This document shows, piece by piece, positions 1-64,000 of a stretch of 64,000 nt of DNA (positions are counted from its first letter, which is position 1; each line of letters begins with the position of its first letter). Both the position numbers and the translations under genes were made by a program. Below the pieces are notes generated by a model. It had not been told where the DNA came from. It was given only the letters and a program-made list of their open reading frames with translations, and did not search any database. The DNA comes from an uncultured virus (IMG/VR IMGVR_UViG_2576861727_000003) (Duplodnaviria; Heunggongvirae; Uroviricota; Caudoviricetes): the IMG/VR virus record IMGVR_UViG_2576861727_000003. The stretch is one strand, 5' to 3'.

Positions 1-5
1 ACCAC

Positions 6-45
6 AAAACCGCCGTCAGGGTACGAACCTGAACGGCGGTTTTTT
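6..45 (+). terminator. Intrinsic terminator-like hairpin (host side)
   Basis: AACCGCCGT...ACGGCGGTT stem followed by a T-run. Confidence 0.6.
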
Positions 46-541
46 CTATTATGTAAGATGCTTGAAAACGGCGTAAAATCGAGGTTTTATATACCCCTCA
101 CTGAACCTGTTGAACCCCCTCATAGAACCGATTGAAAATCGAGCTTTTCACAAAACGGCGTAAATACGCCATTTTTGACGATTTTGCCGCCGCACGCTCG
201 TGACTTTAGTCATGAGTTAGGCGGCATTTCTAGACATTCTGTTGTGCATGGTCGAGGGTATGTATATTCATTGTAATACCATAACGTAAGAACTACCAAA
301 TACAGGAAGTCCTGATCATATACTTCGTCTTGTAAACTGTAAGCCTCACTTAAGAATGTCAGATACTATAATTCTTAAGTGAAAGACAGCTAGGTGAGTA
401 AGATTAGCTGTCTTTCTGCATCTTAAACCTCATAAAAAGAAAAATTGAATTCTGTTTGTGTCACGCGTGACACAATCACAGCAAAACTTTTAAGTATATA
501 TTTTTTATTATGGTTATCCCCTTAACACACCACAAGTAAGA

Positions 542-643
542 TCACTGCACCAAAGCAGCCAAAAGCCTTAAATACGCACTGTTTCCCAGCTTACGACGGT
601 TGAATTTGTAACAGTATTCGGCAGCATATAACGCTGTGTGGAT
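542..643 (-). mobile_element. 3' end of an IS1595-family transposase running out of the assembly gap
   Basis: Minus frame reads IHTALYAAEYCYKFNRRKLGNSAYLRLLAALVQ*; YxxE(F/Y)xY(R/K)FNRR is the typical IS1595 transposase C-terminal motif. Confidence 0.65.
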
Positions 644-1217
644 NNNNNNNNNNNNNNNNNNNNNNNNNNNNNNNNNNNNNNNNNNNNNNNNNNNNNNNNN
701 NNNNNNNNNNNNNNNNNNNNNNNNNNNNNNNNNNNNNNNNNNNNNNNNNNNNNNNNNNNNNNNNNNNNNNNNNNNNNNNNNNNNNNNNNNNNNNNNNNNN
801 NNNNNNNNNNNNNNNNNNNNNNNNNNNNNNNNNNNNNNNNNNNNNNNNNNNNNNNNNNNNNNNNNNNNNNNNNNNNNNNNNNNNNNNNNNNNNNNNNNNN
901 NNNNNNNNNNNNNNNNNNNNNNNNNNNNNNNNNNNNNNNNNNNNNNNNNNNNNNNNNNNNNNNNNNNNNNNNNNNNNNNNNNNNNNNNNNNNNNNNNNNN
1001 NNNNNNNNNNNNNNNNNNNNNNNNNNNNNNNNNNNNNNNNNNNNNNNNNNNNNNNNNNNNNNNNNNNNNNNNNNNNNNNNNNNNNNNNNNNNNNNNNNNN
1101 NNNNNNNNNNNNNNNNNNNNNNNNNNNNNNNNNNNNNNNNNNNNNNNNNNNNNNNNNNNNNNNNNNNNNNNNNNNNNNNNNNNNNNNNNNNNNNNNNNNN
1201 NNNNNNNNNNNNNNNNN
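644..1217. other. Assembly gap (N run)
   Basis: Run of N characters. Confidence 1.
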
Positions 1218-1242
1218 TGAAAAATTTCTGTTTTAGGGCAAC

Positions 1243-1268
1243 AAAAAAGCGCGTAAATACGCGCTTTT
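1243..1268 (-). terminator. Terminator downstream of the tRNA-Ser 3' fragment (probably the original host tRNA terminator)
   Basis: AAAAAAGCGCGTAAATACGCGCTTTT hairpin, U6 tail on the minus strand. Confidence 0.65.
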
Positions 1269-1299
1269 AAGTGAAATCATCTTTTTTGACTTCATAGGT

Positions 1300-1327
1300 T
1301 GGCGGAGAAGGAGGGATTCGAACCCTC
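1300..1327 (-). repeat. Prophage att core: duplicated 3' end of a tRNA-Ser
   Basis: Minus strand GAGGGTTCGAATCCCTCCTTCTCCGCCA is a T-arm plus acceptor 3' strand and CCA with no 5' tRNA half; it abuts the phage lysis genes. Confidence 0.8.
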
Positions 1328-1511
1328 TATGAATTTTTATAAAAGCTCTAAATACTTGGTTTTAGAGATTGAGTTGTCACTTTTAAGTTACAGTTAGTAA
1401 TAATAAGTCAAAGTGAATACACAAACTATATAATCTTAAACGGGAAACCTCAATTAATAGTCTGACGCAATATGTTTAATTATTTATCACATTAACAAAA
1501 TGTAAAAATAT

Positions 1512-1535
1512 GGGTAGAGATTAAGTTCTCTACCC
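1512..1535. terminator. Hairpin at the end of the late operon (possibly bidirectional terminator)
   Basis: GGGTAGAGA-TTAAGT-TCTCTACCC with T-rich flanks on both strands, just after the lysin stop. Confidence 0.6.
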
Positions 1536-1566
1536 TTTATTTTTTTTGTCCAATAGTTAGTCAAAA

Positions 1567-2844
1567 CTAATCATCTAACATCTTTTTACCCTTTATGTGC
1601 GCCGCTAATGCAATAATATCCGTAACGTCAATCTTACCATCACCATTAACATCGCCATTCTTCCTAGGCTTTACACTATCAGTCTTCTTTGCAGACTCGG
1701 CAAGCTTAGTCTCTACCTTAATATCCTCAGTCTTAGTTTCTACCTTGGCTTTTCCACCGCCTAAAACCTTTGTCTGGTCTTTGGGTCTAAGTACACCAAG
1801 TACATGATTATAATTATGTTTAATCAGCGCAACAGGGTCGTTATTGCCAGTCCAGTTTTGCTCATAGCTCTCAAACCAAGTTGTGTCGCCCTTGCCATTG
1901 CAAATAGCTACATGACCATTCTCGCCAAGACTCTGACCCCATACCATGATATCGCCCTTAATGGGAACAAACTCAGGAGTATTGGGAATACGCTCGTACA
2001 GTTCCTTACCAGGCTGATTTGCAAAATTAGTGTAAATCTCATATGCGCCCATACCTATAAATGCTTTACCACCTATAAGGTTTACAGAGTAATCATTAGC
2101 AAGGTCAAAACACTGGAAAGAGTACATTTTGTCCCAGTCCAGCCCTTTTCCAATTCTCTCAGCGAAATATTTATCAAAAGGAATAACCGTGTCAGTCTTA
2201 TCTTTTGCCTTATTGGTCTTAGGATAACCATTCAGTCCTGCGCCCTTAATAATTGCAGGATAGTCTTTCTCAGCGATATCAGTATCAACATCACCATTAA
2301 TACCGTTAACTTTACCAGTCCATGAATTTTGCCAAATGCCGTATCTCATGCTAGGTTTTCTACTTGTATTAGCGCACCAAATGTCATATTTGTCGAGCGT
2401 AGTCTGAGGAATAGTATTCAGAAATGACTCATATGAATACAGTACAACATAATAGCCAGCTTTCTCAACAGCAGAAATCCATGTTTCAATGATTGCCGCT
2501 TTCTGCCCAGCGGATAAATTCATCTGGTCAGATTCCTCAAAGTCAAATGCAATAGGATAATCAAAAGTCTTACCCTTGATTACATTCAAGAAACCCTGTG
2601 CTTCTCTCTTAGCTCCCTCGACAGTTGTGGCGTATGAGTAAAAGTAGGTGCTAAAGTTTAAGCCTGCGGCTCTAGCGTTTTTATAATTGGTTTCAAATGT
2701 AGGGTCTTTTTGGTCGGGATATGAAACCATATCGCCATAGCCACACTGTGATATCACAAACGAATACCCAGCTTTCTTAACTTTATTAAAATCTATATTG
2801 TTCTGGAAACGGCTTACATCTATGCCTTTAAATGTTTGGCTCAT
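1567..2844 (-). CDS. Endolysin: GH25 muramidase + CHAP-like domain + single dockerin-like repeat
   Basis: GIDVSRFQ and AFDFEE (GH25); QCFDLANDY, GHVAI, YEQNW (CHAP); GDVNGDGKIDVTD (dockerin-type Ca loop); start moved to MSQTFK after a GGAGG RBS. Confidence 0.88.
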   Translation of the reverse strand: MSQTFKGIDVSRFQNNIDFNKVKKAGYSFVISQCGYGDMVSYPDQKDPTFETNYKNARAAGLNFSTYFYSYATTVEGAKREAQGFLNVIKGKTFDYPIAFDFEESDQMNLSAGQKAAIIETWISAVEKAGYYVVLYSYESFLNTIPQTTLDKYDIWCANTSRKPSMRYGIWQNSWTGKVNGINGDVDTDIAEKDYPAIIKGAGLNGYPKTNKAKDKTDTVIPFDKYFAERIGKGLDWDKMYSFQCFDLANDYSVNLIGGKAFIGMGAYEIYTNFANQPGKELYERIPNTPEFVPIKGDIMVWGQSLGENGHVAICNGKGDTTWFESYEQNWTGNNDPVALIKHNYNHVLGVLRPKDQTKVLGGGKAKVETKTEDIKVETKLAESAKKTDSVKPRKNGDVNGDGKIDVTDIIALAAHIKGKKMLDD

Positions 2845-3556
2845 TACAATCCCTCCTTGCATATTCTCCGAAATATTTTTCTTCGTTAGCTTTTCTTACC
2901 GCATATGCTTCTTCAAATGTGTCAAATTGCCCTAGATATAAATTTTTGTTATTATGCCAAATTTGTGCTTTCCATTTTTTACCATTGCGAGTTTTTACTA
3001 CGCCACAAACTCCACTCGTACTTGTGGTAGGAGCTTTATGGTTTTTAGCATTGCAATCTGGTGTACATATTCTCAGATTGCTTCGGAGATTATTAGTTTT
3101 ATCTCCGTCTATATGGTCTATCACATAATTATCAGGTGGAGTCATTAAATATCTATGAAGGTAAATTAGATTGATTTTACCGTCTATTACCTTAGAGGAT
3201 ATAATATATCCATTAGTTGATACTCTCCAATAATAACTTTTTATCTTATCGAGGTCACATAAATTTATCTTAAAAGTCTTGTCACCATCTTCTGTTTTAA
3301 CAATAACAATGTCGTTTTCTATTTCGTATGAGTTTTGTTTTCTCATATCTTTGCGACGTTTTAAAGCAAAACATCCGCAACTAAGAGTGCGCTTGCAAGT
3401 CAAATTATTGCTAAGTACCTCAACCTGATTTCCACAATCGCACCGACACAGCCATTTTATCCTCTCTCTTTTATTTGAAGATACATCTTTTTTAACACGT
3501 TCTAAAACAGTAAGTCTGCCAAATTTTTGTCCTGTTAAATCCTTAAAAGTACCAAT
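2828..3556 (-). CDS. HNH-AP2 homing endonuclease with N-terminal DLTGQKFGRLTV repeat
   Basis: DHIDGDKTNNLRSNLR (HNH), WKAQI..YLGQFDTFEEA (AP2); frame is open to 3559 and the likely start is ATT after GGAGATGA. Confidence 0.85.
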   Translation of the reverse strand: MGTFKDLTGQKFGRLTVLERVKKDVSSNKRERIKWLCRCDCGNQVEVLSNNLTCKRTLSCGCFALKRRKDMRKQNSYEIENDIVIVKTEDGDKTFKINLCDLDKIKSYYWRVSTNGYIISSKVIDGKINLIYLHRYLMTPPDNYVIDHIDGDKTNNLRSNLRICTPDCNAKNHKAPTTSTSGVCGVVKTRNGKKWKAQIWHNNKNLYLGQFDTFEEAYAVRKANEEKYFGEYARRDCNEPNI

Positions 3557-3572
3557 AATTCATCATCTCCAA

Positions 3573-3788
3573 TCAATTACATTTCGTAAGAACTTTCTGT
3601 CCATTATAATATGTGACCTTGTACTGAGGTGTACTGTTAGATGTACCATAAGAAGCATCAATATATTGTGTAACCCAAGTAGTCACTCCGTTGCGAATAA
3701 TAGGCACTTTAATTGTACTTGGGATATAATAAGTAACCGTAGTCATAATTGCTACCGACATAACAATTCCTGTTATTATGTTCTTCAT
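3573..3788 (-). CDS. Small protein with N-terminal hydrophobic segment
   Basis: ORF with GAGGGG RBS, in operon. Confidence 0.55.
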   Translation of the reverse strand: MKNIITGIVMSVAIMTTVTYYIPSTIKVPIIRNGVTTWVTQYIDASYGTSNSTPQYKVTYYNGQKVLTKCN

Positions 3789-3790
3789 AC

Positions 3791-3961
3791 TTATCCCCTC
3801 ATTTCTTTAATATACTTCTTTGTTCTCTCAATTTCGTCCTCATTATCAGCTATCAGCTTACTAATTATGTCAATATCAAATCCATATATCTCAGCTATCT
3901 CAGTAGCAGTATATCCATAAACCACAGACTTGATTATTTGTTTTCTAGTTTCATTACTCAT
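3791..3961 (-). CDS. Small HTH-like protein (56 aa, not in the ORF track)
   Basis: MSNETRKQIIKSVVYGYTATEIAEIYGFDIDIISKLIAD...; GGAGG RBS. Confidence 0.6.
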   Translation of the reverse strand: MSNETRKQIIKSVVYGYTATEIAEIYGFDIDIISKLIADNEDEIERTKKYIKEMRG

Positions 3962-4191
3962 ATTCTAAACCTCCCTGTATTCATTGATAAACAAAAGAGA
4001 GCCGCCAAAATGACAGCTCTCGTTATTTTTTCTGTATTGGCAAAATTGAAAATCCTAGTGTCATGCGGGATTTCACACCCTATATCTTAGCATAAAATTT
4101 TACTTTTATTGTACCATAGTCTGTTTGAGATTATTTAGTTCTTTGTGAAGTTACCATTCTTCTTTATCTGTGTGCTCATGTTATGTCTCCT

Positions 4192-5175
4192 TTATTCTGC
4201 TGTGATATATGTACCACCAATATAAATATTACCAGTGTATGTAGCAGCCAAGTCAGGCATTACAATAAATACACACACGTTACCAGTACTGTCAACCCAT
4301 GCTCTTTTGTGCCCTGATTCTGGAGCAGATACAAGTGACTTAGAATCAATCTCTATGCAAACATCAGAGATTGTTAAAGCATTCTTAGGTACTTTAGCAA
4401 CAACAACTGACTGAGCACAAGGTATGTTAGACCCCGTAGTTCCATCAATCATAATTTCTACTACATTACCAGTTCGCTTACTCCAAAAACGGTCGCCGTT
4501 TATAGCAGTACCTACTTTTGTAATAGGTGAATCAACAACAGCTAGTGCTTCTGCTACCGCATTACTCGTAACAGGACTCAAATCACCATTTGTAACTGAA
4601 TCAGTCACATCAGATGTAAGTACAGCATTATCAAGCAGATTGTTATATTCTGTATCTGTGTAGAGCTTGAAAGCTGTATAAACTAAAGTAGACTCATTCG
4701 CAGGCATAGGATTTCTCAAATAACCCGTTTGCATAGGATTCCATTCAGTAGGAAGAGAGACTGCGGGGTCTATTAAAGCAGTATTTTTTGTAAGATTAGG
4801 GTATACATCATCTCTTTGTACAGTAAGCATATAACTTAAATTATTGGTAATTCCTGATACACCAACTTCTGTAGTTTGTTTTACTCCTATGGGTGTAAAT
4901 CTTACAGTAAAACCATTTACCGTTTTTGTGTTTGCAACTACATGAAAAGCAACACGATGCGTATTTGAACCTTGAAGAGATAAATCAACAAGATAGTCTG
5001 TATCAGGCATCGGTGTCGAAAAAGTTATGGTTTGGTCTACGTAATCAGCATTTGCCGCAATAGCGGGTACGCCTACTGTCCCTTTTCTAACTGTAGATGC
5101 ACCGTACTCAGCTTTGCCCTGTCCCGCAAGCGGTATCAACTTATCCTGTGTTGAATCATATTTATATATTGACAT
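4192..5175 (-). CDS. Tail appendage / receptor-binding-like protein with H-type-lectin-like module
   Basis: TITFSTPMPDTDYLV..KTVNGFTV module, VTSNAVA motif, fibre-type C-terminus. Confidence 0.6.
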   Translation of the reverse strand: MSIYKYDSTQDKLIPLAGQGKAEYGASTVRKGTVGVPAIAANADYVDQTITFSTPMPDTDYLVDLSLQGSNTHRVAFHVVANTKTVNGFTVRFTPIGVKQTTEVGVSGITNNLSYMLTVQRDDVYPNLTKNTALIDPAVSLPTEWNPMQTGYLRNPMPANESTLVYTAFKLYTDTEYNNLLDNAVLTSDVTDSVTNGDLSPVTSNAVAEALAVVDSPITKVGTAINGDRFWSKRTGNVVEIMIDGTTGSNIPCAQSVVVAKVPKNALTISDVCIEIDSKSLVSAPESGHKRAWVDSTGNVCVFIVMPDLAATYTGNIYIGGTYITAE

Positions 5176-5233
5176 TTAAAAATCACACTCCTTTATATAA
5201 GGGCGACTCACGTTGAGCCGCCCACAGAATTTA

Positions 5234-6265
5234 TTATTTGGTTTGATAACTAAAGAATAACTGAATATCCCAATCACTTGCAATATCCTCTGTATAAGCT
5301 GACGTATAAAAATTGCCAGTTGCATCTAAATACCCCATTCTCATTTCCGTTACATTAGTAGTCCTGTTTCTGATAGCAAAAGGAATGTCAAGATATGCGT
5401 AGTTATTAGGTGTCAATGGGTTAAAGAAACCGCTATACAATTTAGTACTGTTTGTCACAATACCGTTAGTATGCCCTTTTAGCATTACGCAAACATTTTT
5501 ACCATTTTTACTACAAATATAATCACCTACAGTAGAGACTACACTTTCACTTGATATGGTGGCAAATTGAGTAGCGGGAGGGGCATCTCCGCTATCAGCA
5601 AAACAAACCACTTCATACTCTGCTTTCTCAGCAGTGGTTAAATTACCCCATTCTGCCTGAGTACCTACCCAACGCTTATTTGGTTCTCCCACAACAGTTG
5701 TGCTTCCGTCTGTACTATCGACTGCATTAACGTTAGGCTTGTCTGTGAGAATGGCGACCTGATAATCAGTTTTGGAAGTCTCACTTTCCCACTCAGATGA
5801 AGTTCCTATGAACACAGAACTTGCGTTCTTAATCGCATCGTACACTCCACCCGAAGTAACAAGGTTTGTAGAGTTCTCGGTCGGACTGACATCAATATTT
5901 GTCATCTTATTATATATTGCGTTATAGCCTTCAAGCTCAACAAGACGAAAAGCATAATAGTTTCCTGTGAATGTGTATGTTGTCGTATCTCCACGACCAC
6001 CAAGAACATACAGATTAAATCCTGTTGTAGTTTTGTTTCTAAATCCAATTTCACCCGCCGCAGGAGAATCTGATTCAAATATCACAACATAATCAGTATC
6101 GGACATAGGTGTCTCAAAAGTTATAGTGACATTTGCTCCACTATCTCCTTGACACTGTATACTAAAAGTTCCGCTTCTTATTTCTGAGCAAGTGGCATCA
6201 AGAAGGATAGTGTTTCCCGCTATCTTTTTCAGACTACCATTTGGCTGTTTTATATTTACGCTCAT
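5234..6265 (-). CDS. Tail appendage / receptor-binding-like protein
   Basis: TITFETPMSDTDYVV..KTTTGFNL module shared with the 4192 gene; WVGTQAEW-type motifs. Confidence 0.6.
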   Translation of the reverse strand: MSVNIKQPNGSLKKIAGNTILLDATCSEIRSGTFSIQCQGDSGANVTITFETPMSDTDYVVIFESDSPAAGEIGFRNKTTTGFNLYVLGGRGDTTTYTFTGNYYAFRLVELEGYNAIYNKMTNIDVSPTENSTNLVTSGGVYDAIKNASSVFIGTSSEWESETSKTDYQVAILTDKPNVNAVDSTDGSTTVVGEPNKRWVGTQAEWGNLTTAEKAEYEVVCFADSGDAPPATQFATISSESVVSTVGDYICSKNGKNVCVMLKGHTNGIVTNSTKLYSGFFNPLTPNNYAYLDIPFAIRNRTTNVTEMRMGYLDATGNFYTSAYTEDIASDWDIQLFFSYQTK

Positions 6266-6280
6266 TTATTTCACCTCCTA

Positions 6281-6949
6281 TTACTCATCAATTACAAGCG
6301 CATTTAGATACACAGTACATTCTGTAGGTGGTTGTGCTCCGCCTAATGAATAAGTATAAAATTTAATAGTGATAGTTTTTCCATCTGCGGAAACAATTGG
6401 AGCTTCATCCATTACTGTGACAAATGCACGTCTATTATCTAAAACAGAACCTGTACCGAATATAAATTTCTTACCTGTTGGAGCTGTGAAGATAACATCT
6501 ATGTCGCCAACAGCCCATGCCTGCACTTTAGCAGTCCAGTATGGTTGTGGTATTTGTATTGCATTAGCCACCGCATTACTTGTAACAGGGTTCATATTAT
6601 CTTCTTCAACAACATCTACGACTTCAAGTCCATCGTCATAATCGTCAGTAATATTAACAATCGTTCCTGCTTCTAACGTGTCCTTAATCGCTTCATACTC
6701 TGCTCTCGTGCCAGACCAGTGCGGAGTGCCATCGCCACCATCAGACACTTGCATCTTCTCCCAAGAATAGGTGGGAGTTACCCCGCCATCCGATACGCAC
6801 TTATAAAAATAACCGTTGATATAATTTGCGTTTGTAGCACCTACATACTGTACTATCGCTCCTGAATTATCAGCGGTCGCAGTAGGCATAATAGAAACCT
6901 GTGTGGTTTCGCCTACGTCATAACCTTTATAAACTATTTTATTTCCCAT
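6281..6949 (-). CDS. Tail appendage protein
   Basis: IVQYVG..YINGYFYKC module shared with the 6963 gene; NPVTSNAVA motif. Confidence 0.55.
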   Translation of the reverse strand: MGNKIVYKGYDVGETTQVSIMPTATADNSGAIVQYVGATNANYINGYFYKCVSDGGVTPTYSWEKMQVSDGGDGTPHWSGTRAEYEAIKDTLEAGTIVNITDDYDDGLEVVDVVEEDNMNPVTSNAVANAIQIPQPYWTAKVQAWAVGDIDVIFTAPTGKKFIFGTGSVLDNRRAFVTVMDEAPIVSADGKTITIKFYTYSLGGAQPPTECTVYLNALVIDE

Positions 6950-6962
6950 ATTATCACCTCTC

Positions 6963-8141
6963 TTACAGAAGTTTAACTATAATTGTTACACCCTGATGGT
7001 ACAAATCGTAAGCGGCGGCTTTCTCAGTAGCATCATTCATTGAATACTCTGCTTCGTTAATATACACAGATGATGCACTTGAACCAAAATAAGCATAGCC
7101 AGTAGACATACTATCTGTACCTTTAAATAAGGTTGTATTGATTCCCGCAAAATCACACTTACCCGATGAAACGGATAATCGCCAGCTTATGTCAATAAAA
7201 CCCGCACCGTAGCCATCACCGTGTATACTCGTAGCTGAACCGTATGGAATCCTTATACTGTAATCTTCGGTGGTTTGAGCAATCTCAGGTATGATACAGA
7301 TTAAAGTCGGACTTGACCCACCTGTGTCGTCATCAGAGAATCCGAAATTATACTGGTCAATTGTTATCATAGCCAATCGACCCTTGTTGTTGTGCATGAA
7401 AACAGCAAAGGCATTCCACATAGATTTAAGGTCTGCGAAGTTGCCAACGGAGAATACATCTGAATCCCATTCAAAGGTGTAGTCGGCATTTATTCTTATC
7501 CCCGACTTAGCTGTTTCAAATTCTGTCTTGTAATCAGAAACATCGGGAGTTCCTGTAACCATCCATACAATATCAAGCGTATCTAATGTAGTCTTGTTAT
7601 CGTTGTATAATACATAATCAATCAGACAGGTATCAACTTCCTTGTCACTGTCAGTAGCAACTCCACTAACGACTTCTTTTAAGTGATAAATCGGTGTAGC
7701 GGTAGAATCAATAAGCAGATAGAATCCATCTGCAAGCCCCGAAAGAGATGTTACGGCAGTAGCGTTAACTTTTGCTTCGCCATCAGTGCTTTCCTGCACT
7801 TCCTGATTTACCCATTCGTATTCTGTAGGGTCTGTATTGGGAATTTCTGTACAACGATAAAAGAAACCTTTTATGTAGCTACTATCGGTTTCGCCTACAT
7901 ACTGAACAATTTTGCCTAACTCGTTTTCGTTAGGTGTGGGCATGACATTAACTTGTGATATTTTATCATTAAGCGCATTTGCAATAACTCTATTCTGTAC
8001 AGGATTACTGCTATCCTCAGATATCTCAGTATCTATCGAGGACTTATTAAGTTTCAGTCCGAGCTTTCTATCTATCTCGTTCTTAGAATATCCACTACCG
8101 CCATACTCAACACCGTTATGTATAATCTTAGCCATTACCAT
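6963..8141 (-). CDS. Tail appendage protein
   Basis: NPVQNRVI and IVQYVG..YIKGFFYRC modules; position in the tail cassette. Confidence 0.55.
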   Translation of the reverse strand: MVMAKIIHNGVEYGGSGYSKNEIDRKLGLKLNKSSIDTEISEDSSNPVQNRVIANALNDKISQVNVMPTPNENELGKIVQYVGETDSSYIKGFFYRCTEIPNTDPTEYEWVNQEVQESTDGEAKVNATAVTSLSGLADGFYLLIDSTATPIYHLKEVVSGVATDSDKEVDTCLIDYVLYNDNKTTLDTLDIVWMVTGTPDVSDYKTEFETAKSGIRINADYTFEWDSDVFSVGNFADLKSMWNAFAVFMHNNKGRLAMITIDQYNFGFSDDDTGGSSPTLICIIPEIAQTTEDYSIRIPYGSATSIHGDGYGAGFIDISWRLSVSSGKCDFAGINTTLFKGTDSMSTGYAYFGSSASSVYINEAEYSMNDATEKAAAYDLYHQGVTIIVKLL

Positions 8142-8277
8142 TCACCGCCTCTCTTATCTGTTCCTTTTCTTCCTCAGAAAGTGCGGGATATGAAGCAAGA
8201 ATATCTTCAAGGCTCTCGCCATTTTCCATTCTACGTTTTACAACACGCAGGACAATATGAAATTTTGCTGTTGTCAT
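8128..8277 (-). CDS. Small phage protein (49 aa, not in the ORF track)
   Basis: MTTAKFHIVLRVVKRRMENGESLEDILASYPALSEEEKEQIREAVNGNG; GGAGGTGA RBS. Confidence 0.55.
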   Translation of the reverse strand: MTTAKFHIVLRVVKRRMENGESLEDILASYPALSEEEKEQIREAVNGNG

Positions 8278-8279
8278 AC

Positions 8280-8546
8280 TCACTCACCTCCGTAAAGCAT
8301 CTCAACAATAGTTTCCTCAATATCGTTGAGTCTATCACTATTGGATTTTTCAAATTCAAATATCGAATAAACGTCCTTCGGAATCTTAATTTCCTCAAAC
8401 GAATAAAATTTCTCTTTTATGTCAGAATTGAACTCATTTCCTTGTTCATATTCAACAATATTACGTCTAACATATACCCACTTTTTAGATATTGTGTCAT
8501 CAATTGTTTTGGGTTTTGTCATACTAGATGATTTATACCAAGTCAT
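8280..8546 (-). CDS. Small tail-associated protein
   Basis: GGAGGTG RBS before MTWYK; follows the tail fibre-like gene. Confidence 0.55.
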   Translation of the reverse strand: MTWYKSSSMTKPKTIDDTISKKWVYVRRNIVEYEQGNEFNSDIKEKFYSFEEIKIPKDVYSIFEFEKSNSDRLNDIEETIVEMLYGGE

Positions 8547-8608
8547 ATGTTCGCACCTCCATATATATAAATACAGAGAGAGCAATTATGCACTCTCTCT
8601 GTCACAAA

Positions 8609-10141
8609 TTATCCATTAAAACGAGAAGCCAACGGTTTACAAGATAACGTGGTAGATGCAGACCAATGCGATGTGTCCCAATAGGTATACAAGCCTAACG
8701 CTGTAATACCACAGTTAGTACCCGAAGCAGTACAATCTCCTGCGACCGCATAATAAGTACGTGTTGTATCTTGGTTATTGTGCAAGGTATCAGCATAATA
8801 TGTAGTAACTGAACCACTGGTTTCTATAGGTAAAAATCCAAATGAACCAAAAGCACACTTAGAAATATCTCCGCTATATGGAATTGATATACCTGAATCT
8901 ACATAGTTGTGACCTGTCTGCACATAAGGTTGGGTCATCTTATAAATGTATTTGCCTTGTATTCCTAACAATCCTGCCATTCTTCTCCAAGTACAACCCC
9001 ACCAGTTTTCCATACCGAAAGTTTTAACAGGACTAAAACCATGTTCAATGTCTCCATAGAACAGACCTTTGTTATCCAATGTTCCAGTTACATAAGACTC
9101 TTTTAATGCTTGTGCGCCCGCTACATCATTCTCGCCATCAAGACCACGACCAAAAGCCTTTTGTGAGTCAAGAGATTTTGAAATCAATATGTGTAACGCA
9201 TTTATTAAAACTCTATCACAGAACACATCAGTCAGCCACTCATATTTAGCTGTTGTATTATTTGCAACAGCTCTATTGACTTCTTGTAATCCAGTAGTTT
9301 CACCATTGCCATTTGCAGAAGTTAATTGTATACCTGAAAGCGACCTAAGTTTTGATACACCTGTACCATTATAAATAGCCGTGTAAAAGTGTGGCACAAT
9401 ATTACCATCAGCATCTTTATTACAAGGACAATCATAAGTTTCATATACCTGTTTATTGGAACAATAGAACGAACCTTGTCCTGTTGCAAGACCACTTTCA
9501 AACTTAAACCATATTTTACCCCATTCCATCATGGCATTACCGTCATACTCTGAATTAGCAATATCAGAGGGTGTACCATCTTCCTTTTTACTATAATCAT
9601 TTGGGTCAAGATAATAGTCTACTGTACAATCAGATTTTAACATACAAGGTCTAGGCATAAAGAAAGCATCTTCCCAAGAGCCATAGCTAAACGAAGTTCT
9701 ACCCATCGAAGCAGGAGTCATACCAATAGCATCATTAAGATAAGATACACAATCGGCTGAGTCTGATTCATCGGGGTCTACTGCCCAACCATACACGACG
9801 GTTTCCTCTACCTCTCCATCTGTAATATAATAGTTTTTGTCGTCTGTTTCTTTTTCCGAACCTAATTCGTCATACTCAGCCTGAGTAAGCTCAACGTCCC
9901 ACGCAATCGGGTACTTATCATTATCGCTGGTTACATCTTCCCACTTTGCCTCGGTTTCGTTATATCTATAGATGTGACTCTGTACATAAGCCGCATCTGT
10001 CTCGCCCGAATACAATCTCATAGCGCCATCTTCGGCACTTTCAGGCATAGTATCTGTAATTACAAGTCTGACATTTAAGCGACTTTTTATTTCGTCAATG
10101 AGTTCTTGCGTTCGGGCTTCATTTATATATTTATATTCCAT
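8609..10141 (-). CDS. Tail fibre / adhesin with C-type-lectin (FGE-like) C-terminal domain
   Basis: GMENWWGCTW motif and ..LSCKP terminus resemble phage CLec-fold tail proteins. Confidence 0.6.
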   Translation of the reverse strand: MEYKYINEARTQELIDEIKSRLNVRLVITDTMPESAEDGAMRLYSGETDAAYVQSHIYRYNETEAKWEDVTSDNDKYPIAWDVELTQAEYDELGSEKETDDKNYYITDGEVEETVVYGWAVDPDESDSADCVSYLNDAIGMTPASMGRTSFSYGSWEDAFFMPRPCMLKSDCTVDYYLDPNDYSKKEDGTPSDIANSEYDGNAMMEWGKIWFKFESGLATGQGSFYCSNKQVYETYDCPCNKDADGNIVPHFYTAIYNGTGVSKLRSLSGIQLTSANGNGETTGLQEVNRAVANNTTAKYEWLTDVFCDRVLINALHILISKSLDSQKAFGRGLDGENDVAGAQALKESYVTGTLDNKGLFYGDIEHGFSPVKTFGMENWWGCTWRRMAGLLGIQGKYIYKMTQPYVQTGHNYVDSGISIPYSGDISKCAFGSFGFLPIETSGSVTTYYADTLHNNQDTTRTYYAVAGDCTASGTNCGITALGLYTYWDTSHWSASTTLSCKPLASRFNG

Positions 10142-10198
10142 TGTCTGACCTCCTTTATTAAGAGTAAGGCGGTAGCCGAAACCACCGCCATATTATTA

Positions 10199-11158
10199 TC
10201 AAGATACTGTTACAGCAATTGTAGCTGTTACAGCTTTGTAGTCCTCAGTTGCAGAACTAATTACAGTAACATCAGTTGTACCAATTGCTACGCCAGTAAT
10301 GGTTATCTTACCATTAGCATAAGCCGCAGTTGCTACGTCTGTATCACCTACAAGCAGTACAATAGCACCAGTGCTTGTAACATCAACATCAGCAGTTTCC
10401 TCAGCTGCAACCGCAACTGTATCGGTAGACAGATTGAGTATACCTGTGGTTCTCCACATATCTTCCAGTTCCTCCGCAGTTATCGCTACAAGTTCCTCAT
10501 GTTTTACATAGCCACTCAGGTCTATCTCGGTATCACCAATCTTTTCCCAACCCGCAGTTGTACCATCAAGATTTATATATTCGTCCTTGACATTATTGAC
10601 CTGACCTACTTTACAAGTCTTTGTCTCAGCAGTAAATGTGCCATCGTCAATGTTTGCCTGAACTGTCTCCGCATCTGCACCAGTTACGTCCTCGACAAAA
10701 TTACCACCAACATCATACTTCTGAAAAGCAGGAGTTGTTTCATCACCAGTGGGGAAATAGAAAGAATCGTCTGTACTATCTACATAACCATCAAGTGTTT
10801 GCTTCTTTGGTACGAGATATATAACATTGGTCTTTATGTCGGTAGTGGGCAGTTCCTCAACTACCTCAAAATGACCAGCCGCATCAATCAGTTCGTCAAT
10901 CTCGTCTTTGTTATAAGTAATCTGCTTATACTCAGGGTCAAGTGTTTCAGGATTAAGGACAACCCTGTAGAAATCGCCATTCTTATAAGTCGCAGTTGTA
11001 TCGCCAATGTACTGATATACGTCACCTACCATTTCAGAAGTAATGGTAGGCATAACCATAAACTGTATAATGTCCTGCTTCTTCGCAAGTCTGCGCTTTA
11101 TCTCGGTTATCAGTTCTTGTGTTCTAAGTTGATTCATATATTTAAGAGTTGTAGGCAT
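10199..11158 (-). CDS. Virion protein with C-terminal Ig-like (Big_2-type) domain
   Basis: DTDVATAAYANGKITITGVAIGTTDVTV; start at MPTTLK after GGAGG. Confidence 0.65.
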   Translation of the reverse strand: MPTTLKYMNQLRTQELITEIKRRLAKKQDIIQFMVMPTITSEMVGDVYQYIGDTTATYKNGDFYRVVLNPETLDPEYKQITYNKDEIDELIDAAGHFEVVEELPTTDIKTNVIYLVPKKQTLDGYVDSTDDSFYFPTGDETTPAFQKYDVGGNFVEDVTGADAETVQANIDDGTFTAETKTCKVGQVNNVKDEYINLDGTTAGWEKIGDTEIDLSGYVKHEELVAITAEELEDMWRTTGILNLSTDTVAVAAEETADVDVTSTGAIVLLVGDTDVATAAYANGKITITGVAIGTTDVTVISSATEDYKAVTATIAVTVS

Positions 11159-11178
11159 AATAAAACCTCCTTTAATTA

Positions 11179-11841
11179 TCAGTTGTTCCACATATCTTCC
11201 AATTCTTCGGATGATATGTTGTTTACGTCAATTGTGGTCAAATGTGTTTCGCTGTCGTATTCAATCGTCACGCCAAGCCCAGCGGTCAGCTTATCCTGCT
11301 TTTTATCAAGCGCATCATAGATTACTTTGTTCTGTACAGGATTGGTTGAAGTGTCATTGATTTCGTCATCGACTTTAAACTTCTCTTGCCAAGTAGTACC
11401 GTTCCAAAAATAAAAACAGTTTTCCTCGTAGGCAAAATACATTTTTCGGTCTGCACTCGTGAAGCGCATCGGTAAATAGTCTTTGTTCCTTACAATATCA
11501 TAGTTACCATCAGGCGAACCTATTTCATTCCATTTCGTATCATCAAATGTGGAATCACTGTTTTCGACAATACATCTATAAAATGCGCTTTCATAAATTG
11601 CAAGGTCGCCGTATTTATATGTGTTGCCAGCTTCCCATACGTAAATAGGAGTGCCGTCATATACTTCCATGACACGGGTTTCAACCGTACCAGAATCACC
11701 AGTCCATTTGAATGTGACCCTGTTAACGCCGTCTTGATGAACAATGCTCTCTATAGTGCAATTTTTTCCCTTTAGGTAGCCCAACCCGTCTATAGTCTTG
11801 CGTACATAACCTTTACAAAGTGCATAAGTAACAGCATCCAT
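11179..11841 (-). CDS. Virion protein with a CBM5/12-like carbohydrate-binding repeat
   Basis: WEAGNTYKYGDLAIYESAFYRC..W motif. Confidence 0.55.
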   Translation of the reverse strand: MDAVTYALCKGYVRKTIDGLGYLKGKNCTIESIVHQDGVNRVTFKWTGDSGTVETRVMEVYDGTPIYVWEAGNTYKYGDLAIYESAFYRCIVENSDSTFDDTKWNEIGSPDGNYDIVRNKDYLPMRFTSADRKMYFAYEENCFYFWNGTTWQEKFKVDDEINDTSTNPVQNKVIYDALDKKQDKLTAGLGVTIEYDSETHLTTIDVNNISSEELEDMWNN

Positions 11842-11876
11842 ACTTTAATCACCTCTCTTTTACACGCTTTAATCAA

Positions 11877-12071
11877 TTACTGCTGAATCCAGCGTTTATT
11901 TTCCTTATCGAAGAAGAACACTTCTCCCGTGTCAATCTCTAAGAATACACTACCATTATCAAGTGTAATATCTTCCCAACTCTCTAAAGGTTTCTCGTCT
12001 GTAGATAAGCCCCAGAGTTCCGCAGGAAGCCTGTTGTCCTTACTGCCATACTTATTCAAAGTTACAGCCAT
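11877..12071 (-). CDS. Small conserved phage tail-region protein
   Basis: GLSTDEKP..NGSVFLEIDTGEVFFFD motif. Confidence 0.65.
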   Translation of the reverse strand: MAVTLNKYGSKDNRLPAELWGLSTDEKPLESWEDITLDNGSVFLEIDTGEVFFFDKENKRWIQQ

Positions 12072-12087
12072 ATTTTCTCACCCTTTC

Positions 12088-12471
12088 TCATTTTCCAAAA
12101 ATGTTTGGGAACAAATTGCCAAGCAAGAAAGCAAGTATGCCAGTACCAATAGTTGTGATAATAAACTTACCAATACTATCAAACCAACCCGCTTTCTTTC
12201 TAATAGCCTCGTTCTTAACGTCTGCAATTTCATCTTTCATTTCAGACTGCGCCACCTTAATCTCGGCAACGTCACTCTTGAAAGAAGAAACATCATCTTT
12301 AAATACCGTCATATCTTTAGCTATTAGTTCAACGCTTGTAGCAAGCTGATTTAACGCCTTGCTTTCTTCTCGTATTTCTTTTATATCAGATTTGATTTCA
12401 TCAATTTGGTGTGTGTTTGATTTTGACCTTTCAACTGTCTGTGTCAATATTTCTAAATATTTTTCTTCCAT
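12088..12471 (-). CDS. Coiled-coil protein with C-terminal TM helix (XhlA/holin-accessory-like)
   Basis: ERSKSNTHQIDE coiled coil plus hydrophobic C-terminus; next to the holin. Confidence 0.6.
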   Translation of the reverse strand: MEEKYLEILTQTVERSKSNTHQIDEIKSDIKEIREESKALNQLATSVELIAKDMTVFKDDVSSFKSDVAEIKVAQSEMKDEIADVKNEAIRKKAGWFDSIGKFIITTIGTGILAFLLGNLFPNIFGK

Positions 12472-12500
12472 GTCTTATACACTCCTGTCGTTTAATTATT

Positions 12501-12812
12501 TTATTTATCCACACCTTTTCGTTCATTCATCTGATGTACCGCCGCTTCAAGAAGCATATTGATTTCAGCCTCACTTACTTCAATGCCCTTTTCATTCAGC
12601 ATTTCTACAAATGTAGATTTTGCTTTTTCCAACTTATCCTTACCATGCAATGCAGTAAATACCTGTTCAACGTATCGAACAGTAAGCATAGCTATCTCTT
12701 TCTTCGTGTCGGTATTAACATACTGACTATACTTAGCTTTAATTAAGCCAATCAAAAAAGTTCCTACTGTTGCGAGAACAATAGGAATTATCTGCATTAT
12801 AATATCTTTCAT
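12501..12812 (-). CDS. Holin (LL-H-like)
   Basis: N-terminal TM segment, VRYVEQ..GKDKLEKA..LEAAVHQMN. Confidence 0.75.
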   Translation of the reverse strand: MKDIIMQIIPIVLATVGTFLIGLIKAKYSQYVNTDTKKEIAMLTVRYVEQVFTALHGKDKLEKAKSTFVEMLNEKGIEVSEAEINMLLEAAVHQMNERKGVDK

Positions 12813-12836
12813 AAATATTTCACTCCTTTATATTTT

Positions 12837-13583
12837 TTACGTCCACGGCGTTTCAGTAACAAGTATTTGTCCTTTCATATCACCTCTTGTACCATATGAG
12901 TCGGTAGAGACATATAACGCCATGTTCGTACTATATGGACTACGACCAAGCACATATCCATCATTTGAACTTCCTGTTTTATTTATTACTGTGCCATCCG
13001 ACCTCTTAACTAAATCAACATCATAGTATACATTGTCAACGATAGGTATACAACAGCCCGCTGGTCTTAATTCACCATTGACGTTTGTAAACAGCATATT
13101 CGCCCTCCAATTTTCGGTGAACGCATATAATTTATTTACCATCACTATATCGTAGCCACTAGGGAAGTTAAATCCATATGGACAATACCAATAATCATCA
13201 GTGCCATTGTCAATAAACCAAGAACAGCTTGAACTTGGATAACTACTGCCAAATCTCAACGCAACCGCCGATGTAAACCATTTATCATCTGAATATATAT
13301 CATGGTCGCTTATTGCACTACTTCCACTTGTTCTAAAAACCATAGTTGGTGCGGCAAGTAAATCTACCGTAATTTGTTGAGATGGGTCAGGGGGAGATGG
13401 TATACTTCCTACTGTCGGTGTAGTTCTAAATTCATACTCTATATTATATTTATCCATCGGTGCTATATTTTGAGTATAGGAAACATTATATAATGTTGAT
13501 GGTTTATGAATAGGTCTGCTTGCATATTTAACAACCAAATCTAAGTCTGTTTGAAAATTCACATCATGAATATTTAGCAACAC
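12837..13583 (-). CDS. Tail tip / baseplate-associated protein
   Basis: Position in the tail operon; beta-rich composition. Confidence 0.5.
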   Translation of the reverse strand: MLLNIHDVNFQTDLDLVVKYASRPIHKPSTLYNVSYTQNIAPMDKYNIEYEFRTTPTVGSIPSPPDPSQQITVDLLAAPTMVFRTSGSSAISDHDIYSDDKWFTSAVALRFGSSYPSSSCSWFIDNGTDDYWYCPYGFNFPSGYDIVMVNKLYAFTENWRANMLFTNVNGELRPAGCCIPIVDNVYYDVDLVKRSDGTVINKTGSSNDGYVLGRSPYSTNMALYVSTDSYGTRGDMKGQILVTETPWT

Positions 13584-13596
13584 TATTAACCACCCC

Positions 13597-14568
13597 CTAA
13601 GTTCTTGGTTCTGCTCTTTTAGCTACCGCAAAATCATAGCACTTTTCATCGAAACTATCAATCGGTATAATGCTATAACTATTACTTCCATGAAGATATA
13701 TATGCGCTTGATATCCACCACTTATATATTGCTCGACATATTTAATCGTGTTTGGGTCAGAATCTTGAATATAACCTACATAAAAAAAGAGATTATTATT
13801 TTTAACATATCCGTATGGCGTGGACTGTCCATCATAGTCAGGTAAACCTGAAATACTACTAATAGTAGGTACTATAAATATATCAGATGGGTCTGATATA
13901 CCCCATGTGCTAAACGCTCCCGAATATAACAATGTTCCTGTGCTTTTATTATATTGTGTGCATCGCACTACTGGATAAAATGTAACTTTACCTGAACTAT
14001 AATTTCTTTGGCTTATAAATAAATCTACTGTATGCCTACATTCAATAAATTCATCTTCTGCTGTATCTCGCCAATAACTGTCAAATTCTAAATGATTTCC
14101 AAATATATCAACATCTGCTACTGTTAAGGGAGCATTGTTAAATTTAATAGCATACCCTTGTAATGACATTAACGTGTGTGCGCCATATATCAATTTAGTC
14201 TTGGCGTTAACGTCAAGTATCAATTCTTCCGAAGTTCCTACGGGGCTAACATCTGGGTCATAATGTGGTGTTTCCTCAACGTCATAGCTAGTTATACGAA
14301 CAGGATTAACTTCGCCATTTACTTTATCAATCCAACCAGCGTCAGGTGTTGTTCGATAACCTACTTTAACACCTTGTCCTGTAAATATCTTATTACCAGA
14401 AGCGTTAATTAAATCTTCAATTACTTGCCCAGTGATAAGTCTAACAGTTGCGGATTCAAACAAAGATGAATGAGAATTGACAGCAAGAACAATTGCATCA
14501 ATTAATTTCAGAGTCTTGTCATCTGTTTGTCCACAACTCCTAATTATTTTCTCCCAATTATCCATCAT
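13597..14568 (-). CDS. Tail-tip protein, paralog 2
   Basis: MDNWEKII..NASGNK..VKVGYRTTP..FGNHLEFDSYWRD shared with the adjacent gene. Confidence 0.6.
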   Translation of the reverse strand: MMDNWEKIIRSCGQTDDKTLKLIDAIVLAVNSHSSLFESATVRLITGQVIEDLINASGNKIFTGQGVKVGYRTTPDAGWIDKVNGEVNPVRITSYDVEETPHYDPDVSPVGTSEELILDVNAKTKLIYGAHTLMSLQGYAIKFNNAPLTVADVDIFGNHLEFDSYWRDTAEDEFIECRHTVDLFISQRNYSSGKVTFYPVVRCTQYNKSTGTLLYSGAFSTWGISDPSDIFIVPTISSISGLPDYDGQSTPYGYVKNNNLFFYVGYIQDSDPNTIKYVEQYISGGYQAHIYLHGSNSYSIIPIDSFDEKCYDFAVAKRAEPRT

Positions 14569-15575
14569 TAACCTCCACTTAACGCCCTAGGAACTGTTCT
14601 CTTTGTAACCGCAAGGTCAAAACATTCTTCCGCAAATGAAGTAATTGGAATACAACATTGGCTATTGCCGCCATCCGAACCTTGTAAGTTTGCGGAATAT
14701 TGATATGAACCGCCGCCACCAATACCAGTAGTTTTTATTACATCGGGGTTAGCCGCTTCAATTCCACCAAATTGTACATAGAGTTTGTTAAATGGTATAT
14801 GACCATACGGAGTAGGTTGACCATTAAATTCAGGTAGGGTTGAAAAACCTGTAATGTATGGGATAAGAAAGAAATCTGTTAAATCCCTATAATTATTCCA
14901 AGCTTGGCTAGTTGCTGACCATACCAATTGTCCTGTTGACTTGATGAATCGTTTCCTTATCATTGCTAAAGTATAAGTATAATGTCCGACACCCGATGAT
15001 ACACCATAAGTCATTTCTTTTATGCATACATCCACCGTATGATGACATTCAACAAATGTCGTTTCACTTGCACTATCTCGCCAATAACTGTCAAATTCTA
15101 AATGATTTCCGAAATTTGAAGCATCTGCGGCTGTTATGCTTACACTACTATATTTGGTAGGGTTTCCCTGAACTGATATCAACTTAGGGTGTCCACCATA
15201 CATAAGTTTAGTATTAGCATTAATGTCGCATATCATTTCTTGTTCCGCTGTCCATTGATGTATATTATTGATATCAAATACCGCCGCAGTTTCAACATCA
15301 TAACCAACCAGTCTTAACGGATTAGGTTTACCGCTTGTAATGTCAATCCAACCCGCACTGGGCGTAGTCCTATAACCTACTTTTACATTCTGACCAATAA
15401 ACAATTTGTTGCCAGAAGCATTTGGTACTTTTTCAATTATTTGCCCTGTGACAAGTTTTACATCAGCCGCAACGAATTGTGAATCCACGGAGATAACAGT
15501 GGCATCAATCAGCTTTACAGTCGAATTATTATCGGCTTGTGAATATCCTTTGATAATTTTCTCCCAATTATCCAT
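14568..15575 (-). CDS. Tail-tip protein, paralog 1
   Basis: Same conserved blocks as 13597..14568. Confidence 0.6.
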   Translation of the reverse strand: MDNWEKIIKGYSQADNNSTVKLIDATVISVDSQFVAADVKLVTGQIIEKVPNASGNKLFIGQNVKVGYRTTPSAGWIDITSGKPNPLRLVGYDVETAAVFDINNIHQWTAEQEMICDINANTKLMYGGHPKLISVQGNPTKYSSVSITAADASNFGNHLEFDSYWRDSASETTFVECHHTVDVCIKEMTYGVSSGVGHYTYTLAMIRKRFIKSTGQLVWSATSQAWNNYRDLTDFFLIPYITGFSTLPEFNGQPTPYGHIPFNKLYVQFGGIEAANPDVIKTTGIGGGGSYQYSANLQGSDGGNSQCCIPITSFAEECFDLAVTKRTVPRALSGG

Positions 15576-15577
15576 TG

Positions 15578-16879
15578 TTAATCTCCACCTCCGTTTCCAC
15601 TATCTGGGTCAGGCTCAGGTTCAACATCTTCTTCAATCTCGATTGCCATAGGTGCTTCTATGTCAGTAGGCAACCACTGAACATTAACCACTGCAATCTG
15701 CATAGCTTGTATGCCACTGATTGTAATGGACTGTATTAAGAATGGCGATTTATCATATCCAAAATAAGAATCAGTTATTGTTATAACTTCCTCAACATCT
15801 AAATGTGGAATTAATGGTGCAGTAAATGAAACCGCCAAAGTCATGCAAGTTTTTTGCAACAGCAGATATTCTGCGTGTTGTCTACATCTATCTATCATAA
15901 CTTCTTTATCTGTTGTATCGCCAACAGGAATGTATGTAATAGGATTATCTTTATTACCACGATAACCAACGTGAGAAATCGCAATAGGACTATGAGGATT
16001 ATCGTTAATTGCTGTGTAACTATAAACCTCGCCCTCAGTGTTATCTGTAGCTACCATAATATAGTTGCAGCCATCCATTTCATAGTTGGTAGATGGTTCA
16101 ATATACCCCGATTTCAAATCATCAAAATGCCATTGTGCGCCTTTATAAATATAAAAGAACGGTATGTCATCGTTGAATATTCTACGTACAACCATTCTGC
16201 CATTAACATCATAATAAACGTCAGCACCTAGCATACTTGCAAGCTGTATAAATATCTCGCCAAGATACGTACCTGGGTCGAGCGTTATATCATTAATGGT
16301 TTTTATCTGTTCAAATGATGGGTCTATCAATGGTAATATCGGGTCAATGGGTAATCCATTGCCGAGGTCAAGCATAAGCGTACACCTGATAACCTCACCG
16401 ATTGAACTACCAGCTTCAACCTTGTATGTTTCCTGTATCATATGAGTATTAAGAGTACCATCAAGAAATCCGAATTTATCAACGCCATTAATGGTCAACA
16501 TATATCTTTGTGCCGAAGCATTAGAACATATGAATACTCCTTGCGCAAACCAATATACATTACCTTTATCGTAGTCATGTACGCCTGTATACAACTTGAA
16601 CTTCTTATTATACCAAAACGGATGATTATAATTTGGTAAATACTTTTTATCTACGTCAATCATAGTCAGGGTACAAGTTCGCCTCATACCCTGTTGATTG
16701 TTTATATTAATAGTGTAGTATTCATCATCAGACACATCTCTGATAATCTCACCATACGACCTTTCATTGTGGTCAAGGATTTCACATTTAAAACAATGAG
16801 TAACAACTGGCTGTTGAATTAACCAGTTATATCTGTCATCAGTTAGATTATAATATTCAGCCAATGTTCTCACCTCCAA
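15578..16879 (-). CDS. Baseplate hub / tail protein
   Basis: Second gene after the tape measure gene; GVDKFGFLDG..YYDVNGRMV pattern. Confidence 0.55.
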   Translation of the reverse strand: MEVRTLAEYYNLTDDRYNWLIQQPVVTHCFKCEILDHNERSYGEIIRDVSDDEYYTININNQQGMRRTCTLTMIDVDKKYLPNYNHPFWYNKKFKLYTGVHDYDKGNVYWFAQGVFICSNASAQRYMLTINGVDKFGFLDGTLNTHMIQETYKVEAGSSIGEVIRCTLMLDLGNGLPIDPILPLIDPSFEQIKTINDITLDPGTYLGEIFIQLASMLGADVYYDVNGRMVVRRIFNDDIPFFYIYKGAQWHFDDLKSGYIEPSTNYEMDGCNYIMVATDNTEGEVYSYTAINDNPHSPIAISHVGYRGNKDNPITYIPVGDTTDKEVMIDRCRQHAEYLLLQKTCMTLAVSFTAPLIPHLDVEEVITITDSYFGYDKSPFLIQSITISGIQAMQIAVVNVQWLPTDIEAPMAIEIEEDVEPEPDPDSGNGGGD

Positions 16880-19087
16880 TTAATAGAACACACACTTATT
16901 TTTATTTTTACTTTCTGCCCATTCATAACGAACCTTTGTGTATATCGGGTCATAAGTTTCATCATACTGTCTTGATGGACTATTTACAATACTTACCACC
17001 CACACATCTCCTTTATCTGATTTCAGTAAGAATGGATTATCGCCACATATAAAATCCATCCACTTATTAACACGTTCAATATCATCAATCACTTGATTAT
17101 CAGGACAAGACACTGATAGTAAATTAGCAGTAAACGAACCGCTTTCATACTTAGTATTGTTCCTAGTAGTCTTTGCGTAAGCCGATGTTCCAACGTGTAG
17201 CGCAGAAGTAATATTACGTGTAATGTCACCACTGTCAATTTCAGAAATAAATTTCCATTCATCACCAACTTGCATATAGTGGCGGTTGACTTTATCTTCT
17301 TTGGGAGTTAAGCCTATAATTCTCCAACCTTCCCATTTAGTATGAACATTATAAACATATACCGCACAGCATGGCGCACCATAATTAGCACCAGTTCTAT
17401 CGTCCTTAACAACTATCTCATACTGATACGTAGAATTGTTAGCCGCTGAATAGTCAATAAATCTAAATCCATACATACCATGATGTATATAACTTTGTTT
17501 AGCATTGCCTAAAAAATGCGCAAAACGAGCAACTGTGCCATCTTTGTATATCTCACGCCTGAATATACCAAATGTGTACATCGCATTTGTTTCCCAATTT
17601 AATGTAATTTTAGAGTCATATATCGTTATATCATTAGATTGGTCGTTTGCAATAAAGGGTTGGTCGTTAATTGATACTGGGGTGAACTCAATGTCATCAT
17701 ATCCATGTTCTGGGTCTTCCTCTGCTCTGCCAACAGCATAAATGGTATTTGCCATATCGTCATCTTGTGTGGCTATATTCAATTTGACGTAATGTCCATA
17801 AGTAAACGGATGTACTGGAAATCCTGCTTGTAGGTCATAGCTAAATATTCTATCAGTTTCTTCAATTAATTCACCGCTAGATTGTATATTGGTTTCAGTC
17901 CATTTACTAGGATTAAACGTTCCACTTGTAGCAGACCTACAATAATACGCTTTACCATTATAAATAACTTTGTCTCCCACTGTGTAATTGCGAGTAGTTG
18001 AGTAAGCATCTATGTCAAGAGCATATAATTGATACTGATACCATTTTAAGCCAACGGCTTCTGAATGTGCGTAAGTTCCTTCGCAGTTAAAGCCAACCCC
18101 TAAAGCATCTTTCTCAGCACGACTTGCGGTTTCTCTGTCAGCACTTAATTCAACGGTAGTTGTTATGGTTGGTTTATTTCTCCACTTGAAATCGTACCAA
18201 CCTGTCTCTAAATAGTTAACATACATCTTATATGCATTGTGTTTGTCTATTTTAAAATAACTACCACTAGACAACGTATCGTCTTGAATCCTAGTCACTT
18301 CTTGTGCAGTATAACCCTGAGTGTTAGGATTAAATGTGACTTTTTGGAAAGAAACAATACCAGTAGTTTTATCATAAGCAGATATCATATGGCGTTCATA
18401 CATAATGTCCATATATATAGCACCTAGTAAAATTTCATGGTGCGTTGTAGTTCCTTCTTCTGTCGTGTCCCAACCATAATAAAACGGTTCTTTAATATTT
18501 TCAAGGTTTGGCTCTATAACAGTTTGATTACTATAAACTCTCGTCCAGTGAGAAGCATTAAAGCTTGAACCGTCAGAGTTATATTCATCATCTTCGTTTT
18601 TTGTTATTGCTGTGTTACAAGCATAGATATATCCACTACTGGTGCATACATCACCACGCGCATAAGCAGACTTGTTATTATAAGAAGTGTAATTTTTTTG
18701 ATAAATTTTACCACGAGCATAATACATATCTGGCATAGGTCTACCCGCAATAGATGTACTACCTGACCTCATGCCTTCGGGATAATGTTGGAACAATCTA
18801 AAGAAGTGCTTATAGTTATGACCTGGAACTAATCTTGCTGCCATCCAACCATCGGAATCAACGTACCCAACTCGTTGTCCATTGTGAATAACACTTAAAT
18901 GACCGCCTTGCGGCATAACATAATTTAGCGTACCTAGAGTTGAACCACCGTTATCTTCCATGTCACGAACTTGTCCTTGTACAAAAGTCAGTAAATCTCC
19001 CTGAAAAGTAAAGCCCATACTAATAGTATCTCCAACAGTTTTAACTCTGCCGCCGCTAGGTTCAACATTAATTGGTGTCTGTAACAT
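16880..19087 (-). CDS. Distal tail-like protein with CBM5/12-like inserts
   Basis: Directly follows the tape measure gene; YSTTRNYTVGDKVIYNGKAYYC..FNPSKW repeats. Confidence 0.55.
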   Translation of the reverse strand: MLQTPINVEPSGGRVKTVGDTISMGFTFQGDLLTFVQGQVRDMEDNGGSTLGTLNYVMPQGGHLSVIHNGQRVGYVDSDGWMAARLVPGHNYKHFFRLFQHYPEGMRSGSTSIAGRPMPDMYYARGKIYQKNYTSYNNKSAYARGDVCTSSGYIYACNTAITKNEDDEYNSDGSSFNASHWTRVYSNQTVIEPNLENIKEPFYYGWDTTEEGTTTHHEILLGAIYMDIMYERHMISAYDKTTGIVSFQKVTFNPNTQGYTAQEVTRIQDDTLSSGSYFKIDKHNAYKMYVNYLETGWYDFKWRNKPTITTTVELSADRETASRAEKDALGVGFNCEGTYAHSEAVGLKWYQYQLYALDIDAYSTTRNYTVGDKVIYNGKAYYCRSATSGTFNPSKWTETNIQSSGELIEETDRIFSYDLQAGFPVHPFTYGHYVKLNIATQDDDMANTIYAVGRAEEDPEHGYDDIEFTPVSINDQPFIANDQSNDITIYDSKITLNWETNAMYTFGIFRREIYKDGTVARFAHFLGNAKQSYIHHGMYGFRFIDYSAANNSTYQYEIVVKDDRTGANYGAPCCAVYVYNVHTKWEGWRIIGLTPKEDKVNRHYMQVGDEWKFISEIDSGDITRNITSALHVGTSAYAKTTRNNTKYESGSFTANLLSVSCPDNQVIDDIERVNKWMDFICGDNPFLLKSDKGDVWVVSIVNSPSRQYDETYDPIYTKVRYEWAESKNKNKCVFY

Positions 19088-19150
19088 TCTCTCACCTCTT
19101 TCAATATATAATAAGAGCGCTACCATGTTACTGATAGCGCCCATAATTGT

Positions 19151-22100
19151 TTATAAACCAACTTGCATTTTCAGCAAGAGGTCGTTTGTATAAGTGTCCA
19201 TAAAGTTCTTAAAGGTATCGTAATCCTTTGCGTTAATAGTTGCGTTGGGGAACGATATCTTAATTTCGTTGTTTACCGATTTGGTCACACCATTTATCTT
19301 ATCGCTACTGGAAATAATCGCATTACTAAATGGCAGATTAATTCCATTAAGCGTTGGCTTAGGTAAAGCATCAATCAGAAGATTGTACGCATTTGTCATA
19401 GCTTTTGTCGCTTTATCCATCACGCCAGAAGAGATAAAGTCGTAAACAGTTCGAGCCTGAGAAGAGCTCAGTGCAACTTCGGATTTTGACGGAGTGCCAT
19501 GAACTTGTGCAATACCAGTGCTAGAAATTACACCGCCATTAGCATAAGAACCAACTGCATCAAGTTTTATTTCTTCAAGGATCCTATCTCTAATACTATT
19601 ACGTATCTTATCGGTAACTAATAGAGCCATTGCTCCTTTATACTGAGACTTGATAACGATATCAGTTATCTTATTAGCAAGCTCTTTACGAGCCTTTTCA
19701 GCCTCTTCTCTTGTACTGTATTCTTTTCCAAGATATTCTTTAGCTACAGGAGCATTACGGAAACTACTATTAGTATTAAGTTTAATTTTGGGTTCATCTG
19801 GAATTTGAGCTTCATTATTAGCCTGTGCTATTTCATTTACAAGTAATTTGTAGTTATTTTTGAATTCCTCAAAGTTTTTGATGCGCTCGTCCCAAGTGCT
19901 CTTTTCGGTAATTTTAATGTCGTCGATTATCTTAAAATAGTTAAGCTTTTCATGATTCTGCTCTTCAACCCAATCATGTATTGCTTGTTTGTCTTTTTGA
20001 TATTGTTTGATTTTCTTATCAATCGAATCAGTATATTCTTTGTTCTTTTTGATTTGTTCATCAATACTATCATCAAGTTGATTCTTGAAGTTAGTATAAT
20101 TTTCTTGATAAGTATTGAGCATATCTTCGTCTCGCTCAATCACTTTTTCGCGCCATTCAGTGCCAAGAATACCATCAGTAATAGCTTCGTCGTGCGCCTT
20201 TGTATACGCATCCATAGCGTCCTGCCAAGCTTCCTTATAGTCTTCCCAAAGCTTGATTTCTGCATCTCGTTCTTTTTCGAGGTCAGCAATTTTAGCTTCA
20301 CGTTCCGACTTTGCAAGGTCTTTCTCGGCTTTATCAACGGCGGCGGCATCAAGCTCATAATGCCAACCTTGGGTTTCACTGTATACACGAACTCTAGTTT
20401 TACGAGCATTTGCTAGAGCATCCTTCTTCTCTTGGAGGTCGATACTTCTTTCGAGTTCTTCGTTTTCTTCCTTTAGCTTATCAATTTGGTCATCGTAATA
20501 TTTAGTTACGTCTTCTATCTTATCTTCAAGAGTTTTAACAACAGTATTACCAGCTATTTCATACTCGTCAACTATTTTCTCAAGTTTTTCTTTCTGGTCT
20601 TCAAGCGCGTCATTTACGTCTTCAGTTGCTTCTTTTTGTTCTTCGAGCTTCTTAATTATCTTATCATAATCGTATTCTACATACGAGAGATAATCAGATT
20701 CGGTTGCGCCGTATTGAACCATTTCAGAAATGGCTGTGCCAAGTGCGTCATCTCTAAGTTTCCTTATTGAATTACCGTAGAAATCACATTCTTTTCGTGC
20801 CTCTGCTGTAAGGGTACCCAAGTCTTTAAAGGTCTTCAACAAGGGTTCAGGTTTTGCTTTTATGAGTTTTGTAAGCCCATATTCTAAGTTACCAAATCTG
20901 TCTTTTGTAAGGTCTACATATTTTGCAAGTTCAGGATATTCCTTTACCAGTTCAAGCACTTCTTTAGTAGAACCAATTTTGTCGGGGGTTAATTCACCCA
21001 TCTTAACTTTCTTTAGAACTTCGCCGAGAGTTGTTAAATCTTTTGTTAAGTCTTCAATCGCATCTTTGTAAAGTGAAACATCGAAACCTTTGGGGTTTGA
21101 CAATTTCTCAAGAATGTCGTTCCAAGTGTTTAAACCTGAGAAGTCTTCAAGTTTATAAAGCTGAGTTATTTGGTCAAGAGTTAACCCTTGAATCTGAGAC
21201 TTAATGGTTTGCATGGTTTTAATCCAGTTTTCGTTGGCGGGCAAATCTTTCTTAAAACGATTTATGATTTTTTCAACCATATCATCGTACTGATTTACAA
21301 TTTCACCGTCGTTAGTTTCAAAATCTACGCCAAGCTGAAGACGAAGTTCTTTTCTCGGTAACTGGCTTTCGTCATAAGTCGGGTCATTTATAATTTCATT
21401 TATAGCTTCGTTAATTTTATTCGTATAGTCCTGATATGTAAGACTAGACCTATCAAGACCTTGAAGCTCAGACATCTTGCTTGTAATTTTATCACTTAAC
21501 CCATCAAGGAAGTCAAGATATTTTTCGACATCAACTTTCATCTGTCTTTCGGCAGACTCAGTGTCGGAGCCTTCTTTAGTAGCTTTATCAAAGAAATCAT
21601 AATTTTGAATAAAACCATCTACTAATTTTTGTTGTTGAGTGCTAAGGTTCCAGTATTTTTCTTGGCTTTTTGCATAACGGTCAACATATTCGTCAAATTT
21701 TTGGTTTACACTTTCTTCTTGGTCATATTGTTGGTCTAATTGTGTTAATAATTCTCTGTTCTTATCTAACAACTGAGGAATCGCTTTGTTTCCAGTTTCC
21801 TGTGCTAATTTATATAGCACATCATATCCTTCGTTGATTCTTTTGGCAGAAGCTATTGTATCTTTCGAGATTTCGTCATATGACGATATCCCGTACTTTT
21901 CCATAATTTGTTTAATTTCAGCAGCTTTTGTTTTATCTTTTTTTGATACACTCATATATAAAGAACCAAACTCTTTATAAAGATTATCATTTCTATCTTT
22001 TATTAAATTGCCTTCAATTTGTCCGTATGATTCATACCATTTTCCAGTGGTAAGTTTATCAATATTAGACTCTATCTCTTTTCGTTGGTTAACAATATCT

Positions 22101-22843
22101 TCAAAAACATTTTTATCATCTCGACCATTGAAGAAAGACGCATAAGTTTCGCGGCGTTGTTCTTTAAGTAACTGAATAGTATCCTCAATAGCCGTGGCAT
22201 TATTAATAAAAGCGTCACCTTGCGCATTTATTCCCTCAACCAATTGAGGATTTATTTGGATTAATTGCTCGACATAATTTTTATATGTCTCATACTGCTC
22301 ATTAGTAAGGGATAAATTTTCACCAGTTCTTGATACTCCAGCAGATAACTTTTTAAATCCCTCTTCAATACTCTCAACCGTTGACATATCCTCAGAGGTT
22401 TTTGACAGTCCTTCGTCTAATGTCTGCATTGCTTTATCGGCGTACTCAGTAATCTTTTGTTTGTGCTTTTCTGTAAATGGTAAGTTTTCCCAAATATAAT
22501 CAACTGCTTTGAATACTAATTGAGAACCTACTACTAAGAGCAAATTCATGCCGATATTTTTCAATATACCTAAGTATTTTGTAGCTCCAGTAGTCATTTC
22601 TGATAAGGCTTGATTTTGGTATGCAACTATACCGTCAACACTTACCTGACTAACATCTTCAACGCTTTCAATATATCCCCTTAAAATATTTCGACTATTA
22701 CCTGTAAACTGAGCAAAGTATTGTTCGTTGGTCATTGGATTTCGACTGGTAAATACAGATGAATAGTAGTCAGAAAGCTGACTTTGAAGCGTCTGTCTTG
22801 ATAACTCTGTGGGGATAAGATTAGATTTTATACCTTTTAATAT
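19151..22843 (-). CDS. Tape measure protein, exon 2 (1230 codons plus stop)
   Basis: Frame is open upstream of the first ATG back to 22843, immediately after the predicted omega-G; long coiled coil; YANGG..AQVHG..EVAL C-terminal motif. Confidence 0.85.
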   Translation of the reverse strand: MLKGIKSNLIPTELSRQTLQSQLSDYYSSVFTSRNPMTNEQYFAQFTGNSRNILRGYIESVEDVSQVSVDGIVAYQNQALSEMTTGATKYLGILKNIGMNLLLVVGSQLVFKAVDYIWENLPFTEKHKQKITEYADKAMQTLDEGLSKTSEDMSTVESIEEGFKKLSAGVSRTGENLSLTNEQYETYKNYVEQLIQINPQLVEGINAQGDAFINNATAIEDTIQLLKEQRRETYASFFNGRDDKNVFEDIVNQRKEIESNIDKLTTGKWYESYGQIEGNLIKDRNDNLYKEFGSLYMSVSKKDKTKAAEIKQIMEKYGISSYDEISKDTIASAKRINEGYDVLYKLAQETGNKAIPQLLDKNRELLTQLDQQYDQEESVNQKFDEYVDRYAKSQEKYWNLSTQQQKLVDGFIQNYDFFDKATKEGSDTESAERQMKVDVEKYLDFLDGLSDKITSKMSELQGLDRSSLTYQDYTNKINEAINEIINDPTYDESQLPRKELRLQLGVDFETNDGEIVNQYDDMVEKIINRFKKDLPANENWIKTMQTIKSQIQGLTLDQITQLYKLEDFSGLNTWNDILEKLSNPKGFDVSLYKDAIEDLTKDLTTLGEVLKKVKMGELTPDKIGSTKEVLELVKEYPELAKYVDLTKDRFGNLEYGLTKLIKAKPEPLLKTFKDLGTLTAEARKECDFYGNSIRKLRDDALGTAISEMVQYGATESDYLSYVEYDYDKIIKKLEEQKEATEDVNDALEDQKEKLEKIVDEYEIAGNTVVKTLEDKIEDVTKYYDDQIDKLKEENEELERSIDLQEKKDALANARKTRVRVYSETQGWHYELDAAAVDKAEKDLAKSEREAKIADLEKERDAEIKLWEDYKEAWQDAMDAYTKAHDEAITDGILGTEWREKVIERDEDMLNTYQENYTNFKNQLDDSIDEQIKKNKEYTDSIDKKIKQYQKDKQAIHDWVEEQNHEKLNYFKIIDDIKITEKSTWDERIKNFEEFKNNYKLLVNEIAQANNEAQIPDEPKIKLNTNSSFRNAPVAKEYLGKEYSTREEAEKARKELANKITDIVIKSQYKGAMALLVTDKIRNSIRDRILEEIKLDAVGSYANGGVISSTGIAQVHGTPSKSEVALSSSQARTVYDFISSGVMDKATKAMTNAYNLLIDALPKPTLNGINLPFSNAIISSSDKINGVTKSVNNEIKISFPNATINAKDYDTFKNFMDTYTNDLLLKMQVGL

Positions 22844-22864
22844 CTAATGTTGATGTGAGAAAAA

Positions 22865-23455
22865 TTATAGATTAATAATCCAAATTTTATAAAATGGTAC
22901 ACTATATATTTTTACATTGTTGTTATCATCTAAATAGTCTTCTAATGAATATTCGGGACAGTTATCTCCAATTTTTTCAAAGCGAATAGCTACAGAATTA
23001 TCTTTATTCCCAAAGACACTATAAAAATCTTCATCTGGAGTATATAAATCTTCTTTATCGTATAAACAATCTATACTTACCTTTGGAAACTCGTTATTTT
23101 TTGATGTTGTGTTTCCCACCCAGAAATCAATATTGACCTCTTTGAATGAGTCTAAAAAGTAAGAACCAAAACTTTGAGTTATTACATCTTGGGATTTACC
23201 ATCAACTAAAACTCTAAAGATATCATTATTGTCTTCGCAATATTCAATTTTCGTTATGTGATTTTTTACCCCCAAAGAATCATATACTCTATTGCTCTTT
23301 TTACAGCAATCATACGCCGCCAATTCTTTGTCATTCAGCACAGCAGATAAAACTTGTTTTTTAAAGACCTTTAGCCCCGCGAAAAGTGCTACTGCCACTA
23401 GCAAAATCACAATTAGAACGACTTGCCATTTTTTCAATTTCTTTGATTTACTCAT
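22865..23455 (-). CDS. Intron-encoded membrane-anchored protein of unknown function (not a homing endonuclease)
   Basis: Basic N-terminus plus VVLIVILLVAVALFAGL TM helix; AAGGAG RBS; no LAGLIDADG, HNH or GIY-YIG motif seen. Confidence 0.8.
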   Translation of the reverse strand: MSKSKKLKKWQVVLIVILLVAVALFAGLKVFKKQVLSAVLNDKELAAYDCCKKSNRVYDSLGVKNHITKIEYCEDNNDIFRVLVDGKSQDVITQSFGSYFLDSFKEVNIDFWVGNTTSKNNEFPKVSIDCLYDKEDLYTPDEDFYSVFGNKDNSVAIRFEKIGDNCPEYSLEDYLDDNNNVKIYSVPFYKIWIINL

Positions 23456-23477
23456 AAAATCACGCTCCTTTCTTTAG

Positions 23478-23506
23478 ATTATATCATTATATCTGATTCT
23501 CGTCAA
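23478..23506 (-). promoter_or_regulatory. Sigma-A promoter inside the intron, driving the cargo gene
   Basis: TTGACG-17 nt-TATAAT ending 22 nt upstream of the ATG. Confidence 0.8.
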
Positions 23507-23895
23507 GATAGAGTTAAGTCGCTTTCTCTCACCACGGCGCGACAGACCGTGTGTAATTTTAATGCCGTCCTATACGACATCACATTTTGGACTATCCAAT
23601 ACATGAAAACAATATCGCCTGTTTTCTATGAAGCAATTATAGTCTCTGAACCTCTCGAACTCAAGGACGCTTATGAATTATACGTCGCCGTCAAAAACGT
23701 AGTCGATTTGGATGCGGATTTTTTCACGCATATTATTACATAGGCTATGCGCTATCTTCTCCGAACGGGATTACAAACCCGTTACTCATGTGAGCCAATT
23801 TATGCTTTTTCACCCTATTATACCACACATAAGCGATTATTTATATGTGACATAAATTCTGGGCATATTATCAGAACCCTTTGATTTTTGGGTTC

Positions 23896-26800
23896 ACCCA
23901 GACCTGTTTTACCCTTAGCGATACCAAATCCTGCCAGTACCATCGGAGCAAGTTTTATCAGCGTATTCGAGCCGCCGATTAATTTGTCAAGAACTTTTAA
24001 TAGTTTGTCTGCACCAGAAATAATAGTCTTAAATCCGTCAGACTCTAATACGTCAGTTGAAAGCTTTTGCCATGTAGCAGAAAGCTGATTTACTTTACCG
24101 TTAATGGAATCCAGAGAAGTCTCTAATTCCTTAGCGGCGCTTCCGTCTGCACTTTCAGTAGAATCCTTTAATGTCTTTCGAGCCACATCAAAGTTTTCAA
24201 GCAAAGCAGAAACGATATTGGCTTGGTTTTTACCGCCAAGTAATTCAGCCAATCTAGCCTGAGATGTTTCTACCATGCCCTGATACGCGGTAGAAAGTTC
24301 GTCGATTATCTGATATGTAGACTTAAAATTGTTTTTATCAATCATTATATCTACGCCAGATAAACTCTGTATTTCGCCGCGAAGCTTTGAAGTACCTTCA
24401 GCTAAAAACTCTATGTCTTCGCCTAATTCAACGAGTTCTGTTTTACTGCCGCGGATACGCGCCGACAGAGTTTTCATTGCAGTACCTACTTTTATCGGGT
24501 CTTGTGCTACAGTGTTCGCCGCTGTGATTAACGCCACTGACTGTTCGAGGCTGTTGTTCGCTGCTTGTAAAGAAGCTGCCGACCTTTGCATAGCTTCACC
24601 GATACCCGCAGAAGAAATCGCAAAGTTATTACCAACATAGTTAAATACATCAACAATACGCTCTGCTGAGATACCAGCCTTTTCAAAAGCCTTTAATGTA
24701 CTTACGATAGACTGAGAAGCGGTTGTGATATCGAGGTCTTCGGCAACGCTCTTGTACATTGTTGCAAGTTCACCAAGTTTTTGAGACTGATTAAGGTCAT
24801 AACCTAGTCTTGAGAACTCCGCTGTTGCGTTTACAAGGTCGCTCATAGAAGCACCGAGTTTATGTGCGCTATTACCAACACCGCGCATAAATCTTTCAAG
24901 GTCTGCCTCAGTCGCATCTGTAACCTTACGTAAGTTAGTTAACGCCGAATCAACCTCTTGAACAGCCGAAACCATTCGCTTAAATGTGGAGATTACACGT
25001 TGAATTGTCATAGTAACCATTGTCCAGCTACCAAACTTTGCGTACATTCCACGCATAACATCTCCAAATGATTTACCAGTTACACCAGCGGCTCTCATAT
25101 CATTCATTAATGCTTTGAAGCTTGTTCTTAAAGCATCAACTTCGTGAGTTCCTAAATTGCCACTTGTAAGTGCATTATATATATCATTATAACGGCTTCG
25201 GTATTCTGGCATTGAGAAGCCTCGGCTATTTGCCGTTAGTGCTTTTTGCATCTGTTCTTGTAAGTTTAAAACAGCTTTTTGCGCTCTCTCGGCTTCGGAA
25301 CCAGCTCTTTCAAGTGTCCTAACCAATGGAGTATCTGCACTTACCCTAGAAAATTCCTGATTAACTTCCTCTATTAAAGTAAGCAATCTAGTCATTTCTA
25401 TATTAGCATCAGATATAGTTTGAGTCGGTAATGCTGACCTTAAAGCTTCTACTTGATTTAAGATTCCACCGTTGCCTTCCTCTCCAATTAATCTAACGCG
25501 AACGGATTTCATTTCATCCGTTTGTTGATATTTGTCTAATTCAGTAACAGTATTACGAATCTTATCTGCTGTATTCTTTAATGCTTTATCAATGGAATTC
25601 TTAGTCGCAATTTCATCAAAAGCGTCACCTAAAGTATGAGCTTGCTGTGTCAGCTCCGCCATTTGTTTGTTAGCATCTTCAAGAGTAATAACAAGCTTGC
25701 CGTCGGAATCAGTTTGCCTAAACTCTTTTTTGAAAGTTTCGATTTTCTCAAGTAATGTATTATACTGAGCTATCATTGCTTCTGCATCGCCAGAAGTTCC
25801 CATCGTAGTAAGTTTTGCAATATTTCCAGTTACCGTACTGGTTAACCCCTTGACACCAGACTCAAGCGATTCGTATGTTTTATACGCCGCTCGACCAAGC
25901 TCGTCTGTTCCTGTGGATATAGTGCCATGCGCAACCTTGCCATTAATATTGAATTTAAAAGAAGATAAAGCTTCGGTGATTTGAGCCTTCATCTTCTCAA
26001 TTGCGGGCTTTGCGTCAAACTCTTCAATCACAGGCTTTTCAATTGCATGGTTTAGTTTTCTACCAAGCGTATTGAGTTTATTTTGATATGCCTTGGCTAC
26101 CTTTTCAAACGTTTCAGAGAATGCCGTTTCATCTGCTGATGGCTCAAGTGTCACATTGTTTAAAGCCCTTTGAGTATCGGCTCTTAATTTTGTTATTGCT
26201 TCTTCTGAAAGCTCAAATGAACCTATAATAACATTTGGAAGAACAACCTTATCTTCAACTGATTTCTCGTCTTTATTTTGAGTTAAAGTTATTGTTTTAC
26301 CAATAGTAACATTTGCAAGCTGTGCTTGAATTTGTCCTCTGACCGCTTCAATTGCTTCGGGAGATACGGCAAATGAGTTGATGGGGATATTTGAGAGACC
26401 ATGAGAAAGGTCTTCGGAAAGTTTAGTAGCCGCAGATGTTGTTACAGAAGCATTACTCTTTTCAGTTTCATAATTCAATGTACCAACAATAGTATTCATT
26501 TGGTCGGTCATTGAAGCTAACTGTGTTTTAAGAGCCTGAATAATGACACCTTCATTTTTTTGAGTGCCAATATTCATCCATCTACCAGTTTCTTCGTGAT
26601 ATTTAGTTCGAATAGCTTCCGCGGTCTCAATCATTCTGTTGACTTGTGATAATTGATTTCCGTCTAATTCTGAAATACCTTGTATCAATCCGTTTTTGCC
26701 AACGCTAATTTTATTTGTATCTATAAAGGCTCTCAATTCAGTTCTAGCCGCTTGCATAGCCTTTGTTAGATTTTTTACGCCATCTATGTTTTTTGGATTG

Positions 26801-27549
26801 CCAACTTCAGGCGCAAAGTTTGCTAAGTCCTGTGGAACAAACTTAGCCGCAGAACTTTCTTGCATTGATTTGAGAAATGCCGCCGAAGATTTAAAACGTC
26901 TTTTTGTTATCTCGTCTGTAAAATCTTTGGTCATATACGGGTCATTTTCTATCTTATTAAGAGAGGAAAGTATCCGATTTGCAAGGCTGTTATAATCCTC
27001 GGATAAAGCCCATAGTTCAGTTCTTGCGTTCTGTAATTTATCTATCTTTGCCTGAATTCCTTGTATAGCGTCGGGATTGCTATAACGAGCTTCTTTGAGC
27101 TGAGCTTTGTATCCTTTGAGTGTTTGTGTATAAGCCTCGTCATTATATTTTTTGCCACTAATACCAGTAAGCTCTTTTAATCTATCAAACGCCTTTCGTG
27201 TTTCTTTTTCTTTGGTTACAAACTTATCAATTAGCTTTGAATAATCAGATATGCGTTTTTCTGTATTCGAAATAGTTTGTTGAGAAATAAAACTCTCTGT
27301 AGTTACTGGCTTGGTTATATCATGAATACCAAATTTATTAACCGCTCTTTGCAATTCACTTACATCGGCATGAAATTTTACGGTTGTTTCTAACCCAGTG
27401 GATAAAACATTTTTAAAGGTATTAAATTCCTTTAGATTTAATTTAATTGGGATACTTCTAGGCTGTGTTAAGCTATCCAATTGCTGTTTAAATTCTTTTC
27501 GGGAACTTTGTTCGAGTCCTATCGTAAACCTCAAATCATATTTACTCAT
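23896..27549 (-). CDS. Tape measure protein, exon 1 (1218 codons, TP901-type core)
   Basis: VDSALTNLRKVT..FSRLGY..VGNNFAISS..VGTAMKTLSARIRG core; spliced product predicted at 2448 aa. Confidence 0.9.
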
Positions 27550-27572
27550 ATCTAATCCACCTCCTTATATAT

Positions 27573-28136
27573 TCAAAAATCAATTTTATCTTTTCTTACG
27601 CCAGTTATACACGCTCTTTTTAATTCTTTTCTTAGATTATTGTCAGCCTTTACTTTGACATCTATCGCTTTATTAATATGCAATGGGTGTCCTTTTGTAC
27701 CAGGAACATCGTAAGTGTCAGTATCCCATCTCGGTTCAACAAGCCCCTCGTCTTTAAGCATATATAAAAAATCCAAAATAGATTTTTTCAAAGGCGTAGG
27801 ATAAGCTTTTTCTGTTCCATTTGCAAGCTGGGTTGTATATCCATTATGCCTTACAAAGTTACCCAACTGAGCGTGCATAAATTCAGACTTGCTACTATTT
27901 CCAGTAACGTTCACATACATCTTCTTTTTGTCTTTAAGACCGCCATTTTCTCCTCTTCGTTCATATGCAACGGGGTCATATTGGCTATATACTTTTTCAT
28001 CTATAGCCTGAGCCATATGATTTTTTAAAATTTCTCCGCCTTTTCCTTGCTCAAAAAACTCTTTTGCATGGTCTTTTAGTCCTTGTTCCGCTTTTCGTAG
28101 TATGCTCTCAGAGTTAATAGTTTTAAGTCTTGCCAT
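27573..28136 (-). CDS. Tail-region protein
   Basis: VYSQYDPVAYERRG motif; precedes the tape measure gene. Confidence 0.55.
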   Translation of the reverse strand: MARLKTINSESILRKAEQGLKDHAKEFFEQGKGGEILKNHMAQAIDEKVYSQYDPVAYERRGENGGLKDKKKMYVNVTGNSSKSEFMHAQLGNFVRHNGYTTQLANGTEKAYPTPLKKSILDFLYMLKDEGLVEPRWDTDTYDVPGTKGHPLHINKAIDVKVKADNNLRKELKRACITGVRKDKIDF

Positions 28137-28641
28137 TTATAACATCATCTCCACGCGGCGTATCTCGTATTATTATCTCGGTTCCAATCATTTTTATCAA
28201 GTTTTCAATTGTGCCGTCTGACGACAGTGTTGTTATTATATCTTTTGCTCTAATTAAAAGCTGATTAAGTATAATATTATTTGATACACAATAATCAACA
28301 AAATTATCAATTGACGACTTAATGTTACTGATTTGGCTGGGGTAGTCTAGTTTTGAAACAAATTCGTCAAATACATTTGTGCAATTAATAATTGTAAATG
28401 CTTTATTGGTTTCTGGCATTTCAGAAGCATCAAGATTTAGATAATAGACCATAACCCAAAACTTAAAAGAAAAGTCTTTCGTAAGCGGCATATATTCGTC
28501 TTTGTCGTTAAACATAAACGAAACCGCCAAATCTGATATCTCTTTATATTCATCCATTGTAATCTTCTGCTTGACCTCAAGTCCCTCAAAAGGATTACTC
28601 TTGGCTATATTTTCTTCGCTAAAAAATTCCTTTACTGTCAT
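28123..28641 (-). CDS. Hypothetical protein (possible tail chaperone)
   Basis: ORF with RBS in the tail operon. Confidence 0.55.
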   Translation of the reverse strand: MTVKEFFSEENIAKSNPFEGLEVKQKITMDEYKEISDLAVSFMFNDKDEYMPLTKDFSFKFWVMVYYLNLDASEMPETNKAFTIINCTNVFDEFVSKLDYPSQISNIKSSIDNFVDYCVSNNIILNQLLIRAKDIITTLSSDGTIENLIKMIGTEIIIRDTPRGDDVINGKT

Positions 28642-28688
28642 AATAATTTACCTCCGTTTATACATCGTAAAAAATAGGCAGGATATCT

Positions 28689-29075
28689 TTAGTTCCTGCC
28701 CTTTCTATTTTTGCGAGTTTTCTTCGCTGAAATCTCTTCATTAACTTTGTTGACCGCTTCCTCAATATTAAGTTCGCCGTCAACAACATATTCACTAAGC
28801 TCTTCCTTAGTTTCTTCAAGCACCTGTTCAACAGGTTTCTCATACAATTCTTTAACCTCTTCTTCGGTCTTGTCGAGACGTTCAGGCAACTTATTAGCCG
28901 CGCTTCTAGCCTCTAATACCTCTTGAATATAGAGGTCATAATGTTCCTTACAACACGCCACAGATTTCCATGCATTAATTCTGTCACAATAATCGCAAGC
29001 ATAATACTCTTTTCTGCCACCATCGGCACCGAGCGTACACTTAGAATACTTGCAAATATGGTTTGCTTTCTTCAT
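28689..29075 (-). CDS. Cys-rich hypothetical protein
   Basis: C..C..YYACDYC..WKSVACCKEH putative metal-binding motif. Confidence 0.6.
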   Translation of the reverse strand: MKKANHICKYSKCTLGADGGRKEYYACDYCDRINAWKSVACCKEHYDLYIQEVLEARSAANKLPERLDKTEEEVKELYEKPVEQVLEETKEELSEYVVDGELNIEEAVNKVNEEISAKKTRKNRKGRN

Positions 29076-29143
29076 CGGTTAGCCCCCTCTCTTAAAAAAT
29101 AAGTGCGGATATTCAATATACCCGCACTCAATATTATTAATTA

Positions 29144-29962
29144 TTAGGTATTGATAACCTCGTCATCGTCCCAAATAATCATATCCCACAGAAGCTTAGA
29201 TGCGCCCTTGCCACAGCCACCAGACAGTGCCTCAATCTCAAGATTGTGAGTAGCGGGGTCATTACCAAAGTTCAGCTCAAATGTACCAGAAATCTTGCCC
29301 TTGTAGAAGATAATAGTACCATAATAGGACTTCTCTGTACAAATATCCTTTGCAAATATTTCAAAGATAACCTTGTCGGTCTTAGAGAACTTACCTTCGT
29401 CATTAACAATCTTCTTAGCATTGCCCACCTTGATATCGTAGAAAGCAATCAGCTCATCACCAGCGGAGAACACGCCAGTAGGCAGAGTGATTTCCTTAGT
29501 TGCGGGATCATATGCAAAAGCGGTTGCAGTAGCAGAAGCCGCGATAGGATACTTTTCACCCTGAGTACCATCCGCATTTCTCTTATAAATATACTTAATT
29601 TCTGCGCCAGATGCGCCCTGAGCCTTATACTTAGTTGTAGCAGTAGTGCCATCCTCGGTCTCAATTATGTCCATGTAATTAGGAACAGTAACAGTACCCT
29701 TTACTATTTCGGAACCTACCTGTGCAGCAAGCAGACCATCTACAATAGAGCCATTAGTAGCGGTAAACTTTGACTCCTTGTTTCTTTCGGCGGTAGAAAT
29801 CTTTACACCATTCTTACCCTCAGCGTATACTACCTCAGACGAAACGGAAAGCTGACCTTCCTGAATATCATCAAGAATAAAGTCACAAGCGCCAGTTTCA
29901 AGGTCAAAAGCAGATATTCTTTCAAGTGTCTGAATAATATACTTGTTAGATTCAATTGCCAT
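29144..29962 (-). CDS. Major tail (tube) protein
   Basis: Position, codon bias of a highly expressed gene, GGAGG RBS before MAIESNK. Confidence 0.7.
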   Translation of the reverse strand: MAIESNKYIIQTLERISAFDLETGACDFILDDIQEGQLSVSSEVVYAEGKNGVKISTAERNKESKFTATNGSIVDGLLAAQVGSEIVKGTVTVPNYMDIIETEDGTTATTKYKAQGASGAEIKYIYKRNADGTQGEKYPIAASATATAFAYDPATKEITLPTGVFSAGDELIAFYDIKVGNAKKIVNDEGKFSKTDKVIFEIFAKDICTEKSYYGTIIFYKGKISGTFELNFGNDPATHNLEIEALSGGCGKGASKLLWDMIIWDDDEVINT

Positions 29963-29984
29963 ATTTTTTCCTCCTTTAAAAATT

Positions 29985-30731
29985 TTACGACTTGGATTTT
30001 TCCAAATCGCCATACCATGTTAGCAAAGAATTCGCTATATCCTTTTTGCTAACAGTTCCAGCGTAAATTGCTTGCGTCAAATACTTTGCAGTATCAGACT
30101 TATTGGTTCTATAAAAACCATTATAGAGCTGACTAATATGTAAGCTCATTATTGAAGTATAGTCATATGGAAAATCTGCACGACATACCATAGAAGAGAT
30201 AAGATTTGATAAAAATGGCTGAGGTTTCTTTCCTGCCGCTTTTTTCTGCTTGCGCCTCATGCGTTCAATCAGAAACTTCACGCCAATGTTATTGCCCATA
30301 TCATACTCTACTTTTTCATCCATATAGTTAATCCCACGCACAAACTCCATTATCTCTCGATAAATTACTTCGTCAATGATAATTTCACCATTACCAAAAA
30401 TCATTTCTCCATTTTGCTCGTTAACACCAACCTCAAATGTTGAAAAGTCCAAATCATAGAACATAAGCTTTGTTATGTCTACTGGCAACATTTTCATGTT
30501 GTTGACAAACATTGCAAAATTTGGTACATCTTGATAATTAATACCATTATCCCAAAGCTCTACAGCGTTATCATACGCTCTCATAGTGATATATTGTATT
30601 AAACCCAAATAATTAAATTGACCATATTCCTTAATTTCTTCAAGTGTTGGATTATGAATCTTAATTCCATTAGCAGTTATAAAATCTTCGCCGCCGATTA
30701 TATGTGTAAGTTCATCAAACATTACTGACAA
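29985..30731 (-). CDS. Conserved virion/assembly protein
   Basis: IHNPTLEEIKEYG..QAIYAGTV; lies between neck and tail genes. Confidence 0.55.
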   Translation of the reverse strand: MSVMFDELTHIIGGEDFITANGIKIHNPTLEEIKEYGQFNYLGLIQYITMRAYDNAVELWDNGINYQDVPNFAMFVNNMKMLPVDITKLMFYDLDFSTFEVGVNEQNGEMIFGNGEIIIDEVIYREIMEFVRGINYMDEKVEYDMGNNIGVKFLIERMRRKQKKAAGKKPQPFLSNLISSMVCRADFPYDYTSIMSLHISQLYNGFYRTNKSDTAKYLTQAIYAGTVSKKDIANSLLTWYGDLEKSKS

Positions 30732-31189
30732 TCCTTAATAGGTATATCGGTTTCAAAACGAAGTACTCTTGCACGGTGCTTGTCACCGACGGCTTTTGCA
30801 ACATTTGAAATCAACTCTAATGGTTTAACTCCAACTCCTTTATATCCAGTAAGCATATCATCGACCTCTGCCGCAATTAAATCCGTGCGACACCCGCCTT
30901 CATCTGTTACCATTCTACCCTGATGGGAAATGACGTAGACGCTTATAATGAGCTTCTTAAATAGCGTATTAAATGAAGATATTTCAGGAATATCCACTTC
31001 GTAACAAATATATACTTTCTGTTCTTCTGGTACTTCTGGTACTCGAATGAACTCATAGACATTATTGTGTATCAACTTTTCTGGGTTAGTAATATCTTTT
31101 TGGTCAATTAATTCAACAATCCTCTCGTTGTTGATTATAAGAGAAGCAAGCGTTCGTTTAATGCCTATTATCTTTCTCGAACTAGCCAT
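30722..31189 (-). CDS. Tail terminator-like protein
   Basis: Size and position; RTDLIAAEVDDML motif. Confidence 0.5.
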   Translation of the reverse strand: MASSRKIIGIKRTLASLIINNERIVELIDQKDITNPEKLIHNNVYEFIRVPEVPEEQKVYICYEVDIPEISSFNTLFKKLIISVYVISHQGRMVTDEGGCRTDLIAAEVDDMLTGYKGVGVKPLELISNVAKAVGDKHRARVLRFETDIPIKDCQ

Positions 31190-32183
31190 TTAACAAGCTC
31201 ACCACCTTAACAAACATCTCACATGAACTTGTACCACTGCTGTTAGTGAGTTCTAGCTTGATTTGCGTTCCAACGACACTCGCATCGTTTTGCGCTTTAA
31301 TTTTAATAAAGTTTCCGTCTTCGACTATTGTATAATATCTCTCGTGACCATCGAGAGTTATAACAGTCCAAACGGGTGTATCAGCAGGATTATCAAATTT
31401 AGCGGTAAACACTTTAAATGTACCGCCCGCTCTAATCTCTGCCCTATCGCTATATTCAATGCTACACTGATTACCCTCGGTTTCGCTCTCTTTAGGAACG
31501 AAATTGTTATAGTCGGCTATCATCTTATCCTTATTATCATCATCTTCATTACGCTGTTCTTGTGATAGTACGAGCTTACAGATTCCATGCATAAGGTCTT
31601 CTTCATATACATCAGTGACAATATTTCTATTGGTTGTGATATATGCATTCGGGTCTTCGTCGTCTATATCCATGAGGAAACGTTTGCCACGGCGTATCTT
31701 CTTAGTCTCATCGTCAAGCGAGACTTTAACATCAAGTACCATTCTCGGTAGGTTAATAATCTTATTAAGAGTAATACCCTCGGAATTGGAAGCCATATTG
31801 TCAGCGACACACCATCTTTCGATTTCCTCACCATTCTCATTAATCCAGCGTAGCTTATCGGTACATCTCTCCATGAAACCGCGAAAATAAGTAAAATCGC
31901 TAACTTCTATTTCGGTGATAAGCCAATAAGTACCCTTCCAAATAATCAAATCGCCAAGAAAGAACTGTTCGTTTGGCATAGAACATATCGACTTCTTGTT
32001 CATTGTATTAGTGGAATTAATAAGAACCGACCGTTCCGCTCCATTGATGTTAACTGAAAAATAAGTACCGTTTGTTGACGCATAGCGTAGCATCTTTCTT
32101 TTTGACTTATTTGACTTACGTTCATTGGTAGTCGTTCCGTCAAATGTTGTCAATCTGTCATAGATCTCCCACGCATCTCGCAT
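31182..32183 (-). CDS. Head-tail connector / neck protein
   Basis: GDLIIWKGTYWLI..C..LRW pattern; position. Confidence 0.5.
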   Translation of the reverse strand: MRDAWEIYDRLTTFDGTTTNERKSNKSKRKMLRYASTNGTYFSVNINGAERSVLINSTNTMNKKSICSMPNEQFFLGDLIIWKGTYWLITEIEVSDFTYFRGFMERCTDKLRWINENGEEIERWCVADNMASNSEGITLNKIINLPRMVLDVKVSLDDETKKIRRGKRFLMDIDDEDPNAYITTNRNIVTDVYEEDLMHGICKLVLSQEQRNEDDDNKDKMIADYNNFVPKESETEGNQCSIEYSDRAEIRAGGTFKVFTAKFDNPADTPVWTVITLDGHERYYTIVEDGNFIKIKAQNDASVVGTQIKLELTNSSGTSSCEMFVKVVSLLNG

Positions 32184-32503
32184 CTTGTCAACTCCTCCGA
32201 CACCTTGTCTTTAAGTTGTTCAATATATCGAATACATTTGAATACTGAGCGTTTATACGCCCCGTGTTCTGTTTCTCCGACGATAGAAAAAAGGGTACTT
32301 GTAATAATCATAACCCGAGGGTCACAATCTATTGAGTTTATAAGCTCTGCATTACCCATTATCTCGTCAGTTATATTTCTAATATACGACTCAACCGTTT
32401 CAACATTTTCTTCCTTTAGCGGAATAATTTTATATATGCGGTCAATCAGTTTGCATAAATAGTTGTATTGTAGCCTAAGAACCAGCTCAGTCATACCATT
32501 CAC
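32150..32503 (-). CDS. Hypothetical protein
   Basis: IYKIIPLKEE..KRSVFKCI; overlapping operon layout. Confidence 0.55.
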   Translation of the reverse strand: MNGMTELVLRLQYNYLCKLIDRIYKIIPLKEENVETVESYIRNITDEIMGNAELINSIDCDPRVMIITSTLFSIVGETEHGAYKRSVFKCIRYIEQLKDKVSEELTRCEMRGRSMTD

Positions 32504-32918
32504 CCCGCTTATATTTACGAAGTGTATAGGTATAATTTTTTACCATATTCTTAGACTGTAGACGAGCAAGGTCATAAGTTTCTCGTATCTGCCGCAGTAA
32601 GTTGGCGGGCGAATACTCAGCCCAATCCTTTGTCGTCATAAGATTTTCAAGATTATCAACAGAAAATAGATATGGCTTGAGCCACTCAACAATCATAAGA
32701 TTACATATAATGTCAATCTCTAAATCATCCAGCTCATTTTCAAACTCTGTACCATCTCTCACAAACTTTTCAGGATTGGTTCGCTGAAACTTTGCGAGAG
32801 CGCTATTCATAAGCGCGGTCATCCAACCGTCGCGTTCCTCTTCTGAAAGTTCTGTAAGTTTATATTCTGTAATCATCTTAGAAAAGTTGTCTATAACTTC
32901 CGTATATGGAGTTCCCAT
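32487..32918 (-). CDS. Head-tail adaptor-like protein
   Basis: TPYTEVIDNF..YSPANLL; position after the capsid genes. Confidence 0.55.
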   Translation of the reverse strand: MGTPYTEVIDNFSKMITEYKLTELSEEERDGWMTALMNSALAKFQRTNPEKFVRDGTEFENELDDLEIDIICNLMIVEWLKPYLFSVDNLENLMTTKDWAEYSPANLLRQIRETYDLARLQSKNMVKNYTYTLRKYKRGEWYD

Positions 32919-32937
32919 GTGTTTCGACCTCCATTCA

Positions 32938-33495
32938 TTAATCGGTTATTATACCCAACTCGCTCTTCAAGAAATCAATAGTCCTGATTGAGTCAATCTC
33001 CTTATTGCGTATTTTCTTAGCAAGCTGAATCTTGAGATTAGACCTCATGCCCTTGGGCATCAGTTTAATCTTTTCGGACATCTCACTAAAAGGAAGGTCG
33101 AGCAGCTCATTGAGCTCGTCATATGTAAGAGCATGATTATAAAACTTAGATACTCCGAGGTATTCAAGAATGTCATCGTCATCAATTCCAATCCAGTTCT
33201 TTTCAAAGAAAGCTCTCTGAGAATTGCGCATCGAAACAAGCTCTCCAAGTTCAAGGTAGTCTACATCGCCCTGATTTTCCCATGTAATCTCATATCCATT
33301 CTGCTTACGGCTTATATATATAAGCGTACCTGGGAATAGATTGGTGCAAGCAACCATTGTATCTAGGGGTATCTGCTTCTTTCTTATAGGCTCTTCCTTT
33401 ATAGTAGGTGTCTTATTAGCGGTATCTTCCTTTGTAACCGCCTTTCTTGTAACGGACTTCTTAGCCGCTGTTGTCTTTTCTGTGTTTACAGGCAT
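32938..33495 (-). CDS. Conserved protein downstream of the capsid gene
   Basis: AAGGAGG RBS before MPVNTEK. Confidence 0.6.
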   Translation of the reverse strand: MPVNTEKTTAAKKSVTRKAVTKEDTANKTPTIKEEPIRKKQIPLDTMVACTNLFPGTLIYISRKQNGYEITWENQGDVDYLELGELVSMRNSQRAFFEKNWIGIDDDDILEYLGVSKFYNHALTYDELNELLDLPFSEMSEKIKLMPKGMRSNLKIQLAKKIRNKEIDSIRTIDFLKSELGIITD

Positions 33496-33633
33496 AGTTT
33501 CCTCCTTGTATTCCGTGTGCATACAATACATAGTGTGTGAACGTTAATAACACACACTAAATATTGATAAATATGCACGATAAAAATTATCTTTTATTAA
33601 ATGGTAAGGTGCGTATAAAACGCACCCTACGTA

Positions 33634-34659
33634 TTAGGTCATTGTGTAAATACCCATCTTCTCGGACATAGCAACAGCAACGCCGTAAGAATCTGTATAC
33701 AGGAACTCCTGAGACAGGTCGGCATTGTGATAAGGATTGCCGAGATAAATAGTAGCCTCGCCCTCGTTTACAACCTTGATAGGCTTGGAGTCGCCAGCGA
33801 TTATGTACAGCTTATCGTTATCCAGAGCGAATGCGTTAGTGCCAGGAGTGTGAACCTGATTCAGCTTAATGCAATCAGTACCATTGAACTTACCCATGTA
33901 ACCCATAGTATAAACGTCGTTACGAGCCTGTTCTGCAATATTGCTGTTGTTAGCGGCATCCTGAAGAACGGTCAGATTAATCTTTCTCAGAGCTTGCTGT
34001 GTGCCGAAGATATAAGCCTTCTTGCCAGTAGCAGCCTCAACGTGATTGATAATCTCTACGAGCTTATTCTCGTTGAAAGAACCAGCGGTAGGGAAGTAGA
34101 TAGAATCAGTCTCAGCCATAGCCTGGAATGCAGTCATAGCGTCAACATAAATCTGCTGCTTGAAAGACCTTGCAACCTTATCAATCAGCTCATTGAAATC
34201 TACGCGACCAGACAGAACTCTATCCAGTTCCTCGTAAATCTTGATACCCTTGAGAGTTGTAGGAACCTGAATGTGAGTACCACTCTCAATTCTCTGTCTT
34301 CTGAGCGCCTGATTGCCTCTGGAAACATCAGATACAACATACAGAATGTCGTTGTCGGGGATATAGAAGTCATTCTCATCGCCCAGAGCTACGCTCTTGA
34401 AGTCAATAAGGGTCTGGAACAGGAAGTCATTATCCTGAAAACCTTCAACGATAGTCTTCTGGAGGATTTCCTCAACTACGCTGAACAGACCAGAACACTC
34501 GCCATCTCTTATCTTCTTATAAGACAGCTTTGTAGAACCACCATTCAGGTCAACCAGTGCCTTTCTCAGAGTCTCAAGAGAGTCTCTCATAGAAAAATTA
34601 CCCTGAACATTGCCATGATAAGCGTCAACGCCAAGGCGTACAATAGCATTTCTATCCAT
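33634..34659 (-). CDS. Major capsid protein
   Basis: 341 aa, strong codon bias, follows the protease/scaffold and decoration genes. Confidence 0.8.
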   Translation of the reverse strand: MDRNAIVRLGVDAYHGNVQGNFSMRDSLETLRKALVDLNGGSTKLSYKKIRDGECSGLFSVVEEILQKTIVEGFQDNDFLFQTLIDFKSVALGDENDFYIPDNDILYVVSDVSRGNQALRRQRIESGTHIQVPTTLKGIKIYEELDRVLSGRVDFNELIDKVARSFKQQIYVDAMTAFQAMAETDSIYFPTAGSFNENKLVEIINHVEAATGKKAYIFGTQQALRKINLTVLQDAANNSNIAEQARNDVYTMGYMGKFNGTDCIKLNQVHTPGTNAFALDNDKLYIIAGDSKPIKVVNEGEATIYLGNPYHNADLSQEFLYTDSYGVAVAMSEKMGIYTMT

Positions 34660-34687
34660 AATTAATTACTCCTTTCTGTTAATAAAA

Positions 34688-35182
34688 TTACAGCACCTTA
34701 AATACATAGAATGTCTTTCTGCCAACAGTCTCAACTGCGATACACTCAGCAAAAGCGCCAGTAGCAGTTGTACCAACTTCCATCTTTGTCTCGTCAGCAA
34801 CAACACTTATATACTTACCATCAGCGGGAGTGCCGTCAAAAGCCTCAGCAGTAGCAGAGAAAATATCGTTTGTTTCCAGACGATAAACCCTAGCAACTGT
34901 GCCAGCTCTATTGGTAAAGTCATCAAGGTCGTTATACTTGAGACGACTTGTGGGGTCTATCTCTACAGATGCAACCAGACCCAGAGTGACCTTATCGTCA
35001 CCAGATACCATCTTAGTTGCCTTAAATACCTCTCTATCAATCAGGTCAGTTGTAATGTGTACGAAGTTGCCGTTATCAACCTCGATAGGGTCAGCGCCGT
35101 TAAAAATTCTTACAGATGCCAGCTTAGAGCCGTCAACAGTACCAGACAGTCTATCGAGTCTTACTATTGCGTGATTACCCAT
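34688..35182 (-). CDS. Capsid decoration/cement protein
   Basis: 164 aa between scaffold and capsid genes, same codon bias. Confidence 0.6.
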   Translation of the reverse strand: MGNHAIVRLDRLSGTVDGSKLASVRIFNGADPIEVDNGNFVHITTDLIDREVFKATKMVSGDDKVTLGLVASVEIDPTSRLKYNDLDDFTNRAGTVARVYRLETNDIFSATAEAFDGTPADGKYISVVADETKMEVGTTATGAFAECIAVETVGRKTFYVFKVL

Positions 35183-35202
35183 ATTGTATTCCTCCTTGTT
35201 TT

Positions 35203-36756
35203 TTAATCGTTATATTTTTCATGATATTTTGCGAATAGACCGCCGTAAGCATCTTCGTTCTCTTCGCTATTATAATTATCATCAATTGTAAAAGTACCGT
35301 TATCCTTGTTAAGTGAGAACGTCGAATTCTTTCTGCCAAGCAGTGCATAACACTTCTCTTCAACATCGGATACCGAATATTCGGAATTAGATTCCTTGAG
35401 ATTCTTGAACTCGTCAAGTTCGCCAAGCTCACTCTCGAACTTCTTGAATATCTCATTCAGAGAATTTTCTCTAGCCGCTATCTCGGAATTTCTCTTAAAC
35501 TCCTTGAGTTCATCGTAATCCTCTTTTATAGCTGCGTAGTCATTTCTTATTGTCTCAAGCTCGTCTCTTTCCTCTGCTGTCAGGTAGCTTACAAATACCT
35601 CAACGGGGTCGCCATCGAGATTTACACTACCCTCTGCGTCAACATTATAGTTCTGCTTAAATGTGCGACCGCAATCGTAGAGCATATAAATGAAATAACT
35701 GTCATACAGTTCGGTAACAAATATATCAACCTCATTCAGATTATAAAGGCTATATATCTTTTCCATCTTGTCATTAACGCTTATCTCAACCTTGAATACA
35801 GTAGGCTCAGTCGCAGACCCTTCAGAATCGGTGTCGTTATCTACGTCAGAAGTATCCTCGGGCTGACCTTCGGCAGAAAATTCGCCGCTATTACTTTCCT
35901 CAGCGGAAGTCTCAGCGGTATCTACTACGGGCTCTTCAACAGCATCAGTTGAGTTCTTAGCGTCAATAAACGCCTGACACTTAGCTCTGAAATCTTCCTC
36001 AGACATATCCTCGGTAATCTCAAAATCGAGTTCCTCTCTGGTTAGTGACATCTCTGACAGAATCTTCTCTATATCCATCGTTATCTCTCCTTTCTCTTTG
36101 TTATTTGCAGAAAATTCGCGGTTAAGTTCCTCTTTCATACGCGCAAATATAGAAATAGCTTCTTCTTTGTTTGCGGCGAAATTTGCGACTGTAGCGCGAG
36201 CATTCTTCATACCAGTCTCATATATGTTGTTAAGTATCGTAACTCCTTTAAAAAGAAAATCATTAATAGCGTAACAATCATCATTGGAGTCATAGGTATA
36301 ATTTAATATGTCAATCTCCATCGATATATGGAGGTTGTCGCTATCTTTGATAATATCTTCGCAATAATTGGAATAACCTTTCCACACATAACCATCTACC
36401 ATAAGATAGTTGCGCCCATCCATCTCAACGACTTCAAGGTTGTTATCCTTGGGAATTACTCCAACGGGTTGCTCAAGATAAATAATCTTGTCTTCATCGG
36501 GTTTAAATTTATTTTCCTCGATAGTAAAATCATGTTCACCGAGTTCGGGGATTCCGTCTTTATTGAGATAAACGTGTGCCAGAATCGGTGACTCTGCAAG
36601 ACTATCTTTTCTAGCTAACATATCATCAAGTTTGAAACTAGAACCATTTGGATTAAGACCGTCATGGCAAAGTCTCATACGCAGTTTGATAAACTTGTCC
36701 GAACGGTAACTATCGTCGATAGAAAACGTCAGCGGCAAGTTACTTTTCTTTTCCAC
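35203..36756 (-). CDS. Prohead protease / scaffold
   Basis: HDGLNPNGSSF..SMEI protease-like N-terminal half plus acidic coiled-coil C-terminal half. Confidence 0.7.
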   Translation of the reverse strand: MEKKSNLPLTFSIDDSYRSDKFIKLRMRLCHDGLNPNGSSFKLDDMLARKDSLAESPILAHVYLNKDGIPELGEHDFTIEENKFKPDEDKIIYLEQPVGVIPKDNNLEVVEMDGRNYLMVDGYVWKGYSNYCEDIIKDSDNLHISMEIDILNYTYDSNDDCYAINDFLFKGVTILNNIYETGMKNARATVANFAANKEEAISIFARMKEELNREFSANNKEKGEITMDIEKILSEMSLTREELDFEITEDMSEEDFRAKCQAFIDAKNSTDAVEEPVVDTAETSAEESNSGEFSAEGQPEDTSDVDNDTDSEGSATEPTVFKVEISVNDKMEKIYSLYNLNEVDIFVTELYDSYFIYMLYDCGRTFKQNYNVDAEGSVNLDGDPVEVFVSYLTAEERDELETIRNDYAAIKEDYDELKEFKRNSEIAARENSLNEIFKKFESELGELDEFKNLKESNSEYSVSDVEEKCYALLGRKNSTFSLNKDNGTFTIDDNYNSEENEDAYGGLFAKYHEKYND

Positions 36757-36771
36757 TTTGCGTCCTCCTTT

Positions 36772-36954
36772 CTATAGAAATAGTGTATTAGTATAGACAA
36801 TACCGCGCATATTTGAGAAGTGTCTCAATAGTTTGGCATCGTTCTGAAATACATAGTAAGTCCCAGAGGACGGTAATTTAACAAGACCGATAGCAGAAAG
36901 CTTATCTGCCACCGCCTTGTCCTTTACATAAAGAAAGCGCGTATTTTTATTCAT
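36772..36954 (-). CDS. Small hypothetical protein
   Basis: ORF coupled between portal and protease genes. Confidence 0.5.
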   Translation of the reverse strand: MNKNTRFLYVKDKAVADKLSAIGLVKLPSSGTYYVFQNDAKLLRHFSNMRGIVYTNTLFL

Positions 36955-38449
36955 ATTCTACATGCGCCTCCGATTCACGAGTTTGTTCACCACTGTCCGA
37001 CAACTCTTCACCTTTCTCTTCTTGAGTAGGTGCGCCGCCCTCATCATCACCCGACATTGTATACGAAGTGGATAAAGGCTTAAACTTATTCGGCAAATCA
37101 AGAACCTCGGTTTCAAGATAACAAAGGTCAATCATTTGAGTAGGTGTCATGCCCATTGCGGCACAAGACATAGTAACCGTTGGGCAACTTGCTTGCGCAG
37201 CTTTAAGATACATATTAAACATTTCCGATTGATTAAAAACGGTAATGTCAAGTATCTGAATTTGGAAAACACAATGCTTGAGCCAAAGTTTAAGCAAACG
37301 ATTAATATTTCTTTCGCACTGTCGAGCAAGAGCAAAAACCATGCTTTCATCAGCTTTAATAGCCGCGCTCAGAGATGCCGCCGTCGGTTTATCAAGCCCA
37401 AAGATAACTGAACTTACACCCGCATCATTCCAAAATGTTTTAGTCGCATCATTAACGTTGTTAATATCATTAGTGCCCGTGTTTTCAAAGCTGAAATCTT
37501 CAACCTTAGTAGGGGTAATAAACGCGCCAATATTTTCGGGAAGCACGGCAACGAGTCTCTCGTAATAATCAACTATGTCATCATATGAGATAAGGTAGTC
37601 GCCTTCGGTGTTAATGGGAATCTCAAGTGCCAGAACCTTGTAGTTGTCGTTCTCTGCTTTAACCTTCTTTAAACCCTTATAGTCCTGAATATCAAATATT
37701 CCCTCAAATACACCTACGAATGGAATTGACGGATACGGAATGTCTTCATTAAACTTTATACAGAACTGTCGTTCGGGTTTAAGTATTTGCCACCTAGACG
37801 AATTACCATTTTTCTTGTACAACTCATATCTGCGCTTAAACTCATCTCCGTAATAATCGAGTTCATCCTTTCTCGTATCGAAATACATGAAATCGAAAGC
37901 ATACAAAAAGCACCCGTCTTCAATCTGCGATATTTTGCAGAAATCAGGGTGCAGCTTCTTAATATAGAATGAGTCTGTTGTTCTGTAGATATAGCCGTAA
38001 AATATGTCCTCTTTAAAACAGGTAAGAAATACTCTTGTAAGTTCATGCCTCAGTTTCATTTTCTCCAGTAGATTAAGAACTGAGTAATAACTTTCTCTAA
38101 GAAGCTCTTTATCTATAGGCTTTGAACGGTCTAACTTGAACGGCGTAACCGTATAAGAAAACAGCATCATTTTGGAAAAATAGTTTATAAGGCGCTTATA
38201 CTGTGGACTTATTTCATAAAGCAATAGAGATACATCTCTAAGATGTCGATAATTAGCCTCTGGATGTGCTATCCATCGCATTACATCGTCCTTATCATAC
38301 TTACGCCAGAACGCACACCACTTTCTGTAGTAATTATGTTTGTTGGCGTTTTCAAGTGTCAGTCTACTTAATCTTGCAAAATTCCCAAGTTGTTCCTTTG
38401 TTGGGATTTCAACGTCTAAGAAGTCTGACTTGCTATTTTTCTTACTCAC
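36947..38449 (-). CDS. Portal protein
   Basis: 500 aa directly after terminase; LYEISPQYKRLINYF; acidic C-tail. Confidence 0.8.
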   Translation of the reverse strand: MSKKNSKSDFLDVEIPTKEQLGNFARLSRLTLENANKHNYYRKWCAFWRKYDKDDVMRWIAHPEANYRHLRDVSLLLYEISPQYKRLINYFSKMMLFSYTVTPFKLDRSKPIDKELLRESYYSVLNLLEKMKLRHELTRVFLTCFKEDIFYGYIYRTTDSFYIKKLHPDFCKISQIEDGCFLYAFDFMYFDTRKDELDYYGDEFKRRYELYKKNGNSSRWQILKPERQFCIKFNEDIPYPSIPFVGVFEGIFDIQDYKGLKKVKAENDNYKVLALEIPINTEGDYLISYDDIVDYYERLVAVLPENIGAFITPTKVEDFSFENTGTNDINNVNDATKTFWNDAGVSSVIFGLDKPTAASLSAAIKADESMVFALARQCERNINRLLKLWLKHCVFQIQILDITVFNQSEMFNMYLKAAQASCPTVTMSCAAMGMTPTQMIDLCYLETEVLDLPNKFKPLSTSYTMSGDDEGGAPTQEEKGEELSDSGEQTRESEAHVEYE

Positions 38450-38462
38450 TGTTAATCACCAC

Positions 38463-40196
38463 CTATCCTCTGAGTTTCGGTTTTCTAAATACGAAATCTT
38501 TTTTCTGATAGCAAGATTGCATATTCTTTTTCTTTACAAATTCACGTTCCAATTCGGACGCGATATAGTTACCATAAGCAAGTGCAGAGTATCTATCCTT
38601 TCGGTTAGAACCTTTCTCGCTTATTCTAATCTTATTATTTACAATCTCATATTCGAGATTTACTATTTCATTTATTGTCAAAGTCGTCTGGATATACGGC
38701 TTTAACAATTCAGCCTTTTGCTCTTCATTTAATGCTTTAAAGGCTTTAGACTTCTTGAACTCCGTATCGGCATCAAACTCGGTAATAAGAAGCTTAGTCT
38801 TTTTACGGTTTATGTTATCCTTTAATTGCTGTGCGCATACACTGTTGAACTCCGCTGTAGCTTTAATACTATAAATAACCTTTGGCGGATTCTTCGACGA
38901 ACCTTGATACCTCGATGCCATTATCTCATCATTCTTACAAGTAAGTGCAGGATAAATCTCACCAGTATCAGGGTCGGCAATGTCTGAAACAAGATAATCA
39001 TAACAACCAGTACCGACACCATTTGCGTCCATTACTATATAATCACATTCAAAGTCTTCATACAGGCGACGTATTTCCAATGCCTGAACACCAGAGTGCG
39101 CACCTTCAATGTTAACGGAGTACACTAGATTTCTAACATACTGTCCGTTCTTAGTCGGAAGAAGTTGAAGTATGTCGATAGTTGTTGCGTCGTTCTTGTT
39201 CTTTTTACTCGGCATAACAGCGATATCGGCGCATACAAGCCTGATTTCGCCGTCTTTCTTTATAGGAGTTTTGAGCGAAGCTATGCCGATAGAGTCAGCA
39301 ACTCTGCTCGGATAAAAGGCATTGTGAACCAAACGGGTATCTAAGAGGCTTTCATAGTTAAAGAATGCGTCTTCACTTTCACCCCAGAACTCACAGCCCA
39401 TCTCCATAAGCCACGAAATTTCATTGAAGTCTGACTCACTCATTTCATTTGCTACGCTAATGGGGTCAAGTAAGTCCTCACTAAGCGCAAGCTGATAGGG
39501 GAGTGCGCAAATAAAATACTTCTTTGAATCGTCGAGTAAATTCTCAGCATATGTATTTGTCTTTTCCCACGCCCAATGCTTCTTAAAGTACGCAGAAGAA
39601 AAATATAATTCTTTGTTCTGTTCTTTAAGGTGTTTATATTCGGGCTTAGATAAATACCCAGGTTGTCTGGGGGCGGTCAAGAATTTTCTAAGAATCGTGT
39701 CTATAATATTTTTAGGAACGAGTCGGTATTCATCGATGATAAGAATGTTAGCTCTATTGTGTCTACCACTTTCGCCCGCTGTAACAACAACTATTCTTGA
39801 ACCATTTTTAAACGTTACCGAATAGTCTAGTCCGCCTTTATTGAACTTTGCTATTTCATTCCTTAAATACGGTGATTTAGGAATTAGGATTTCGACTATT
39901 TTATCAATGATTTCCTGCGCCTGATTTCTTTTACCAGATGCTACGCATATCCTTGTGCCTGGGTATAGTATACATCTAATGGTACAGAATATGGAGCATA
40001 GGAAACTTTTTCCCTGACCTCTTGAAGCAAGATACATAAAATAGTCCATTTTGAACATCATGAACAATAGTATCTTTTGAAACAGCTTTAGGTCTAATAG
40101 CAAAAAATCTTTCGCAAATCTATGCGGGTTTGCTCTATAATATCCCGCTCTCTTTACTGCAACTTTCAGCGCGTTATCTCGTTCTGTCTGAGTCAT
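38463..40196 (-). CDS. terL: Terminase large subunit
   Basis: ASRGQGKS Walker A, LIIDEYR Walker B, DANGVG and KDRYSA nuclease motifs. Confidence 0.92.
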   Translation of the reverse strand: MTQTERDNALKVAVKRAGYYRANPHRFAKDFLLLDLKLFQKILLFMMFKMDYFMYLASRGQGKSFLCSIFCTIRCILYPGTRICVASGKRNQAQEIIDKIVEILIPKSPYLRNEIAKFNKGGLDYSVTFKNGSRIVVVTAGESGRHNRANILIIDEYRLVPKNIIDTILRKFLTAPRQPGYLSKPEYKHLKEQNKELYFSSAYFKKHWAWEKTNTYAENLLDDSKKYFICALPYQLALSEDLLDPISVANEMSESDFNEISWLMEMGCEFWGESEDAFFNYESLLDTRLVHNAFYPSRVADSIGIASLKTPIKKDGEIRLVCADIAVMPSKKNKNDATTIDILQLLPTKNGQYVRNLVYSVNIEGAHSGVQALEIRRLYEDFECDYIVMDANGVGTGCYDYLVSDIADPDTGEIYPALTCKNDEIMASRYQGSSKNPPKVIYSIKATAEFNSVCAQQLKDNINRKKTKLLITEFDADTEFKKSKAFKALNEEQKAELLKPYIQTTLTINEIVNLEYEIVNNKIRISEKGSNRKDRYSALAYGNYIASELEREFVKKKNMQSCYQKKDFVFRKPKLRG

Positions 40197-41350
40197 TATC
40201 CATCCTCCTTTGCGGTAGGACTAAACAACCCTTTGAATTTTCCGCCCTCGTCTTCTTCATCATACTCGGGTTTCTCAACAGTATACTTTGCGACCTCTTC
40301 TCGGTACTCGTCAAAGACTTTATCATATGACCCTTTGACACCCATCATCTTACACAGATGTCCGAGGAACCAAACAGATATATAATGTCCAATACCGTCA
40401 ACATCCTTAAATTGTTCTTCAGGTTCAGGTATCGGCTCATTATCTTCCCATTCTTTAATAAGGTTGCCAAAGCACATACTATCTGTCATTTCTTTTACGT
40501 CGTTCTGTTTCGGCTGCAACTTTAAGCTACCAAGTAGTGAGTTATATTCTCTTGATAACTTCGATATGTCACCGCCGTCAGCCATCGCTTCCTGAATTTG
40601 AAGTTCAAGCCTACATACATTCTGTAGGATAGACTCATATGCGGGGTCATTGGTTGCATCAACTTTCTGCAACCAAGCCTTATACTTCACATCAAGAAAA
40701 TGATACTGTTTGTTCTGCATACCAAAACCCCAGAAGTCTTTGACTTCTTGTGGTATCTCAATGTCATTATCGGGGTCAACGGGCTCAATAGGCTCTTCGA
40801 CTTTAGGCTCGGTTTCGACTTCACGAGAAAGGAATAATCCACCATCTTCGGCAATAGTATCCGAATACGTTTTACCAAAATATGCAGGAGTATGTATCTT
40901 CTTGCAGTAAATAGTCATTCTTGTGTTATCGGTCGAATCTCTATAAGCGTAATCCGCCATCTTGTCCGAATAATATAAATCGAACATCATACACAAGCGC
41001 CGATATGTCTCACGGTGTGACTCATACTTCATGTCCTCAATGTTATACAAAGCGTTCAAGCAGTTAGAACAAATCGGCAATCTATGACCATTAGACATAT
41101 AAATGTTTGACTCAGCATAAGGAAACCTACTTTCGGAGTTAGTCTCCATGCCGCAGGAAATACACTTTCTTGTAACGGAACTCGATTTCTTGTCGTTCAT
41201 TTCTTTATGCAGTTCCCAAATAGATTTAGGCTGGTCGGACTTTTCTTTTCTTGGGCGACCGCCTTTATTGCGAATTGTTAAATCTTGCTTGGGAGTTTTT
41301 AAATCACCCTTTGGAACATTTGTTGCATCCTTTTTTCTCATTTTATTCAC
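40196..41350 (-). CDS. Zn-finger protein upstream of terL (putative terminase small subunit)
   Basis: CISCG and ICSNC motifs; translationally coupled to terL. Confidence 0.5.
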   Translation of the reverse strand: MNKMRKKDATNVPKGDLKTPKQDLTIRNKGGRPRKEKSDQPKSIWELHKEMNDKKSSSVTRKCISCGMETNSESRFPYAESNIYMSNGHRLPICSNCLNALYNIEDMKYESHRETYRRLCMMFDLYYSDKMADYAYRDSTDNTRMTIYCKKIHTPAYFGKTYSDTIAEDGGLFLSREVETEPKVEEPIEPVDPDNDIEIPQEVKDFWGFGMQNKQYHFLDVKYKAWLQKVDATNDPAYESILQNVCRLELQIQEAMADGGDISKLSREYNSLLGSLKLQPKQNDVKEMTDSMCFGNLIKEWEDNEPIPEPEEQFKDVDGIGHYISVWFLGHLCKMMGVKGSYDKVFDEYREEVAKYTVEKPEYDEEDEGGKFKGLFSPTAKEDG

Positions 41351-41355
41351 CGCCG

Positions 41356-42366
41356 TTACAGACCAAACATTGCGTCTATCTCTTCATCATCGTGATTCAT
41401 AAGATAACTTGCTGTTGTAGAAACGTCGGAATGATGCATAAACTTCATAATTTGGTCAAGAGAATAAACTCTTGGCTTACCATTCTCGTCAAGCAGTCTT
41501 GTATCTGTACCTTGTTTCAAACACTCTGCACGAGAGTGACGCATGGTATGCGGGAAAATATTACACTCTTCGCCGCGAACTTCCGACAGCACCTTGGATA
41601 TTGAGCATACTCTGTCATACAGAGCCTCCTTTGTTATTGGTGACTTCTTGTCTCCTACTCTCTTTACCCATAGTGAAGGAATATCGTCATCTCCGCGTTC
41701 ATCGAGATACTGCGCAATCAGTTCCTTAGTATCATCAAGATACACAAGTGGGAACTTCTTACCGCGCTTTCCAATTACCACATTGGTCTTATTAGTCTCT
41801 GTTAATCCGTTTTTCTCAATCTGAAACAGTTCATTCTTACGCCCCGCCGAATCAAAGCCAATAGAAAGCAAAACAGCGTCTTGCAATCTACCACGCTCAA
41901 TCAGCAGTTTTCTCGTCTTGATGAACTCGTCAAAAGTAAAGAAGAAATCGTCGTCGTTATCTTTGACGCGCTCACGGGGAAGTCCTCTTACTTTCTTTGC
42001 TACATTGTTGTCATAATCGTATTCATCATCATCCTCTACGAAACTCAGCATGGAGTTGACTGCGCTCTTAATACGGTTGACTCTGTTTGCTGACATTCCG
42101 CAATCTTCCGACAGCCAGATACTCAGGTTTCTAAAATCCTTTTTTCTAAGTTCGAGAATGCTCTTGTTGTCAAGTTGCTTGAGGATATAAATAAAGACTA
42201 TTCTCATATCCTGAAAATAGCCATCGATAGTTCCTTTGGATTTCTTACGCTGACGATACTCAGCCATGAAGTCTTCAAGAATCATCTTATTTTCTTTGTT
42301 TACTTGTTCCCATAGTTCGGGAGTGTAGATGCGGTTGTATACACGTCCGCGTTTCATATTATTCAC
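41356..42366 (-). CDS. Tyrosine recombinase
   Basis: SAGRKNEL (R), PHTMRH (HxxR), HSDVSTTASY (H, Y). Confidence 0.85.
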   Translation of the reverse strand: MNNMKRGRVYNRIYTPELWEQVNKENKMILEDFMAEYRQRKKSKGTIDGYFQDMRIVFIYILKQLDNKSILELRKKDFRNLSIWLSEDCGMSANRVNRIKSAVNSMLSFVEDDDEYDYDNNVAKKVRGLPRERVKDNDDDFFFTFDEFIKTRKLLIERGRLQDAVLLSIGFDSAGRKNELFQIEKNGLTETNKTNVVIGKRGKKFPLVYLDDTKELIAQYLDERGDDDIPSLWVKRVGDKKSPITKEALYDRVCSISKVLSEVRGEECNIFPHTMRHSRAECLKQGTDTRLLDENGKPRVYSLDQIMKFMHHSDVSTTASYLMNHDDEEIDAMFGL

Positions 42367-42554
42367 CTCTTATTCAATTTACTCTATATGTAGGCGGAAG
42401 CCGAAAGGACAAGAGCTTGTCAATTCAGGAGCGACCCGAATCTATCCGCCTAAATTACAAAGGAGAGTTCTATAATGAACTCGAAATCCCAAGCTAGGAG
42501 TTGCACCTAGCTAAAATACTCAACGAGTATTATCTATATTGGGAACAAAAAAAA

Positions 42555-43691
42555 TTAATCAATTTTAATTTGTGAAAAATCACAGTCTTTTGGATGCTTA
42601 TCGTCTCTCCAACACCTAATTTTGCCGTGACGTAAACTATATTCTCCGTTTATGTGTTCTATCTGCATAGCGGTAAGCTCTGCTACTCGTCCTATCCATT
42701 TTTGGGGATTTGCAATTATCTCTTGTTTGAGTTGGTCTGCAATTCCACTTATCCACGCCAAATGAACAGGTTGTCCATTTTGCATTACAGAAAAAGAAAC
42801 GGCACTCGCCCATCCATAGTAATATAACTTAGTTACTGGTATAATAGGTAACTTAGATATGTAGTCATTATAATAAATACCCTCTGGAAGCTTTTGCTCT
42901 GTTTCTTGATTAATCCAATATTTCCAGCTTTTAAGTTCTTTACCAGAATAAAGCTTAATTGGTTCTTTATAATTACCATCAACAAAAGCATCTATCGTAT
43001 CGGCTATTTCTTTTTTTATTTTAAGAGTAAGTTTAGCCGTTCTTTTATCTGGTTGATATGAAGCATCCATTCTTGTAATTACTATTCCTTCACCGCCAGA
43101 AGCAATTACTTCTCCGTATAAATTCCAAAGCTCTTCTCCACGTTTGTATTCTGCGACCTCAATATGATTATCTTGAAGAACATCTAATAATTCATAATAC
43201 AAATAATTATTAATGCGCTCTTTAAAAGATTTTTCCATTATGTTATTTCCGTTATATGCAAGAACATCAAAAATGTAGAAATAAAGATATTCATTGCATT
43301 TCTGTCTTTCAAGACATTTCTCTTTAAGACAATTTAGAACCGAAGTTACATTTCGACTACCTTCATTATTAGGAAAATATATTTCGCCAATTAGAACGGT
43401 TCCGTTTGGTATCATCGTAAGTTCATTACAAATATGAGGTATCCAATCTGCCTTATCTACATAACTTCCGTCAACACCTTTTGTTCGACTTCTTAGGTGA
43501 AAATTACCATATGAATCTTTGATTAACATACTCCAAATTCCGTCCATTTTGCGGCTTCCGTAGTAATCTCCGCTCATTACAAGTCTTTTTGCTTCTGACT
43601 TGCGTTTTTCAATTGGCGTTGAAGCGCTGAATGACCAGTACTTCATTGCTGGCATATTCCAAAAATCATATCCGTCTATAACTATTTTCAT
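42555..43691 (-). CDS. ATP-dependent DNA ligase
   Basis: KMDG (motif I), IGEI, FDVL, GEGIVI, LKIK, LRHG..RDDK. Confidence 0.88.
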   Translation of the reverse strand: MKIVIDGYDFWNMPAMKYWSFSASTPIEKRKSEAKRLVMSGDYYGSRKMDGIWSMLIKDSYGNFHLRSRTKGVDGSYVDKADWIPHICNELTMIPNGTVLIGEIYFPNNEGSRNVTSVLNCLKEKCLERQKCNEYLYFYIFDVLAYNGNNIMEKSFKERINNYLYYELLDVLQDNHIEVAEYKRGEELWNLYGEVIASGGEGIVITRMDASYQPDKRTAKLTLKIKKEIADTIDAFVDGNYKEPIKLYSGKELKSWKYWINQETEQKLPEGIYYNDYISKLPIIPVTKLYYYGWASAVSFSVMQNGQPVHLAWISGIADQLKQEIIANPQKWIGRVAELTAMQIEHINGEYSLRHGKIRCWRDDKHPKDCDFSQIKID

Positions 43692-43729
43692 TTATGCCTC
43701 TTGGTTTAAATAAAATCTTGGTTTAATTG

Positions 43730-43951
43730 TTAGGAAGGATTTCTATATGTATCCTTCTCGGTCTTCCACTTCTCAATCAGTTTCTCAAGAGTGTCGTCGC
43801 ACTTAAAGATAAATGCAAGACCACGCTTACCATCGAAGCTACTGGTTACGATAGTCTTCATTGTCGCACCATTTTCCAGCAGATAGTTAGCCATTCTTCT
43901 TGTCCTGCAAAAAAAAGTGTCCTTCTTTGTTGTCTGGTTTTCCATAATCAT
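43730..43951 (-). CDS. Small hypothetical protein
   Basis: RRMANYLLENG..FIF; AAGGAG RBS. Confidence 0.55.
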   Translation of the reverse strand: MIMENQTTKKDTFFCRTRRMANYLLENGATMKTIVTSSFDGKRGLAFIFKCDDTLEKLIEKWKTEKDTYRNPS

Positions 43952-44063
43952 GTCTCCTTTATTTCCAATTATTCCGTTTATTCTGTTTTTAGGGTCTTGT
44001 TTTTATGCGGATTTCAAGATATCCCAAGAACCATACCGCTATCATTTGCGACGCCTAATGGCA

Positions 44064-44471
44064 TCACTGATAATATTCATAGTCTCGTAAGTTCGCCATT
44101 AGAGTTTCAAACTCTGTATTATACTTATAATTTTTATCCTTGTGTAAACACAAACCGTAATTGAAACGATATCCGCGGCTATTACCTGATATAAGCCTTA
44201 TTGTAGAACCATTAACAAAACATATTTCTGTTAAACTTTCTGTTCCAAGCCACTTCGCCTTATATTGTATATCACATTCGTTAAGTAAATAATTACGCAA
44301 TAACTCAAATATCGCCTTTTTATATACAGTGTCTTGAACAAATATACCTACACGATACCCTTCAAGGTGTATCGCGAGGTCAACAAACTGATAAAATTTT
44401 TTAGTTCTATGGTTCTTGTTAGTTAAGATATCATTAATATAAGCCTCGGATAGAACCGCAGGATATTTCAT
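44064..44471 (-). CDS. Hypothetical protein
   Basis: AAGGAGG RBS; FVNGSTIRL..SRGYR resembles an ATPase-domain fragment. Confidence 0.55.
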   Translation of the reverse strand: MKYPAVLSEAYINDILTNKNHRTKKFYQFVDLAIHLEGYRVGIFVQDTVYKKAIFELLRNYLLNECDIQYKAKWLGTESLTEICFVNGSTIRLISGNSRGYRFNYGLCLHKDKNYKYNTEFETLMANLRDYEYYQ

Positions 44472-44514
44472 TTTTTTGATTCCTCCTTGTTTTTTGATAA
44501 TTACAAATAATTTA

Positions 44515-44602
44515 TGGTTGGGTATCCAAGATTCGAACTTGGGACGGATTTCTCCTTGCTGGGGTCAAAACCCAGTTTGTTAAGCCACTTCAACAATACC
44601 CA
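44515..44602 (-). tRNA. tRNA-Gln(TTG) with an atypical long variable arm
   Basis: TGGGTAT/ATACCCA acceptor plus ACCA; CTGGG-TTTTGAC-CCCAG; CCAAG-TTCGAAT-CTTGG. Confidence 0.8.
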
Positions 44603-44762
44603 ATATAGGTTAGCTGATTATCCTCACAGCCGTTGGTCGTGTTACTTGTAAACCTATACGCCAGAACACAAACTGACTTCTCATAATGAATGAGCTACAC
44701 CTACTCGCCCCTCACTTACGGTCTTATGACTAACCATAAGTTACTAGGCTTTCAGAGATTAG

Positions 44763-44835
44763 CGTTTCCGAAGTGAGTCGAACACTTATCATCCACATTA
44801 ACAGTGTGGCGCTCTTCCAGTTGAGCTACAGAAAC
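44763..44835 (-). tRNA. tRNA-Asn(GTT)
   Basis: GTTTCTG/CGGAAAC acceptor; GCTC/GAGC D stem; CCACA-CTGTTAA-TGTGG; AAGTG-TTCGACT-CACTT; no encoded CCA. Confidence 0.8.
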
Positions 44836-45181
44836 AAATTAGGGGCGTTCACCACGCACAGTGAGCCGCCCTTATAAACCCTCTGATGTGCGTATCTTCG
44901 GATTTGATACCATTAAAAGACCTATCGTGGTACGCATCGTTGAGAGGCGTGATAGGTTCATATTTTCTGCGCTTTTACACTTAGGATAAGGTACGCTAAC
45001 CGACCGCGCCTATTTTAACTTTTAGCTCTCAGCATAGGGAAAGGTGCTACAAGGTAAGTTGACGCTAAAGCACCGACCATTTAAGACATTCTAAAATCAG
45101 ACCCAATACAGGTACTCGGTCTTGAAAACTCATGTCTAATAGTTTTGTTCTGCATTTTTATATTGCTCGTAAAGAGCTGTG

Positions 45182-45457
45182 TTACTTGTTAATAGCTTCC
45201 TTAATAGCCTCAGCCAGACGGAATCTGTAACTATTCTTAGCAGGAACCTTCATCGGTTCGCCAGTCTGAGGATTTCTTGAAACTCTAGGTGCTCTTTCTA
45301 CAGGCTCAATGGTAAATATATTCTGAAATGTAATCTTCTCACCATTAAGCATTGCCTCGCTGATTGTCTCAAGAAAAGCGTCAACTGCAATAGCAGAATT
45401 GTCCAGTGTAAAGTTCGTCTTCTTTGATACCTTTCTAACAATATCGGTCTTGTTCAT
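45182..45457 (-). CDS. hup: HU-family DNA-binding protein
   Basis: MNKTDIV..RVSRNPQTGEPMKVPAK. Confidence 0.9.
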   Translation of the reverse strand: MNKTDIVRKVSKKTNFTLDNSAIAVDAFLETISEAMLNGEKITFQNIFTIEPVERAPRVSRNPQTGEPMKVPAKNSYRFRLAEAIKEAINK

Positions 45458-45479
45458 TTTAATTCCTCCTAGTTTTCAG

Positions 45480-46709
45480 TTAATTCAATATAATCTTATA
45501 AGTTTCTGTATGACCCTCAAACGGGTCGAATCCATATATCATAGACGCTGGGCGGCTTCCAACAGCAAGACTATCAGCATAAGGGTCAGACCCTATAAAT
45601 GATGGTGCTATAAGCGTCTCGCAATCGTGGAAAAGTCCTTCACCTACAGTAATGGATTTTTCAGTGTGATAATGTCCCAAGAACGCAAAGTCATAGTGCG
45701 TTCTGGTCATGTACGAAATGTCTCGCTGGAAGCGTTCAATATTCCGCACATTATGACCGTGTGCCGCAAGAATATTAAAGTTGAATATCTGAAAGCTCAG
45801 ATAGTTCTGATTCTCTGGCGCGAGTTTAACCTCAACTCGGTCATTTTCACTTACCGCCGTTAGAATGTAATTTGATATTACATAAGAAACATCTTCGGCG
45901 GAAAGCGCATTCGCTTTTGACCCGAGTGGTCTTAGCTGGTCGTGGTTTGCATATGGTACATGGTAATATGTAACACGGCAAGCTTGTGATATATCGTTCA
46001 AAAAGCGCGAAATCAGAGTTGCAACATCAACAATTGATTTTACTACTGGCTGTTGATTAAGCTGAATATCAGATAGTCTCAAAATGTTTTGGACGCAATC
46101 TCCTAAGTTGATTATTGTAAGATGAGCCAAATCATTATCCTTTATGAAATCCAGCGTTCTTTCACGTAGTATCGCAAATCTTCTTGCGCACTCTTCAACG
46201 TTATACTCATTGTTCAGACTGCGGAATTCAGCGCCAAGGTGTATGTCTGATATCGTCAATACATACTCTTTGCTGTTGGCTTCACGCGGTTCTACATCCG
46301 CAGGAATGTCCACAGTTGTAAGGGGTATCTGCTCGGCGATATTCTCATAGAATAACTCACGACGAGCCTCTTGTGTATGATATCTACTATATTCCAACTT
46401 AGTAGTTGAAAGCTTACGACGTTCTTTATAAAGAGTTTCTTCCTGTTCCTTGAGGTCAGCGAGGTACTCGTTACCTTTCTGCTTTGCAAAGACATTGTTG
46501 TAAAACCGCTTTCCACTTTGATATTGTTTGCGGAACGCACTCTCGGTTCTCCATTTATCTTTAGGCAGTTCAAGTTGTTCATTGATAGTTGGGGTTACAA
46601 CGTCCCAGTTGGCATACTTACCACTATCAATAAGCTGACCTATTCGCCAAAGATACTCTTCTGTATTCTCGTCGCTACGTTTTACAAGTTCCGCGTTTTT
46701 ACTGACCAA
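45480..46709 (-). CDS. Calcineurin-like metallophosphoesterase
   Basis: SDIHLG, LGD, NHD, HGH, GHYH motifs. Confidence 0.85.
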   Translation of the reverse strand: MVSKNAELVKRSDENTEEYLWRIGQLIDSGKYANWDVVTPTINEQLELPKDKWRTESAFRKQYQSGKRFYNNVFAKQKGNEYLADLKEQEETLYKERRKLSTTKLEYSRYHTQEARRELFYENIAEQIPLTTVDIPADVEPREANSKEYVLTISDIHLGAEFRSLNNEYNVEECARRFAILRERTLDFIKDNDLAHLTIINLGDCVQNILRLSDIQLNQQPVVKSIVDVATLISRFLNDISQACRVTYYHVPYANHDQLRPLGSKANALSAEDVSYVISNYILTAVSENDRVEVKLAPENQNYLSFQIFNFNILAAHGHNVRNIERFQRDISYMTRTHYDFAFLGHYHTEKSITVGEGLFHDCETLIAPSFIGSDPYADSLAVGSRPASMIYGFDPFEGHTETYKIILN

Positions 46710-46878
46710 CGATTTCAGCCTCCCTCATCTTATTAACTTCTCTGAGGACGACAGGACGCTCTTCGCAGTAATACGTCTTTGAATTTGCACCACGCTTTCT
46801 CTTTGAACAAACCTTTACACTTAGGTCTTTAATCTTCTCCCTCAGTGCAAAATATTCCTTCTGTGTAATTGTTATCAT
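46699..46878 (-). CDS. Small basic protein (59 aa, not in the ORF track)
   Basis: MITITQKEYFALREKIKDLSVKVCSKRKRGANSKTYYCEE..; AAGGAG RBS. Confidence 0.6.
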   Translation of the reverse strand: MITITQKEYFALREKIKDLSVKVCSKRKRGANSKTYYCEERPVVLREVNKMREAEIVGQ

Positions 46879-47127
46879 CGTTTTGTTTCTCCTTTTATTC
46901 TTATTTGCTCATTCGGTTGACGATATTGCGCAGGAAAGGTGCGCCGAGCTGAAGCCCTAAAACGCATAAACTAGCTTGTCGGTCGCAAGCCCTTCCAATC
47001 ACCCATCGTCTATAGCCGACGAGATTTCATTTTTCTCTCCATTAAGGGGGTAAATTTGACCCCTTTTTTACGCTTAAAAATCTCGAAAAAGCCCGATAAT
47101 ACTTCGTTTCCGCGATTTTTGAAGTTG

Positions 47128-49851
47128 TCATGATGTGCTCAATTTTTTCGCTATATACCTAATATGTTGGAGTTCGGCTTTACGTTTTCTTGCACATACG
47201 TCACAGCGAACCTTTCTGTTAGCTTTACCTTTAGTGGATATCTCTTTGCCACAATCTATGCAGAACGAGCGCTTCTTCTTGGTTGCTTGTCTGCAAGCCG
47301 TACAACAATACGTCTGGTCTTTACGGGTCTTAATAAACCTCTGACCACAAGTCGGACAAATGGCACTATTCTCGTCGATGTTGTGCCTTAGATTCTGATA
47401 TACAACGTCGCCATATATTGTCCAGAATGCTCGTTTCTTACTGTTAGACTTTTCTGAGAATAAGTAAACAACAAGAGCGTCAACAATCTCCTGCTCGGTA
47501 TAGGGGAGTACAAGCATTTCTTCTCGAACCGCATCAAAAACAGCATGATAGTTTGATAAACCCTCTGTGCCAGTCTGATTAAAGTTAAGGGAGCTAGTAA
47601 GTTTGACGAATTTTTCCGTAACGTCTTTGTTCAACGTTGCGTGACTATTATGTAAAAGCATCTTGTAATTAAATATTCCTTTTATGTTCAGCTTGAAATT
47701 GAGCCTATAACGCTTTGGCGGGAACAGCTTATATATGCGGTTAACCGTAGAATCGTTAAGTGGTTCAATCTGTTTATCGTCTTTGTCCTTAGCGTACTTA
47801 AAGAACGCAGGAACTTTGGATTTTGTGTGGCGAGTGATTATGTCATGTACCCAATCGGGCTCTTCTGGCTTGTATAAGGTCTTTGCGTAATCAATTGTAA
47901 AATTATTCTGCATGCATAACCATTTAACTACGTTCATTTTTTCTTTATTAATTTCTCCGCCATTCCATATTTTTGTAATAGCATTACTTATTTCTCCTAT
48001 ATTGCCCCCTGTGTACGCCGCAATCAGTCCGTCATAAATATGCTCGGGTGTTACTTCAACAGAGCCAGCCTTTGCCATATAGTAATAAAGCGGAACTACA
48101 TCTTTAGTCACGCGCTTCGCTGCATTAGTAAGGACTTTGTTATTAACAATAAGTAGCTTGTCTCCGTCGCAATCGTACTGTAAAATTTTGGAAAGTAGAC
48201 TATCAACACTTACATAAATTGCGTCGGTATTAAACCATTCGGTAGTCACATCATTTATGGTATTGTCTTTAACAAAATGCTCGATAGAGAGATGAGGAGA
48301 TCTCAGACAATCAAGTTCAACGCCTTCAGGATAAAGCCTACAGCTTATCTCGTCTCTGCCAAGTATACCTTTTGGGTTCTCAATCCCCATAAACAAGTTT
48401 TCACATACCGCATAAAAATCAGGCAATACAAACGTATATTTACAATCCAGCTTAAACTTACCCGACCAAAGCTCACCCTCTAAACTCTTCTTTATATCTC
48501 TCAGAGTCGCCTTTGTATATGGGTCAGCCAATAGTTCAGGATAAACGTTAAGACATTTTTGAAATCCTGATTTATACTTTCTCTCGTCATCCGCGCCAAA
48601 TACTTTCAGCATCGTATTCGGGTCGCTACACATTTTAATTATTTCCTCGTCGTTTTTCTGCGCAAGAGCAATTATCTCAGCATCAGTCATATCGTAAAGT
48701 GTCTGTATCATCTGATAATTTATCTTAGCGTCTGGAATATAATCTTCTTCCATATTACATCTACCCGCAGAACAACCATATTTCTTGAAACGGTCTTTAT
48801 AATCCTGCCAACTATCGTACATCTTCCAAAGTTTAAATTGTGATTTCGTCAAAATGATACGAATGTCCTCAGCGATAATATCATGCTTATCGCCATAGAT
48901 ATCAGTGACAATGGGAGAGCAATCGTGTTTCTCAATAAATTTAATGAAGTCAAATGTACCAAGTAATCCTTTAACAAAAGGAAGTCTTACCATGAAGTTC
49001 TTTTTGCTAACAGATGGTAGCATCATGCCGCATCCATCGGTTTGTGCTATTGGCACATCCATTTGCTGACGTGTAATTGAGAAATCTTTATCGCTCATGA
49101 AGTCTACGAATCCATTGACATTATTTTCAAAGTCTTCAACAACAACACAACGGTCTATATCAAACTCTTCCCATAAGTCAGTAGCGCTGTTGCTCAGAGC
49201 GGTATAGGCTAGAAACTTATTAATATTTATTCCGCCTTTAGCGTTAATCTCTTCTATTGTCATACCCGCAGTTAATGTATTCCAATGTTCTTTAAGTAAA
49301 TCCTCTCGTACCGCAACAAACTTCTTTGTTCTTATCTGTCCTGCGCTTGCCGAGAAGAATACATACTTCTTGCCGTTCATCATAAATCCGTTATGTAAAA
49401 TACTCTTAACTACGTCGAAGAAATAAACCTGTACGATAACGATTTCCTCATTAAGTTGTCTTTCTTTCAGCCCGAAGCACCGAGTTAGATTCGAATCGAA
49501 TATTGAAACCTGACGGCGAATTGTCAATGTACTTGGTCTAACCTCTCGGGTTAGCGGTATATTCTTCGCAAGCAAATCTTTAAGCTGTGTCTTGTGGTCG
49601 GCAACATACCGCCGAAGTATGTCGCGACGACGCTTATGGTTAAGTGTGTATTTACAACTGTGTTTGCGTGACTTGCGGGCTATATTCTTATGTAAGAAAC
49701 CCGAGGCTATTTTCTGCTTGCTTGTCCACTCGTCAAGCGTTTTAAGCAAATACTTTGCGCGGATAATCCTGTTCTCTATCGCTTTTTCTTCGTCTGTGTA
49801 GAAACAGGATGTATCGAGTCCGTAAACGTAATGAAGTTTTGATAATGCCAT
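47128..49851 (-). CDS. yonO: YonO-like single-subunit (two-barrel, RdRP-like) RNA polymerase with C-terminal Zn fingers
   Basis: SAGQIR, TDGCGM, RLPFVKG, RSPHL and catalytic DCDGD motifs; lies upstream of the late operon as in SPbeta. Confidence 0.85.
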   Translation of the reverse strand: MALSKLHYVYGLDTSCFYTDEEKAIENRIIRAKYLLKTLDEWTSKQKIASGFLHKNIARKSRKHSCKYTLNHKRRRDILRRYVADHKTQLKDLLAKNIPLTREVRPSTLTIRRQVSIFDSNLTRCFGLKERQLNEEIVIVQVYFFDVVKSILHNGFMMNGKKYVFFSASAGQIRTKKFVAVREDLLKEHWNTLTAGMTIEEINAKGGININKFLAYTALSNSATDLWEEFDIDRCVVVEDFENNVNGFVDFMSDKDFSITRQQMDVPIAQTDGCGMMLPSVSKKNFMVRLPFVKGLLGTFDFIKFIEKHDCSPIVTDIYGDKHDIIAEDIRIILTKSQFKLWKMYDSWQDYKDRFKKYGCSAGRCNMEEDYIPDAKINYQMIQTLYDMTDAEIIALAQKNDEEIIKMCSDPNTMLKVFGADDERKYKSGFQKCLNVYPELLADPYTKATLRDIKKSLEGELWSGKFKLDCKYTFVLPDFYAVCENLFMGIENPKGILGRDEISCRLYPEGVELDCLRSPHLSIEHFVKDNTINDVTTEWFNTDAIYVSVDSLLSKILQYDCDGDKLLIVNNKVLTNAAKRVTKDVVPLYYYMAKAGSVEVTPEHIYDGLIAAYTGGNIGEISNAITKIWNGGEINKEKMNVVKWLCMQNNFTIDYAKTLYKPEEPDWVHDIITRHTKSKVPAFFKYAKDKDDKQIEPLNDSTVNRIYKLFPPKRYRLNFKLNIKGIFNYKMLLHNSHATLNKDVTEKFVKLTSSLNFNQTGTEGLSNYHAVFDAVREEMLVLPYTEQEIVDALVVYLFSEKSNSKKRAFWTIYGDVVYQNLRHNIDENSAICPTCGQRFIKTRKDQTYCCTACRQATKKKRSFCIDCGKEISTKGKANRKVRCDVCARKRKAELQHIRYIAKKLSTS

Positions 49852-49897
49852 GTTTTGTCTCCTTTTCTTTAAGTGCTTGTAAAAGGTTGTATAAAAT

Positions 49898-49969
49898 AAA
49901 AAAAGCACGAGGGTTAGTCGTGCTTAATTTCGGGTATAAAAAATAGCCTATAGCGTAGAACTATAGGCT
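49898..49969 (-). terminator. Two tandem intrinsic terminators immediately upstream of the RNA polymerase gene
   Basis: AGCCTATAG/CTATAGGCT and AAGCACGA/TCGTGCTT stems, each with a minus-strand U-run. Confidence 0.7.
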
Positions 49970-50987
49970 TTATCTGTTTGTGTTATCCTTTCTCATGCGT
50001 CCGCAGACGGCGAGCTTTCACGGTCGCTCCGCAAAGTTCCGAGGGATTGGGATGGATGAGATGCGGCTGAGATTAATTTCGGCGGCATGAACGAATGCAT
50101 CATAATTTATTTGCTATTGGTAATAAGCCGTCCGAGCTACTAAAGAGTAACTCCACGGGCGGAGCCGTGCAAGCACCGTACCGAGCTAGTTATGAGTCAA
50201 ATAGTTGATACTCAAGCTGATAGCCATTAGAGAAAGAATTAAATATAATTCGTATTGTGAGGGGTGCTGCGTTCCGTCGAGCGTATGAAACATACGTCAC
50301 GGTATCACGAACAACAAGGGTCGTTCAGGGTCAACTATGGCTACGACCCTTGAAATATAAGGGAGAAACCTTAACGAAGAAGCGAGGCTTAGGTATAAAG
50401 GGGCTCCGCCCCTTTATAGCGTCTTTTCTTTGATATGCTTAATCCCCGAGTAACGTGTATCTTGTTTCCTTGTAGCCTTCCAGTCTAGCCCCGCTCCGCA
50501 CTCACTCCTACTTGTCTCCCTAGACTGTCGGCACTCGTACAGCTCGTCTTTATTCCTAAGCTTCCTCTTCACCCTTGCTCCCGCTGTACTCGTAAGTTTT
50601 ATTATTCTCCTACTTGTAACCTGTCGCTTGCAACGTGTCTCCGCGAGAGTCTAAATCGACTCCCGAAAATCTCTTCCATTAAGGGGCTAAAAATTCAGCT
50701 TGTTTTTAGAAGGAAAGTCCGAAATTGCGACGTTTGAAACACGTTGAAGTTATCATGATGTGCTCAAAAAAAGCCCGACTTATAAGCCGAGCTTGAGATA
50801 TGTAAGGTCTCTAAGAATAGAGAACTCGTGAACGAAAAATCGAGGGTAAACGTAGGTGGCACGGGCGATTTCGCGGATTTTGGACATTCAAAATTTGTCG
50901 AGGCAAATTTGCGTAATGAAAGACCAAAACGCCGATAACTCTAATAATTTTGTGTTTTTGACAAAATTCAAAATTTGTCGAGCTATA

Positions 50988-51878
50988 TTATTTAGCTTTT
51001 GCAAATAATCCAAGTACTTCAACTTTATGATAATCACTTCCAGAATAAAGAATGTGTGGATTAATATAAGCTCTTGTTAATTCTTTATAATCTTGAGGAG
51101 TTATAAAGGTTACAAAAAATTCTTTATGCCCGTGATATTCAAAAGTTAAGCGTCGATAGATATTCATAAGTCTACTTCTTTGAGTCGTGTCATAACTAAG
51201 AAGATTGCATATTTCATCAATCAGTAATGGCTGTATTTTTTCTAGTTCGGTTTCATCTGGATTTTTACAAATAATATTGTATTCGGTATTGATATAAGGT
51301 AATAATTGAAATATATATCCTAAGTACCTATGCTTACTAACGGGAATTGCTTTATATATACATCGCACGCCTTCAAGGTAGAATTTCTTATATAACTCGT
51401 CAGATTTTGCGATGTGTCCTCTGATGATATACGGTGACATTAACTTCAAACCATCTTCTCCGCTGTCAAGAATATATACGTTACTCACTTCTTTCCAAAA
51501 GTTAAAGGTTGTACCTGTAGACAATCCTAACACTTCTTTTAAATCCGACTTCTTCATCTTCTTGCGTTCCGTCAACATAAACTCATTATTATAATTGAGG
51601 TATGTGCAAAGATATATAAGCCGAGCAGCGCTCTCCGCTGAGATATTTCCGAACCTATGCTCTCGCATCACAAAGTAGAAATACCCAAGTTCGTCTTGCA
51701 TCTTGCGGCGTATCTCTCTTTTAATCTGCCGCTCTTTCAATTCGTCGTAGGCTTCCTGTTGCTTTGGCGTTATCACTCTGCTACCGATAGGAATTATCAC
51801 CGCCTTAGCTTCCGTAACTTTGCCCGTGTCTTCATCCACCGCCAAGTTGCTTTTTGTTTCATCTAAAAACTTGTACAT
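50988..51878 (-). CDS. RepL-like / winged-HTH DNA-binding protein
   Basis: RLIYLCTYLNYNN..LKEVLGLS HTH and YINPHILYSG; start MYKFLD after GGAGG. Confidence 0.55.
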   Translation of the reverse strand: MYKFLDETKSNLAVDEDTGKVTEAKAVIIPIGSRVITPKQQEAYDELKERQIKREIRRKMQDELGYFYFVMREHRFGNISAESAARLIYLCTYLNYNNEFMLTERKKMKKSDLKEVLGLSTGTTFNFWKEVSNVYILDSGEDGLKLMSPYIIRGHIAKSDELYKKFYLEGVRCIYKAIPVSKHRYLGYIFQLLPYINTEYNIICKNPDETELEKIQPLLIDEICNLLSYDTTQRSRLMNIYRRLTFEYHGHKEFFVTFITPQDYKELTRAYINPHILYSGSDYHKVEVLGLFAKAK

Positions 51879-52071
51879 AAATCCTCCTGATAATATTTTT
51901 TCTCCCACAAGCGGGGTGAAAATGAGCCCCGCCGAGTCGCGACGTTCGTTGGCTGACGGGGCTATCATTTGGCGATGAATTCACCGAAGAGGGACAATTT
52001 GTACCCTCGATATTCAGTTGTCAAGTTTCATTGTCTCCTGAGCAGAGCTGATAGTTTCTATCTGTTAGTTA

Positions 52072-52821
52072 TCAGTCTGCGAAAATTGTCTGTATCTCGT
52101 TGTAATACTTATCTTTGTTCTCGCGGGTGATACCGCAGTATCTCAGCGTAGTTCTCGAAGACGAGTGGTTCATCATGTCCTGGATAACCGCGAGAGCCTC
52201 TGTATCATTCGGGTGGAGTTTGAGATTCCAGTATCCGAATGTCTTACGCATCGAATGAGCGCCGATATGCTCTTCAAAGCCGAGTTCTGTGTTTAGCTTG
52301 TGCAGGATGCGGTAGAGCTGGCTTTCGTCCATTTTACCCTTGCGCTCAGAAAGAATGAGATAGTCGTCGAAGTTCACCGTGTTAAGGGTTGCAATGTAGT
52401 CGAGAATCGCTTTCTTAGCGGTGTCGTTAATGCGCGGCTGATTAGTCTTGCGTGTCTTACTTTCGATACACCAGATGTAATCCTTAACAGTTCCGTCTTC
52501 GTTAAGTACATCTCCAATTCTCAGGCTCAGCAAGTCTCCGCCACGAATACCGACGGATATGCCGAGGGTGAACAGCATATAGTTACGAGCCCGATGCCAC
52601 TTAGTTTTACCTTTGGTGCGGTAGAATTCCTGTGCCATCTGTATGTGTTCAAGTGTACGTATAGGCTCGTCTTCCTGTGCCTTCTTGATTCCGCGAGCAT
52701 TAACCGTCGAGGTAGAGCGGCGAGCGCGCTGTACTGTAATGTCAATTGTCTCGTGCGATTCGATAGCATTGTTTCCAATGGTCTCGGTACGGGTGATTTC
52801 GATAATGTTTGCTTTTGTCAT
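52072..52821 (-). CDS. Tyrosine recombinase (catalytic domain only)
   Basis: GIRGGDLL, HSMRKTFG, HSSSRTTLRY. Confidence 0.88.
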   Translation of the reverse strand: MTKANIIEITRTETIGNNAIESHETIDITVQRARRSTSTVNARGIKKAQEDEPIRTLEHIQMAQEFYRTKGKTKWHRARNYMLFTLGISVGIRGGDLLSLRIGDVLNEDGTVKDYIWCIESKTRKTNQPRINDTAKKAILDYIATLNTVNFDDYLILSERKGKMDESQLYRILHKLNTELGFEEHIGAHSMRKTFGYWNLKLHPNDTEALAVIQDMMNHSSSRTTLRYCGITRENKDKYYNEIQTIFAD

Positions 52822-52922
52822 ATTTTCGTCCTCCTTTAGTCCTTTGGTCATACTGTACCATACCTTGCGGAAAATTATTGAGGGCTTTTTTTGTTTGACC
52901 GCCCTCCGTTTTCTGTATATAT

Positions 52923-52951
52923 AGTATAGCATAAAAGCGGCGGCAAGTCAA
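52923..52951 (-). promoter_or_regulatory. Sigma-A promoter, leftward
   Basis: TTGACT-17-TATACT with extended TG. Confidence 0.7.
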
Positions 52952-53464
52952 GGTGGAGTTCATACTATACTATACCTTTGACGTGATGGATTTGGCGTGA
53001 GATGGACGGAGAGGGGCGAAAGCGGCGAGGGAAAATTGAGGTGGCTGTGGGATGTGAGGGGGATTAGAACGCCTCAAATCAAAGATTTTCGGCGGTACGC
53101 GGGGATTCTGAGGCATACTACAAGGCAAAATCCAAGTGTTCATAGAAACTTTACAAATGGGTTTTTGAGAGGGTAAAAATGTGGACGGGAAAATTAGCTT
53201 GCAAGTAGAATGTTTGCAAGTGGGGTGGGGGATGAGGGGGATTGGGGGTGGATTAAATAGGGAGATGCGGTGGATGTTGAGGTGACTGTAGGAGCCTGAG
53301 AGGTCGGATCTTCGGCGGTTTTCCGAACCTATCCCCCCTCAAAGTAACAAAAACTAGCACTGAAATGACTTGCAAGGGAATGTAAAAAGCTTGCAAGTTA
53401 GGGCTTGCAAACCTGCTTTCCTTCCTTTTTAAAAAGCTTTTGGTCATTTTCCAATATTTACGAC

Positions 53465-53493
53465 TTGCATTTTGTTTCGGGGTGTGGTATGAT
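53465..53493 (+). promoter_or_regulatory. Sigma-A promoter, rightward (early)
   Basis: TTGCAT-17-TATGAT with extended TG. Confidence 0.7.
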
Positions 53494-54089
53494 ATGAGTG
53501 CGGTGAACGTCATCTGATGTTCACCCACCACTACTCATATACCAAACAGCCCAGCACCTATTCAAGAAGGGGGTACATTATCATTATAGGTGCTGACCGC
53601 ATCCACGGGGCGGGTACTATTATATACGGTCAGGGTGTTACGGCTATGTAGATGCCGTATGTTATTCCCTGAGTACCGATATAGTATCTGACAGCATAAC
53701 CACGGGGCAGGACGCTGAGTGTATATTATCCACCTTGTAAGGTATACGGGGCTGAGCTACTGGAGACGGTCAGCCGCGCTCAGGGTTAATATGTTTTAGA
53801 GTGTTAGCCATATCTGGGGCAGTCGCTTATAATACCTATTTTCACAGCATCTTGACAAATCGGCGGAAGGTGGGCTGTATAATGTGGCATCAAGTCAATC
53901 GGCTTGACAGAATGAACTGGCAAAATAAGGGGTATTTTATACCCTTTTGAGATATGACAGCCTTCGGCATCGGGGGCTGTCAGATATCACGTTAAAAAGC
54001 TAATAACTTTACGACGTGAACCATACATTAACCGCTATTTTGCGGTAATTTCAGACAGGGCACAATATGCCCGAACGGAGGTATTTATT

Positions 54090-54830
54090 ATGAGTAAAGC
54101 AAACAACACCAACACCACAGACAACACCAACACCACAGCCACTGAGCTGACCGCACTGCCCGATTTTGCATCAGCCCTTGCCAGACTGAGCGAAAATACG
54201 GGTACAGTATCTGTCGTGCTTGATATCAAGTCACAGAAGGCACTCATTGAGGAAAATGCACCTGACAACTGGGATGAATTCAAGGCATATCTGGCAAGCG
54301 TCAACTATTGTCTAACACCCACAAAACGCATCCTGTGTGATGTCGGGGGTATGACCGCCGCTGACTATACCCGCCTGACAGGATATCTTGATACTATGAG
54401 ATACACCCTGACAGACTGGGTTAGCTGTCAGCGCAGACTTGATACACCTAACATCCCGAAGGCAAAAAAGAAAGAAATAGCTGTTTTGTGCGAAAACGCT
54501 CAGCGCTCAGTTTATGCCGCTTTAAAGGGCATCAAGGTACTGCTGGGCATCAACATCAAGGCTACACCTTCGGATTGTCAGTGGCTTGCAAGTCGTTGTA
54601 TTACAGTAAAATATCGGGATAGAACTAATATCAAGTTAGGATATACCCTGAGCGTGGTAGGCAGTATGACTATATTGTCTAATATATTCAAATTGGTAAG
54701 TGCTCAGGCTGATGCTCAGACAGCCCTTGAAAACGCTCAGGCGGCATTAATAAAGCGTAAAGGTGAAGGCATCAAAACTGCAATAGCTGAAATCACCGCC
54801 CTTCCCGATAGCACCGACAGCGCACAGTAA
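54090..54830 (+). CDS. First early gene, unknown function
   Basis: GGAGGT RBS, 246 aa, followed by a terminator. Confidence 0.75.
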   Translation: MSKANNTNTTDNTNTTATELTALPDFASALARLSENTGTVSVVLDIKSQKALIEENAPDNWDEFKAYLASVNYCLTPTKRILCDVGGMTAADYTRLTGYLDTMRYTLTDWVSCQRRLDTPNIPKAKKKEIAVLCENAQRSVYAALKGIKVLLGINIKATPSDCQWLASRCITVKYRDRTNIKLGYTLSVVGSMTILSNIFKLVSAQADAQTALENAQAALIKRKGEGIKTAIAEITALPDSTDSAQ

Positions 54831-54842
54831 TCAAGACCAAAG

Positions 54843-54869
54843 AAGAACCCCTTCGGGGGTTCTTTTTTA
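54843..54869 (+). terminator. Intrinsic terminator
   Basis: AAGAACCCC-TTCG-GGGGTTCTT followed by T-run. Confidence 0.8.
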
Positions 54870-55154
54870 TGCCTTTTTTCGCGCCCGATTTCGCACGTCG
54901 TGCGCGACTTTTCGTGTGTTTAACGCGCAAGAAAAATTTTTTCTTGTGCTCCCGCCTTTTACGGTAGAACGCGCGAATTTTCAAATTTTGTGGGCGAACT
55001 GCGCCCGCGGTCAGTTAGCGGTAGACCTTAAACAGAACCGCCACCACAGCCGAAACGCTGTAAAACTAAATTTTACGGGCATACTATGCCCAAACTATAC
55101 CCTTTTGACAGAGGGCTGACGGGCGTATTGCGCCCAGAAAGAGGTAGATTTTTT

Positions 55155-55631
55155 ATGGCAAAATTCAATGTTCGCATAGCAAAAGCGCCCAGAAATTGGT
55201 ACGGATTTTCTGTACCCGAAGGCGCTGCTTTTGGATCGGAATATCTCACCTCGGGAGATTTCGAATCCAAGAAATACTACGACTATGTATATCTCGGACA
55301 GAATAGGGTCGTAAAGCGCCCTGATGGAACTGTCTGCGGTCGTGAAGTGAAGATTTTTCTTCATCATCATGACGACGCGGCTGCAAGGTTTGATAAGCCC
55401 GACGCAGAACTTTTTCGCGGGTATTTCCAGCCTGTCTGGTTCTTCTGCGCTAAAGGTTCTTTGGCGGAGAAATTACTAAACCGTCATATCAAGACGGTGA
55501 AGCAACCAAAGCCCGATAATAGGGCAGAATTGCGCAATTTTCATATCCACGAAACAACGGATATGAGTTCCGCAATCAAGCGCCCCAGCTCTGCGGGTGC
55601 TATCTTCGCAATGGTTCGTGATAGGCAGTGA
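55155..55631 (+). CDS. Early hypothetical protein
   Basis: GAGGT RBS before MAKFNV. Confidence 0.6.
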   Translation: MAKFNVRIAKAPRNWYGFSVPEGAAFGSEYLTSGDFESKKYYDYVYLGQNRVVKRPDGTVCGREVKIFLHHHDDAAARFDKPDAELFRGYFQPVWFFCAKGSLAEKLLNRHIKTVKQPKPDNRAELRNFHIHETTDMSSAIKRPSSAGAIFAMVRDRQ

Positions 55632-55829
55632 CCATCCTGTCTATCAATAAATAAGGAGTCAAAAGCCCCATTTTCCTCGGATTTTGGGGCTCTAATTATG
55701 CCCCGATTTTCGCGGGCGAAAACTCCTAACCCATGCCCTCGGGTGCTCCCTACGCGGGCAAATTGCGTCAGAACAAAGCAAACGACAAAATTTCAAGGGG
55801 CGAACTGCGCCCAAAAAGGAGATATAACT

Positions 55830-56096
55830 ATGAAAATTAACGAATTAATAAGCCTGTTTTATCAGGCTACTGGCTTCACCATAAAGAGAACTCACGGCGG
55901 TTATAAATTCGAGGTTACAACCGATCTTGTTACCGCACCTATATCTCTCGCAGATATAAAGCGTCGGGTTAAGGCATATTGCGAGCTTAAAGCTTCTATT
56001 TACGAAGCAAAAGCCGCGTATTGCGAAGACACAGACGGAGCTACATGGTTCTCCGACTGTGCCGATAACTGGCGCAGAACTCTGGAAAGAGTCTAG
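55830..56096 (+). CDS. Early hypothetical protein
   Basis: AAGGAG RBS before MKINEL. Confidence 0.6.
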   Translation: MKINELISLFYQATGFTIKRTHGGYKFEVTTDLVTAPISLADIKRRVKAYCELKASIYEAKAAYCEDTDGATWFSDCADNWRRTLERV

Positions 56097-56230
56097 TTTT
56101 ACAGGCAAATTATCAGAATACACATTTCCCGTGAATTTCCGCCCAGAATTTTCTCGGGATTTTTCTTCGGAGATTTATCTGGGATTTTTATACCCGAATT
56201 TCTTGGGTAAATATATTTGGAGGTATAATA

Positions 56231-56815
56231 ATGAAAACAATGAAAGTATTGTATGGCGGTGAGTTTGTTGAATTTGTCAGCGATTGTTTCAGTGATTACG
56301 CTGCCGAAACAGGAAAACTCGGCAATCTCTTCATGAAAGACGGCGTGATGCTGTTTGATGGCGAAAAGTCAGTGATTTTTAGCGGGCATTTTATCGACTT
56401 TAGCCACATGAAACATTACAATGGAGATATATGCTTCTCCATTGAAAGCACAAAAAATCCTGCAAACGCAAGATTATCAGGTGCAAAGATCATATATTCC
56501 GCTTTGGAATTAGAGGAGGCATATTTTGACCGCTACCGTACAATAGTTTCAATGCTCTGTGACGGCGCAAAAGAGGACTCTGAGGAATCTGATTACGTCG
56601 GAGTGTGTCTGATTAAAATTGGAAACATTTCCGACGAAGAGTTAGAAGCGATTATATCGGTAATGGCAGAAAATAATTGCCGCTATTGGTGCGGCGAACC
56701 TAGAATTGACCTAAAGCGAGAATATGAGCTTTGGGTGGAGTTTGTTCCAAACGAAGAGAGCGGAATATTTAAATGGGGATTATACCCCTCGAACTACATA
56801 ATAAGGAGAGGATAA
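56231..56815 (+). CDS. Early hypothetical protein (acidic)
   Basis: GGAGGT RBS. Confidence 0.65.
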   Translation: MKTMKVLYGGEFVEFVSDCFSDYAAETGKLGNLFMKDGVMLFDGEKSVIFSGHFIDFSHMKHYNGDICFSIESTKNPANARLSGAKIIYSALELEEAYFDRYRTIVSMLCDGAKEDSEESDYVGVCLIKIGNISDEELEAIISVMAENNCRYWCGEPRIDLKREYELWVEFVPNEESGIFKWGLYPSNYIIRRG

Positions 56816-56817
56816 TT

Positions 56818-57051
56818 ATGAAAACTATAAGGGATTTTATGTGGTTTGTATTTCCCACAAATAACGATGTCTTTGTCATCAAAGATATAAAGACTGGCGA
56901 CAAGGTCTCTTTTACAAGAGATTCCACTAAATCGCCTGACTGGGGCAAATTCGTAGAAAAATACTACGATATGCCAATAAGCTATGTCGAGTTTGAGCAA
57001 GGTGACAATAAGACAATAGTAAATCTTATTGTCGGTATGGATAGATTTTAA
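56818..57051 (+). CDS. Early hypothetical protein
   Basis: GAGG RBS before MKTIRD. Confidence 0.6.
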   Translation: MKTIRDFMWFVFPTNNDVFVIKDIKTGDKVSFTRDSTKSPDWGKFVEKYYDMPISYVEFEQGDNKTIVNLIVGMDRF

Positions 57052-57093
57052 CTCTATAATATAACCCTCCTGCCCCGATTTTTCGGGGCTTAT

Positions 57094-57144
57094 GAACACA
57101 TGAGTTGACCTCCCCGTGGTGTGTTCGGGTAACGCTAACAACTC
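57094..57144 (+). ncRNA. Minimal HDV-like (theta-type) ribozyme 1
   Basis: P1 GAACAC/GTGTTC, P2 GAGTTG/CAACTC, P3 ACC/GGT, L3 TCCCCGT, GG for P1.1, J4/2 GCTAA. Confidence 0.8.
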
Positions 57145-57150
57145 CCTAAC

Positions 57151-57204
57151 GAACCGTAGAAGTCAGCCTCCTCGTGGCGCGGTTTGGGTAATGCTAATGA
57201 CTTC
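57151..57204 (+). ncRNA. Minimal HDV-like (theta-type) ribozyme 2
   Basis: P1 GAACCGT/GCGGTTT (G1-U wobble), P2 GAAGTCA/TGACTTC, P3 GCC/GGC, L3 TCCTCGT, GG, J4/2 GCTAA. Confidence 0.83.
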
Positions 57205-57546
57205 ATTCACACACCATCCCGACTTTGTGTGAAAAACTGCTGACAAAATTTATGCTAAAGGAGATGATAATTTTCATGATTTAACCAGCGTGAACGCGAC
57301 AGCGCAGAATAAAGTGCCGCGGGAATTTTACCGACATATTCAGCCGAATCAGCTCAGAATTTTGTTAGGTAATTTTTCTTGAAATGATTGAGCGGGGTAG
57401 CATCCGCAAGAAAGGGGTGATGATAGATATGTTTGATATATTGGTTCGCCGCAGAACCGTCGTGTGTCGGAAATATTCGATACATGAGAAATAAGTCAGC
57501 GATAGCGGCTGACGTACTTGTGCATTGCGGTTTATGCGCAAGACAA

Positions 57547-57621
57547 GCTCCCGTGGCGAAATTGGCAAACGCAGTGTATTTAAGGTACATACAACTATGG
57601 GTTCGAATCCCATCGGGAGTA
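57547..57621 (+). tRNA. tRNA-Leu(TAA) lacking the long variable arm
   Basis: GCTCCCG/CGGGAGT plus A73; GTGTA-TTTAAGG-TACAT; ATGGG-TTCGAAT-CCCAT. Confidence 0.78.
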
Positions 57622-57684
57622 TCCTCTTCTATGACATTATACCTCCTTAATTATGGCGGCGTGGAAATTTCTGCGCCGTCTTTT

Positions 57685-57796
57685 GTGCCATTAGCTCAAT
57701 CGGTTAGAGCGCGTATTGTGTCTTGTAGAAGACACTTACAGCAGATTTATTTGCTATTCCAAAGCCGAGATGTGGGTTCGAGCCCCACATGGCGCA
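57685..57796 (+). ncRNA. tRNA-like RNA with an expanded anticodon region
   Basis: Intact acceptor GTGCCAT/ATGGCGC, D arm GCTC/GAGC, T arm GTGGG-TTCGAGC-CCCAC; about 60 nt lie between D and T arms. Confidence 0.7.
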
Positions 57797-57900
57797 TTTT
57801 ACGGCACGAACAGCATTTCACATTTGCATAAAGTGTGCCGTGTTAACCGCCCATTTTGGGTAAATTTTATAAGGCAAAACGCCTAGGAAGGAATTTTAAA

Positions 57901-58062
57901 ATGAAAAGTTTCAGATTTGTAGACAGGAAAACAAGCAAGGTTTGGGTAGAAACCGCACCAGACTTCAAGACCGCTAGAGCAAAGATTTATAAGGCTCTCA
58001 AAATCAAACCCAATGTGTTCACCGTTAAAGCGCCGATGAATACATGGGTCATAGAAAGGTAG
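57901..58062 (+). CDS. Small early protein
   Basis: AAGGA RBS before MKSFRF. Confidence 0.5.
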   Translation: MKSFRFVDRKTSKVWVETAPDFKTARAKIYKALKIKPNVFTVKAPMNTWVIER

Positions 58063-58185
58063 GCGAGAAAAAATGCTGAAAGTTTTATTCCAGAAATTTT
58101 TCGGCAAAAAGCAGAGCATAGCTGCGGAGCTCAAGTATTACCAGAGCCTCGCGGCGTATAACAAATTTTAAAAGGAGGAATTATA

Positions 58186-58566
58186 ATGGAAGAGTTAAAA
58201 AAAGATAAACTTGAAGAATTAAGAGAAGCATTAGAACTTAACGAACACATGGCAAATTCACTCAGCGAGGAAGTAAAAAGATACACGGAAAAAGCCGCCG
58301 AAATAAGAAAAGAGATTATGGTGGAGAGTGTAGACAGAGCCAGATTTTTCTACCATACGAGCTTCGGTAATGACGGTCTTGAATCCATAGGTAAAGTAGT
58401 AAGTTTTCTATCGTTTTGTGAGTCATTAGGCTTAAAATGGAAGAGTGGATGTAACCCGCTCAACGAACACGCGATTGACACAGTTGACGACGCTCTTCAT
58501 GACCGCTACACAGTGTGGCGCATTAACATATCCGACGAGGGTAAGTTAACACTGGAGGTGATATAA
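58186..58566 (+). CDS. Early hypothetical protein
   Basis: AAGGAGG RBS; GLKWKSG motif. Confidence 0.65.
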   Translation: MEELKKDKLEELREALELNEHMANSLSEEVKRYTEKAAEIRKEIMVESVDRARFFYHTSFGNDGLESIGKVVSFLSFCESLGLKWKSGCNPLNEHAIDTVDDALHDRYTVWRINISDEGKLTLEVI

Positions 58567-58567
58567 A

Positions 58568-58726
58568 ATGAACACATATATAGTAACATCTGACTACGGA
58601 TTTATCAAAAACGTTTCCGAGGTAAAGGCAAGAACAAGGTTTGGGGCGAAGCTTAAAGGTCGCAAAAAAACTTGTTTTGGGTTTCCTGTCAAAAAGGTAA
58701 CGGTAGAAAGAGTGGTGGAAGAATAA
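58568..58726 (+). CDS. Small basic early protein (52 aa, not in the ORF track)
   Basis: GGAGGTGA RBS; MNTYIVTSDYGF... Confidence 0.5.
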   Translation: MNTYIVTSDYGFIKNVSEVKARTRFGAKLKGRKKTCFGFPVKKVTVERVVEE

Positions 58727-58890
58727 TGAGTACAATTACCAAAGAGCTACTCAAATCAGTTTTAGAACTGACCCAGTTGTGCAATAATACGAACAAAGTA
58801 ATAATTGCACAGTCTGAAAAAATAGAAGAGCTCGAAAGTCGTATCAAGACTTTAGAGCATTATCGCGCCTATCACGGCGACGAAGAATAG
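58726..58890 (+). CDS. Small coiled-coil protein
   Basis: Coupled start MSTITK. Confidence 0.5.
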   Translation: MSTITKELLKSVLELTQLCNNTNKVIIAQSEKIEELESRIKTLEHYRAYHGDEE

Positions 58891-58999
58891 GAGGGGTAAA
58901 CTATGATGATAGGATTAAGCGGAGAAGAATATCTCAAATTACTAGAGTCGCTTATAGAAGCGAAAGAAGAGGATAAAACAGAAAAGGAGGAAGAACCAG

Positions 59000-59296
59000 A
59001 TGAAAAGTAAATTTTATGAGCAGTCGTTCGTTGGCATAATCCTTGCGGCTCTAGTGCTTTCAGTCTCTATGTTTTCGCTCGGATATTTATTTGGAAACTT
59101 CTCAGCTAAAGAAACTGAGAAGGAATATCCTGAGCCTGTCTCAGCGATAGTTGACGGCGAAGAGATGCCTGTGATATCGGTAAAAACGCATGGCAATTAT
59201 GCTGAAGTTGTCACCGATGGTGACGAAAAAATTATCATTTCAACGAAAAATCTCGTAATCTATGAGGACGAGAAATTTTATAACGGAGAGGAATAA
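59000..59296 (+). CDS. Membrane-anchored small protein
   Basis: N-terminal TM segment; GGAGG RBS. Confidence 0.6.
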   Translation: MKSKFYEQSFVGIILAALVLSVSMFSLGYLFGNFSAKETEKEYPEPVSAIVDGEEMPVISVKTHGNYAEVVTDGDEKIIISTKNLVIYEDEKFYNGEE

Positions 59297-59299
59297 ATT

Positions 59300-59527
59300 A
59301 TGAACCACACACAGGCGGTAAAACACGCCTATAACAAAAGCAAGGAATTTTTCTACGGAGATATTCCCGCGTTTGAGTTAGCACTGAAATTTGCCGAAAA
59401 AGGTAAGTATAATACAGCAAATGATTTATTAATGGTGGCAAAAGCCGAGTGCGTAGAAGCACTCAAATTTTGTGAAATGGATATTTCGCTTGCAGACATT
59501 GAATTATACGAGGTGGCAAAAAAATGA
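59300..59527 (+). CDS. Hypothetical protein
   Basis: RBS, operon coupling. Confidence 0.55.
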   Translation: MNHTQAVKHAYNKSKEFFYGDIPAFELALKFAEKGKYNTANDLLMVAKAECVEALKFCEMDISLADIELYEVAKK

Positions 59528-59751
59528 AAATTGAGTATTCAAACAGTTCATTTATCCGACTTAGTAATATCTTGTCGGGTGAAACGTTTATTGCCGATAA
59601 CACTCTTTATATAAAGGGCGAGAAATCAGGCATAGACGATATTGTGTGTGTCAGCCTTGCTGACGGACACATAAAACATTTCTTTGAAGCGGATATGGTA
59701 AGACCAGTTAAGACGAAAATTATCATTGAGTCTTCTATAGGTTTTGTATGA
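59524..59751 (+). CDS. Hypothetical protein
   Basis: RBS, ATGA overlap. Confidence 0.55.
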   Translation: MKIEYSNSSFIRLSNILSGETFIADNTLYIKGEKSGIDDIVCVSLADGHIKHFFEADMVRPVKTKIIIESSIGFV

Positions 59752-59825
59752 TTTTTTCAATGAGAAGATAACTTTCTCAAATTAAAGCAAAGTTATAATT
59801 GAATAATCGAATGGAGGTATCTTCT

Positions 59826-60245
59826 ATGGAAATTAAAGACTTTGTTATATCAAGGGATGTGGCAAATGGCAGATTATATTTTTGTCCCGAATGCGGAGAA
59901 GAATTTTTCATTAATACTCAATCCCCACTTATACCTTTAAGTATGGCTTGTTACGACTGTGAAGATTGCGACCTTCATATAGAACACGGCGGAAAATGTC
60001 GGCGCTTTGAATATAATTGCCCGTTTGACTTTTATCTGCTTTTAGATGGGTTTCCAGTAGAAACAGCAGAGATTACATCTTTACTTAATGAGATTAAGTG
60101 TGCGGACAAAAGAATTCAGGAAATAGTTGATAAAACACACAGCTATGGGATAAGAGCTCTTGATAATTTGCATTGGGCGATTAGTCATCTCGATGATGAC
60201 ATTGCTTCTGCCGAAGAATGGGCAGAAATAGATGAGGAGGAATAA
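59826..60245 (+). CDS. Cys-rich (Zn-binding) hypothetical protein
   Basis: CPECG and CYDCEDC; GGAGGT RBS. Confidence 0.6.
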   Translation: MEIKDFVISRDVANGRLYFCPECGEEFFINTQSPLIPLSMACYDCEDCDLHIEHGGKCRRFEYNCPFDFYLLLDGFPVETAEITSLLNEIKCADKRIQEIVDKTHSYGIRALDNLHWAISHLDDDIASAEEWAEIDEEE

Positions 60246-60247
60246 TA

Positions 60248-60844
60248 ATGGCGGTATTTGGTAGAGTAATAATCAAAGACATCACCGAACAGGAAGTCGT
60301 AAATATCGCGGCAGCGTTTGGCTGTTATCGCAATAACAAGAAATATAGACCGCAAAACCAAGGATGTTATAGTTCTATACTTAATGGCGGTACCTATTAT
60401 CAGTCTATGCCAGACCTCGACACAGGATTCTGTCAGGCAGAGTTCCAGATTATTGTAACACAGTCCAATATTGATGCGGGTTTCGTGCATCAGGCAATAG
60501 AACAGTCTATCAGGGATAGCATTTTCCGCAAGGTAAAAATCGAATATACCCTGACATGGCGGGAGGGAGAGGTATATTTTTACGACCGCGGGAAGTCATA
60601 TGTCGTTAATATAGAGTATTTTATCCCGTCTGGAAGGGGTTGCCCTCAAAAGACAGATGATGAACTTCATCCTTACCCTGACTACAAAAATGTTATCCAT
60701 GTAGTGTTGGACGAAACGAATATGGTAAGCGGCACCCCTGAAGAAAAGAAAAAGGAGATGAACAAAGAAGAGATAAAAGCAGAATTACAAAAGGTAATTG
60801 CGGAATCACTAAAGACGATTATGGAGTTAGTGAAGAAGCTGTAA
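60248..60844 (+). CDS. Hypothetical protein
   Basis: GAGGAGG RBS. Confidence 0.6.
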   Translation: MAVFGRVIIKDITEQEVVNIAAAFGCYRNNKKYRPQNQGCYSSILNGGTYYQSMPDLDTGFCQAEFQIIVTQSNIDAGFVHQAIEQSIRDSIFRKVKIEYTLTWREGEVYFYDRGKSYVVNIEYFIPSGRGCPQKTDDELHPYPDYKNVIHVVLDETNMVSGTPEEKKKEMNKEEIKAELQKVIAESLKTIMELVKKL

Positions 60845-60870
60845 ACACGGAAAACGAAGGAGAAATTTTT

Positions 60871-61245
60871 ATGAATTTTTCAGATAAACTAATTCGATTG
60901 CGTAAAGCATTCGGATACACAAAGAAGTATGTAGCTGAAAGTGTCGGCGTATCATGTACCGCTATAGCGGCATATGAGGATGGCAAAACTGCACCTCAGT
61001 ACAAAATAATCTATAAGGGAATCGCGAATCTGTTCGGTGTTCCGTTAGAATTTCTAATGGTAGAAAAACCTCATGATGAGGTAGTTCTGGCGAGTATTAC
61101 AAAACGGCAAACACGACTTCGTATAAATGCGATATCGTGCGATATCGACCGCATTTGTGCAGAAATTCGTGGACTGAGAAAAATAGAGCGTCTTACCGCA
61201 GAGGATGCGCTAAAAATAATCGGGGCGGTGACTGGAAATGAGTAA
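60871..61245 (+). CDS. XRE-family HTH transcriptional regulator
   Basis: LIRLRKAFGYTKKYVAESVGVS..IAAYEDGKTAP. Confidence 0.85.
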   Translation: MNFSDKLIRLRKAFGYTKKYVAESVGVSCTAIAAYEDGKTAPQYKIIYKGIANLFGVPLEFLMVEKPHDEVVLASITKRQTRLRINAISCDIDRICAEIRGLRKIERLTAEDALKIIGAVTGNE

Positions 61246-61513
61246 TGTTTCGCTAATAAAAGGAGAGTTAGTAATCGCTTTACCCCATAGCCGTTATGGC
61301 GTAACAAATAATGGCTGGACAGGTCATTATTTGGGAAAATCGGAATGGACAAACGGTGAGATTTTCGTTTCCAAAAAAAATAAGTTTTCAATAAAGCCAA
61401 ACACAGTAATTCCATATTCCGAAAATATGGAAACTGCAAACTTCAAACATTTCACAGGTATCGTAGACGACCATCGTGTACTTGTGTATAGAACGGAGGA
61501 AGATCATGATTAA
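61238..61513 (+). CDS. Hypothetical protein, paralog A
   Basis: GELVIALP..YGVTNNGW..IPYSENM. Confidence 0.6.
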   Translation: MSNVSLIKGELVIALPHSRYGVTNNGWTGHYLGKSEWTNGEIFVSKKNKFSIKPNTVIPYSENMETANFKHFTGIVDDHRVLVYRTEEDHD

Positions 61514-61781
61514 AGACTTTCTGCGAGAGGGGGAATTAGTGACAGCGTTACCTAATGATGATTATGGCTATACAACTGACGGATGGACGGCATATGTTTT
61601 AGCGCTACATAGTGGCTACAACGGAGAGGTATCCGTTCAAGGGTATAATGACCGCGGAAATGTCACCAGTCCCGACTGGGCAGTAGACCCAGAAGTTTTA
61701 ATTCCGTATTCCGAAAATATGGTAACACAAAGCTTCAGAAGCTTTAAAGTTCACCCAGATGCTCCGCCTGTGATATTTTAG
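61506..61781 (+). CDS. Hypothetical protein, paralog B
   Basis: GELVTALP..YGYTTDGW..IPYSENM. Confidence 0.6.
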   Translation: MIKDFLREGELVTALPNDDYGYTTDGWTAYVLALHSGYNGEVSVQGYNDRGNVTSPDWAVDPEVLIPYSENMVTQSFRSFKVHPDAPPVIF

Positions 61782-61809
61782 GCGGATTTTTTTTATTCAA
61801 AAAAAGGAG

Positions 61810-62004
61810 TTGATAAAGATGGATTTCATAAAAATGGTAAACGCTGAACATCGGTTTCAGGTGCTTACCGACGAAGCTTGCGAGAGAAGTGTACTCTCAA
61901 AAATAAGAACTGAGAATCGTAGGATACAGCGTATCAATACGACTCTTATCAAGATGAGCGCCGTATTTGGCAGCGTAGCGATTCTTGCACTGATAATCAA
62001 GTAA
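61810..62004 (+). CDS. Small protein with C-terminal TM segment
   Basis: AAGGAG RBS; hydrophobic C-terminus. Confidence 0.5.
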   Translation: MIKMDFIKMVNAEHRFQVLTDEACERSVLSKIRTENRRIQRINTTLIKMSAVFGSVAILALIIK

Positions 62005-62052
62005 AAAACAAAAACGCCTAAAATGGCGTAATATTTTAGGAGGAATAAAAAA

Positions 62053-64000
62053 ATGATAAGTTATGGCTATCAGGAACACATCACAATGTTTACATCCGAA
62101 GAAGGAAAGCAGTTTATCCGCCGTATAATGGCGGCATCAGAAGACAAAGTAAGACTTGTCGAATTCGGTTGGGTTGCGAAAGAGAAATGTTCTCTGCCTC
62201 TCAACGTTGGAGATAAAGTCTTTTGTCTTAACGGCAGCCACGAAGTTACAGCAATCCCAGAGACTGAGGACGGATTTTCATTCAGGACTTGTAAAGAATT
62301 TACAATAGAAAGCGGGACAAAGATTCCGCTCGTAGTTGAAGGAATAAGACTGAATTTCACAAGAATCTTGGATAATTCAGATACTTGTGAAGTTGAAAGT
62401 CCTATATTCAAACAAATGACTGCTTTCTTAGACGAGGTTGGTTACAATTATAGTAATAACGTAATCGCTGATATTGTCAGCAAAGCGTATTCGGCAAAAG
62501 AAAAACTGCGCGAAAAATTCAGAAAGTCAGAGTTCTGGAACGAAGATTTACAAGCTCTGATTGTACCAGATTTTAAGTTCACGTCAGAGCCTAATTACGA
62601 CGACGTGTCAACCTGGATTAATCAAATATTTAGACATTCAAATATTTCATATCCAGATTCGGTACTTAGAATCGCTAAGAACGCCGTCAACAACCACTTA
62701 TACAAAAACCATGTGTATTTAAATGATTACGACGCATATGCTTTGGAACAGGGTATAGGGGATTACAAGTATTCCCATGGAGCAAAAGTCACAAAATTTC
62801 TCAGAGGAATATTCGACGGTCTTAACCTCGGAGAAAACAACAGTGATTACGAGAGGCATTTTGCTATGCTTGCTGACTCGGCATCACCCAAGGAACATAA
62901 GCGTTTACTTGTAATATCCTTGAATGTCATGGACTTTCTTACCATGAGTGAAGGCAATTCATGGAAGAGTTGCCATAATATTCGAGAGAGAGGCTGCTAT
63001 CATGGCGGATGTTTGTCGTATGCGCTTGATGAAGTAACCGCGATTTTGTACACGCTTCCTGCCGACACAGACATTTCAAACGGCGAACTTTGGAAAATTC
63101 CGAAGATAAATCGTCAGCTTTTTATGTTCGGCGATTCGTATGTCGTAGAAAGCCGACTCTATCCCAATTGCGAGGCACTTCATATCAGAAAGGCGCATCA
63201 TGAGATAGTGAATAAAATTTACACAAAGATTATGGAAAAGCGTTTTAACCCAGTAAAGGGAAGTTATGAGAGGATTACTCAGAACATATACGACCATGTT
63301 GAAACATGCGGACTTCACTATCCCGATTATAACTATAATTGTTATTATATCACTGCCTTAATTTCGGATGATTATAAAAATGAAAAGTTAACAATCGGTC
63401 ATGATGTGCCAGATATCGTGACGGGTGGAATTAACCAGCATCATGACTCCATGACCACAGAGGGTGGAAGCTCTGGCGGAAATAGCGTCTGGTTTGAAGA
63501 TGCTTCACACGGATATGCAATCACTGATTCAGAAGAGGTAGAGTACTTCCGCGGTGAAGTTTATCACCATGAATACTGCTACTGGAGCGACGAAGAAGAC
63601 TGTTATATCCCTGACGATATAGCAATATATATCGACGATGACTACTATTCTCCAGAATATGTAGAGGAGAATTTCGTCGAGTGCAGTCAGTGCGGCGAAT
63701 ATGTTAGAAAGAACCGTGCAGTATGGTGCGATGATGAGCCTTATTGCTCTAGTTGTGCAGATACATATTTGACAATGTGTGAAGAATGCGGCGAATATGT
63801 TCGTCAGTCAGATGCCGAATATGTTGATGATAAATGCATATGCCCCGACTGCGTAGAAACAAAAACCCGTGTCTGCACAGTATGTGGTGAAAGACACTTT
63901 AACCAGTATTTTAATGCAGATTCGACTGTATGTATGGACTGCGCAGAGGAACATATACAGTATTCTCTTCCTGAATCGGGAGTAGTTGTTGTTCATAACA
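62053..64000 (+). CDS. Large conserved phage protein with multiple CxxC Zn-ribbon repeats (runs off the window; absent from the ORF track)
   Basis: GGAGG RBS, MISYGYQEH...ISLNVMDFLTMSEGNSWKSCH..GCYHGGCLSYALD...CSQC..CLSC..CEEC..CPDC; no stop seen to 64000. Confidence 0.75.
   Translation, partial: MISYGYQEHITMFTSEEGKQFIRRIMAASEDKVRLVEFGWVAKEKCSLPLNVGDKVFCLNGSHEVTAIPETEDGFSFRTCKEFTIESGTKIPLVVEGIRLNFTRILDNSDTCEVESPIFKQMTAFLDEVGYNYSNNVIADIVSKAYSAKEKLREKFRKSEFWNEDLQALIVPDFKFTSEPNYDDVSTWINQIFRHSNISYPDSVLRIAKNAVNNHLYKNHVYLNDYDAYALEQGIGDYKYSHGAKVTKFLRGIFDGLNLGENNSDYERHFAMLADSASPKEHKRLLVISLNVMDFLTMSEGNSWKSCHNIRERGCYHGGCLSYALDEVTAILYTLPADTDISNGELWKIPKINRQLFMFGDSYVVESRLYPNCEALHIRKAHHEIVNKIYTKIMEKRFNPVKGSYERITQNIYDHVETCGLHYPDYNYNCYYITALISDDYKNEKLTIGHDVPDIVTGGINQHHDSMTTEGGSSGGNSVWFEDASHGYAITDSEEVEYFRGEVYHHEYCYWSDEEDCYIPDDIAIYIDDDYYSPEYVEENFVECSQCGEYVRKNRAVWCDDEPYCSSCADTYLTMCEECGEYVRQSDAEYVDDKCICPDCVETKTRVCTVCGERHFNQYFNADSTVCMDCAEEHIQYSLPESGVVVVHN

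Follow-up and report, generated by a model that had tools for sequence, protein, structure and literature searches.

An intron without a homing endonuclease in a phage tape-measure gene as a probable harbour for accessory genes

Introduction

Phage group I introns are usually viewed as selfish elements whose cargo, where there is any, is a homing endonuclease, and the accessory genes of phages, known as morons, are generally expected to lie between genes. What, then, allows a gene for a small membrane protein to reside in the interior of a tape-measure protein (TMP) gene? This question is posed by the window, the whole 64,000-nt stretch of DNA from an uncultured Caudoviricetes virus analysed here, in which the TMP coding sequence falls into two open reading frames. 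The original prediction held that a group I intron separates them and bears, in place of an endonuclease, a membrane-protein gene with its own promoter. Here we describe the anatomy of this element, the conservation of its pairings, its intron-less alleles, its lack of nuclease signatures and its variable cargo. The element is probably an endonuclease-less group I intron that is spliced to give one TMP frame and whose loop beyond P9 harbours accessory genes.

Results

The insert has the anatomy of a group I intron. It spans 1052 nt at 22844–23895 on the minus strand, where all features described below also lie, running from its first base, G 23895, to a terminal G at 22844 and splitting the TMP gene. 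A match to Rfam model RF00028, covariation and homologues at the same site identify it, and each element that had been predicted within it was re-found in the sequence. The ribozyme core (23559–23895), delineated by covariation and a minimum-free-energy (MFE) fold, comprises a P1 loop hairpin, P2, P3, P4 with an insertion, P5, P6/P6a, P7, P8 and P9. The MFE fold recovers most of these helices, and the core (349 nt) folds at -94 kcal/mol (z -3.30), a stability that 0 of 100 shuffles equalled. The conserved strands Q (AATCCGCATCCAAA, 23720–23707), R (GGTTCAGAGACTATA, 23652–23638) and S (GGATAGTCC, 23597–23589) lie where they had been placed, and P7 forms as GACTAT/ATAGTC. Q, R and S align to RF00028, and strings identical to Q and R are found in L001, an ordinary endonuclease-bearing intron.

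Both exons pair with the intron. The internal guide (23858–23870) consists of a P10 strand, TAATAT (23870–23865), followed by a P1 strand, GCCCAGA (23864–23858). The P1 strand makes seven of seven pairs with the exon-1 end TCTGGGT, with U·G at the 5′ splice site, and the P10 strand is the exact complement of the exon-2 start ATATTA (22843–22838; six of six pairs). A long-range, P9.0-like helix closes the cargo loop: its 5′ strand, AATGTGATG (23586–23578), pairs with CATCAACATT (22855–22846), just ahead of the terminal G, with one A bulged and a further A unpaired before G 22844.

The core departs from a typical group I intron in P4, where a 32-nt insertion of two hairpins (23764–23795) splits the 5′ strand between UUG and CGGA. 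With the insertion removed, this strand reads AAAUUG-CGGAGAAG and resembles both the RF00028 consensus AAUUGCGGGAAA and the canonical AAAUUGCGGGAAA of L001. The insertion is itself conserved as paired structure: hairpin A is GCUC/GAGU in the window and ACUAC/GUAGU in L004, a relative with an intron at the same site, and hairpin B is AACGGG/CCCGUU in the window and AACGAG/CUCGUU in L006, another such relative.

Covariance-model scores for the element are low. An Infernal-type check with RF00028 did align the window, at 23467–23859; its score of 15.1 bits fell short of the gathering score of 50. The E-value of 0.68 over 4227 families corresponds to about 1.6e-4 for that one pre-hypothesised family. 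The L006 intron gave a partial match of 19.4 bits (E 0.041), also under the gathering score, and L003, L004 and L008 gave nothing at E<=5 in a 47.6-kb search. In the window alignment the model put P4 on a local hairpin, being unable to bridge the P4 insertion or the 0.7-kb loop, and the conserved two-hairpin insertion is one likely reason for the sub-threshold scores. Standard intron models thus overlook elements of this kind. The sub-threshold RF00028 score and the P4 insertion, which possibly impairs folding, weigh against our main reading, as does the promoter described below, a consensus match only. Both the scores and the insertion would also suit a decayed ribozyme that no longer splices, with the TMP made as two assembling polypeptides and the insert being an intergenic island of morons that simply separates one TMP gene from another. 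We consider this unlikely.

Compensatory changes maintain the structure across three lineages. Introns occupy the same TMP site in L003–L009, L021, L043, L056, L070, L088 and L102, that is, in 12 L004-type contigs and in L006, which represent two phage lineages besides that of the window. P1, P10, P2, P5, P6a, P7, P8 and the closing helix are all kept paired by compensatory changes. In an 11-sequence alignment covering 70 pairs, 99.6% of cells were paired and 18 pairs had changed on both sides (10 in P2, 5 in P5, 2 in P1 and 1 in P6a). Shuffled controls averaged 1.8 such pairs and none of 500 attained 18; slid controls ranged from 0 to 5. All 18 double changes come from the single contrast between the window and the L004 type, so that the comparison effectively involves three lineages. 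P8 and P9, which MAFFT placed out of register for the window, were left out of this count and compared by explicit strands.

The pairings that involve the exons follow the exon sequences. P1 retains seven of seven pairs in all 10 distinct sequences, as UGCGGGU/GCCCGCA in the L004 type, and takes a third form, CUCGGGU/GCCCGAG, in L006. P10 has two double-changed pairs: the guide strand UAAUAU of the window is matched by GAGUAU/AUACUC in the L004 type and GAAUAU/AUAUUC in L006, with six of six pairs in the window, in six of seven relatives and in L006, and five of six in L008. Closing helices stand at equivalent places in L004 (GGUGUA/UACACC) and L006 (AGACA/UGUCU). A dead intron would not track its exons through compensatory changes in P1, P10 and the closing helix in three lineages, which argues against decay. 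The canonical P3–P8 order with its P3/P7 pseudoknot is likewise present in all three, with P3 as AAGCA/UGCUU or CUACC/GGUAG and P7 as GACUAU/AUAGUC or GAGUAU/GUACUC. L006 retains 11 of 11 checked helices with additional changes, including in P3, P7 and hairpin B. The single-family E-value, the stability of the fold and this covariation each speak against a chance resemblance to a group I intron. A blastn search of 50,697 phage records with the intron nucleotide sequence returned no match.

The two reading frames are halves of one TMP. Exon 1 (23896–27549) has 1218 codons ending in ACA GGT CTG GGT, with T 23896 as its last base, and matches PF10145 (1.2e-20) and phrog_4211 positions 555–939. 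Exon 2 (19151–22843) has 1230 codons and a stop, begins ATA TTA AAA GGT and matches phrog_4211 positions 981–1508, so that the two line up in order within a single TMP family. As had been proposed, they join in frame to give 2448 aa; the predicted ligated junction is ...GGTCTGGGT/ATATTAAAA... (the slash marks the joint), which would encode TGLG/ILKG. Uninterrupted TMP homologues span both halves in P0001 (2627 aa), P0002 (2455 aa) and P0003 (2451 aa), and the TMP of L010, from the same phage group, is contiguous at the window's junction site. Exon-1 residues 1–1212 align to P0002 1–1213 and exon-2 residues 1–1230 to P0002 1220–2455, a mapping (1212 to 1213; exon-2 residue 1 to 1220) that agrees with a 1218-codon exon 1 within one residue. 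The homologues offer no counterpart to the 25-codon tail by which exon 1 reads through into the intron. In L006 the exon-1 frame remains open for 106 codons into the ribozyme, a point against the main reading.

Exon 2 lacks the marks of an independent gene. Its frame opens exactly at the 3′ splice site, since the preceding codon is TAG, and in the window neither ATG, GTG or TTG within the first 36 codons nor a Shine–Dalgarno (SD) sequence was found. Homology to uninterrupted TMPs starts at the first exon-2 codon, 36 codons ahead of the first ATG. No start codon or SD is conserved among the six sequences examined. These features speak against separate translation of two TMP polypeptides. On the other side, L004 and L021 have an in-frame ATG five codons short of the 3′ splice site, and an RNA run, X20, gave no exon joint. 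That run yielded just two short contigs (21776–21947 and 23567–23755) and speaks neither for nor against splicing or transcription. In DNA contigs X1 and X2, from two other studies, the exons flank the intron without a break, at about 97.5% identity to the window. DNA of the phage is present in rumen or gut samples.

Two further searches touched on the TMP and its host. The TMP of L002 is 95% identical and stops 63 residues short of the junction, with no match in the rest of its 38-kb record. A TMP piece searched against genome contigs gave 124 pattern matches, of which 0 were confirmed, and no host was found.

The intron loop encodes a putative membrane protein. A promoter-like site, TTGACG-17-TATAAT (23506–23478), matches the sigma-70 consensus at 11 of 12 positions, has a TG-extended -10 and is the best such match in 22300–24300. 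As predicted, an RBS, AAGGAG, follows 9 nt before the ATG at 23455, which opens a 196-aa frame (22865–23455) that fills the loop and has a predicted N-terminal membrane helix. An AF2 model (pLDDT 62.7) predicts a transmembrane helix at residues 4–30, a helix at 42–60 and then a beta sheet. No named family matched the protein in Pfam, PHROGs or PADLOC. Foldseek gave nothing at E<=0.001 (best E 0.18 in pdb, 0.039 in the viral set); fold searches are weak evidence here because the AF2 model is only moderately confident. An Atlas model of the cargo (pLDDT 0.41) gave no usable feature match.

Could the cargo be a very divergent homing endonuclease or maturase, making this an ordinary mobile intron? 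Homing endonucleases diverge fast, and the modest pLDDT of the model could let such a fold escape notice. Yet neither HNH, GIY-YIG, LAGLIDADG, PD-(D/E)XK nor any other nuclease signature was found in the cargo with Pfam, PHROGs and PADLOC, as the original prediction had anticipated, whereas the same approach readily detects the HNH in the intron of L010. The lysine-rich start followed by a predicted membrane helix also speaks against an endonuclease, and cargo relatives that lie antisense in one to three copies in the same intron are at odds with an endonuclease or a maturase. We regard this explanation as extremely unlikely.

The cargo belongs to a tiny, fast-diverging family. Only three near relatives were found among 5.8 billion clusters, and tblastn against 50,697 phage records gave no match. 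Viral contigs gave 37 pattern matches to the cargo, 0 of them confirmed, and 199 to the cargo-family alignment A2, again 0 confirmed by a step that uses the window protein. One to three copies occur in the relatives' introns, mostly antisense, in contrast to the sense-strand window cargo. A cargo-family HMM matched at 24.3 bits over residues 3–59, largely membrane helix, and is only moderate evidence because the member-picking pattern was chosen after the window motif had been seen. The A2 alignment reveals a shared C-terminal motif that is independent of that pattern.

Related introns carry different loads at the same site, which supports the suggestion that the intron acts as a landing pad. 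Measured lengths are 1052, 1510, 2592, 2600, 3222, 3228, 3239, 3250 and 3811 nt; the relatives' introns thus run to 1.5–3.8 kb, and longer where the 3′ end falls beyond the available sequence. These introns also carry promoter-gene-terminator cassettes, one contig encodes a MazF-like toxin, and the L009 intron encodes a protein with an MrpR-like core-binding domain. In L004 we find three candidate promoters of 11–12/12 and two putative terminator hairpins, with TTGACT-17-TATAAT at the place equivalent to the window promoter. Pfam detected no transposase in the window cargo or in 13 ORFs of the relatives. The sense and antisense orientations of the cargo and the recombinase-like gene of L009 suggested an invertible cassette; repeats around the cargo proved to be terminator copies, none of them a flanking inverted pair, and the idea was discarded.

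Orientation and termination also bear on when the cargo is expressed. L004-type introns contain, on the sense strand, two copies of a terminator-like hairpin with T runs, through which late transcription would need to read; this is a further point for a decayed intron between two genes. In the window no terminator was found behind the cargo ORF. Since it lies on the sense strand without a terminator, late-gene transcription would extend over the cargo as well, and a transcript from its promoter would continue into exon 2. A real intron could hold a virion or lysis-related late gene (encoding, for instance, a holin-like protein or a factor in tail assembly) in place of a conflict gene expressed in the lysogen, and the position of the cargo within the late structural operon fits this. 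Against it, copy number, orientation and sequence vary widely among close relatives, and intron-less relatives lack the cargo altogether; neither would be typical of a gene required for structure or lysis. The relatives' paralogues also have their own putative 12/12 promoter on the opposite strand. A late-gene role for the cargo is in our judgement very unlikely. Measured against morons, the window cassette has a candidate 11/12 promoter, no terminator, and a presence that varies between relatives.

Superinfection exclusion, proposed earlier as the role of the cargo, is a guess, and the suggested expression in a lysogen is likewise conjecture. The cargo matches no superinfection-exclusion (Sie) family in PHROGs, Pfam or PADLOC, and its likeness to Sie proteins is limited to the predicted N-anchored architecture. 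No lipobox cysteine is present in its N-terminal sequence. The window also encodes two integrase-like proteins, which do not by themselves show that a lysogen exists.

Discussion

We propose that a group I intron without a homing endonuclease interrupts the 2448-aa TMP gene after a U. Its guide would pair with the exon-1 end (P1, with a U·G wobble) and the exon-2 start (P10), and the long-range helix beside the terminal G would return the 3′ splice site to the core across the 0.7-kb loop. Splicing of the late transcript would then restore a single open TMP frame, making the loop beyond P9 a safe site for accessory genes. The window phage would use this site for one sense cassette, with a sigma-70-type promoter, an RBS and the 196-aa N-anchored membrane protein; its relatives would use it for as many as three promoter-gene-terminator cassettes, among them arrays of cargo paralogues on the antisense strand. 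The cargo promoter would fire independently of late transcription, and the protein may act at the cell envelope in conflicts between phages or between phage and host.

Extended to this group of gut phages, the proposal commands only middling confidence: the endonuclease-less TMP intron would be a heritable safe harbour whose loop swaps cassettes (for a MazF-type toxin, for further membrane proteins, and for hypervariable N-anchored envelope proteins encoded on either strand) and which may persist by means other than homing. Persistence may reflect that imprecise loss would destroy the TMP and that the cargo is useful in phage-phage or phage-host conflict.

Splicing would open the interior of an essential, tightly packed structural gene to accessory genes, and three diverged lineages hold different loads at the same site. 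Should the RNA splice and the cassettes be expressed, this would be a new answer to why endonuclease-less introns persist in phages, and a natural design for expression cassettes within essential genes. Gene callers report such loci as two TMP fragments with intervening 'hypothetical' genes, so it would also offer a new place, in metagenomic phages, to seek genes for exclusion and defence.

The arrangement shares parts with several known systems. The td, nrdB and nrdD (sunY) introns of T4 loop endonuclease ORFs with their own promoters out of peripheral helices, beyond P9 in sunY. The window intron likewise has a peripheral-loop ORF with separate putative expression signals; unlike those of T4, the ORF is not a recognisable endonuclease, and in relatives there are several cassettes, of which some run antisense and some end in terminators. 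Lambdoid morons are promoter-gene-terminator cassettes sited between genes in late operons. The cassettes described here resemble them in their near-consensus promoters, in the terminators of L004, in their tail-operon location and in their differing presence among relatives; unlike classical morons they lie inside a gene, made tolerable by the intron.

Sie2009 is a small phage-encoded envelope protein, N-terminally anchored and with its own promoter. The cargo, known from sequence alone, is also small, phage-encoded and N-anchored with its own putative promoter, as is Ltp of TP-J34, a superinfection-exclusion protein (PMC3952083) whose target is named as the TMP in the title of Bebeacua 2013, cited there. 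No sequence or fold likeness to either was found with PHROGs and Foldseek.

Group I introns have been published in TMP genes before, and the background given with the original prediction needs correction on this point: Tourasse and Kolsto 2008 (PMC2504315) describe three of them, TMP-IVS1, IVS2 and IVS3, from prophages of the Bacillus cereus group. Like the window intron, these are self-splicing-type introns in a TMP gene, with P1/P10 fitted to the site and a patchy distribution, and some also lack a complete endonuclease gene. As far as those portions go, they are of type IA1/IA2 with a homing endonuclease gene or none, whereas the window loop holds promoter-driven non-nuclease genes. The window intron has no space for P7.1/P7.2 between P3′ and P8 and has the two-hairpin P4 insertion, differences drawn from published description only. 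Cargo of this style in a TMP intron was not found in the literature searched; the supplementary tables of PMC12880540 and PMC11835236 may list similar introns.

IStrons such as CdISt1 of C. difficile combine a 5′ group I ribozyme with IS605-type transposon cargo that moves the element, and splicing makes their insertion harmless (PMC3984707; see also PMC4227781). The element described here likewise places its ribozyme 5′ and foreign coding DNA in its 3′ part, before the 3′ splice site. Unlike IStrons, the window intron and its relatives carry membrane-protein genes and, in one contig, a toxin gene, and Pfam found no IS200/IS605- or IS607-type transposase in the window cargo or the 13 ORFs of relatives.

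An ordinary counterpart exists in the same phage group and the same gene. The TMP intron of L010 interrupts the gene elsewhere, following residue 1010 or so of exon 1. Unlike the window intron, it scores above the RF00028 threshold (63.7 bits) and encodes a 318-aa HNH endonuclease.

An interrupted tape-measure gene

By sequence comparison, the two halves of the tape-measure protein (TMP) are one gene. A minus-strand gap of 1052 nt (22844–23895) separates an ORF of 1243 aa before it (23818–27549) from an open frame of 1230 aa after it (19151–22843), both on the same strand. The ORF matches PF10145 (1.2e-20), and both frames match phrog_4211, a 2625-position tape-measure profile, in collinear order, with residues 805–1204 of the first on positions 555–939 and residues 83–700 of the second on positions 981–1508. 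The head of exon 2 as query retrieved six longer proteins, three of which are full-length TMPs (P0001, 2627 aa; P0002, 2455 aa; P0003, 2451 aa). By BLASTP, exon 1 residues 1–1212 cover P0002 1–1213 and exon 2 residues 1–1230 cover 1220–2455, and an end of exon 1 at codon 1218 fits the P0002 junction to within one residue (...AGFGIAKGKTGLG|ILKGIKSNLI... in the window, ...AGFATAKKTNILS MLGGAKTSLF... in P0002). The 25-codon read-through of the exon-1 ORF into the gap has a counterpart in no homologue, and the TMP of L010, a contig from the same phage group, runs uninterrupted through the junction site. The first 36 codons of exon 2 hold no ATG, GTG or TTG and no Shine-Dalgarno sequence, and across the six sequences examined no start codon or Shine-Dalgarno sequence is conserved there, with the caveat that an in-frame ATG lies five codons inside the intron in two contigs, L004 and L021.

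Comparative evidence for a group I intron

We identify the gap as a group I intron, the decisive evidence being comparative. The original prediction had placed such an intron in the TMP gene; this observation is confirmed, every pairing it listed is present, and its main interpretation is supported. The Q and R elements match the consensus of RF00028, the Rfam group I model. The alignment to 23467–23859 scores 15.1 bits (E 0.68; permissive filters, 22600–24100, 4227 families), under threshold, and at gathering thresholds RF00028 has no match in the window. Folded alone, the 349-nt core reaches -94 kcal/mol (z -3.30, none of 100 shuffles as stable) and recovers P1 with its loop hairpin, P2, two inserted hairpins, P4, P5, P7 around P8, and P9. 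Because the space between P3' and P7' is enough for P8 alone, the intron is not IA-like by the definition of that class.

Homologous introns share both site and structure. A TMP-piece search of viral contigs gave 9 loci, and a core-pattern search of metagenomes gave 119 (an estimated ~340 for the whole collection). The window ribozyme is matched by blastn in 18 of 135 loci, or 12 distinct contigs (the L004 type), at ~68% identity over core positions 86–339, and all 12 carry the intron at the identical TMP codon. On an alignment of 11 sequences (10 distinct rows), our 70-pair structure has 99.6% of its cells paired. Both sides change in 18 pairs (P1 2, P2 10, P5 5, P6a 1), all 18 forming a single contrast, window versus L004 type; shuffling gives a mean of 1.8 such changes, with 0 of 500 shuffles reaching 18, and sliding partners by 1–3 columns gives 0–5. 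P10 changes from UAAUAU/AUAUUA in the window to GAGUAU/AUACUC in the L004 type, and pairs at 6/6 positions in six of seven relatives and at 5/6 in L008.

A third and more distant lineage, L006, extends this pattern. Its 1510-nt intron (L006:5018–6527) occupies the same codon of a TMP with 50% identity, and its helices are P1 CUCGGGU/GCCCGAG, P10 GAAUAU/AUAUUC, P3 CUACC/GGUAG and P7 GAGUAU/GUACUC, with a closing helix AGACA/UGUCU immediately 5' of the terminal G. RF00028 scores 19.4 bits on it (E 0.041), again under threshold. Across the window, the L004 type and L006, a comparison of three lineages only, each of the 11 helices checked keeps its complementarity and its collinear position. The exon-1 frame of L006 stays open for 106 codons into the ribozyme core.

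A conserved insertion in P4 probably keeps RF00028 from recognising this intron family, and together with the long loop probably accounts for the poor Rfam score. The 5' strand of P4 reads AAAUUG, then a conserved two-hairpin insertion of 32 nt (23764–23795), then CGGAGAAG; minus the 32 nt, it would resemble both the RF00028 consensus AAUUGCGGGAAA and the canonical AAAUUGCGGGAAA in L001, whose intron is an ordinary one bearing GIY-YIG and has its Q and R strings in common with the window. The first hairpin covaries (GCUC/GAGU versus ACUAC/GUAGU) and is missing from L006, which has only the second (AACGGG/CCCGUU in the window, AACGAG/CUCGUU in L006). We know of no described counterpart of this insertion.

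The intron carries a cassette

Beyond the P9 hairpin, the intron holds an AAGGAG followed by a 196-aa ORF on the minus strand (22865–23455), whose stop lies 21 nt short of the 3' splice site. Upstream is a promoter-like TTGACG-17-TATAAT (23506–23478, minus strand; 11/12, TG before the -10, best of the region); promoters and terminators in these introns are consensus matches only. We found no minus-strand terminator after the ORF, so a transcript from the cargo promoter would continue into exon 2. The cargo had been described as lacking a nuclease motif, and this holds: it belongs to no family in Pfam, PHROG or PADLOC. An AF2 model (13 sequences; pLDDT 62.7, pTM 0.54) has a membrane helix at 4–30, a helix at 42–60 and then a beta sheet; Foldseek with this model returned nothing at E<=0.001 against pdb and viral models, and an Atlas search gave no usable match. 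The element is probably a splicing-competent intron with a non-endonuclease cassette, judging from its sequence.

Near relatives of the cargo comprise three clusters among 5.8 billion: P0007 (96% identical), P0008 (65%) and P0009 (N-terminus alike, C-terminal part different). The N-terminal ~60 residues of P0008 and P0009 are near-identical, and the C-terminal part is diverged in P0008 and replaced in P0009. Domain swapping or diversifying selection is suggested for these variants.

Relatives carry different cargo at the same TMP site. Same-site introns measure 2592 (L004, L005), 2600, 3222, 3228, 3239, 3250 and 3811 nt; the 3' end falls outside the available contig in 4 of the 12. The L004 intron holds one cassette with a predicted promoter (11/12), 64-aa and 221-aa ORFs and a terminator-like hairpin, and a second with a predicted promoter (12/12), a 132-aa ORF and another copy of the hairpin. 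Facing them is a gene for a 197-aa N-anchored protein, its predicted promoter (12/12) just inside the intron 3' end; in other contigs the intron carries two or three antisense genes of this kind. An HMM built from 16 of the relatives' N-anchored proteins, with the window protein left out, matches residues 3–59 of the window cargo (24.3 bits). Common to both are a juxtamembrane motif (F31 K32 ... L40 N41 .. E44) and a C-terminal motif (..FYKIWIINL versus ..SLWKIKLFS), with a hypervariable middle. At E<=0.001 the family profile finds 27 representatives only among 1.84 billion proteins. The L006 intron has genes for a membrane protein of 141 aa and, antisense, for an N-anchored protein of 201 aa, the latter with a promoter-like TTGACA-17-TATAAT, identified by eye. 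The L009 intron exceeds 3.9 kb, its 3' end outside the available DNA, and its loop (L009:6834–8795) encodes a 135-aa ORF, a 153-aa PemK/MazF-type toxin (PF02452, 2.1e-21; PHROG MazF) and a 338-aa protein with an MrpR-like tyrosine-recombinase core-binding domain; this cargo may contain a nested second mobile element.

Unlike these, L010 has a conventional intron at another TMP site (L010:4375–5990, after about residue 1010 of window exon 1), which RF00028 matches above threshold (63.7 bits) and which encodes a zinc-finger-rich HNH endonuclease of 318 aa (4994–5950).

Proposed working and cargo role

In the proposed model, the late transcript would fold into the ribozyme, the guide would bring both exon ends into line, the closing helix would offer the terminal G, and splicing would yield an mRNA encoding a 2448-aa TMP. 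X20, a metatranscriptome and the single RNA run, yielded two short contigs, neither of which joins exon 1 to exon 2. Its sole intron-derived contig covers 23567–23755 at 100% identity, from the P4 3' strand through P3', and may be DNA carry-over.

The loop would accept any insert sparing its two flanks, so cassettes would build up and turn over there. From sequence features, these cassettes have the look of morons. Antiterminated late transcription passes the terminators of lambdoid morons, and in L004-type phages the late RNA polymerase would likewise need to pass cassette terminators. Superinfection exclusion or another conflict function is a tentative suggestion for the N-anchored proteins, and fits their architecture, own promoters, copy-number changes and replaced ectodomains; Pfam, PHROG, PADLOC and Foldseek gave no homology in support of an exclusion role. 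The Ltp exclusion protein is described as targeting a TMP (Bebeacua 2013, as relayed in PMC3952083).

Published text on prophage TMP genes of the Bacillus cereus group describes group I introns of types IA1/IA2 at three sites, some lacking a complete endonuclease gene (PMC2504315), and IStrons are described as group I introns whose 3' part bears an IS element (PMC3984707). Full-text searches of the openly accessible literature turned up no report of a phage group I intron that holds accessory or moron cassettes.

Other features of the window and related loci

The window is otherwise a tailed-phage genome (terminase, portal, tail proteins, endolysin) that also encodes two integrase-like proteins and repressor-like regulators, and metagenome runs of 12 studies, from gut and bovine gut, contain its region. 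Its left end includes a run of 574 N (644–1217), a masked or withheld stretch. An HNH endonuclease gene (2828–3403; phrog_99, 1e-36) overlaps the start of a two-domain endolysin gene (1567–2862) and could encode a homing endonuclease of the free-standing kind; Rfam at gathering thresholds finds no intron at the overlap. An Rfam tRNA match at 57685–57796 (43.1 bits, 112 nt, model positions 1–71), where ARAGORN makes no tRNA call, is perhaps an insertion-bearing tRNA gene or a decayed tRNA copy beside tRNA-Leu (57547–57621). An abiF RNA motif at 44920–44956 (RF03085; its 44.1 bits exceed the threshold) is 85 nt from tRNA-Asn (44762–44835). In L001 (880–2650), one or more group I introns split a giant-virus-like gene for the RNA polymerase large subunit. 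The intron's GIY-YIG-like ORF is cut short by a stop, and after the intron comes a second insertion with a cysteine-rich ORF.

Follow-up and report, generated by a model that had tools for sequence, protein, structure and literature searches.

Where does a YonO-type RNA polymerase start late transcription? For YonO of phage SPbeta a late start, P_YonO, has been placed between yonN and yonK in a primer-bounded fragment (Forrest et al. 2017, PMC5467207). In the authors' reply to reviewers, YonO alone is described as giving weak, partly non-specific initiation with no open complex, and as perhaps requiring a further factor (PMC5467207). The promoter sequence is not defined there; promoter recognition was left open, and the reviewers named it the outstanding question (PMC5467207). 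In the open-access papers searched, we found no definition of a YonO promoter. The window analysed here, that is, the whole 64-kb stretch of phage DNA, contains a YonO-like gene bracketed by two copies of a repeat. Are these copies promoter or activator sites of the phage polymerase, as an earlier note had suggested? Or are they sites of recombination?

The gene between the copies is the following.

47128..49908, minus strand: YonO-like single-subunit two-barrel RNA polymerase (ORF of 926 aa, likely start 49851)

Its product is homologous to SPbeta YonO (42.8% identity over 92% of the query length), matches PF05183, has the catalytic DxDGD triad as DCDGD at residue 560 and carries C-terminal CxxC motifs. 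The structure model (pTM 0.79) has a two-barrel fold, with RDR2, QDE-1 and gp64 as its nearest neighbours. By its position, the polymerase gene stands at the head of the late gene cluster; minus-strand ORFs from 46878 down to 1567 include terminase, portal, tape measure and lysin.

The repeats described in the earlier note are present. The 12-mer TCCATTAAGGGG occurs at 47038-47049 and 50675-50686, and a 24-mer, with one mismatch between its copies, at 47119-47142 and 50744-50767; start-to-start distances are 81 nt in copy 1 and 69 nt in copy 2, and one 24-mer does overlap the polymerase stop codon (47128-47130). With up to 3 mismatches the 24-mer has 2 matches in the window, and none of 100 shuffles contains any. 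Taken by itself, the 12-mer is weak when 2 mismatches are tolerated (5 matches, 3.9 expected). Overlooked in the earlier note was a palindrome conserved across the family, which sits between 12-mer and 24-mer in both copies. Judged by sequence comparison, the earlier note had picked up lineage-specific parts of a family-wide element, laid out as follows.

47036..47049, minus strand: core box of copy 1, CCCCTTAATGGAGA (family consensus CTnTAAGGGRA)
47087..47109, no strand: proximal palindrome of copy 1, centred 57 bp upstream of the box's first G
47119..47142, no strand: distal 24-mer of copy 1, an imperfect palindrome, lineage-specific and matching copy 2 in the same genome
50673..50686, minus strand: core box of copy 2, CCCCTTAATGGAAG, first G at 50678
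50714..50736, no strand: proximal palindrome of copy 2, centred 47 bp upstream of the box's first G
50744..50767, no strand: distal 24-mer of copy 2, replaced or diverged in the relatives L024 and X1

In copy 1 transcription would start at or near the G run, whose first G is 47041. The proximal palindrome, enclosed by a longer inverted repeat (about 47076-47120), is a putative binding site of a dimeric protein. The palindrome-to-G spacing of copy 2 is one helical turn shorter than that of copy 1, and in the relative L024 copy 2 has 57 bp; its core box is retained in L024, L165 and the DNA contig of run X1.

The earlier note had proposed looking for motif conservation around yonO homologs, and across 130 dereplicated clusters of relatives with a YonO-like gene the element proved to be family-wide. 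The CTnTAAGGGRA box lies behind the gene in 108 of 130 clusters (at least 8 bits, within 200 nt), with 22 below the cut-off, and was recovered de novo with a log-likelihood of 348, against at most 42 in 8 shuffled-set runs. Upstream of the box is a palindrome of the AAACCCTTG-n5-CAAGGGTTT type, its centre about 39, 48 or 58 bp away and so in helical phase. The box-bearing clusters have 123 palindrome matches upstream of the box versus 21 downstream, and 69 best offsets show a 10-bp period (R 0.65, reached by 0 of 5000 nulls). No peak emerged from a palindrome profile made without a motif model, which was too coarse; the motif model gave one. In two-fold cross-validation the composite of palindrome and box scored highest at 79 of the 130 held-out loci versus 1.6 expected, and still at 32 with out-of-phase spacings. 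The order is distal site, proximal palindrome and TAAGGG-type box, oriented into the late operon and directly behind the polymerase module. The element is conserved and oriented, heads the operon and follows the polymerase lineage, as a promoter of the phage polymerase should.

With the cluster under study left out of the model, the two copies rank 1 and 2 among composite sites in the 64 kb. A third match, at 53338, was rejected: there the G run is followed by C-rich DNA, resembling the SPbeta yonR-yonP packaging region. Under the same exclusion the composite site ranks 1 in SPbeta (134 kb), G004 and G005, 3 in G007 and 5 in G006, and is missed in G008. In a distant clade with two-gene polymerases, outside the training set, the palindrome follows directly after the module, at rank 1 in 12 of 15 clusters; it was found in 3 of 6 further records. 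The box of this clade differs and stands at about -41 or -50. TR-TP1 and 0305phi8-36 showed no element after their polymerase genes. Palindromes of this type also turn up at a distance from the polymerase gene: at a tRNA-end fragment in the window (1300-1324), upstream of SPbeta yonX, and in 3 of 4 matches of a reverse pattern scan.

Several other identities were discarded. The box is no Shine-Dalgarno sequence, as an ORF start codon lies 7-16 nt after the G run in 2 of 108 cases. The N4 virion-polymerase promoter is a short hairpin whose loop has 3 nt and whose distance from the start is fixed; here a 23-bp imperfect palindrome stands at three distances one turn apart. Nor is the element the 15-bp MrpR operator, SPBRE; that motif, when rebuilt from the 10 promoter regions listed in PMC10516654, was a different one, and its score in the yonO-yonN interval was negative.

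We consider the element probably to be the late promoter of YonO-type polymerases, its box read by the phage polymerase and its palindrome by a putative dimeric helper. Such a protein would recognise the palindrome or palindromes in duplex form and, sitting on one side of the helix, help the polymerase to melt the A/T part of the box; initiation would then occur at the G run or close to it. Possible helpers are phage proteins of the tyrosine-recombinase fold, the winged-helix partner in the two-gene clades, or a host factor. Copy 1 would start the late transcript. Of the reading in the earlier note, the part that places a promoter or activator site where the late operon begins is supported by conservation across the family, by helical phasing and, weakly, by the ends of RNA contigs; the lineage-specific 24-mer is not the conserved part.

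These RNA contigs come from a close relative in three rumen runs of one study, and they carry no strand or start information.

44865..47030, minus strand (taken from the genes, not the contigs): stretch covered by RNA contigs, with a leader, a 59-aa ORF, a YonJ-like nuclease, HU and an abiF motif, ending before tRNA-Asn

The contigs stop 11-35 nt short of the downstream (copy 1) box, at 47006, 47018 and 47030, with no loose end, and a DNA contig continues past. Cover is absent over 44000-44860 and also over the polymerase gene and the block behind copy 2, where its absence proves nothing. The ends fit transcription by the host polymerase as well. Could the element then be a host-polymerase promoter, switched by a phage activator or anti-sigma-like factor, with YonO starting downstream at the published site or taking over later? 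Bacterial activators sit at about such offsets upstream of promoters as the -39, -48 and -58 seen here, a weak sigma-70-like site lies at 47123-47096, and RNA contigs cover the HU and nuclease genes and none the polymerase gene. The published YonO-dependent start also lies elsewhere (PMC5467207). We nevertheless think this unlikely: a sigma-70-like -10/-35 pair has no fixed position among the 108 sites (matches are spread out, with no offset shared by more than 2 of 108, and a plain sigma-70 promoter was rejected), and the palindrome stays constant while the box switches with the polymerase clade.

Contig ends near the box would also suit a processed end. The element might act as RNA, the palindrome ending or pausing the polymerase-gene transcript and the box being a processing site for a stable late 5' end; in several relatives the palindrome grows into a hairpin flanked by runs of A and T, and a stem-loop is annotated after yonO in SPbeta. 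However, the 10-bp periodic spacing points to double-stranded DNA, a terminator scan of the minus strand detected none at copy 1, and the leader that follows copy 1 has no more stable fold than shuffled sequences (z -0.86), so that this reading is highly improbable.

What, then, is copy 2? Its surroundings are these.

49903..50677, minus strand: non-coding block of about 770 nt behind copy 2, with two terminator-like hairpins at its end
49945-49969 and 49903-49925, minus strand: these two hairpins, from the terminator scan
50771..50794, minus strand: terminator-like hairpin with a T run, immediately preceding copy 2 (terminator scan)
about 50886-50902 and about 50966-50982: two 16-nt direct repeats after the Rep-like gene, read from the sequence
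50988..51968, minus strand: Rep-initiator-like double winged-helix protein, a weak assignment (Atlas RepL/HTH clusters; Foldseek Pi/RepE/TrfA, E about 0.05)

The first 280 nt of the block are 67% purine, in the top 0.1% of the window. Rfam gave no match to the block at gathering score, and the only match of a pattern scan was in the relative known beforehand. The upstream copy is confined to this lineage: in all remaining clusters of the 130, the 3 kb upstream of the gene lack a composite site. Because the copy belongs to a single lineage, and because 770 non-coding bases and two terminator hairpins come after it, the positive autoregulation and the excision of a 3.6-kb polymerase module envisaged in the earlier note are poorly supported. 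In L165, moreover, an extra ORF lies between the upstream copy and the polymerase gene, which further weakens autoregulation. Under the late-promoter reading, copy 2 would be a lineage-specific duplicate, most likely starting the 770-nt block beside the Rep-like gene; its product may be a small RNA or serve a transcription-assisted origin, rather than mainly polymerase gene expression.

Alternatively, one of the phage tyrosine recombinases might use the palindromes as core sites, which would make the element a place of resolution or recombination, and the two copies could then serve to excise the 3.6-kb module. Such core sites are inverted arms around a short centre, and by analogy the arms around a 5-7-nt centre here would fit that geometry. 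Both recombinase-family ORFs of the phage retain R-K-HxxR-H-Y by inspection, similar palindromes flank the tRNA-end fragment at 1300-1324, and the copies match each other in patches within a genome, which suggests past recombination between them. Against this, the bracketing repeats are not kept in relatives: one of at least 20 nt occurs in 1 of 119 clusters, and the upstream 24-mer match is gone in two close relatives, L024 and X1. The spacers of the copies also differ by 10-12 bp, and an asymmetric box always aimed into the late operon is left unexplained. A joint between the copies was absent from the contigs of one DNA run; contigs drop rare forms, so this is not evidence of absence. On balance we regard a recombinase site as quite improbable.

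Finally, the element could be part of a replication or packaging signal and no promoter at all. Copy 2 lies behind the Rep-like gene and short direct repeats, and the replication operon of L245 is preceded by paired palindromes around A/T-rich DNA. Yet the family-wide copy follows the polymerase module regardless of a nearby Rep-like gene (4 of 130), and SPbeta packaging does not start behind yonO but in the yonR-yonP interval. Of 11 loci with the Rep-like gene, 10 show no copy of the element behind that gene. We give this explanation hardly any credence.

How does a late promoter directly behind the polymerase gene agree with SPbeta? There the top composite site of the whole genome falls between yonO and yonN, with its G run near 61230 on the minus strand of NC_001884. 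The published start fragment lies 681-872 nt downstream of this element, so the two do not coincide, and it has only a weak box (6.7 bits) without a phased palindrome. In the texts consulted we found no statement on the dependence of yonN on YonO. BUCT082 has a fragment 94% identical to the published start fragment, yet its polymerase is only 25% identical to YonO.

One reading, which we put forward tentatively and with less than even confidence, would join these observations. YonO-type polymerases, single-chain relatives of cellular RNA polymerase, would start at a TAAGGG-type box only with a dimeric factor phased upstream; the yonO-yonN site would be the primary SPbeta late promoter and the published start a secondary start or a processed end. 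The duplicated copy in the window would drive a purine-rich non-coding transcript beside the Rep-like gene, possibly at a transcription-primed origin. If true, this reading would account for the lack of an open complex with purified YonO.

The element supplies exact coordinates and mutations with which promoter recognition by YonO can be tested in B. subtilis 168. If it is a late promoter, it would illustrate how a minimal two-barrel polymerase can initiate specifically with no sigma factor. It would also mark where early genes give way to late ones across a large Firmicutes phage family, and it might be developed into an orthogonal polymerase-promoter pair.

Among known systems, P_YonO shares the polymerase family, the order of polymerase, HU, YonJ-like nuclease and late cluster, and one dominant site heading the late genes, but differs in the downstream position of its start and in having no sequence given (PMC5467207). 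For the polymerases of Thermus phage P23-45, phage-specific motifs have been assigned, with 14 and 7 mapped starts sharing single motifs (PMC10770324). The likeness is that motifs are assigned to two-barrel single-subunit polymerases, gp64 being a structural neighbour of the model here; in contrast, the present element has 1-2 sites per genome, a separate phased palindrome and a predicted start. T7-type class III promoters have an A/T-rich melting stretch, then a G run and purines, as here; unlike the element, they occur in many copies per genome, without an upstream phased palindrome, and serve an unrelated polymerase fold. CRP class I and II promoters place a palindromic activator site in helical-turn steps from the core element. 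Whereas those sigma-70 promoters have a fixed -10/-35 pair, the core here has none and differs between polymerase clades, but in both the palindrome is set one helical turn at a time from the core.

The 12-mer and 24-mer direct repeats described in the earlier note both lie at the positions claimed for them, and they form parts of a larger element, a TAAGGG-type box with a palindrome upstream.

47036-47142, copy 1 of the element, behind the polymerase gene (first G of the box at 47041)
47128..49908 (-), YonO-like RNA polymerase gene
50673-50767, copy 2 of the element, upstream of the gene (first G of the box at 50678)

The 24-mer is far above chance, with 2 matches in the window and 0 in each of 100 shuffles; the 12-mer, present at both places, is not when mismatches are allowed. 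The gene between the repeats is indeed YonO-like, with 42.8% identity to YonO of the B. subtilis prophage SPbeta and DCDGD at 560. By fold comparison, the predicted structure is nearest to RDR2, QDE-1 and P23-45 gp64; no YonO structure is among the matches listed. Terminase, portal, tape measure and lysin are among the genes on the minus strand between 46878 and 1567.

Is the element a property of the family? We took the best 80 of 558 viral, the best 80 of 136 genome and the best 80 of at least 494 metagenome loci, with four earlier loci. A near-complete polymerase gene in 230 of the 244 gave 130 clusters, mostly of 37–56% protein identity. A motif search of the 320 nt after the stop codon recovered CTnTAAGGGRA (log-likelihood 348 vs at most 42 in shuffled sets), which reaches at least 8 bits no more than 200 nt from the stop in 108 of the 130 clusters and does not in the other 22. 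A second search, now in the 110 nt preceding the box, returned an imperfect palindrome of AAACCCTTG-n5-CAAGGGTTT type, scoring 260–303 vs at most 47 in shuffled sets and 120 in the downstream control; around the box there are 123 matches upstream vs 21 downstream. Measured from the first G of the box, its centre is at about -39, -48 or -58, and a period of 10 bp is seen in the 69 best offsets (R 0.65; reached by 0 of 5000 nulls). A further palindrome, near -90 to -116, is present in many loci. The box was rejected as a ribosome-binding site, which fits in 2 of 108 cases. No sigma-70 pair has a fixed place relative to the box in the 108 box-bearing clusters, and a host-polymerase promoter served by a phage activator is an unlikely reading.

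With motifs trained on the same sites that were scored, 74 of 130 clusters have a composite score of at least 18 within the 250 nt that follow the stop. The opposite strand has none in this stretch, and the remaining parts of the loci have 14 on the sense strand. When half of the clusters served to relearn both motifs, the locus-wide best site fell directly behind the stop in 79 of 130 held-out loci vs 1.6 expected (32 with out-of-phase spacings, 76 with an unrestricted range), the folds being random, so that kin are shared across them, and the in-phase offsets coming from the full set. With its own cluster left out, copy 1 ranks first in the window and copy 2 second; the site is first in SPbeta and in genomes G004 and G005, third in G007 and fifth in G006, and is missed in G008. 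A reverse pattern scan gave four matches, one behind a YonO gene and three before replication genes of related phages, which speaks against full specificity for YonO loci. That the element is a replication or packaging signal is highly improbable; as a packaging start it was rejected by comparison with the available part of 10.1101/2021.11.22.469490. In a distant-clade phage, L245:3501-3640 holds a pair of palindromes of the element's type upstream of a replication operon, with A/T-rich DNA between them and a distance of about 115 bp. The divergent region at 53190-53460 of the window resembles the SPbeta packaging region; TTGCAAG recurs in it several times, and a G run there leads into C-rich DNA.

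A distant polymerase clade (~25% identity) is encoded with a partner of 200–280 aa carrying the CxxC motif found at the C terminus of YonO itself. Here the palindrome lies behind the stop of the partner gene and ranks first in the locus in 12 of 15 clusters, drawn from the 35 of 80 loci where our script detected the partner; the same holds for 3 of 6 records analysed before these, two of which fall within the 15 clusters. The box differs, being TTTTCTT..ATGTATAG-like by eye, with the palindrome at about -41 or -50. The box therefore goes with the polymerase clade, and both clades share the palindrome. The partner genes L295:5476-6240, L250:5442-6278 and L249:5273-5995 encode a probable winged helix and CxxC; this partner is a candidate specificity factor.

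In SPbeta, Forrest et al. placed the YonO-dependent start before yonK, the promoter being left undefined in the accessible text of PMC5467207. The fragment bounded by primers in that text lies 681–872 nt downstream of the SPbeta element; it has only a weak box, and the phased palindrome is absent from it. It is 94% identical in BUCT082, whose polymerase belongs to the distant clade: this SPbeta-like phage, in which the polymerase module is swapped, retains the published-start region at L250 6855-7503. Either the published SPbeta end is a secondary or processed one, or there is another type of start for YonO, or the element serves another enzyme. The available parts of PMC8270828, PMC10770324 and PMC11534266 hold no definition of a YonO promoter. 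An MrpR operator was rejected by comparison with the portion available of PMC10516654.

Copy 2 is limited to the lineage of the window, the L024 group, L165 and rumen DNA run X1. The palindrome is at -57 in copy 1 vs -47 in copy 2, one helical turn apart, and at -57 in both copies of L024. The 24-mer is the distal, lineage-specific part of the element. Identity between copies within a genome is patchy: it covers the 24-mer in the window, 17 nt that match the end of its own polymerase gene in L165, and a stretch adjoining the box in L024. This fits gene conversion between copies or co-evolution with one reader. An upstream match of at least 20 nt to the post-stop region occurs in only 1 of 119 clusters, and a recombinase site, also proposed in the earlier note, seems quite unlikely.

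Upstream of copy 2 lie a Rep-initiator-like gene (weak match), two short direct repeats and a terminator-like hairpin. Copy 2 is followed by 770 non-coding bases, conserved in L024 and partly in L165, with a purine-rich start and two terminator-like hairpins at the end, folding slightly better than shuffles (z -3.0, 20 shuffles). Positive autoregulation from copy 2 would require read-through of both hairpins; it is still conceivable because YonO shows less pausing than the E. coli enzyme, according to the accessible text of PMC5467207. In L024 an insertion of ~330 nt splits the polymerase gene near codon 580, and in X1 one of 1620 nt does so at another place (window 49174-49225); both insertions are probably introns. 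Other features observed in the window are as follows.

52072-52932 (-), tyrosine recombinase, and 50988-51968 (-), Rep-like gene; 5 of the 11 viral loci with the latter hold both
1300-1324 (-), tRNA 3'-end-like fragment ending in CCA, which we take to be of serine type; candidate attachment core
66-88, 126-148, 1246-1268 and 1341-1363, palindromes of the element's type flanking that fragment
about 644-1217, run of N
57547-57796 (+), early region, tRNA-Leu and a second tRNA-like match

Three bovine-gut metatranscriptome runs and one DNA run were mapped to 44000-53000. A close relative is represented by RNA contigs that span 44865-47030. They stop at 47006, 47018 and 47030, leaving 35, 23 and 11 nt to the first G of copy 1, and have no loose end; they are strandless, carry no start information and come from one study, under our two-study bar for even a weak hint. 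The DNA contig continues through copy 1 where they end. A weak host-type promoter site at 47123-47096, which would predict an end near 47089, may be their source. In the three runs, RNA contigs are absent from the polymerase gene, from 44000-44860 and from the block that follows copy 2. The gap after HU, 44515-44956 (-), holds tRNA-Gln, tRNA-Asn and an abiF RNA motif; the RNA contigs end just short of tRNA-Asn.

The earlier note read the repeats as promoter or activator sites for the phage polymerase. The analysis shows the position, orientation, phasing and clade dependence of the element, which agree with this; we infer binding, a start and dependence on YonO. The element is probably a promoter, in which the phage polymerase would read and melt the box and a dimer on the same face of the helix would bind the palindrome. 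An RNA terminator or processing signal is a very unlikely reading. With the element, the nature of the YonO promoter, a question left open in print, becomes testable in a laboratory strain, where the published start lies elsewhere and disagrees. The T7, N4, CRP and lambda-type features used for comparison are general background. By the tests made, the element does not belong to the sigma-70, T7, N4-hairpin or SPBRE families; its manner of working would be like that of activator-dependent promoters.

What the first reader, a model, noticed from the sequence alone, without database searches (positions are those of the whole stretch)
57094..57204. Two tandem minimal HDV-like (theta-type) ribozymes not attached to a tRNA 3' end
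Seen: two 51-54 nt units, 6 nt apart, differ in sequence but both fit the nested double pseudoknot: P1, P2 and P3 pair in each, L3 is TCC(C/T)CGT, GG follows P1, and GCTAA carries the putative catalytic C. The stems covary between the copies. Established: minimal HDV-like theta ribozymes of gut phages typically cut at tRNA 3' ends. Here the predicted cuts (before 57094 and 57151) follow an mRNA-end hairpin (GCCCCGATTTTTCGGGGC) and lie about 340 nt upstream of the tRNA cluster. Inference: they separate the early mRNA from the downstream RNA cluster and release ribozyme 1 as a free ~57-nt RNA with 5'-OH and cyclic-phosphate ends, which could be circularised.
Basis: partly seen in the sequence, partly recalled or inferred. 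Interest (0 to 1): 0.8.

Follow-up and report, generated by a model that had tools for sequence, protein, structure and literature searches.

The report
Tandem self-cutting ribozymes heading phage tRNA operon
Two small self-cutting RNAs of a known gut-phage type sit back to back just after a hairpin, where they most likely cut an early phage message away from a folded leader RNA and its tRNAs; the ribozyme type is known, and only the back-to-back layout is unusual.

Summary
Two minimal HDV-like (theta-type) ribozyme motifs lie at 57094-57145 and 57151-57204 (+), 5 nt apart. They sit 4 nt after a hairpin (57072-57089) and 342 nt before tRNA-Leu.

- **Specificity:** both fit the published theta segmentation. 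They are the only two hits in 64 kb, with none in 300 shuffles.
- **Independent model:** a covariance model built from 20 unrelated phage theta ribozymes scores them 34.1 and 48.8 bits. The next best hit in the window scores 13.2.
- **Conservation:** two metagenome relatives keep hairpin, both units, leader and tRNAs. Seven base pairs show compensatory changes, and the core is nearly unchanged.

Standing apart from a tRNA is not new. The founding paper classes 526 of 1281 occurrences as non-tRNA. Its supplement already lists the relatives' unit 1.

The direct tandem is rare: 0 of 100 sampled theta loci. I found it in no paper.

Most likely the pair is a redundant processing boundary. It gives the upstream mRNA a hairpin-capped 3' end and frees a promoter-less leader/tRNA transcript. 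Cleavage is untested, and circularisation has no support.

This scan earlier noted theta ribozymes flanking ROOL RNA in rumen phages on other DNA, but no tandem pairs.

The parts
57072..57089 (+). GC-rich hairpin (7-bp stem). It is followed by an invariant 4-nt tail (57090-57093) and has no U-tract. It would become the 3' end of the upstream mRNA after the unit 1 cut.
   Evidence: Sequence. MFE fold of 57060-57215 and of the 45 nt before the cut (-14.9 kcal/mol). Kept in L027 and L028. The X5 contig's likeness to the window begins at 57073. The terminator scan does not call it.
57094..57145 (+). Theta-type minimal HDV-like ribozyme, unit 1. The predicted cut is 5' of G57094. The putative catalytic C is 57135.
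   Evidence: Motif scan. CM R1 gives 34.1 bits, E 7e-7. There are 5 compensatory base pairs and 0 of 16 core changes against L027/L028. The relatives' version is listed as an isolated theta ribozyme in Suppl. Data 2 of PMC10879173.
57146..57150 (+). 5-nt linker between the units. It is 6 nt, with a different sequence, in the relatives.
57151..57204 (+). Theta-type minimal HDV-like ribozyme, unit 2. The predicted cut is 5' of G57151. The putative catalytic C is 57194.
   Evidence: Motif scan. CM R1 gives 48.8 bits, E 1e-10. Rfam HDV_ribozyme gives 26.9 bits, below gathering. There are 2 compensatory base pairs against the relatives.
57208..57231 (+). Conserved hairpin 3 nt after unit 2.
   Evidence: RNAalifold columns 4-9 with 22-27. 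One pair changes on both sides and two change on one side.
57205..57546 (+). Conserved, highly structured non-coding leader between unit 2 and tRNA-Leu. It includes an SD-like AAAGGAG (57257-57263) and a start-stop mini-ORF (57276-57284).
   Evidence: Alignments A1 and A3. 87 pairs are predicted and 12 have changes on both sides. No Rfam family matches.
57547..57621 (+). tRNA-Leu(UAA), with no encoded CCA.
   Evidence: ARAGORN and Rfam. Conserved in L027 and L028.
57655..57680 (+). Terminator-like hairpin between the two tRNA genes.
   Evidence: Conserved in A1.
57685..57796 (+). tRNA-like gene with a 52-nt insert relative to the tRNA-Lys(UUU) at this place in the relatives.
   Evidence: Rfam tRNA 43.1 bits with a 52-nt insertion. 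ARAGORN does not call it. The relatives carry tRNA-Lys.

Best explanation
Both units are genuine theta-type (minimal HDV-like) self-cleaving ribozymes of the published 'isolated' (non-tRNA) class. Together with the hairpin before them, they form the 5' boundary of a conserved non-coding module. That module runs: two ribozymes, a hairpin, a ~340-nt structured leader, tRNA-Leu, and a second tRNA. It lies in the early region of a temperate phage of a Gram-positive host from ruminant gut.

Proposed mechanism (inferred):
1. The module has no conserved promoter of its own, so it is transcribed by read-through from whatever early genes lie upstream.
2. Unit 1 cuts 4 nt after the hairpin. The upstream mRNA is left with a hairpin-protected 3' end carrying a 2',3'-cyclic phosphate.
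3. Unit 2 gives a second, independent chance to sever the transcript. It stays as a compact 5'-OH structure on the leader/tRNA precursor.
4. RNase P would then release the tRNA.

On this reading the tandem is a redundant, context-buffered insulator, and the 57-nt unit 1 RNA is a by-product.

Shown: the motifs, their specificity, their conservation and covariation, the module boundary, and the rarity of direct tandems. Inferred: cleavage itself, co-transcription with upstream genes, and the purpose of the redundancy.
For: Family fit:
- Exactly two full-motif hits in 64 kb. There are none with decoy bases at the catalytic C and none in 300 shuffles.
- CM R1 was built from 20 theta ribozymes of other phages. 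It scores the units 48.8 and 34.1 bits, and the next best hit in the window scores 13.2. The sampled family spans 22.5 to 74.4 bits.

Selection on both units:
- Window against L027/L028, unit 1: 12 of 12 differences fall in helices, 5 pairs change on both sides, and 0 of 16 core positions change.
- Unit 2: 2 pairs change on both sides.
- The linker differs in length (5 against 6 nt), which argues against a shared reading frame.

Module boundary:
- In L027 and L028 the likeness to the window starts at 57072/57067 and runs to about 57700, at 79-80% identity (alignment A1).
- A 31-kb DNA contig of run X5 matches from 57073 on and is unlike before it.
- L028 shares downstream genes, but the adjacent upstream genes are not alike.
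- The same pattern, conserved downstream and varying upstream, is described for HDV-like ribozymes that free promoter-less retroelements from co-transcripts (PMC6765202, passages read).

The hairpin as partner:
- In a sample of IMG/VR theta loci, 14 of 25 unique non-tRNA ribozymes have a strong hairpin ending within 6 nt of the cut.
- Only 212 of 1995 control positions in the same loci do (p 3e-8).
- 18 of 22 loci show hairpin, then 3 nt, then ribozyme.

Other points:
- No conserved promoter lies between unit 2 and the tRNA. The one weak candidate at 57240 is deleted in L027.
- Contigs from an RNA library join unit 2 to the leader on one contig.
- Direct tandems are rare: 0 of 100 sampled loci.
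Against: - No cleavage assay or end-mapping exists for these sequences.
- Only two independent relatives with fetched sequence (L027 and L028, nearly alike) carry the covariation.
- In the relatives the two outer P2 pairs of unit 2 are lost.
- The X5 relative has C>T at 57173, in the L3 'CG' that the published motif fixes. So unit 2 may be weakened in some lineages, and the tandem may not be needed everywhere.
- Redundancy alone does not explain why two very different copies are kept. A single ribozyme would make the same two ends.
- Read-through of the hairpin is assumed. Its tail is not a U-tract, but some termination cannot be excluded.
- The RNA-library contigs may contain DNA, and they come from one study.
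Confidence: 0.6

Rival explanations
1. The tandem exists to excise unit 1 as a discrete small RNA (57 nt, 5'-OH and 2',3'-cyclic phosphate). That RNA then acts on its own, either linear or circularised by a host RtcB-type ligase.
For: If both units cut, the fragment 57094-57150 follows by logic. Unit 1 is the more tightly conserved unit: 4 compensatory P2 pairs restore a perfect 7-bp helix in the relatives. Seen from unit 2, unit 1 is a compact folded RNA ending 5 nt before the cut. Hairpins and tRNAs end the same way before other theta ribozymes.
Against: No circle, junction or small-RNA evidence exists. Pfam on 55 ORFs, with PHROGs or NCBIfam on some of them, named no RNA ligase or RtcB, only an ATP-dependent DNA ligase. 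The only sequence conserved in unit 1 is the ribozyme core itself. Its variable helices carry no conserved extra motif that might act in trans.
Confidence: 0.08
2. Only one unit matters. The second is a duplicate or recombination leftover that is slowly decaying, and the tandem layout has no selected role.
For: Unit 2 loses two outer P2 pairs in L027/L028. It carries C>T at 57173 in the X5 relative. Tandems are otherwise absent from 100 sampled loci, so they are clearly not required by the family.
Against: The units share little beyond the family core, so this is not a recent duplication. Both are kept, with compensatory changes, across lineages that differ at about 20% of positions. Unit 2 is the better-scoring member of the family.
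Confidence: 0.17
3. The hairpin is the real signal, as a terminator or stabiliser. The two motifs are non-catalytic structured RNA, for example protective 5' folds or a protein-binding site, that only resemble ribozymes.
For: Cleavage is untested. Rfam's HDV model is not reached at its gathering score.
Against: The paper reports that all four theta ribozymes it tested cut in vitro (PMC10879173, discussion read). The hairpin lacks a U-tract.
Confidence: 0.05

Closest known systems
Isolated (non-tRNA) theta ribozymes of gut Caudoviricetes (Kienbeck et al. 2024, PMC10879173; sections 7, 10, 13 and Suppl. Data 2 read)
   Same: Same segmentation and fixed nucleotides. Same habitat (gut phages) and same placement: non-coding, in sense with neighbouring genes. 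The relatives' unit 1 is literally entry ribo_nr 9354 of the paper's list, with a variant at 3278.
   Different: Here two different units stand 5 nt apart, and the pair is conserved. The paper's main text has no occurrence of 'tandem', 'hairpin', 'stem-loop' or 'terminator'. It leaves the function of the isolated class open. The window's own two sequences were not found in Suppl. Data 2.
tRNA-associated theta ribozymes (same paper)
   Same: Same ribozyme. The cut falls directly after a stable helix. A tRNA cluster is nearby.
   Different: The cut is not within 5 nt of a tRNA 3' end. The nearest tRNA lies 342 nt downstream of the ribozymes, so they cannot make its 3' end. No suppressor tRNA or recoding is seen, and long ORFs are open under code 11.
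HDV-like ribozymes at the 5' end of R2, L1Tc and other promoter-less retroelements (review PMC6765202, passages read)
   Same: The ribozyme heads a conserved downstream unit and follows variable upstream sequence. It frees that unit from a co-transcript and stays on its 5' end.
   Different: Those are eukaryotic retrotransposons with full-size ribozymes and reverse transcription. Here the host is a DNA phage, the ribozyme is minimal, there are two copies, and the cargo is a leader RNA plus tRNAs.
Clustered hammerhead, twister and other self-cleaving ribozymes in bacteria and phages (review PMC6765202, section 13 read)
   Same: [quoted passage not shown] Proposed roles include processing polycistronic transcripts into pieces of different stability.
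   Different: Those are other ribozyme classes. I found no HDV-like direct tandem described.
Synthetic ribozyme insulators such as RiboJ (recalled, not from any call)
   Same: A ribozyme followed by a hairpin removes variable upstream RNA, so the downstream RNA always has the same 5' end.
   Different: RiboJ is engineered, a hammerhead type and a single copy. The resemblance is recalled and was not tested here.

Membership tests
Theta ribozymes (minimal HDV-like, Kienbeck 2024) | Nested double pseudoknot: P1 of 6-7 bp starting at G1, P2 of 7 nt, P3 of 3 bp, a 2-bp P1.1, and P4 reduced to a 5-8-nt stretch | tested here: met
   Both units can be segmented exactly as in the paper's Suppl. Data 2. 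Unit 1's P2 has one mismatch, which listed members also show.
Theta ribozymes (minimal HDV-like, Kienbeck 2024) | Fixed nucleotides: L3 T-CC-NCGY, GG after P1, and J4/2 starting with the catalytic C (C-N-A-A) | tested here: met
   Decoys with A, G or T at the catalytic position give no hit.
Theta ribozymes (minimal HDV-like, Kienbeck 2024) | Profile likeness to independent members | tested here: met
   CM R1, built from 20 members of other phages, gives 48.8 and 34.1 bits. Background in the window is at most 13.2 bits. Sampled members span 22.5 to 74.4 bits.
Theta ribozymes (minimal HDV-like, Kienbeck 2024) | Site-specific self-scission that is abolished by mutating the catalytic C to U | not testable with these tools
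The only RNA data are contigs from one study.
Theta ribozymes (minimal HDV-like, Kienbeck 2024) | Found in gut Caudoviricetes phages | tested here: met
   The window carries terminase, tail, holin, lysin and integrase genes. Holders of the stretch are ruminant-gut metagenomes from 10 studies, though none holds more than 0.42 of the sampled words.
tRNA-associated subgroup of theta ribozymes | Cleavage site within +/-5 nt of a tRNA 3' end | tested here: not met
   ARAGORN and Rfam call no tRNA upstream of 57094 or 57151. The 45 nt before unit 1 fold into a simple hairpin.
Rfam HDV_ribozyme (RF00094) | Score at or above the family's gathering threshold of 50 bits | tested here: not met
   Unit 2 scores 26.9 bits, with the 30-nt P4 region of the model reduced to 1 nt. 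Unit 1 does not match this model. The units work like an HDV ribozyme but are not members by Rfam's cut-off.

The most novel reading that the evidence does not exclude
Non-tRNA theta ribozymes may be a general phage device for making RNA 3' ends without stopping transcription. On this reading each cuts directly after a stable helix, whether a hairpin, a tRNA or another ribozyme. A long read-through transcript would then be chopped into hairpin-capped, separately stable pieces. The tandem here would be the extreme case: one ribozyme trims the mRNA and the next trims the first ribozyme, releasing it as a defined 57-nt RNA.
Probability: 0.3. Interest if true: 0.6.

Novelty: new member of a known kind. 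Interest (0 to 1): 0.4.

Why it matters
The founding paper counts 526 non-tRNA theta ribozymes among 1281 occurrences and leaves their function open. This locus offers a clean, conserved test case: hairpin, two ribozymes, structured leader, tRNAs.

Taken with the hairpin enrichment I measured (14 of 25 against 10.6%), it suggests a testable role. The ribozymes would make the 3' ends and insulate transcription units, so that promoter-less RNA modules work in any upstream context.

The two units are short (52 and 54 nt) and differ in sequence. They could also serve as a natural pair of orthogonal insulators.

The ribozyme class itself is already known, so the gain is in function and arrangement, not in a new catalyst.

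Tried and rejected
- **GenBank phages:** blastn of 56000-58500 found no match.
- **Whole genome:** none is held for this window.
- **Relatives through neighbouring proteins:** nothing usable in viral contigs.
- **tRNA-leader pattern (37 nt):** 0 hits in viral contigs and 0 in genome contigs.
- **Strict tandem pattern:**
  - Viral contigs gave only a chance hit, L026.
  - Genome contigs gave 0.
  - Metagenome contigs gave 2 true relatives plus 1 chance hit, L029.
- **General two-core tandem pattern in viral contigs:** it returned 80 loci and none carries the theta motif. The two loci I read were repeat arrays with the core in every repeat, which I take to be CRISPR arrays. The loci with many evenly spaced matches are probably the same. 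This scan says nothing about tandem frequency.
- **Unit 2-type pattern:** found only two tRNA-attached ribozymes of unrelated phages.
- **Contiguous strings in the paper's supplements:** found nothing because the file is split by pipes. Redone with single segments. Suppl. Data 1 (tRNA-associated list, old .xls), one oversized csv and the PDFs could not be read. A listing of the window's units there cannot be excluded.
- **MAFFT alignment of nine units (A2):** P1 was put out of register between 6- and 7-bp forms, so I did not use it for pair counts. Pairs were tabulated by coordinates instead.
- **Pair statistics on A4:** pairing is near 100% by construction, because the rows were picked by a pairing-based scan. 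This is not evidence.
- **First motif scan:** its 'T' decoy was flawed because it matched a T inside the P4 stretch. This was fixed.
- **Dinucleotide-preserving shuffle script:** Mononucleotide shuffles were used instead.
- **RNA-library contigs of X19 and X20:** they stop at 57162, and X19 has 6 more letters. That is 5-11 nt after the unit 2 cut, and they do not cover unit 1 or the upstream gene. They come from one study and are contigs only, so this is not counted as evidence of a cut.
- **Structural paper PMC13635239:** gave nothing on the L3 position changed in X5.
- **Protein-coding reading of the region:** rejected. Differences sit in compensating helix positions, and the linker differs by one base.

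Full report
**What is there.** On the + strand, an ORF ends at 57051 and a 7-bp GC-rich hairpin follows at 57072-57089. After a 4-nt tail come two units, at 57094-57145 and 57151-57204.

Each unit can be cut into the same segments that Kienbeck et al. use for theta ribozymes in their Supplementary Data 2. In order these are:
- P1, J1/2, P2 and P3;
- T, CC and NCGY (together L3);
- P3', P1' and GG;
- a 6-nt stand-in for P4;
- CTAA;
- P2'.

The segmentation of both units is shown. The putative catalytic cytosines are 57135 and 57194. Cleavage 5' of G1 would fall before 57094 and before 57151.

**Is it more than chance?**
- A scan I wrote after the published segmentation finds exactly these two sites in 64 kb and none on the other strand.
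- It finds none when the catalytic C is replaced by A, G or T, and none in 300 shuffles of the window. An earlier, looser version gave 0 in 200 shuffles.
- The 11-nt P3/L3 core alone is already enriched: 3 matches against a mean of 0.43.
- Rfam reaches no gathering score here. With loose thresholds unit 2 matches HDV_ribozyme at 26.9 bits (threshold 50), with the model's P4 collapsed to one base. Unit 1 matches drz-agam-1 at 15.6 bits.
- I also built a covariance model (R1) from 20 theta ribozymes of other IMG/VR phages, all of one length class. It scores unit 2 at 48.8 bits (E 1e-10) and unit 1 at 34.1 bits (E 7e-7).
- The best other place in the window reaches 13.2 bits. Across 100 sampled theta loci the family spans 22.5 to 74.4 bits.

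**Relatives and covariation.**
- A pattern spanning the tail of one unit and the core of the next found three metagenome loci. Two (L027, L028) are true relatives and one (L029) is chance.
- The same pattern found only a chance hit in IMG/VR and nothing in one genome per prokaryote species.
- L027 and L028 keep the hairpin, the 4-nt tail, both units, a hairpin right after unit 2, about 340 nt of leader, tRNA-Leu(UAA), a terminator-like hairpin and a second tRNA.
- Unit 1, window against relatives: all 12 differences lie in helices. Five base pairs change on both sides (four in P2, one in P3). None of 16 core or junction positions changes.
- Unit 2, window against relatives: two pairs change on both sides (P1 pair 3, P2 pair 5). 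One P1 wobble becomes a Watson-Crick pair in L028. The two outer P2 pairs are lost.
- The linker is 5 nt here and 6 nt there. Together with the helix-confined changes, this rules out a shared reading frame.
- The two units of one genome share little beyond the family core, so this is not a fresh duplication.

**The module boundary.**
- Nucleotide likeness between the window and L027/L028 begins at 57072/57067 and runs to about 57700, at 79-80% identity.
- L028 shares downstream genes with the window, for example the HTH regulator at 60871-61245. The genes just upstream of the hairpin are not alike.
- A 31-kb DNA contig of run X5 matches 57073-57900 with 18 differences and is unlike the window before 57073.
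- So in three relatives the conserved block starts at the hairpin.
- I see no conserved promoter between unit 2 and tRNA-Leu. The one weak sigma-70-like site, at 57240, is deleted in L027.
- The hairpin is not called a terminator, because no U-tract follows it.

**Context.**
- The window is a tailed temperate phage. It has terminase, tail tape-measure, holin, a GH25+CHAP lysin, two integrase-family genes, an ATP-dependent DNA ligase and a YonO-like single-chain RNA polymerase.
- The lysin type and strong Shine-Dalgarno sequences point to a Gram-positive host. This is inference.
- The stretch, or close relatives of it, is held by ruminant-gut metagenomes of 10 studies. No run holds more than 0.42 of the sampled words.
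- The ribozymes lie in the rightward early region, opposite the integrase.

**What is already known.**
- Kienbeck et al. 2024 (PMC10879173; abstract, sections 7, 10 and 13, and part of Suppl. Data 2 read) define theta ribozymes. They report 742 of 1281 occurrences (58%) at tRNA 3' ends.
- They also report 526 non-tRNA hits. Of these, 493 are in non-coding regions and more than 96% are in sense with the nearest gene. The paper says they 'likely serve unknown biological functions'.
- Their list of isolated ribozymes contains the relatives' unit 1 exactly (ribo_nr 9354) and a one-base variant (3278).
- The helix strands of the window's own units, and of the relatives' unit 2, were not found there. 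Files I could not read (Suppl. Data 1 in old .xls, one oversized csv, PDFs) might hold more.
- The paper's main text contains no 'tandem', 'hairpin', 'stem-loop' or 'terminator'.
- Three full-text searches found no report of HDV-like ribozymes in direct tandem in phages.
- A review notes that bacterial self-cleaving ribozymes of other classes often lie near each other and may process polycistronic RNAs. It also notes that HDV-like ribozymes of retroelements sit between conserved downstream and variable upstream sequence (PMC6765202).

**How unusual are the two features?**
- Direct tandem: I sampled 122 IMG/VR loci with a general theta core pattern.
  - Model R1 was run on the first 100 loci. 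It found one ribozyme in 98, two in one (L206, 85 nt apart) and none in one (L177).
  - So there are no direct tandems in 100 loci.
- Hairpin before the cut: my motif scan found 96 ribozymes in the 122 loci, 71 of them unique.
  - 37 abut an ARAGORN tRNA.
  - Nine more have a T-arm-like GTTC[AG]A hairpin upstream. I judged this by reading the printed sequences.
  - That leaves 25 non-tRNA ribozymes.
  - Of these, 14 have a hairpin of at least 6 bp and at most -10 kcal/mol ending within 6 nt of the cut.
  - Only 212 of 1995 control positions in the same loci do (p 3e-8). A looser criterion gave 15 of 25 against 35% (p 0.009).
  - In the first pattern scan, 18 of 22 loci (one phage group) show hairpin, then 3 nt, then ribozyme, then a gene. 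The other 4 are tRNA-attached.
- So 'hairpin then theta ribozyme' is a common layout of the isolated class, and unit 1 is a typical case. Unit 2 has no hairpin before it. Its upstream neighbour is unit 1 itself.

**Most likely mechanism.** Confidence is 0.6 for the functional reading and about 0.9 that both are real ribozymes.
1. The module is read through from upstream early genes.
2. Unit 1 cuts 4 nt after the hairpin. The upstream mRNA ends in a hairpin with a cyclic phosphate.
3. Unit 2 gives a second chance to sever the RNA and remains on the 5' end of the leader/tRNA precursor. There it is followed at once by a conserved hairpin.
4. RNase P would free tRNA-Leu, leaving a 396-nt RNA (57151-57546).

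The design makes the module independent of whatever lies upstream, which fits the variable upstream genes. The steps from 'cuts' onward are inferred.

**Points against, and rivals.**
- A single ribozyme would make the same ends, so redundancy is a weak reason for two conserved copies.
- Unit 2 looks relaxed in some relatives. It has lost P2 pairs, and X5 carries C>T at 57173 in the fixed L3 'CG'. This favours the 'one unit suffices' rival (0.17).
Pfam on 55 ORFs, with PHROGs or NCBIfam on some of them, named no RNA ligase or RtcB, and no junction data exist.
- A non-catalytic reading (0.05) conflicts with the intact and conserved catalytic core.

**RNA data.** Contigs from two metatranscriptome runs of one study join 57162-57206 to 57288-57417 on one contig, with a diverged stretch between. 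Unit 2 and the leader therefore lie on one assembled molecule in an RNA library. That library may contain DNA. The place where these contigs stop is not evidence (see Tried and rejected).

**Earlier notes of this scan.** Notes on other DNA describe theta ribozymes heading or bracketing ROOL RNA in rumen phages, and one ending a phage tmRNA. They prompted me to ask whether the RNA behind unit 2 is structured. It is: RNAalifold predicts 87 pairs, and 12 of them change on both sides among only three sequences. It matches no Rfam family. No note covered this genome or this leader.

**Verdict.** These are real new members of a known ribozyme class, in its already published non-tRNA subgroup. The conserved direct tandem and its place at the head of a structured leader/tRNA module are unusual and apparently undescribed. 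The function remains inferred.

Noticed in passing
window 57205-57546 (+): About 340 nt of conserved, highly structured non-coding RNA lie between unit 2 and tRNA-Leu. RNAalifold predicts 87 pairs, and 12 change on both sides among three sequences. No Rfam family matches. An apparent 21-codon ORF (57431-57496) overlaps covarying hairpins and is probably not coding.
   Followed up: partly
window 57685-57796 (+): A tRNA-like gene (Rfam tRNA 43.1 bits) carries a 52-nt insert in the anticodon region, compared with the plain tRNA-Lys(UUU) at the same place in L027/L028. ARAGORN does not call it. The X1 and X5 DNA contigs also match across this part of the window. It could be an intron, an expanded arm or a decayed tRNA; I could not tell which.
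   Followed up: partly
window 57257-57284 (+): An SD-like AAAGGAG is followed by a start-stop mini-ORF (ATG, one codon, TAA). It is kept in L027 and L028, with the sense codon changed and the spacing varying from 8 to 14 nt. It might bind ribosomes as a 5' stabiliser. This is unexplained.
   Followed up: no
IMG/VR loci L110-L231 (sample), L001-L022: Among non-tRNA theta ribozymes, a strong hairpin ends within 6 nt of the cut in 14 of 25 unique cases. Only 10.6% of control positions show this (p 3e-8). None of these hairpins has a U-tract after it. The founding paper's main text does not mention it.
   Followed up: partly
window 47128-49908 (-): A 926-aa protein matches the two-barrel RdRP family (PF05183, E 8e-9) and phrog_8308 (E 2e-237). 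This looks like a YonO-like single-chain phage RNA polymerase. How it treats hairpins and terminators could bear on read-through into the ribozymes.
   Followed up: no
window 44920-44956 (-): An Rfam abiF RNA motif scores 44.1 bits (gathering 37). It lies next to tRNA-Asn and tRNA-Gln on the minus strand.
   Followed up: no
window 57173 and 57192: The X5 relative (31-kb contig, depth 134) has C>T at 57173, in the L3 'CG' that the published motif fixes. All four laid runs have T>C at 57192, which turns GTAATG into GTAACG as in unit 1.
   Followed up: partly
window 57655-57680 (+): A terminator-like hairpin with a T-run sits between tRNA-Leu and the second tRNA gene, whose first base follows 4 nt later. 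It is conserved in the relatives.
   Followed up: no
window 41356-42366 (-) and 52072-52932 (-): There are two integrase-family genes in one phage. One lies inside the block next to the terminase.
   Followed up: no
L040, L031 (read); L048, L049, L074-L076, L078, L082, L085, L098, L107 (from the match table): L040 and L031, which I read, are spaced-repeat arrays whose repeat contains the theta P3/L3 core (CCTCCNCGYGG); I take them to be CRISPR arrays. The other listed loci show the same evenly spaced matches and are probably alike. Such arrays swamp any search for two cores at ribozyme spacing.
   Followed up: yes
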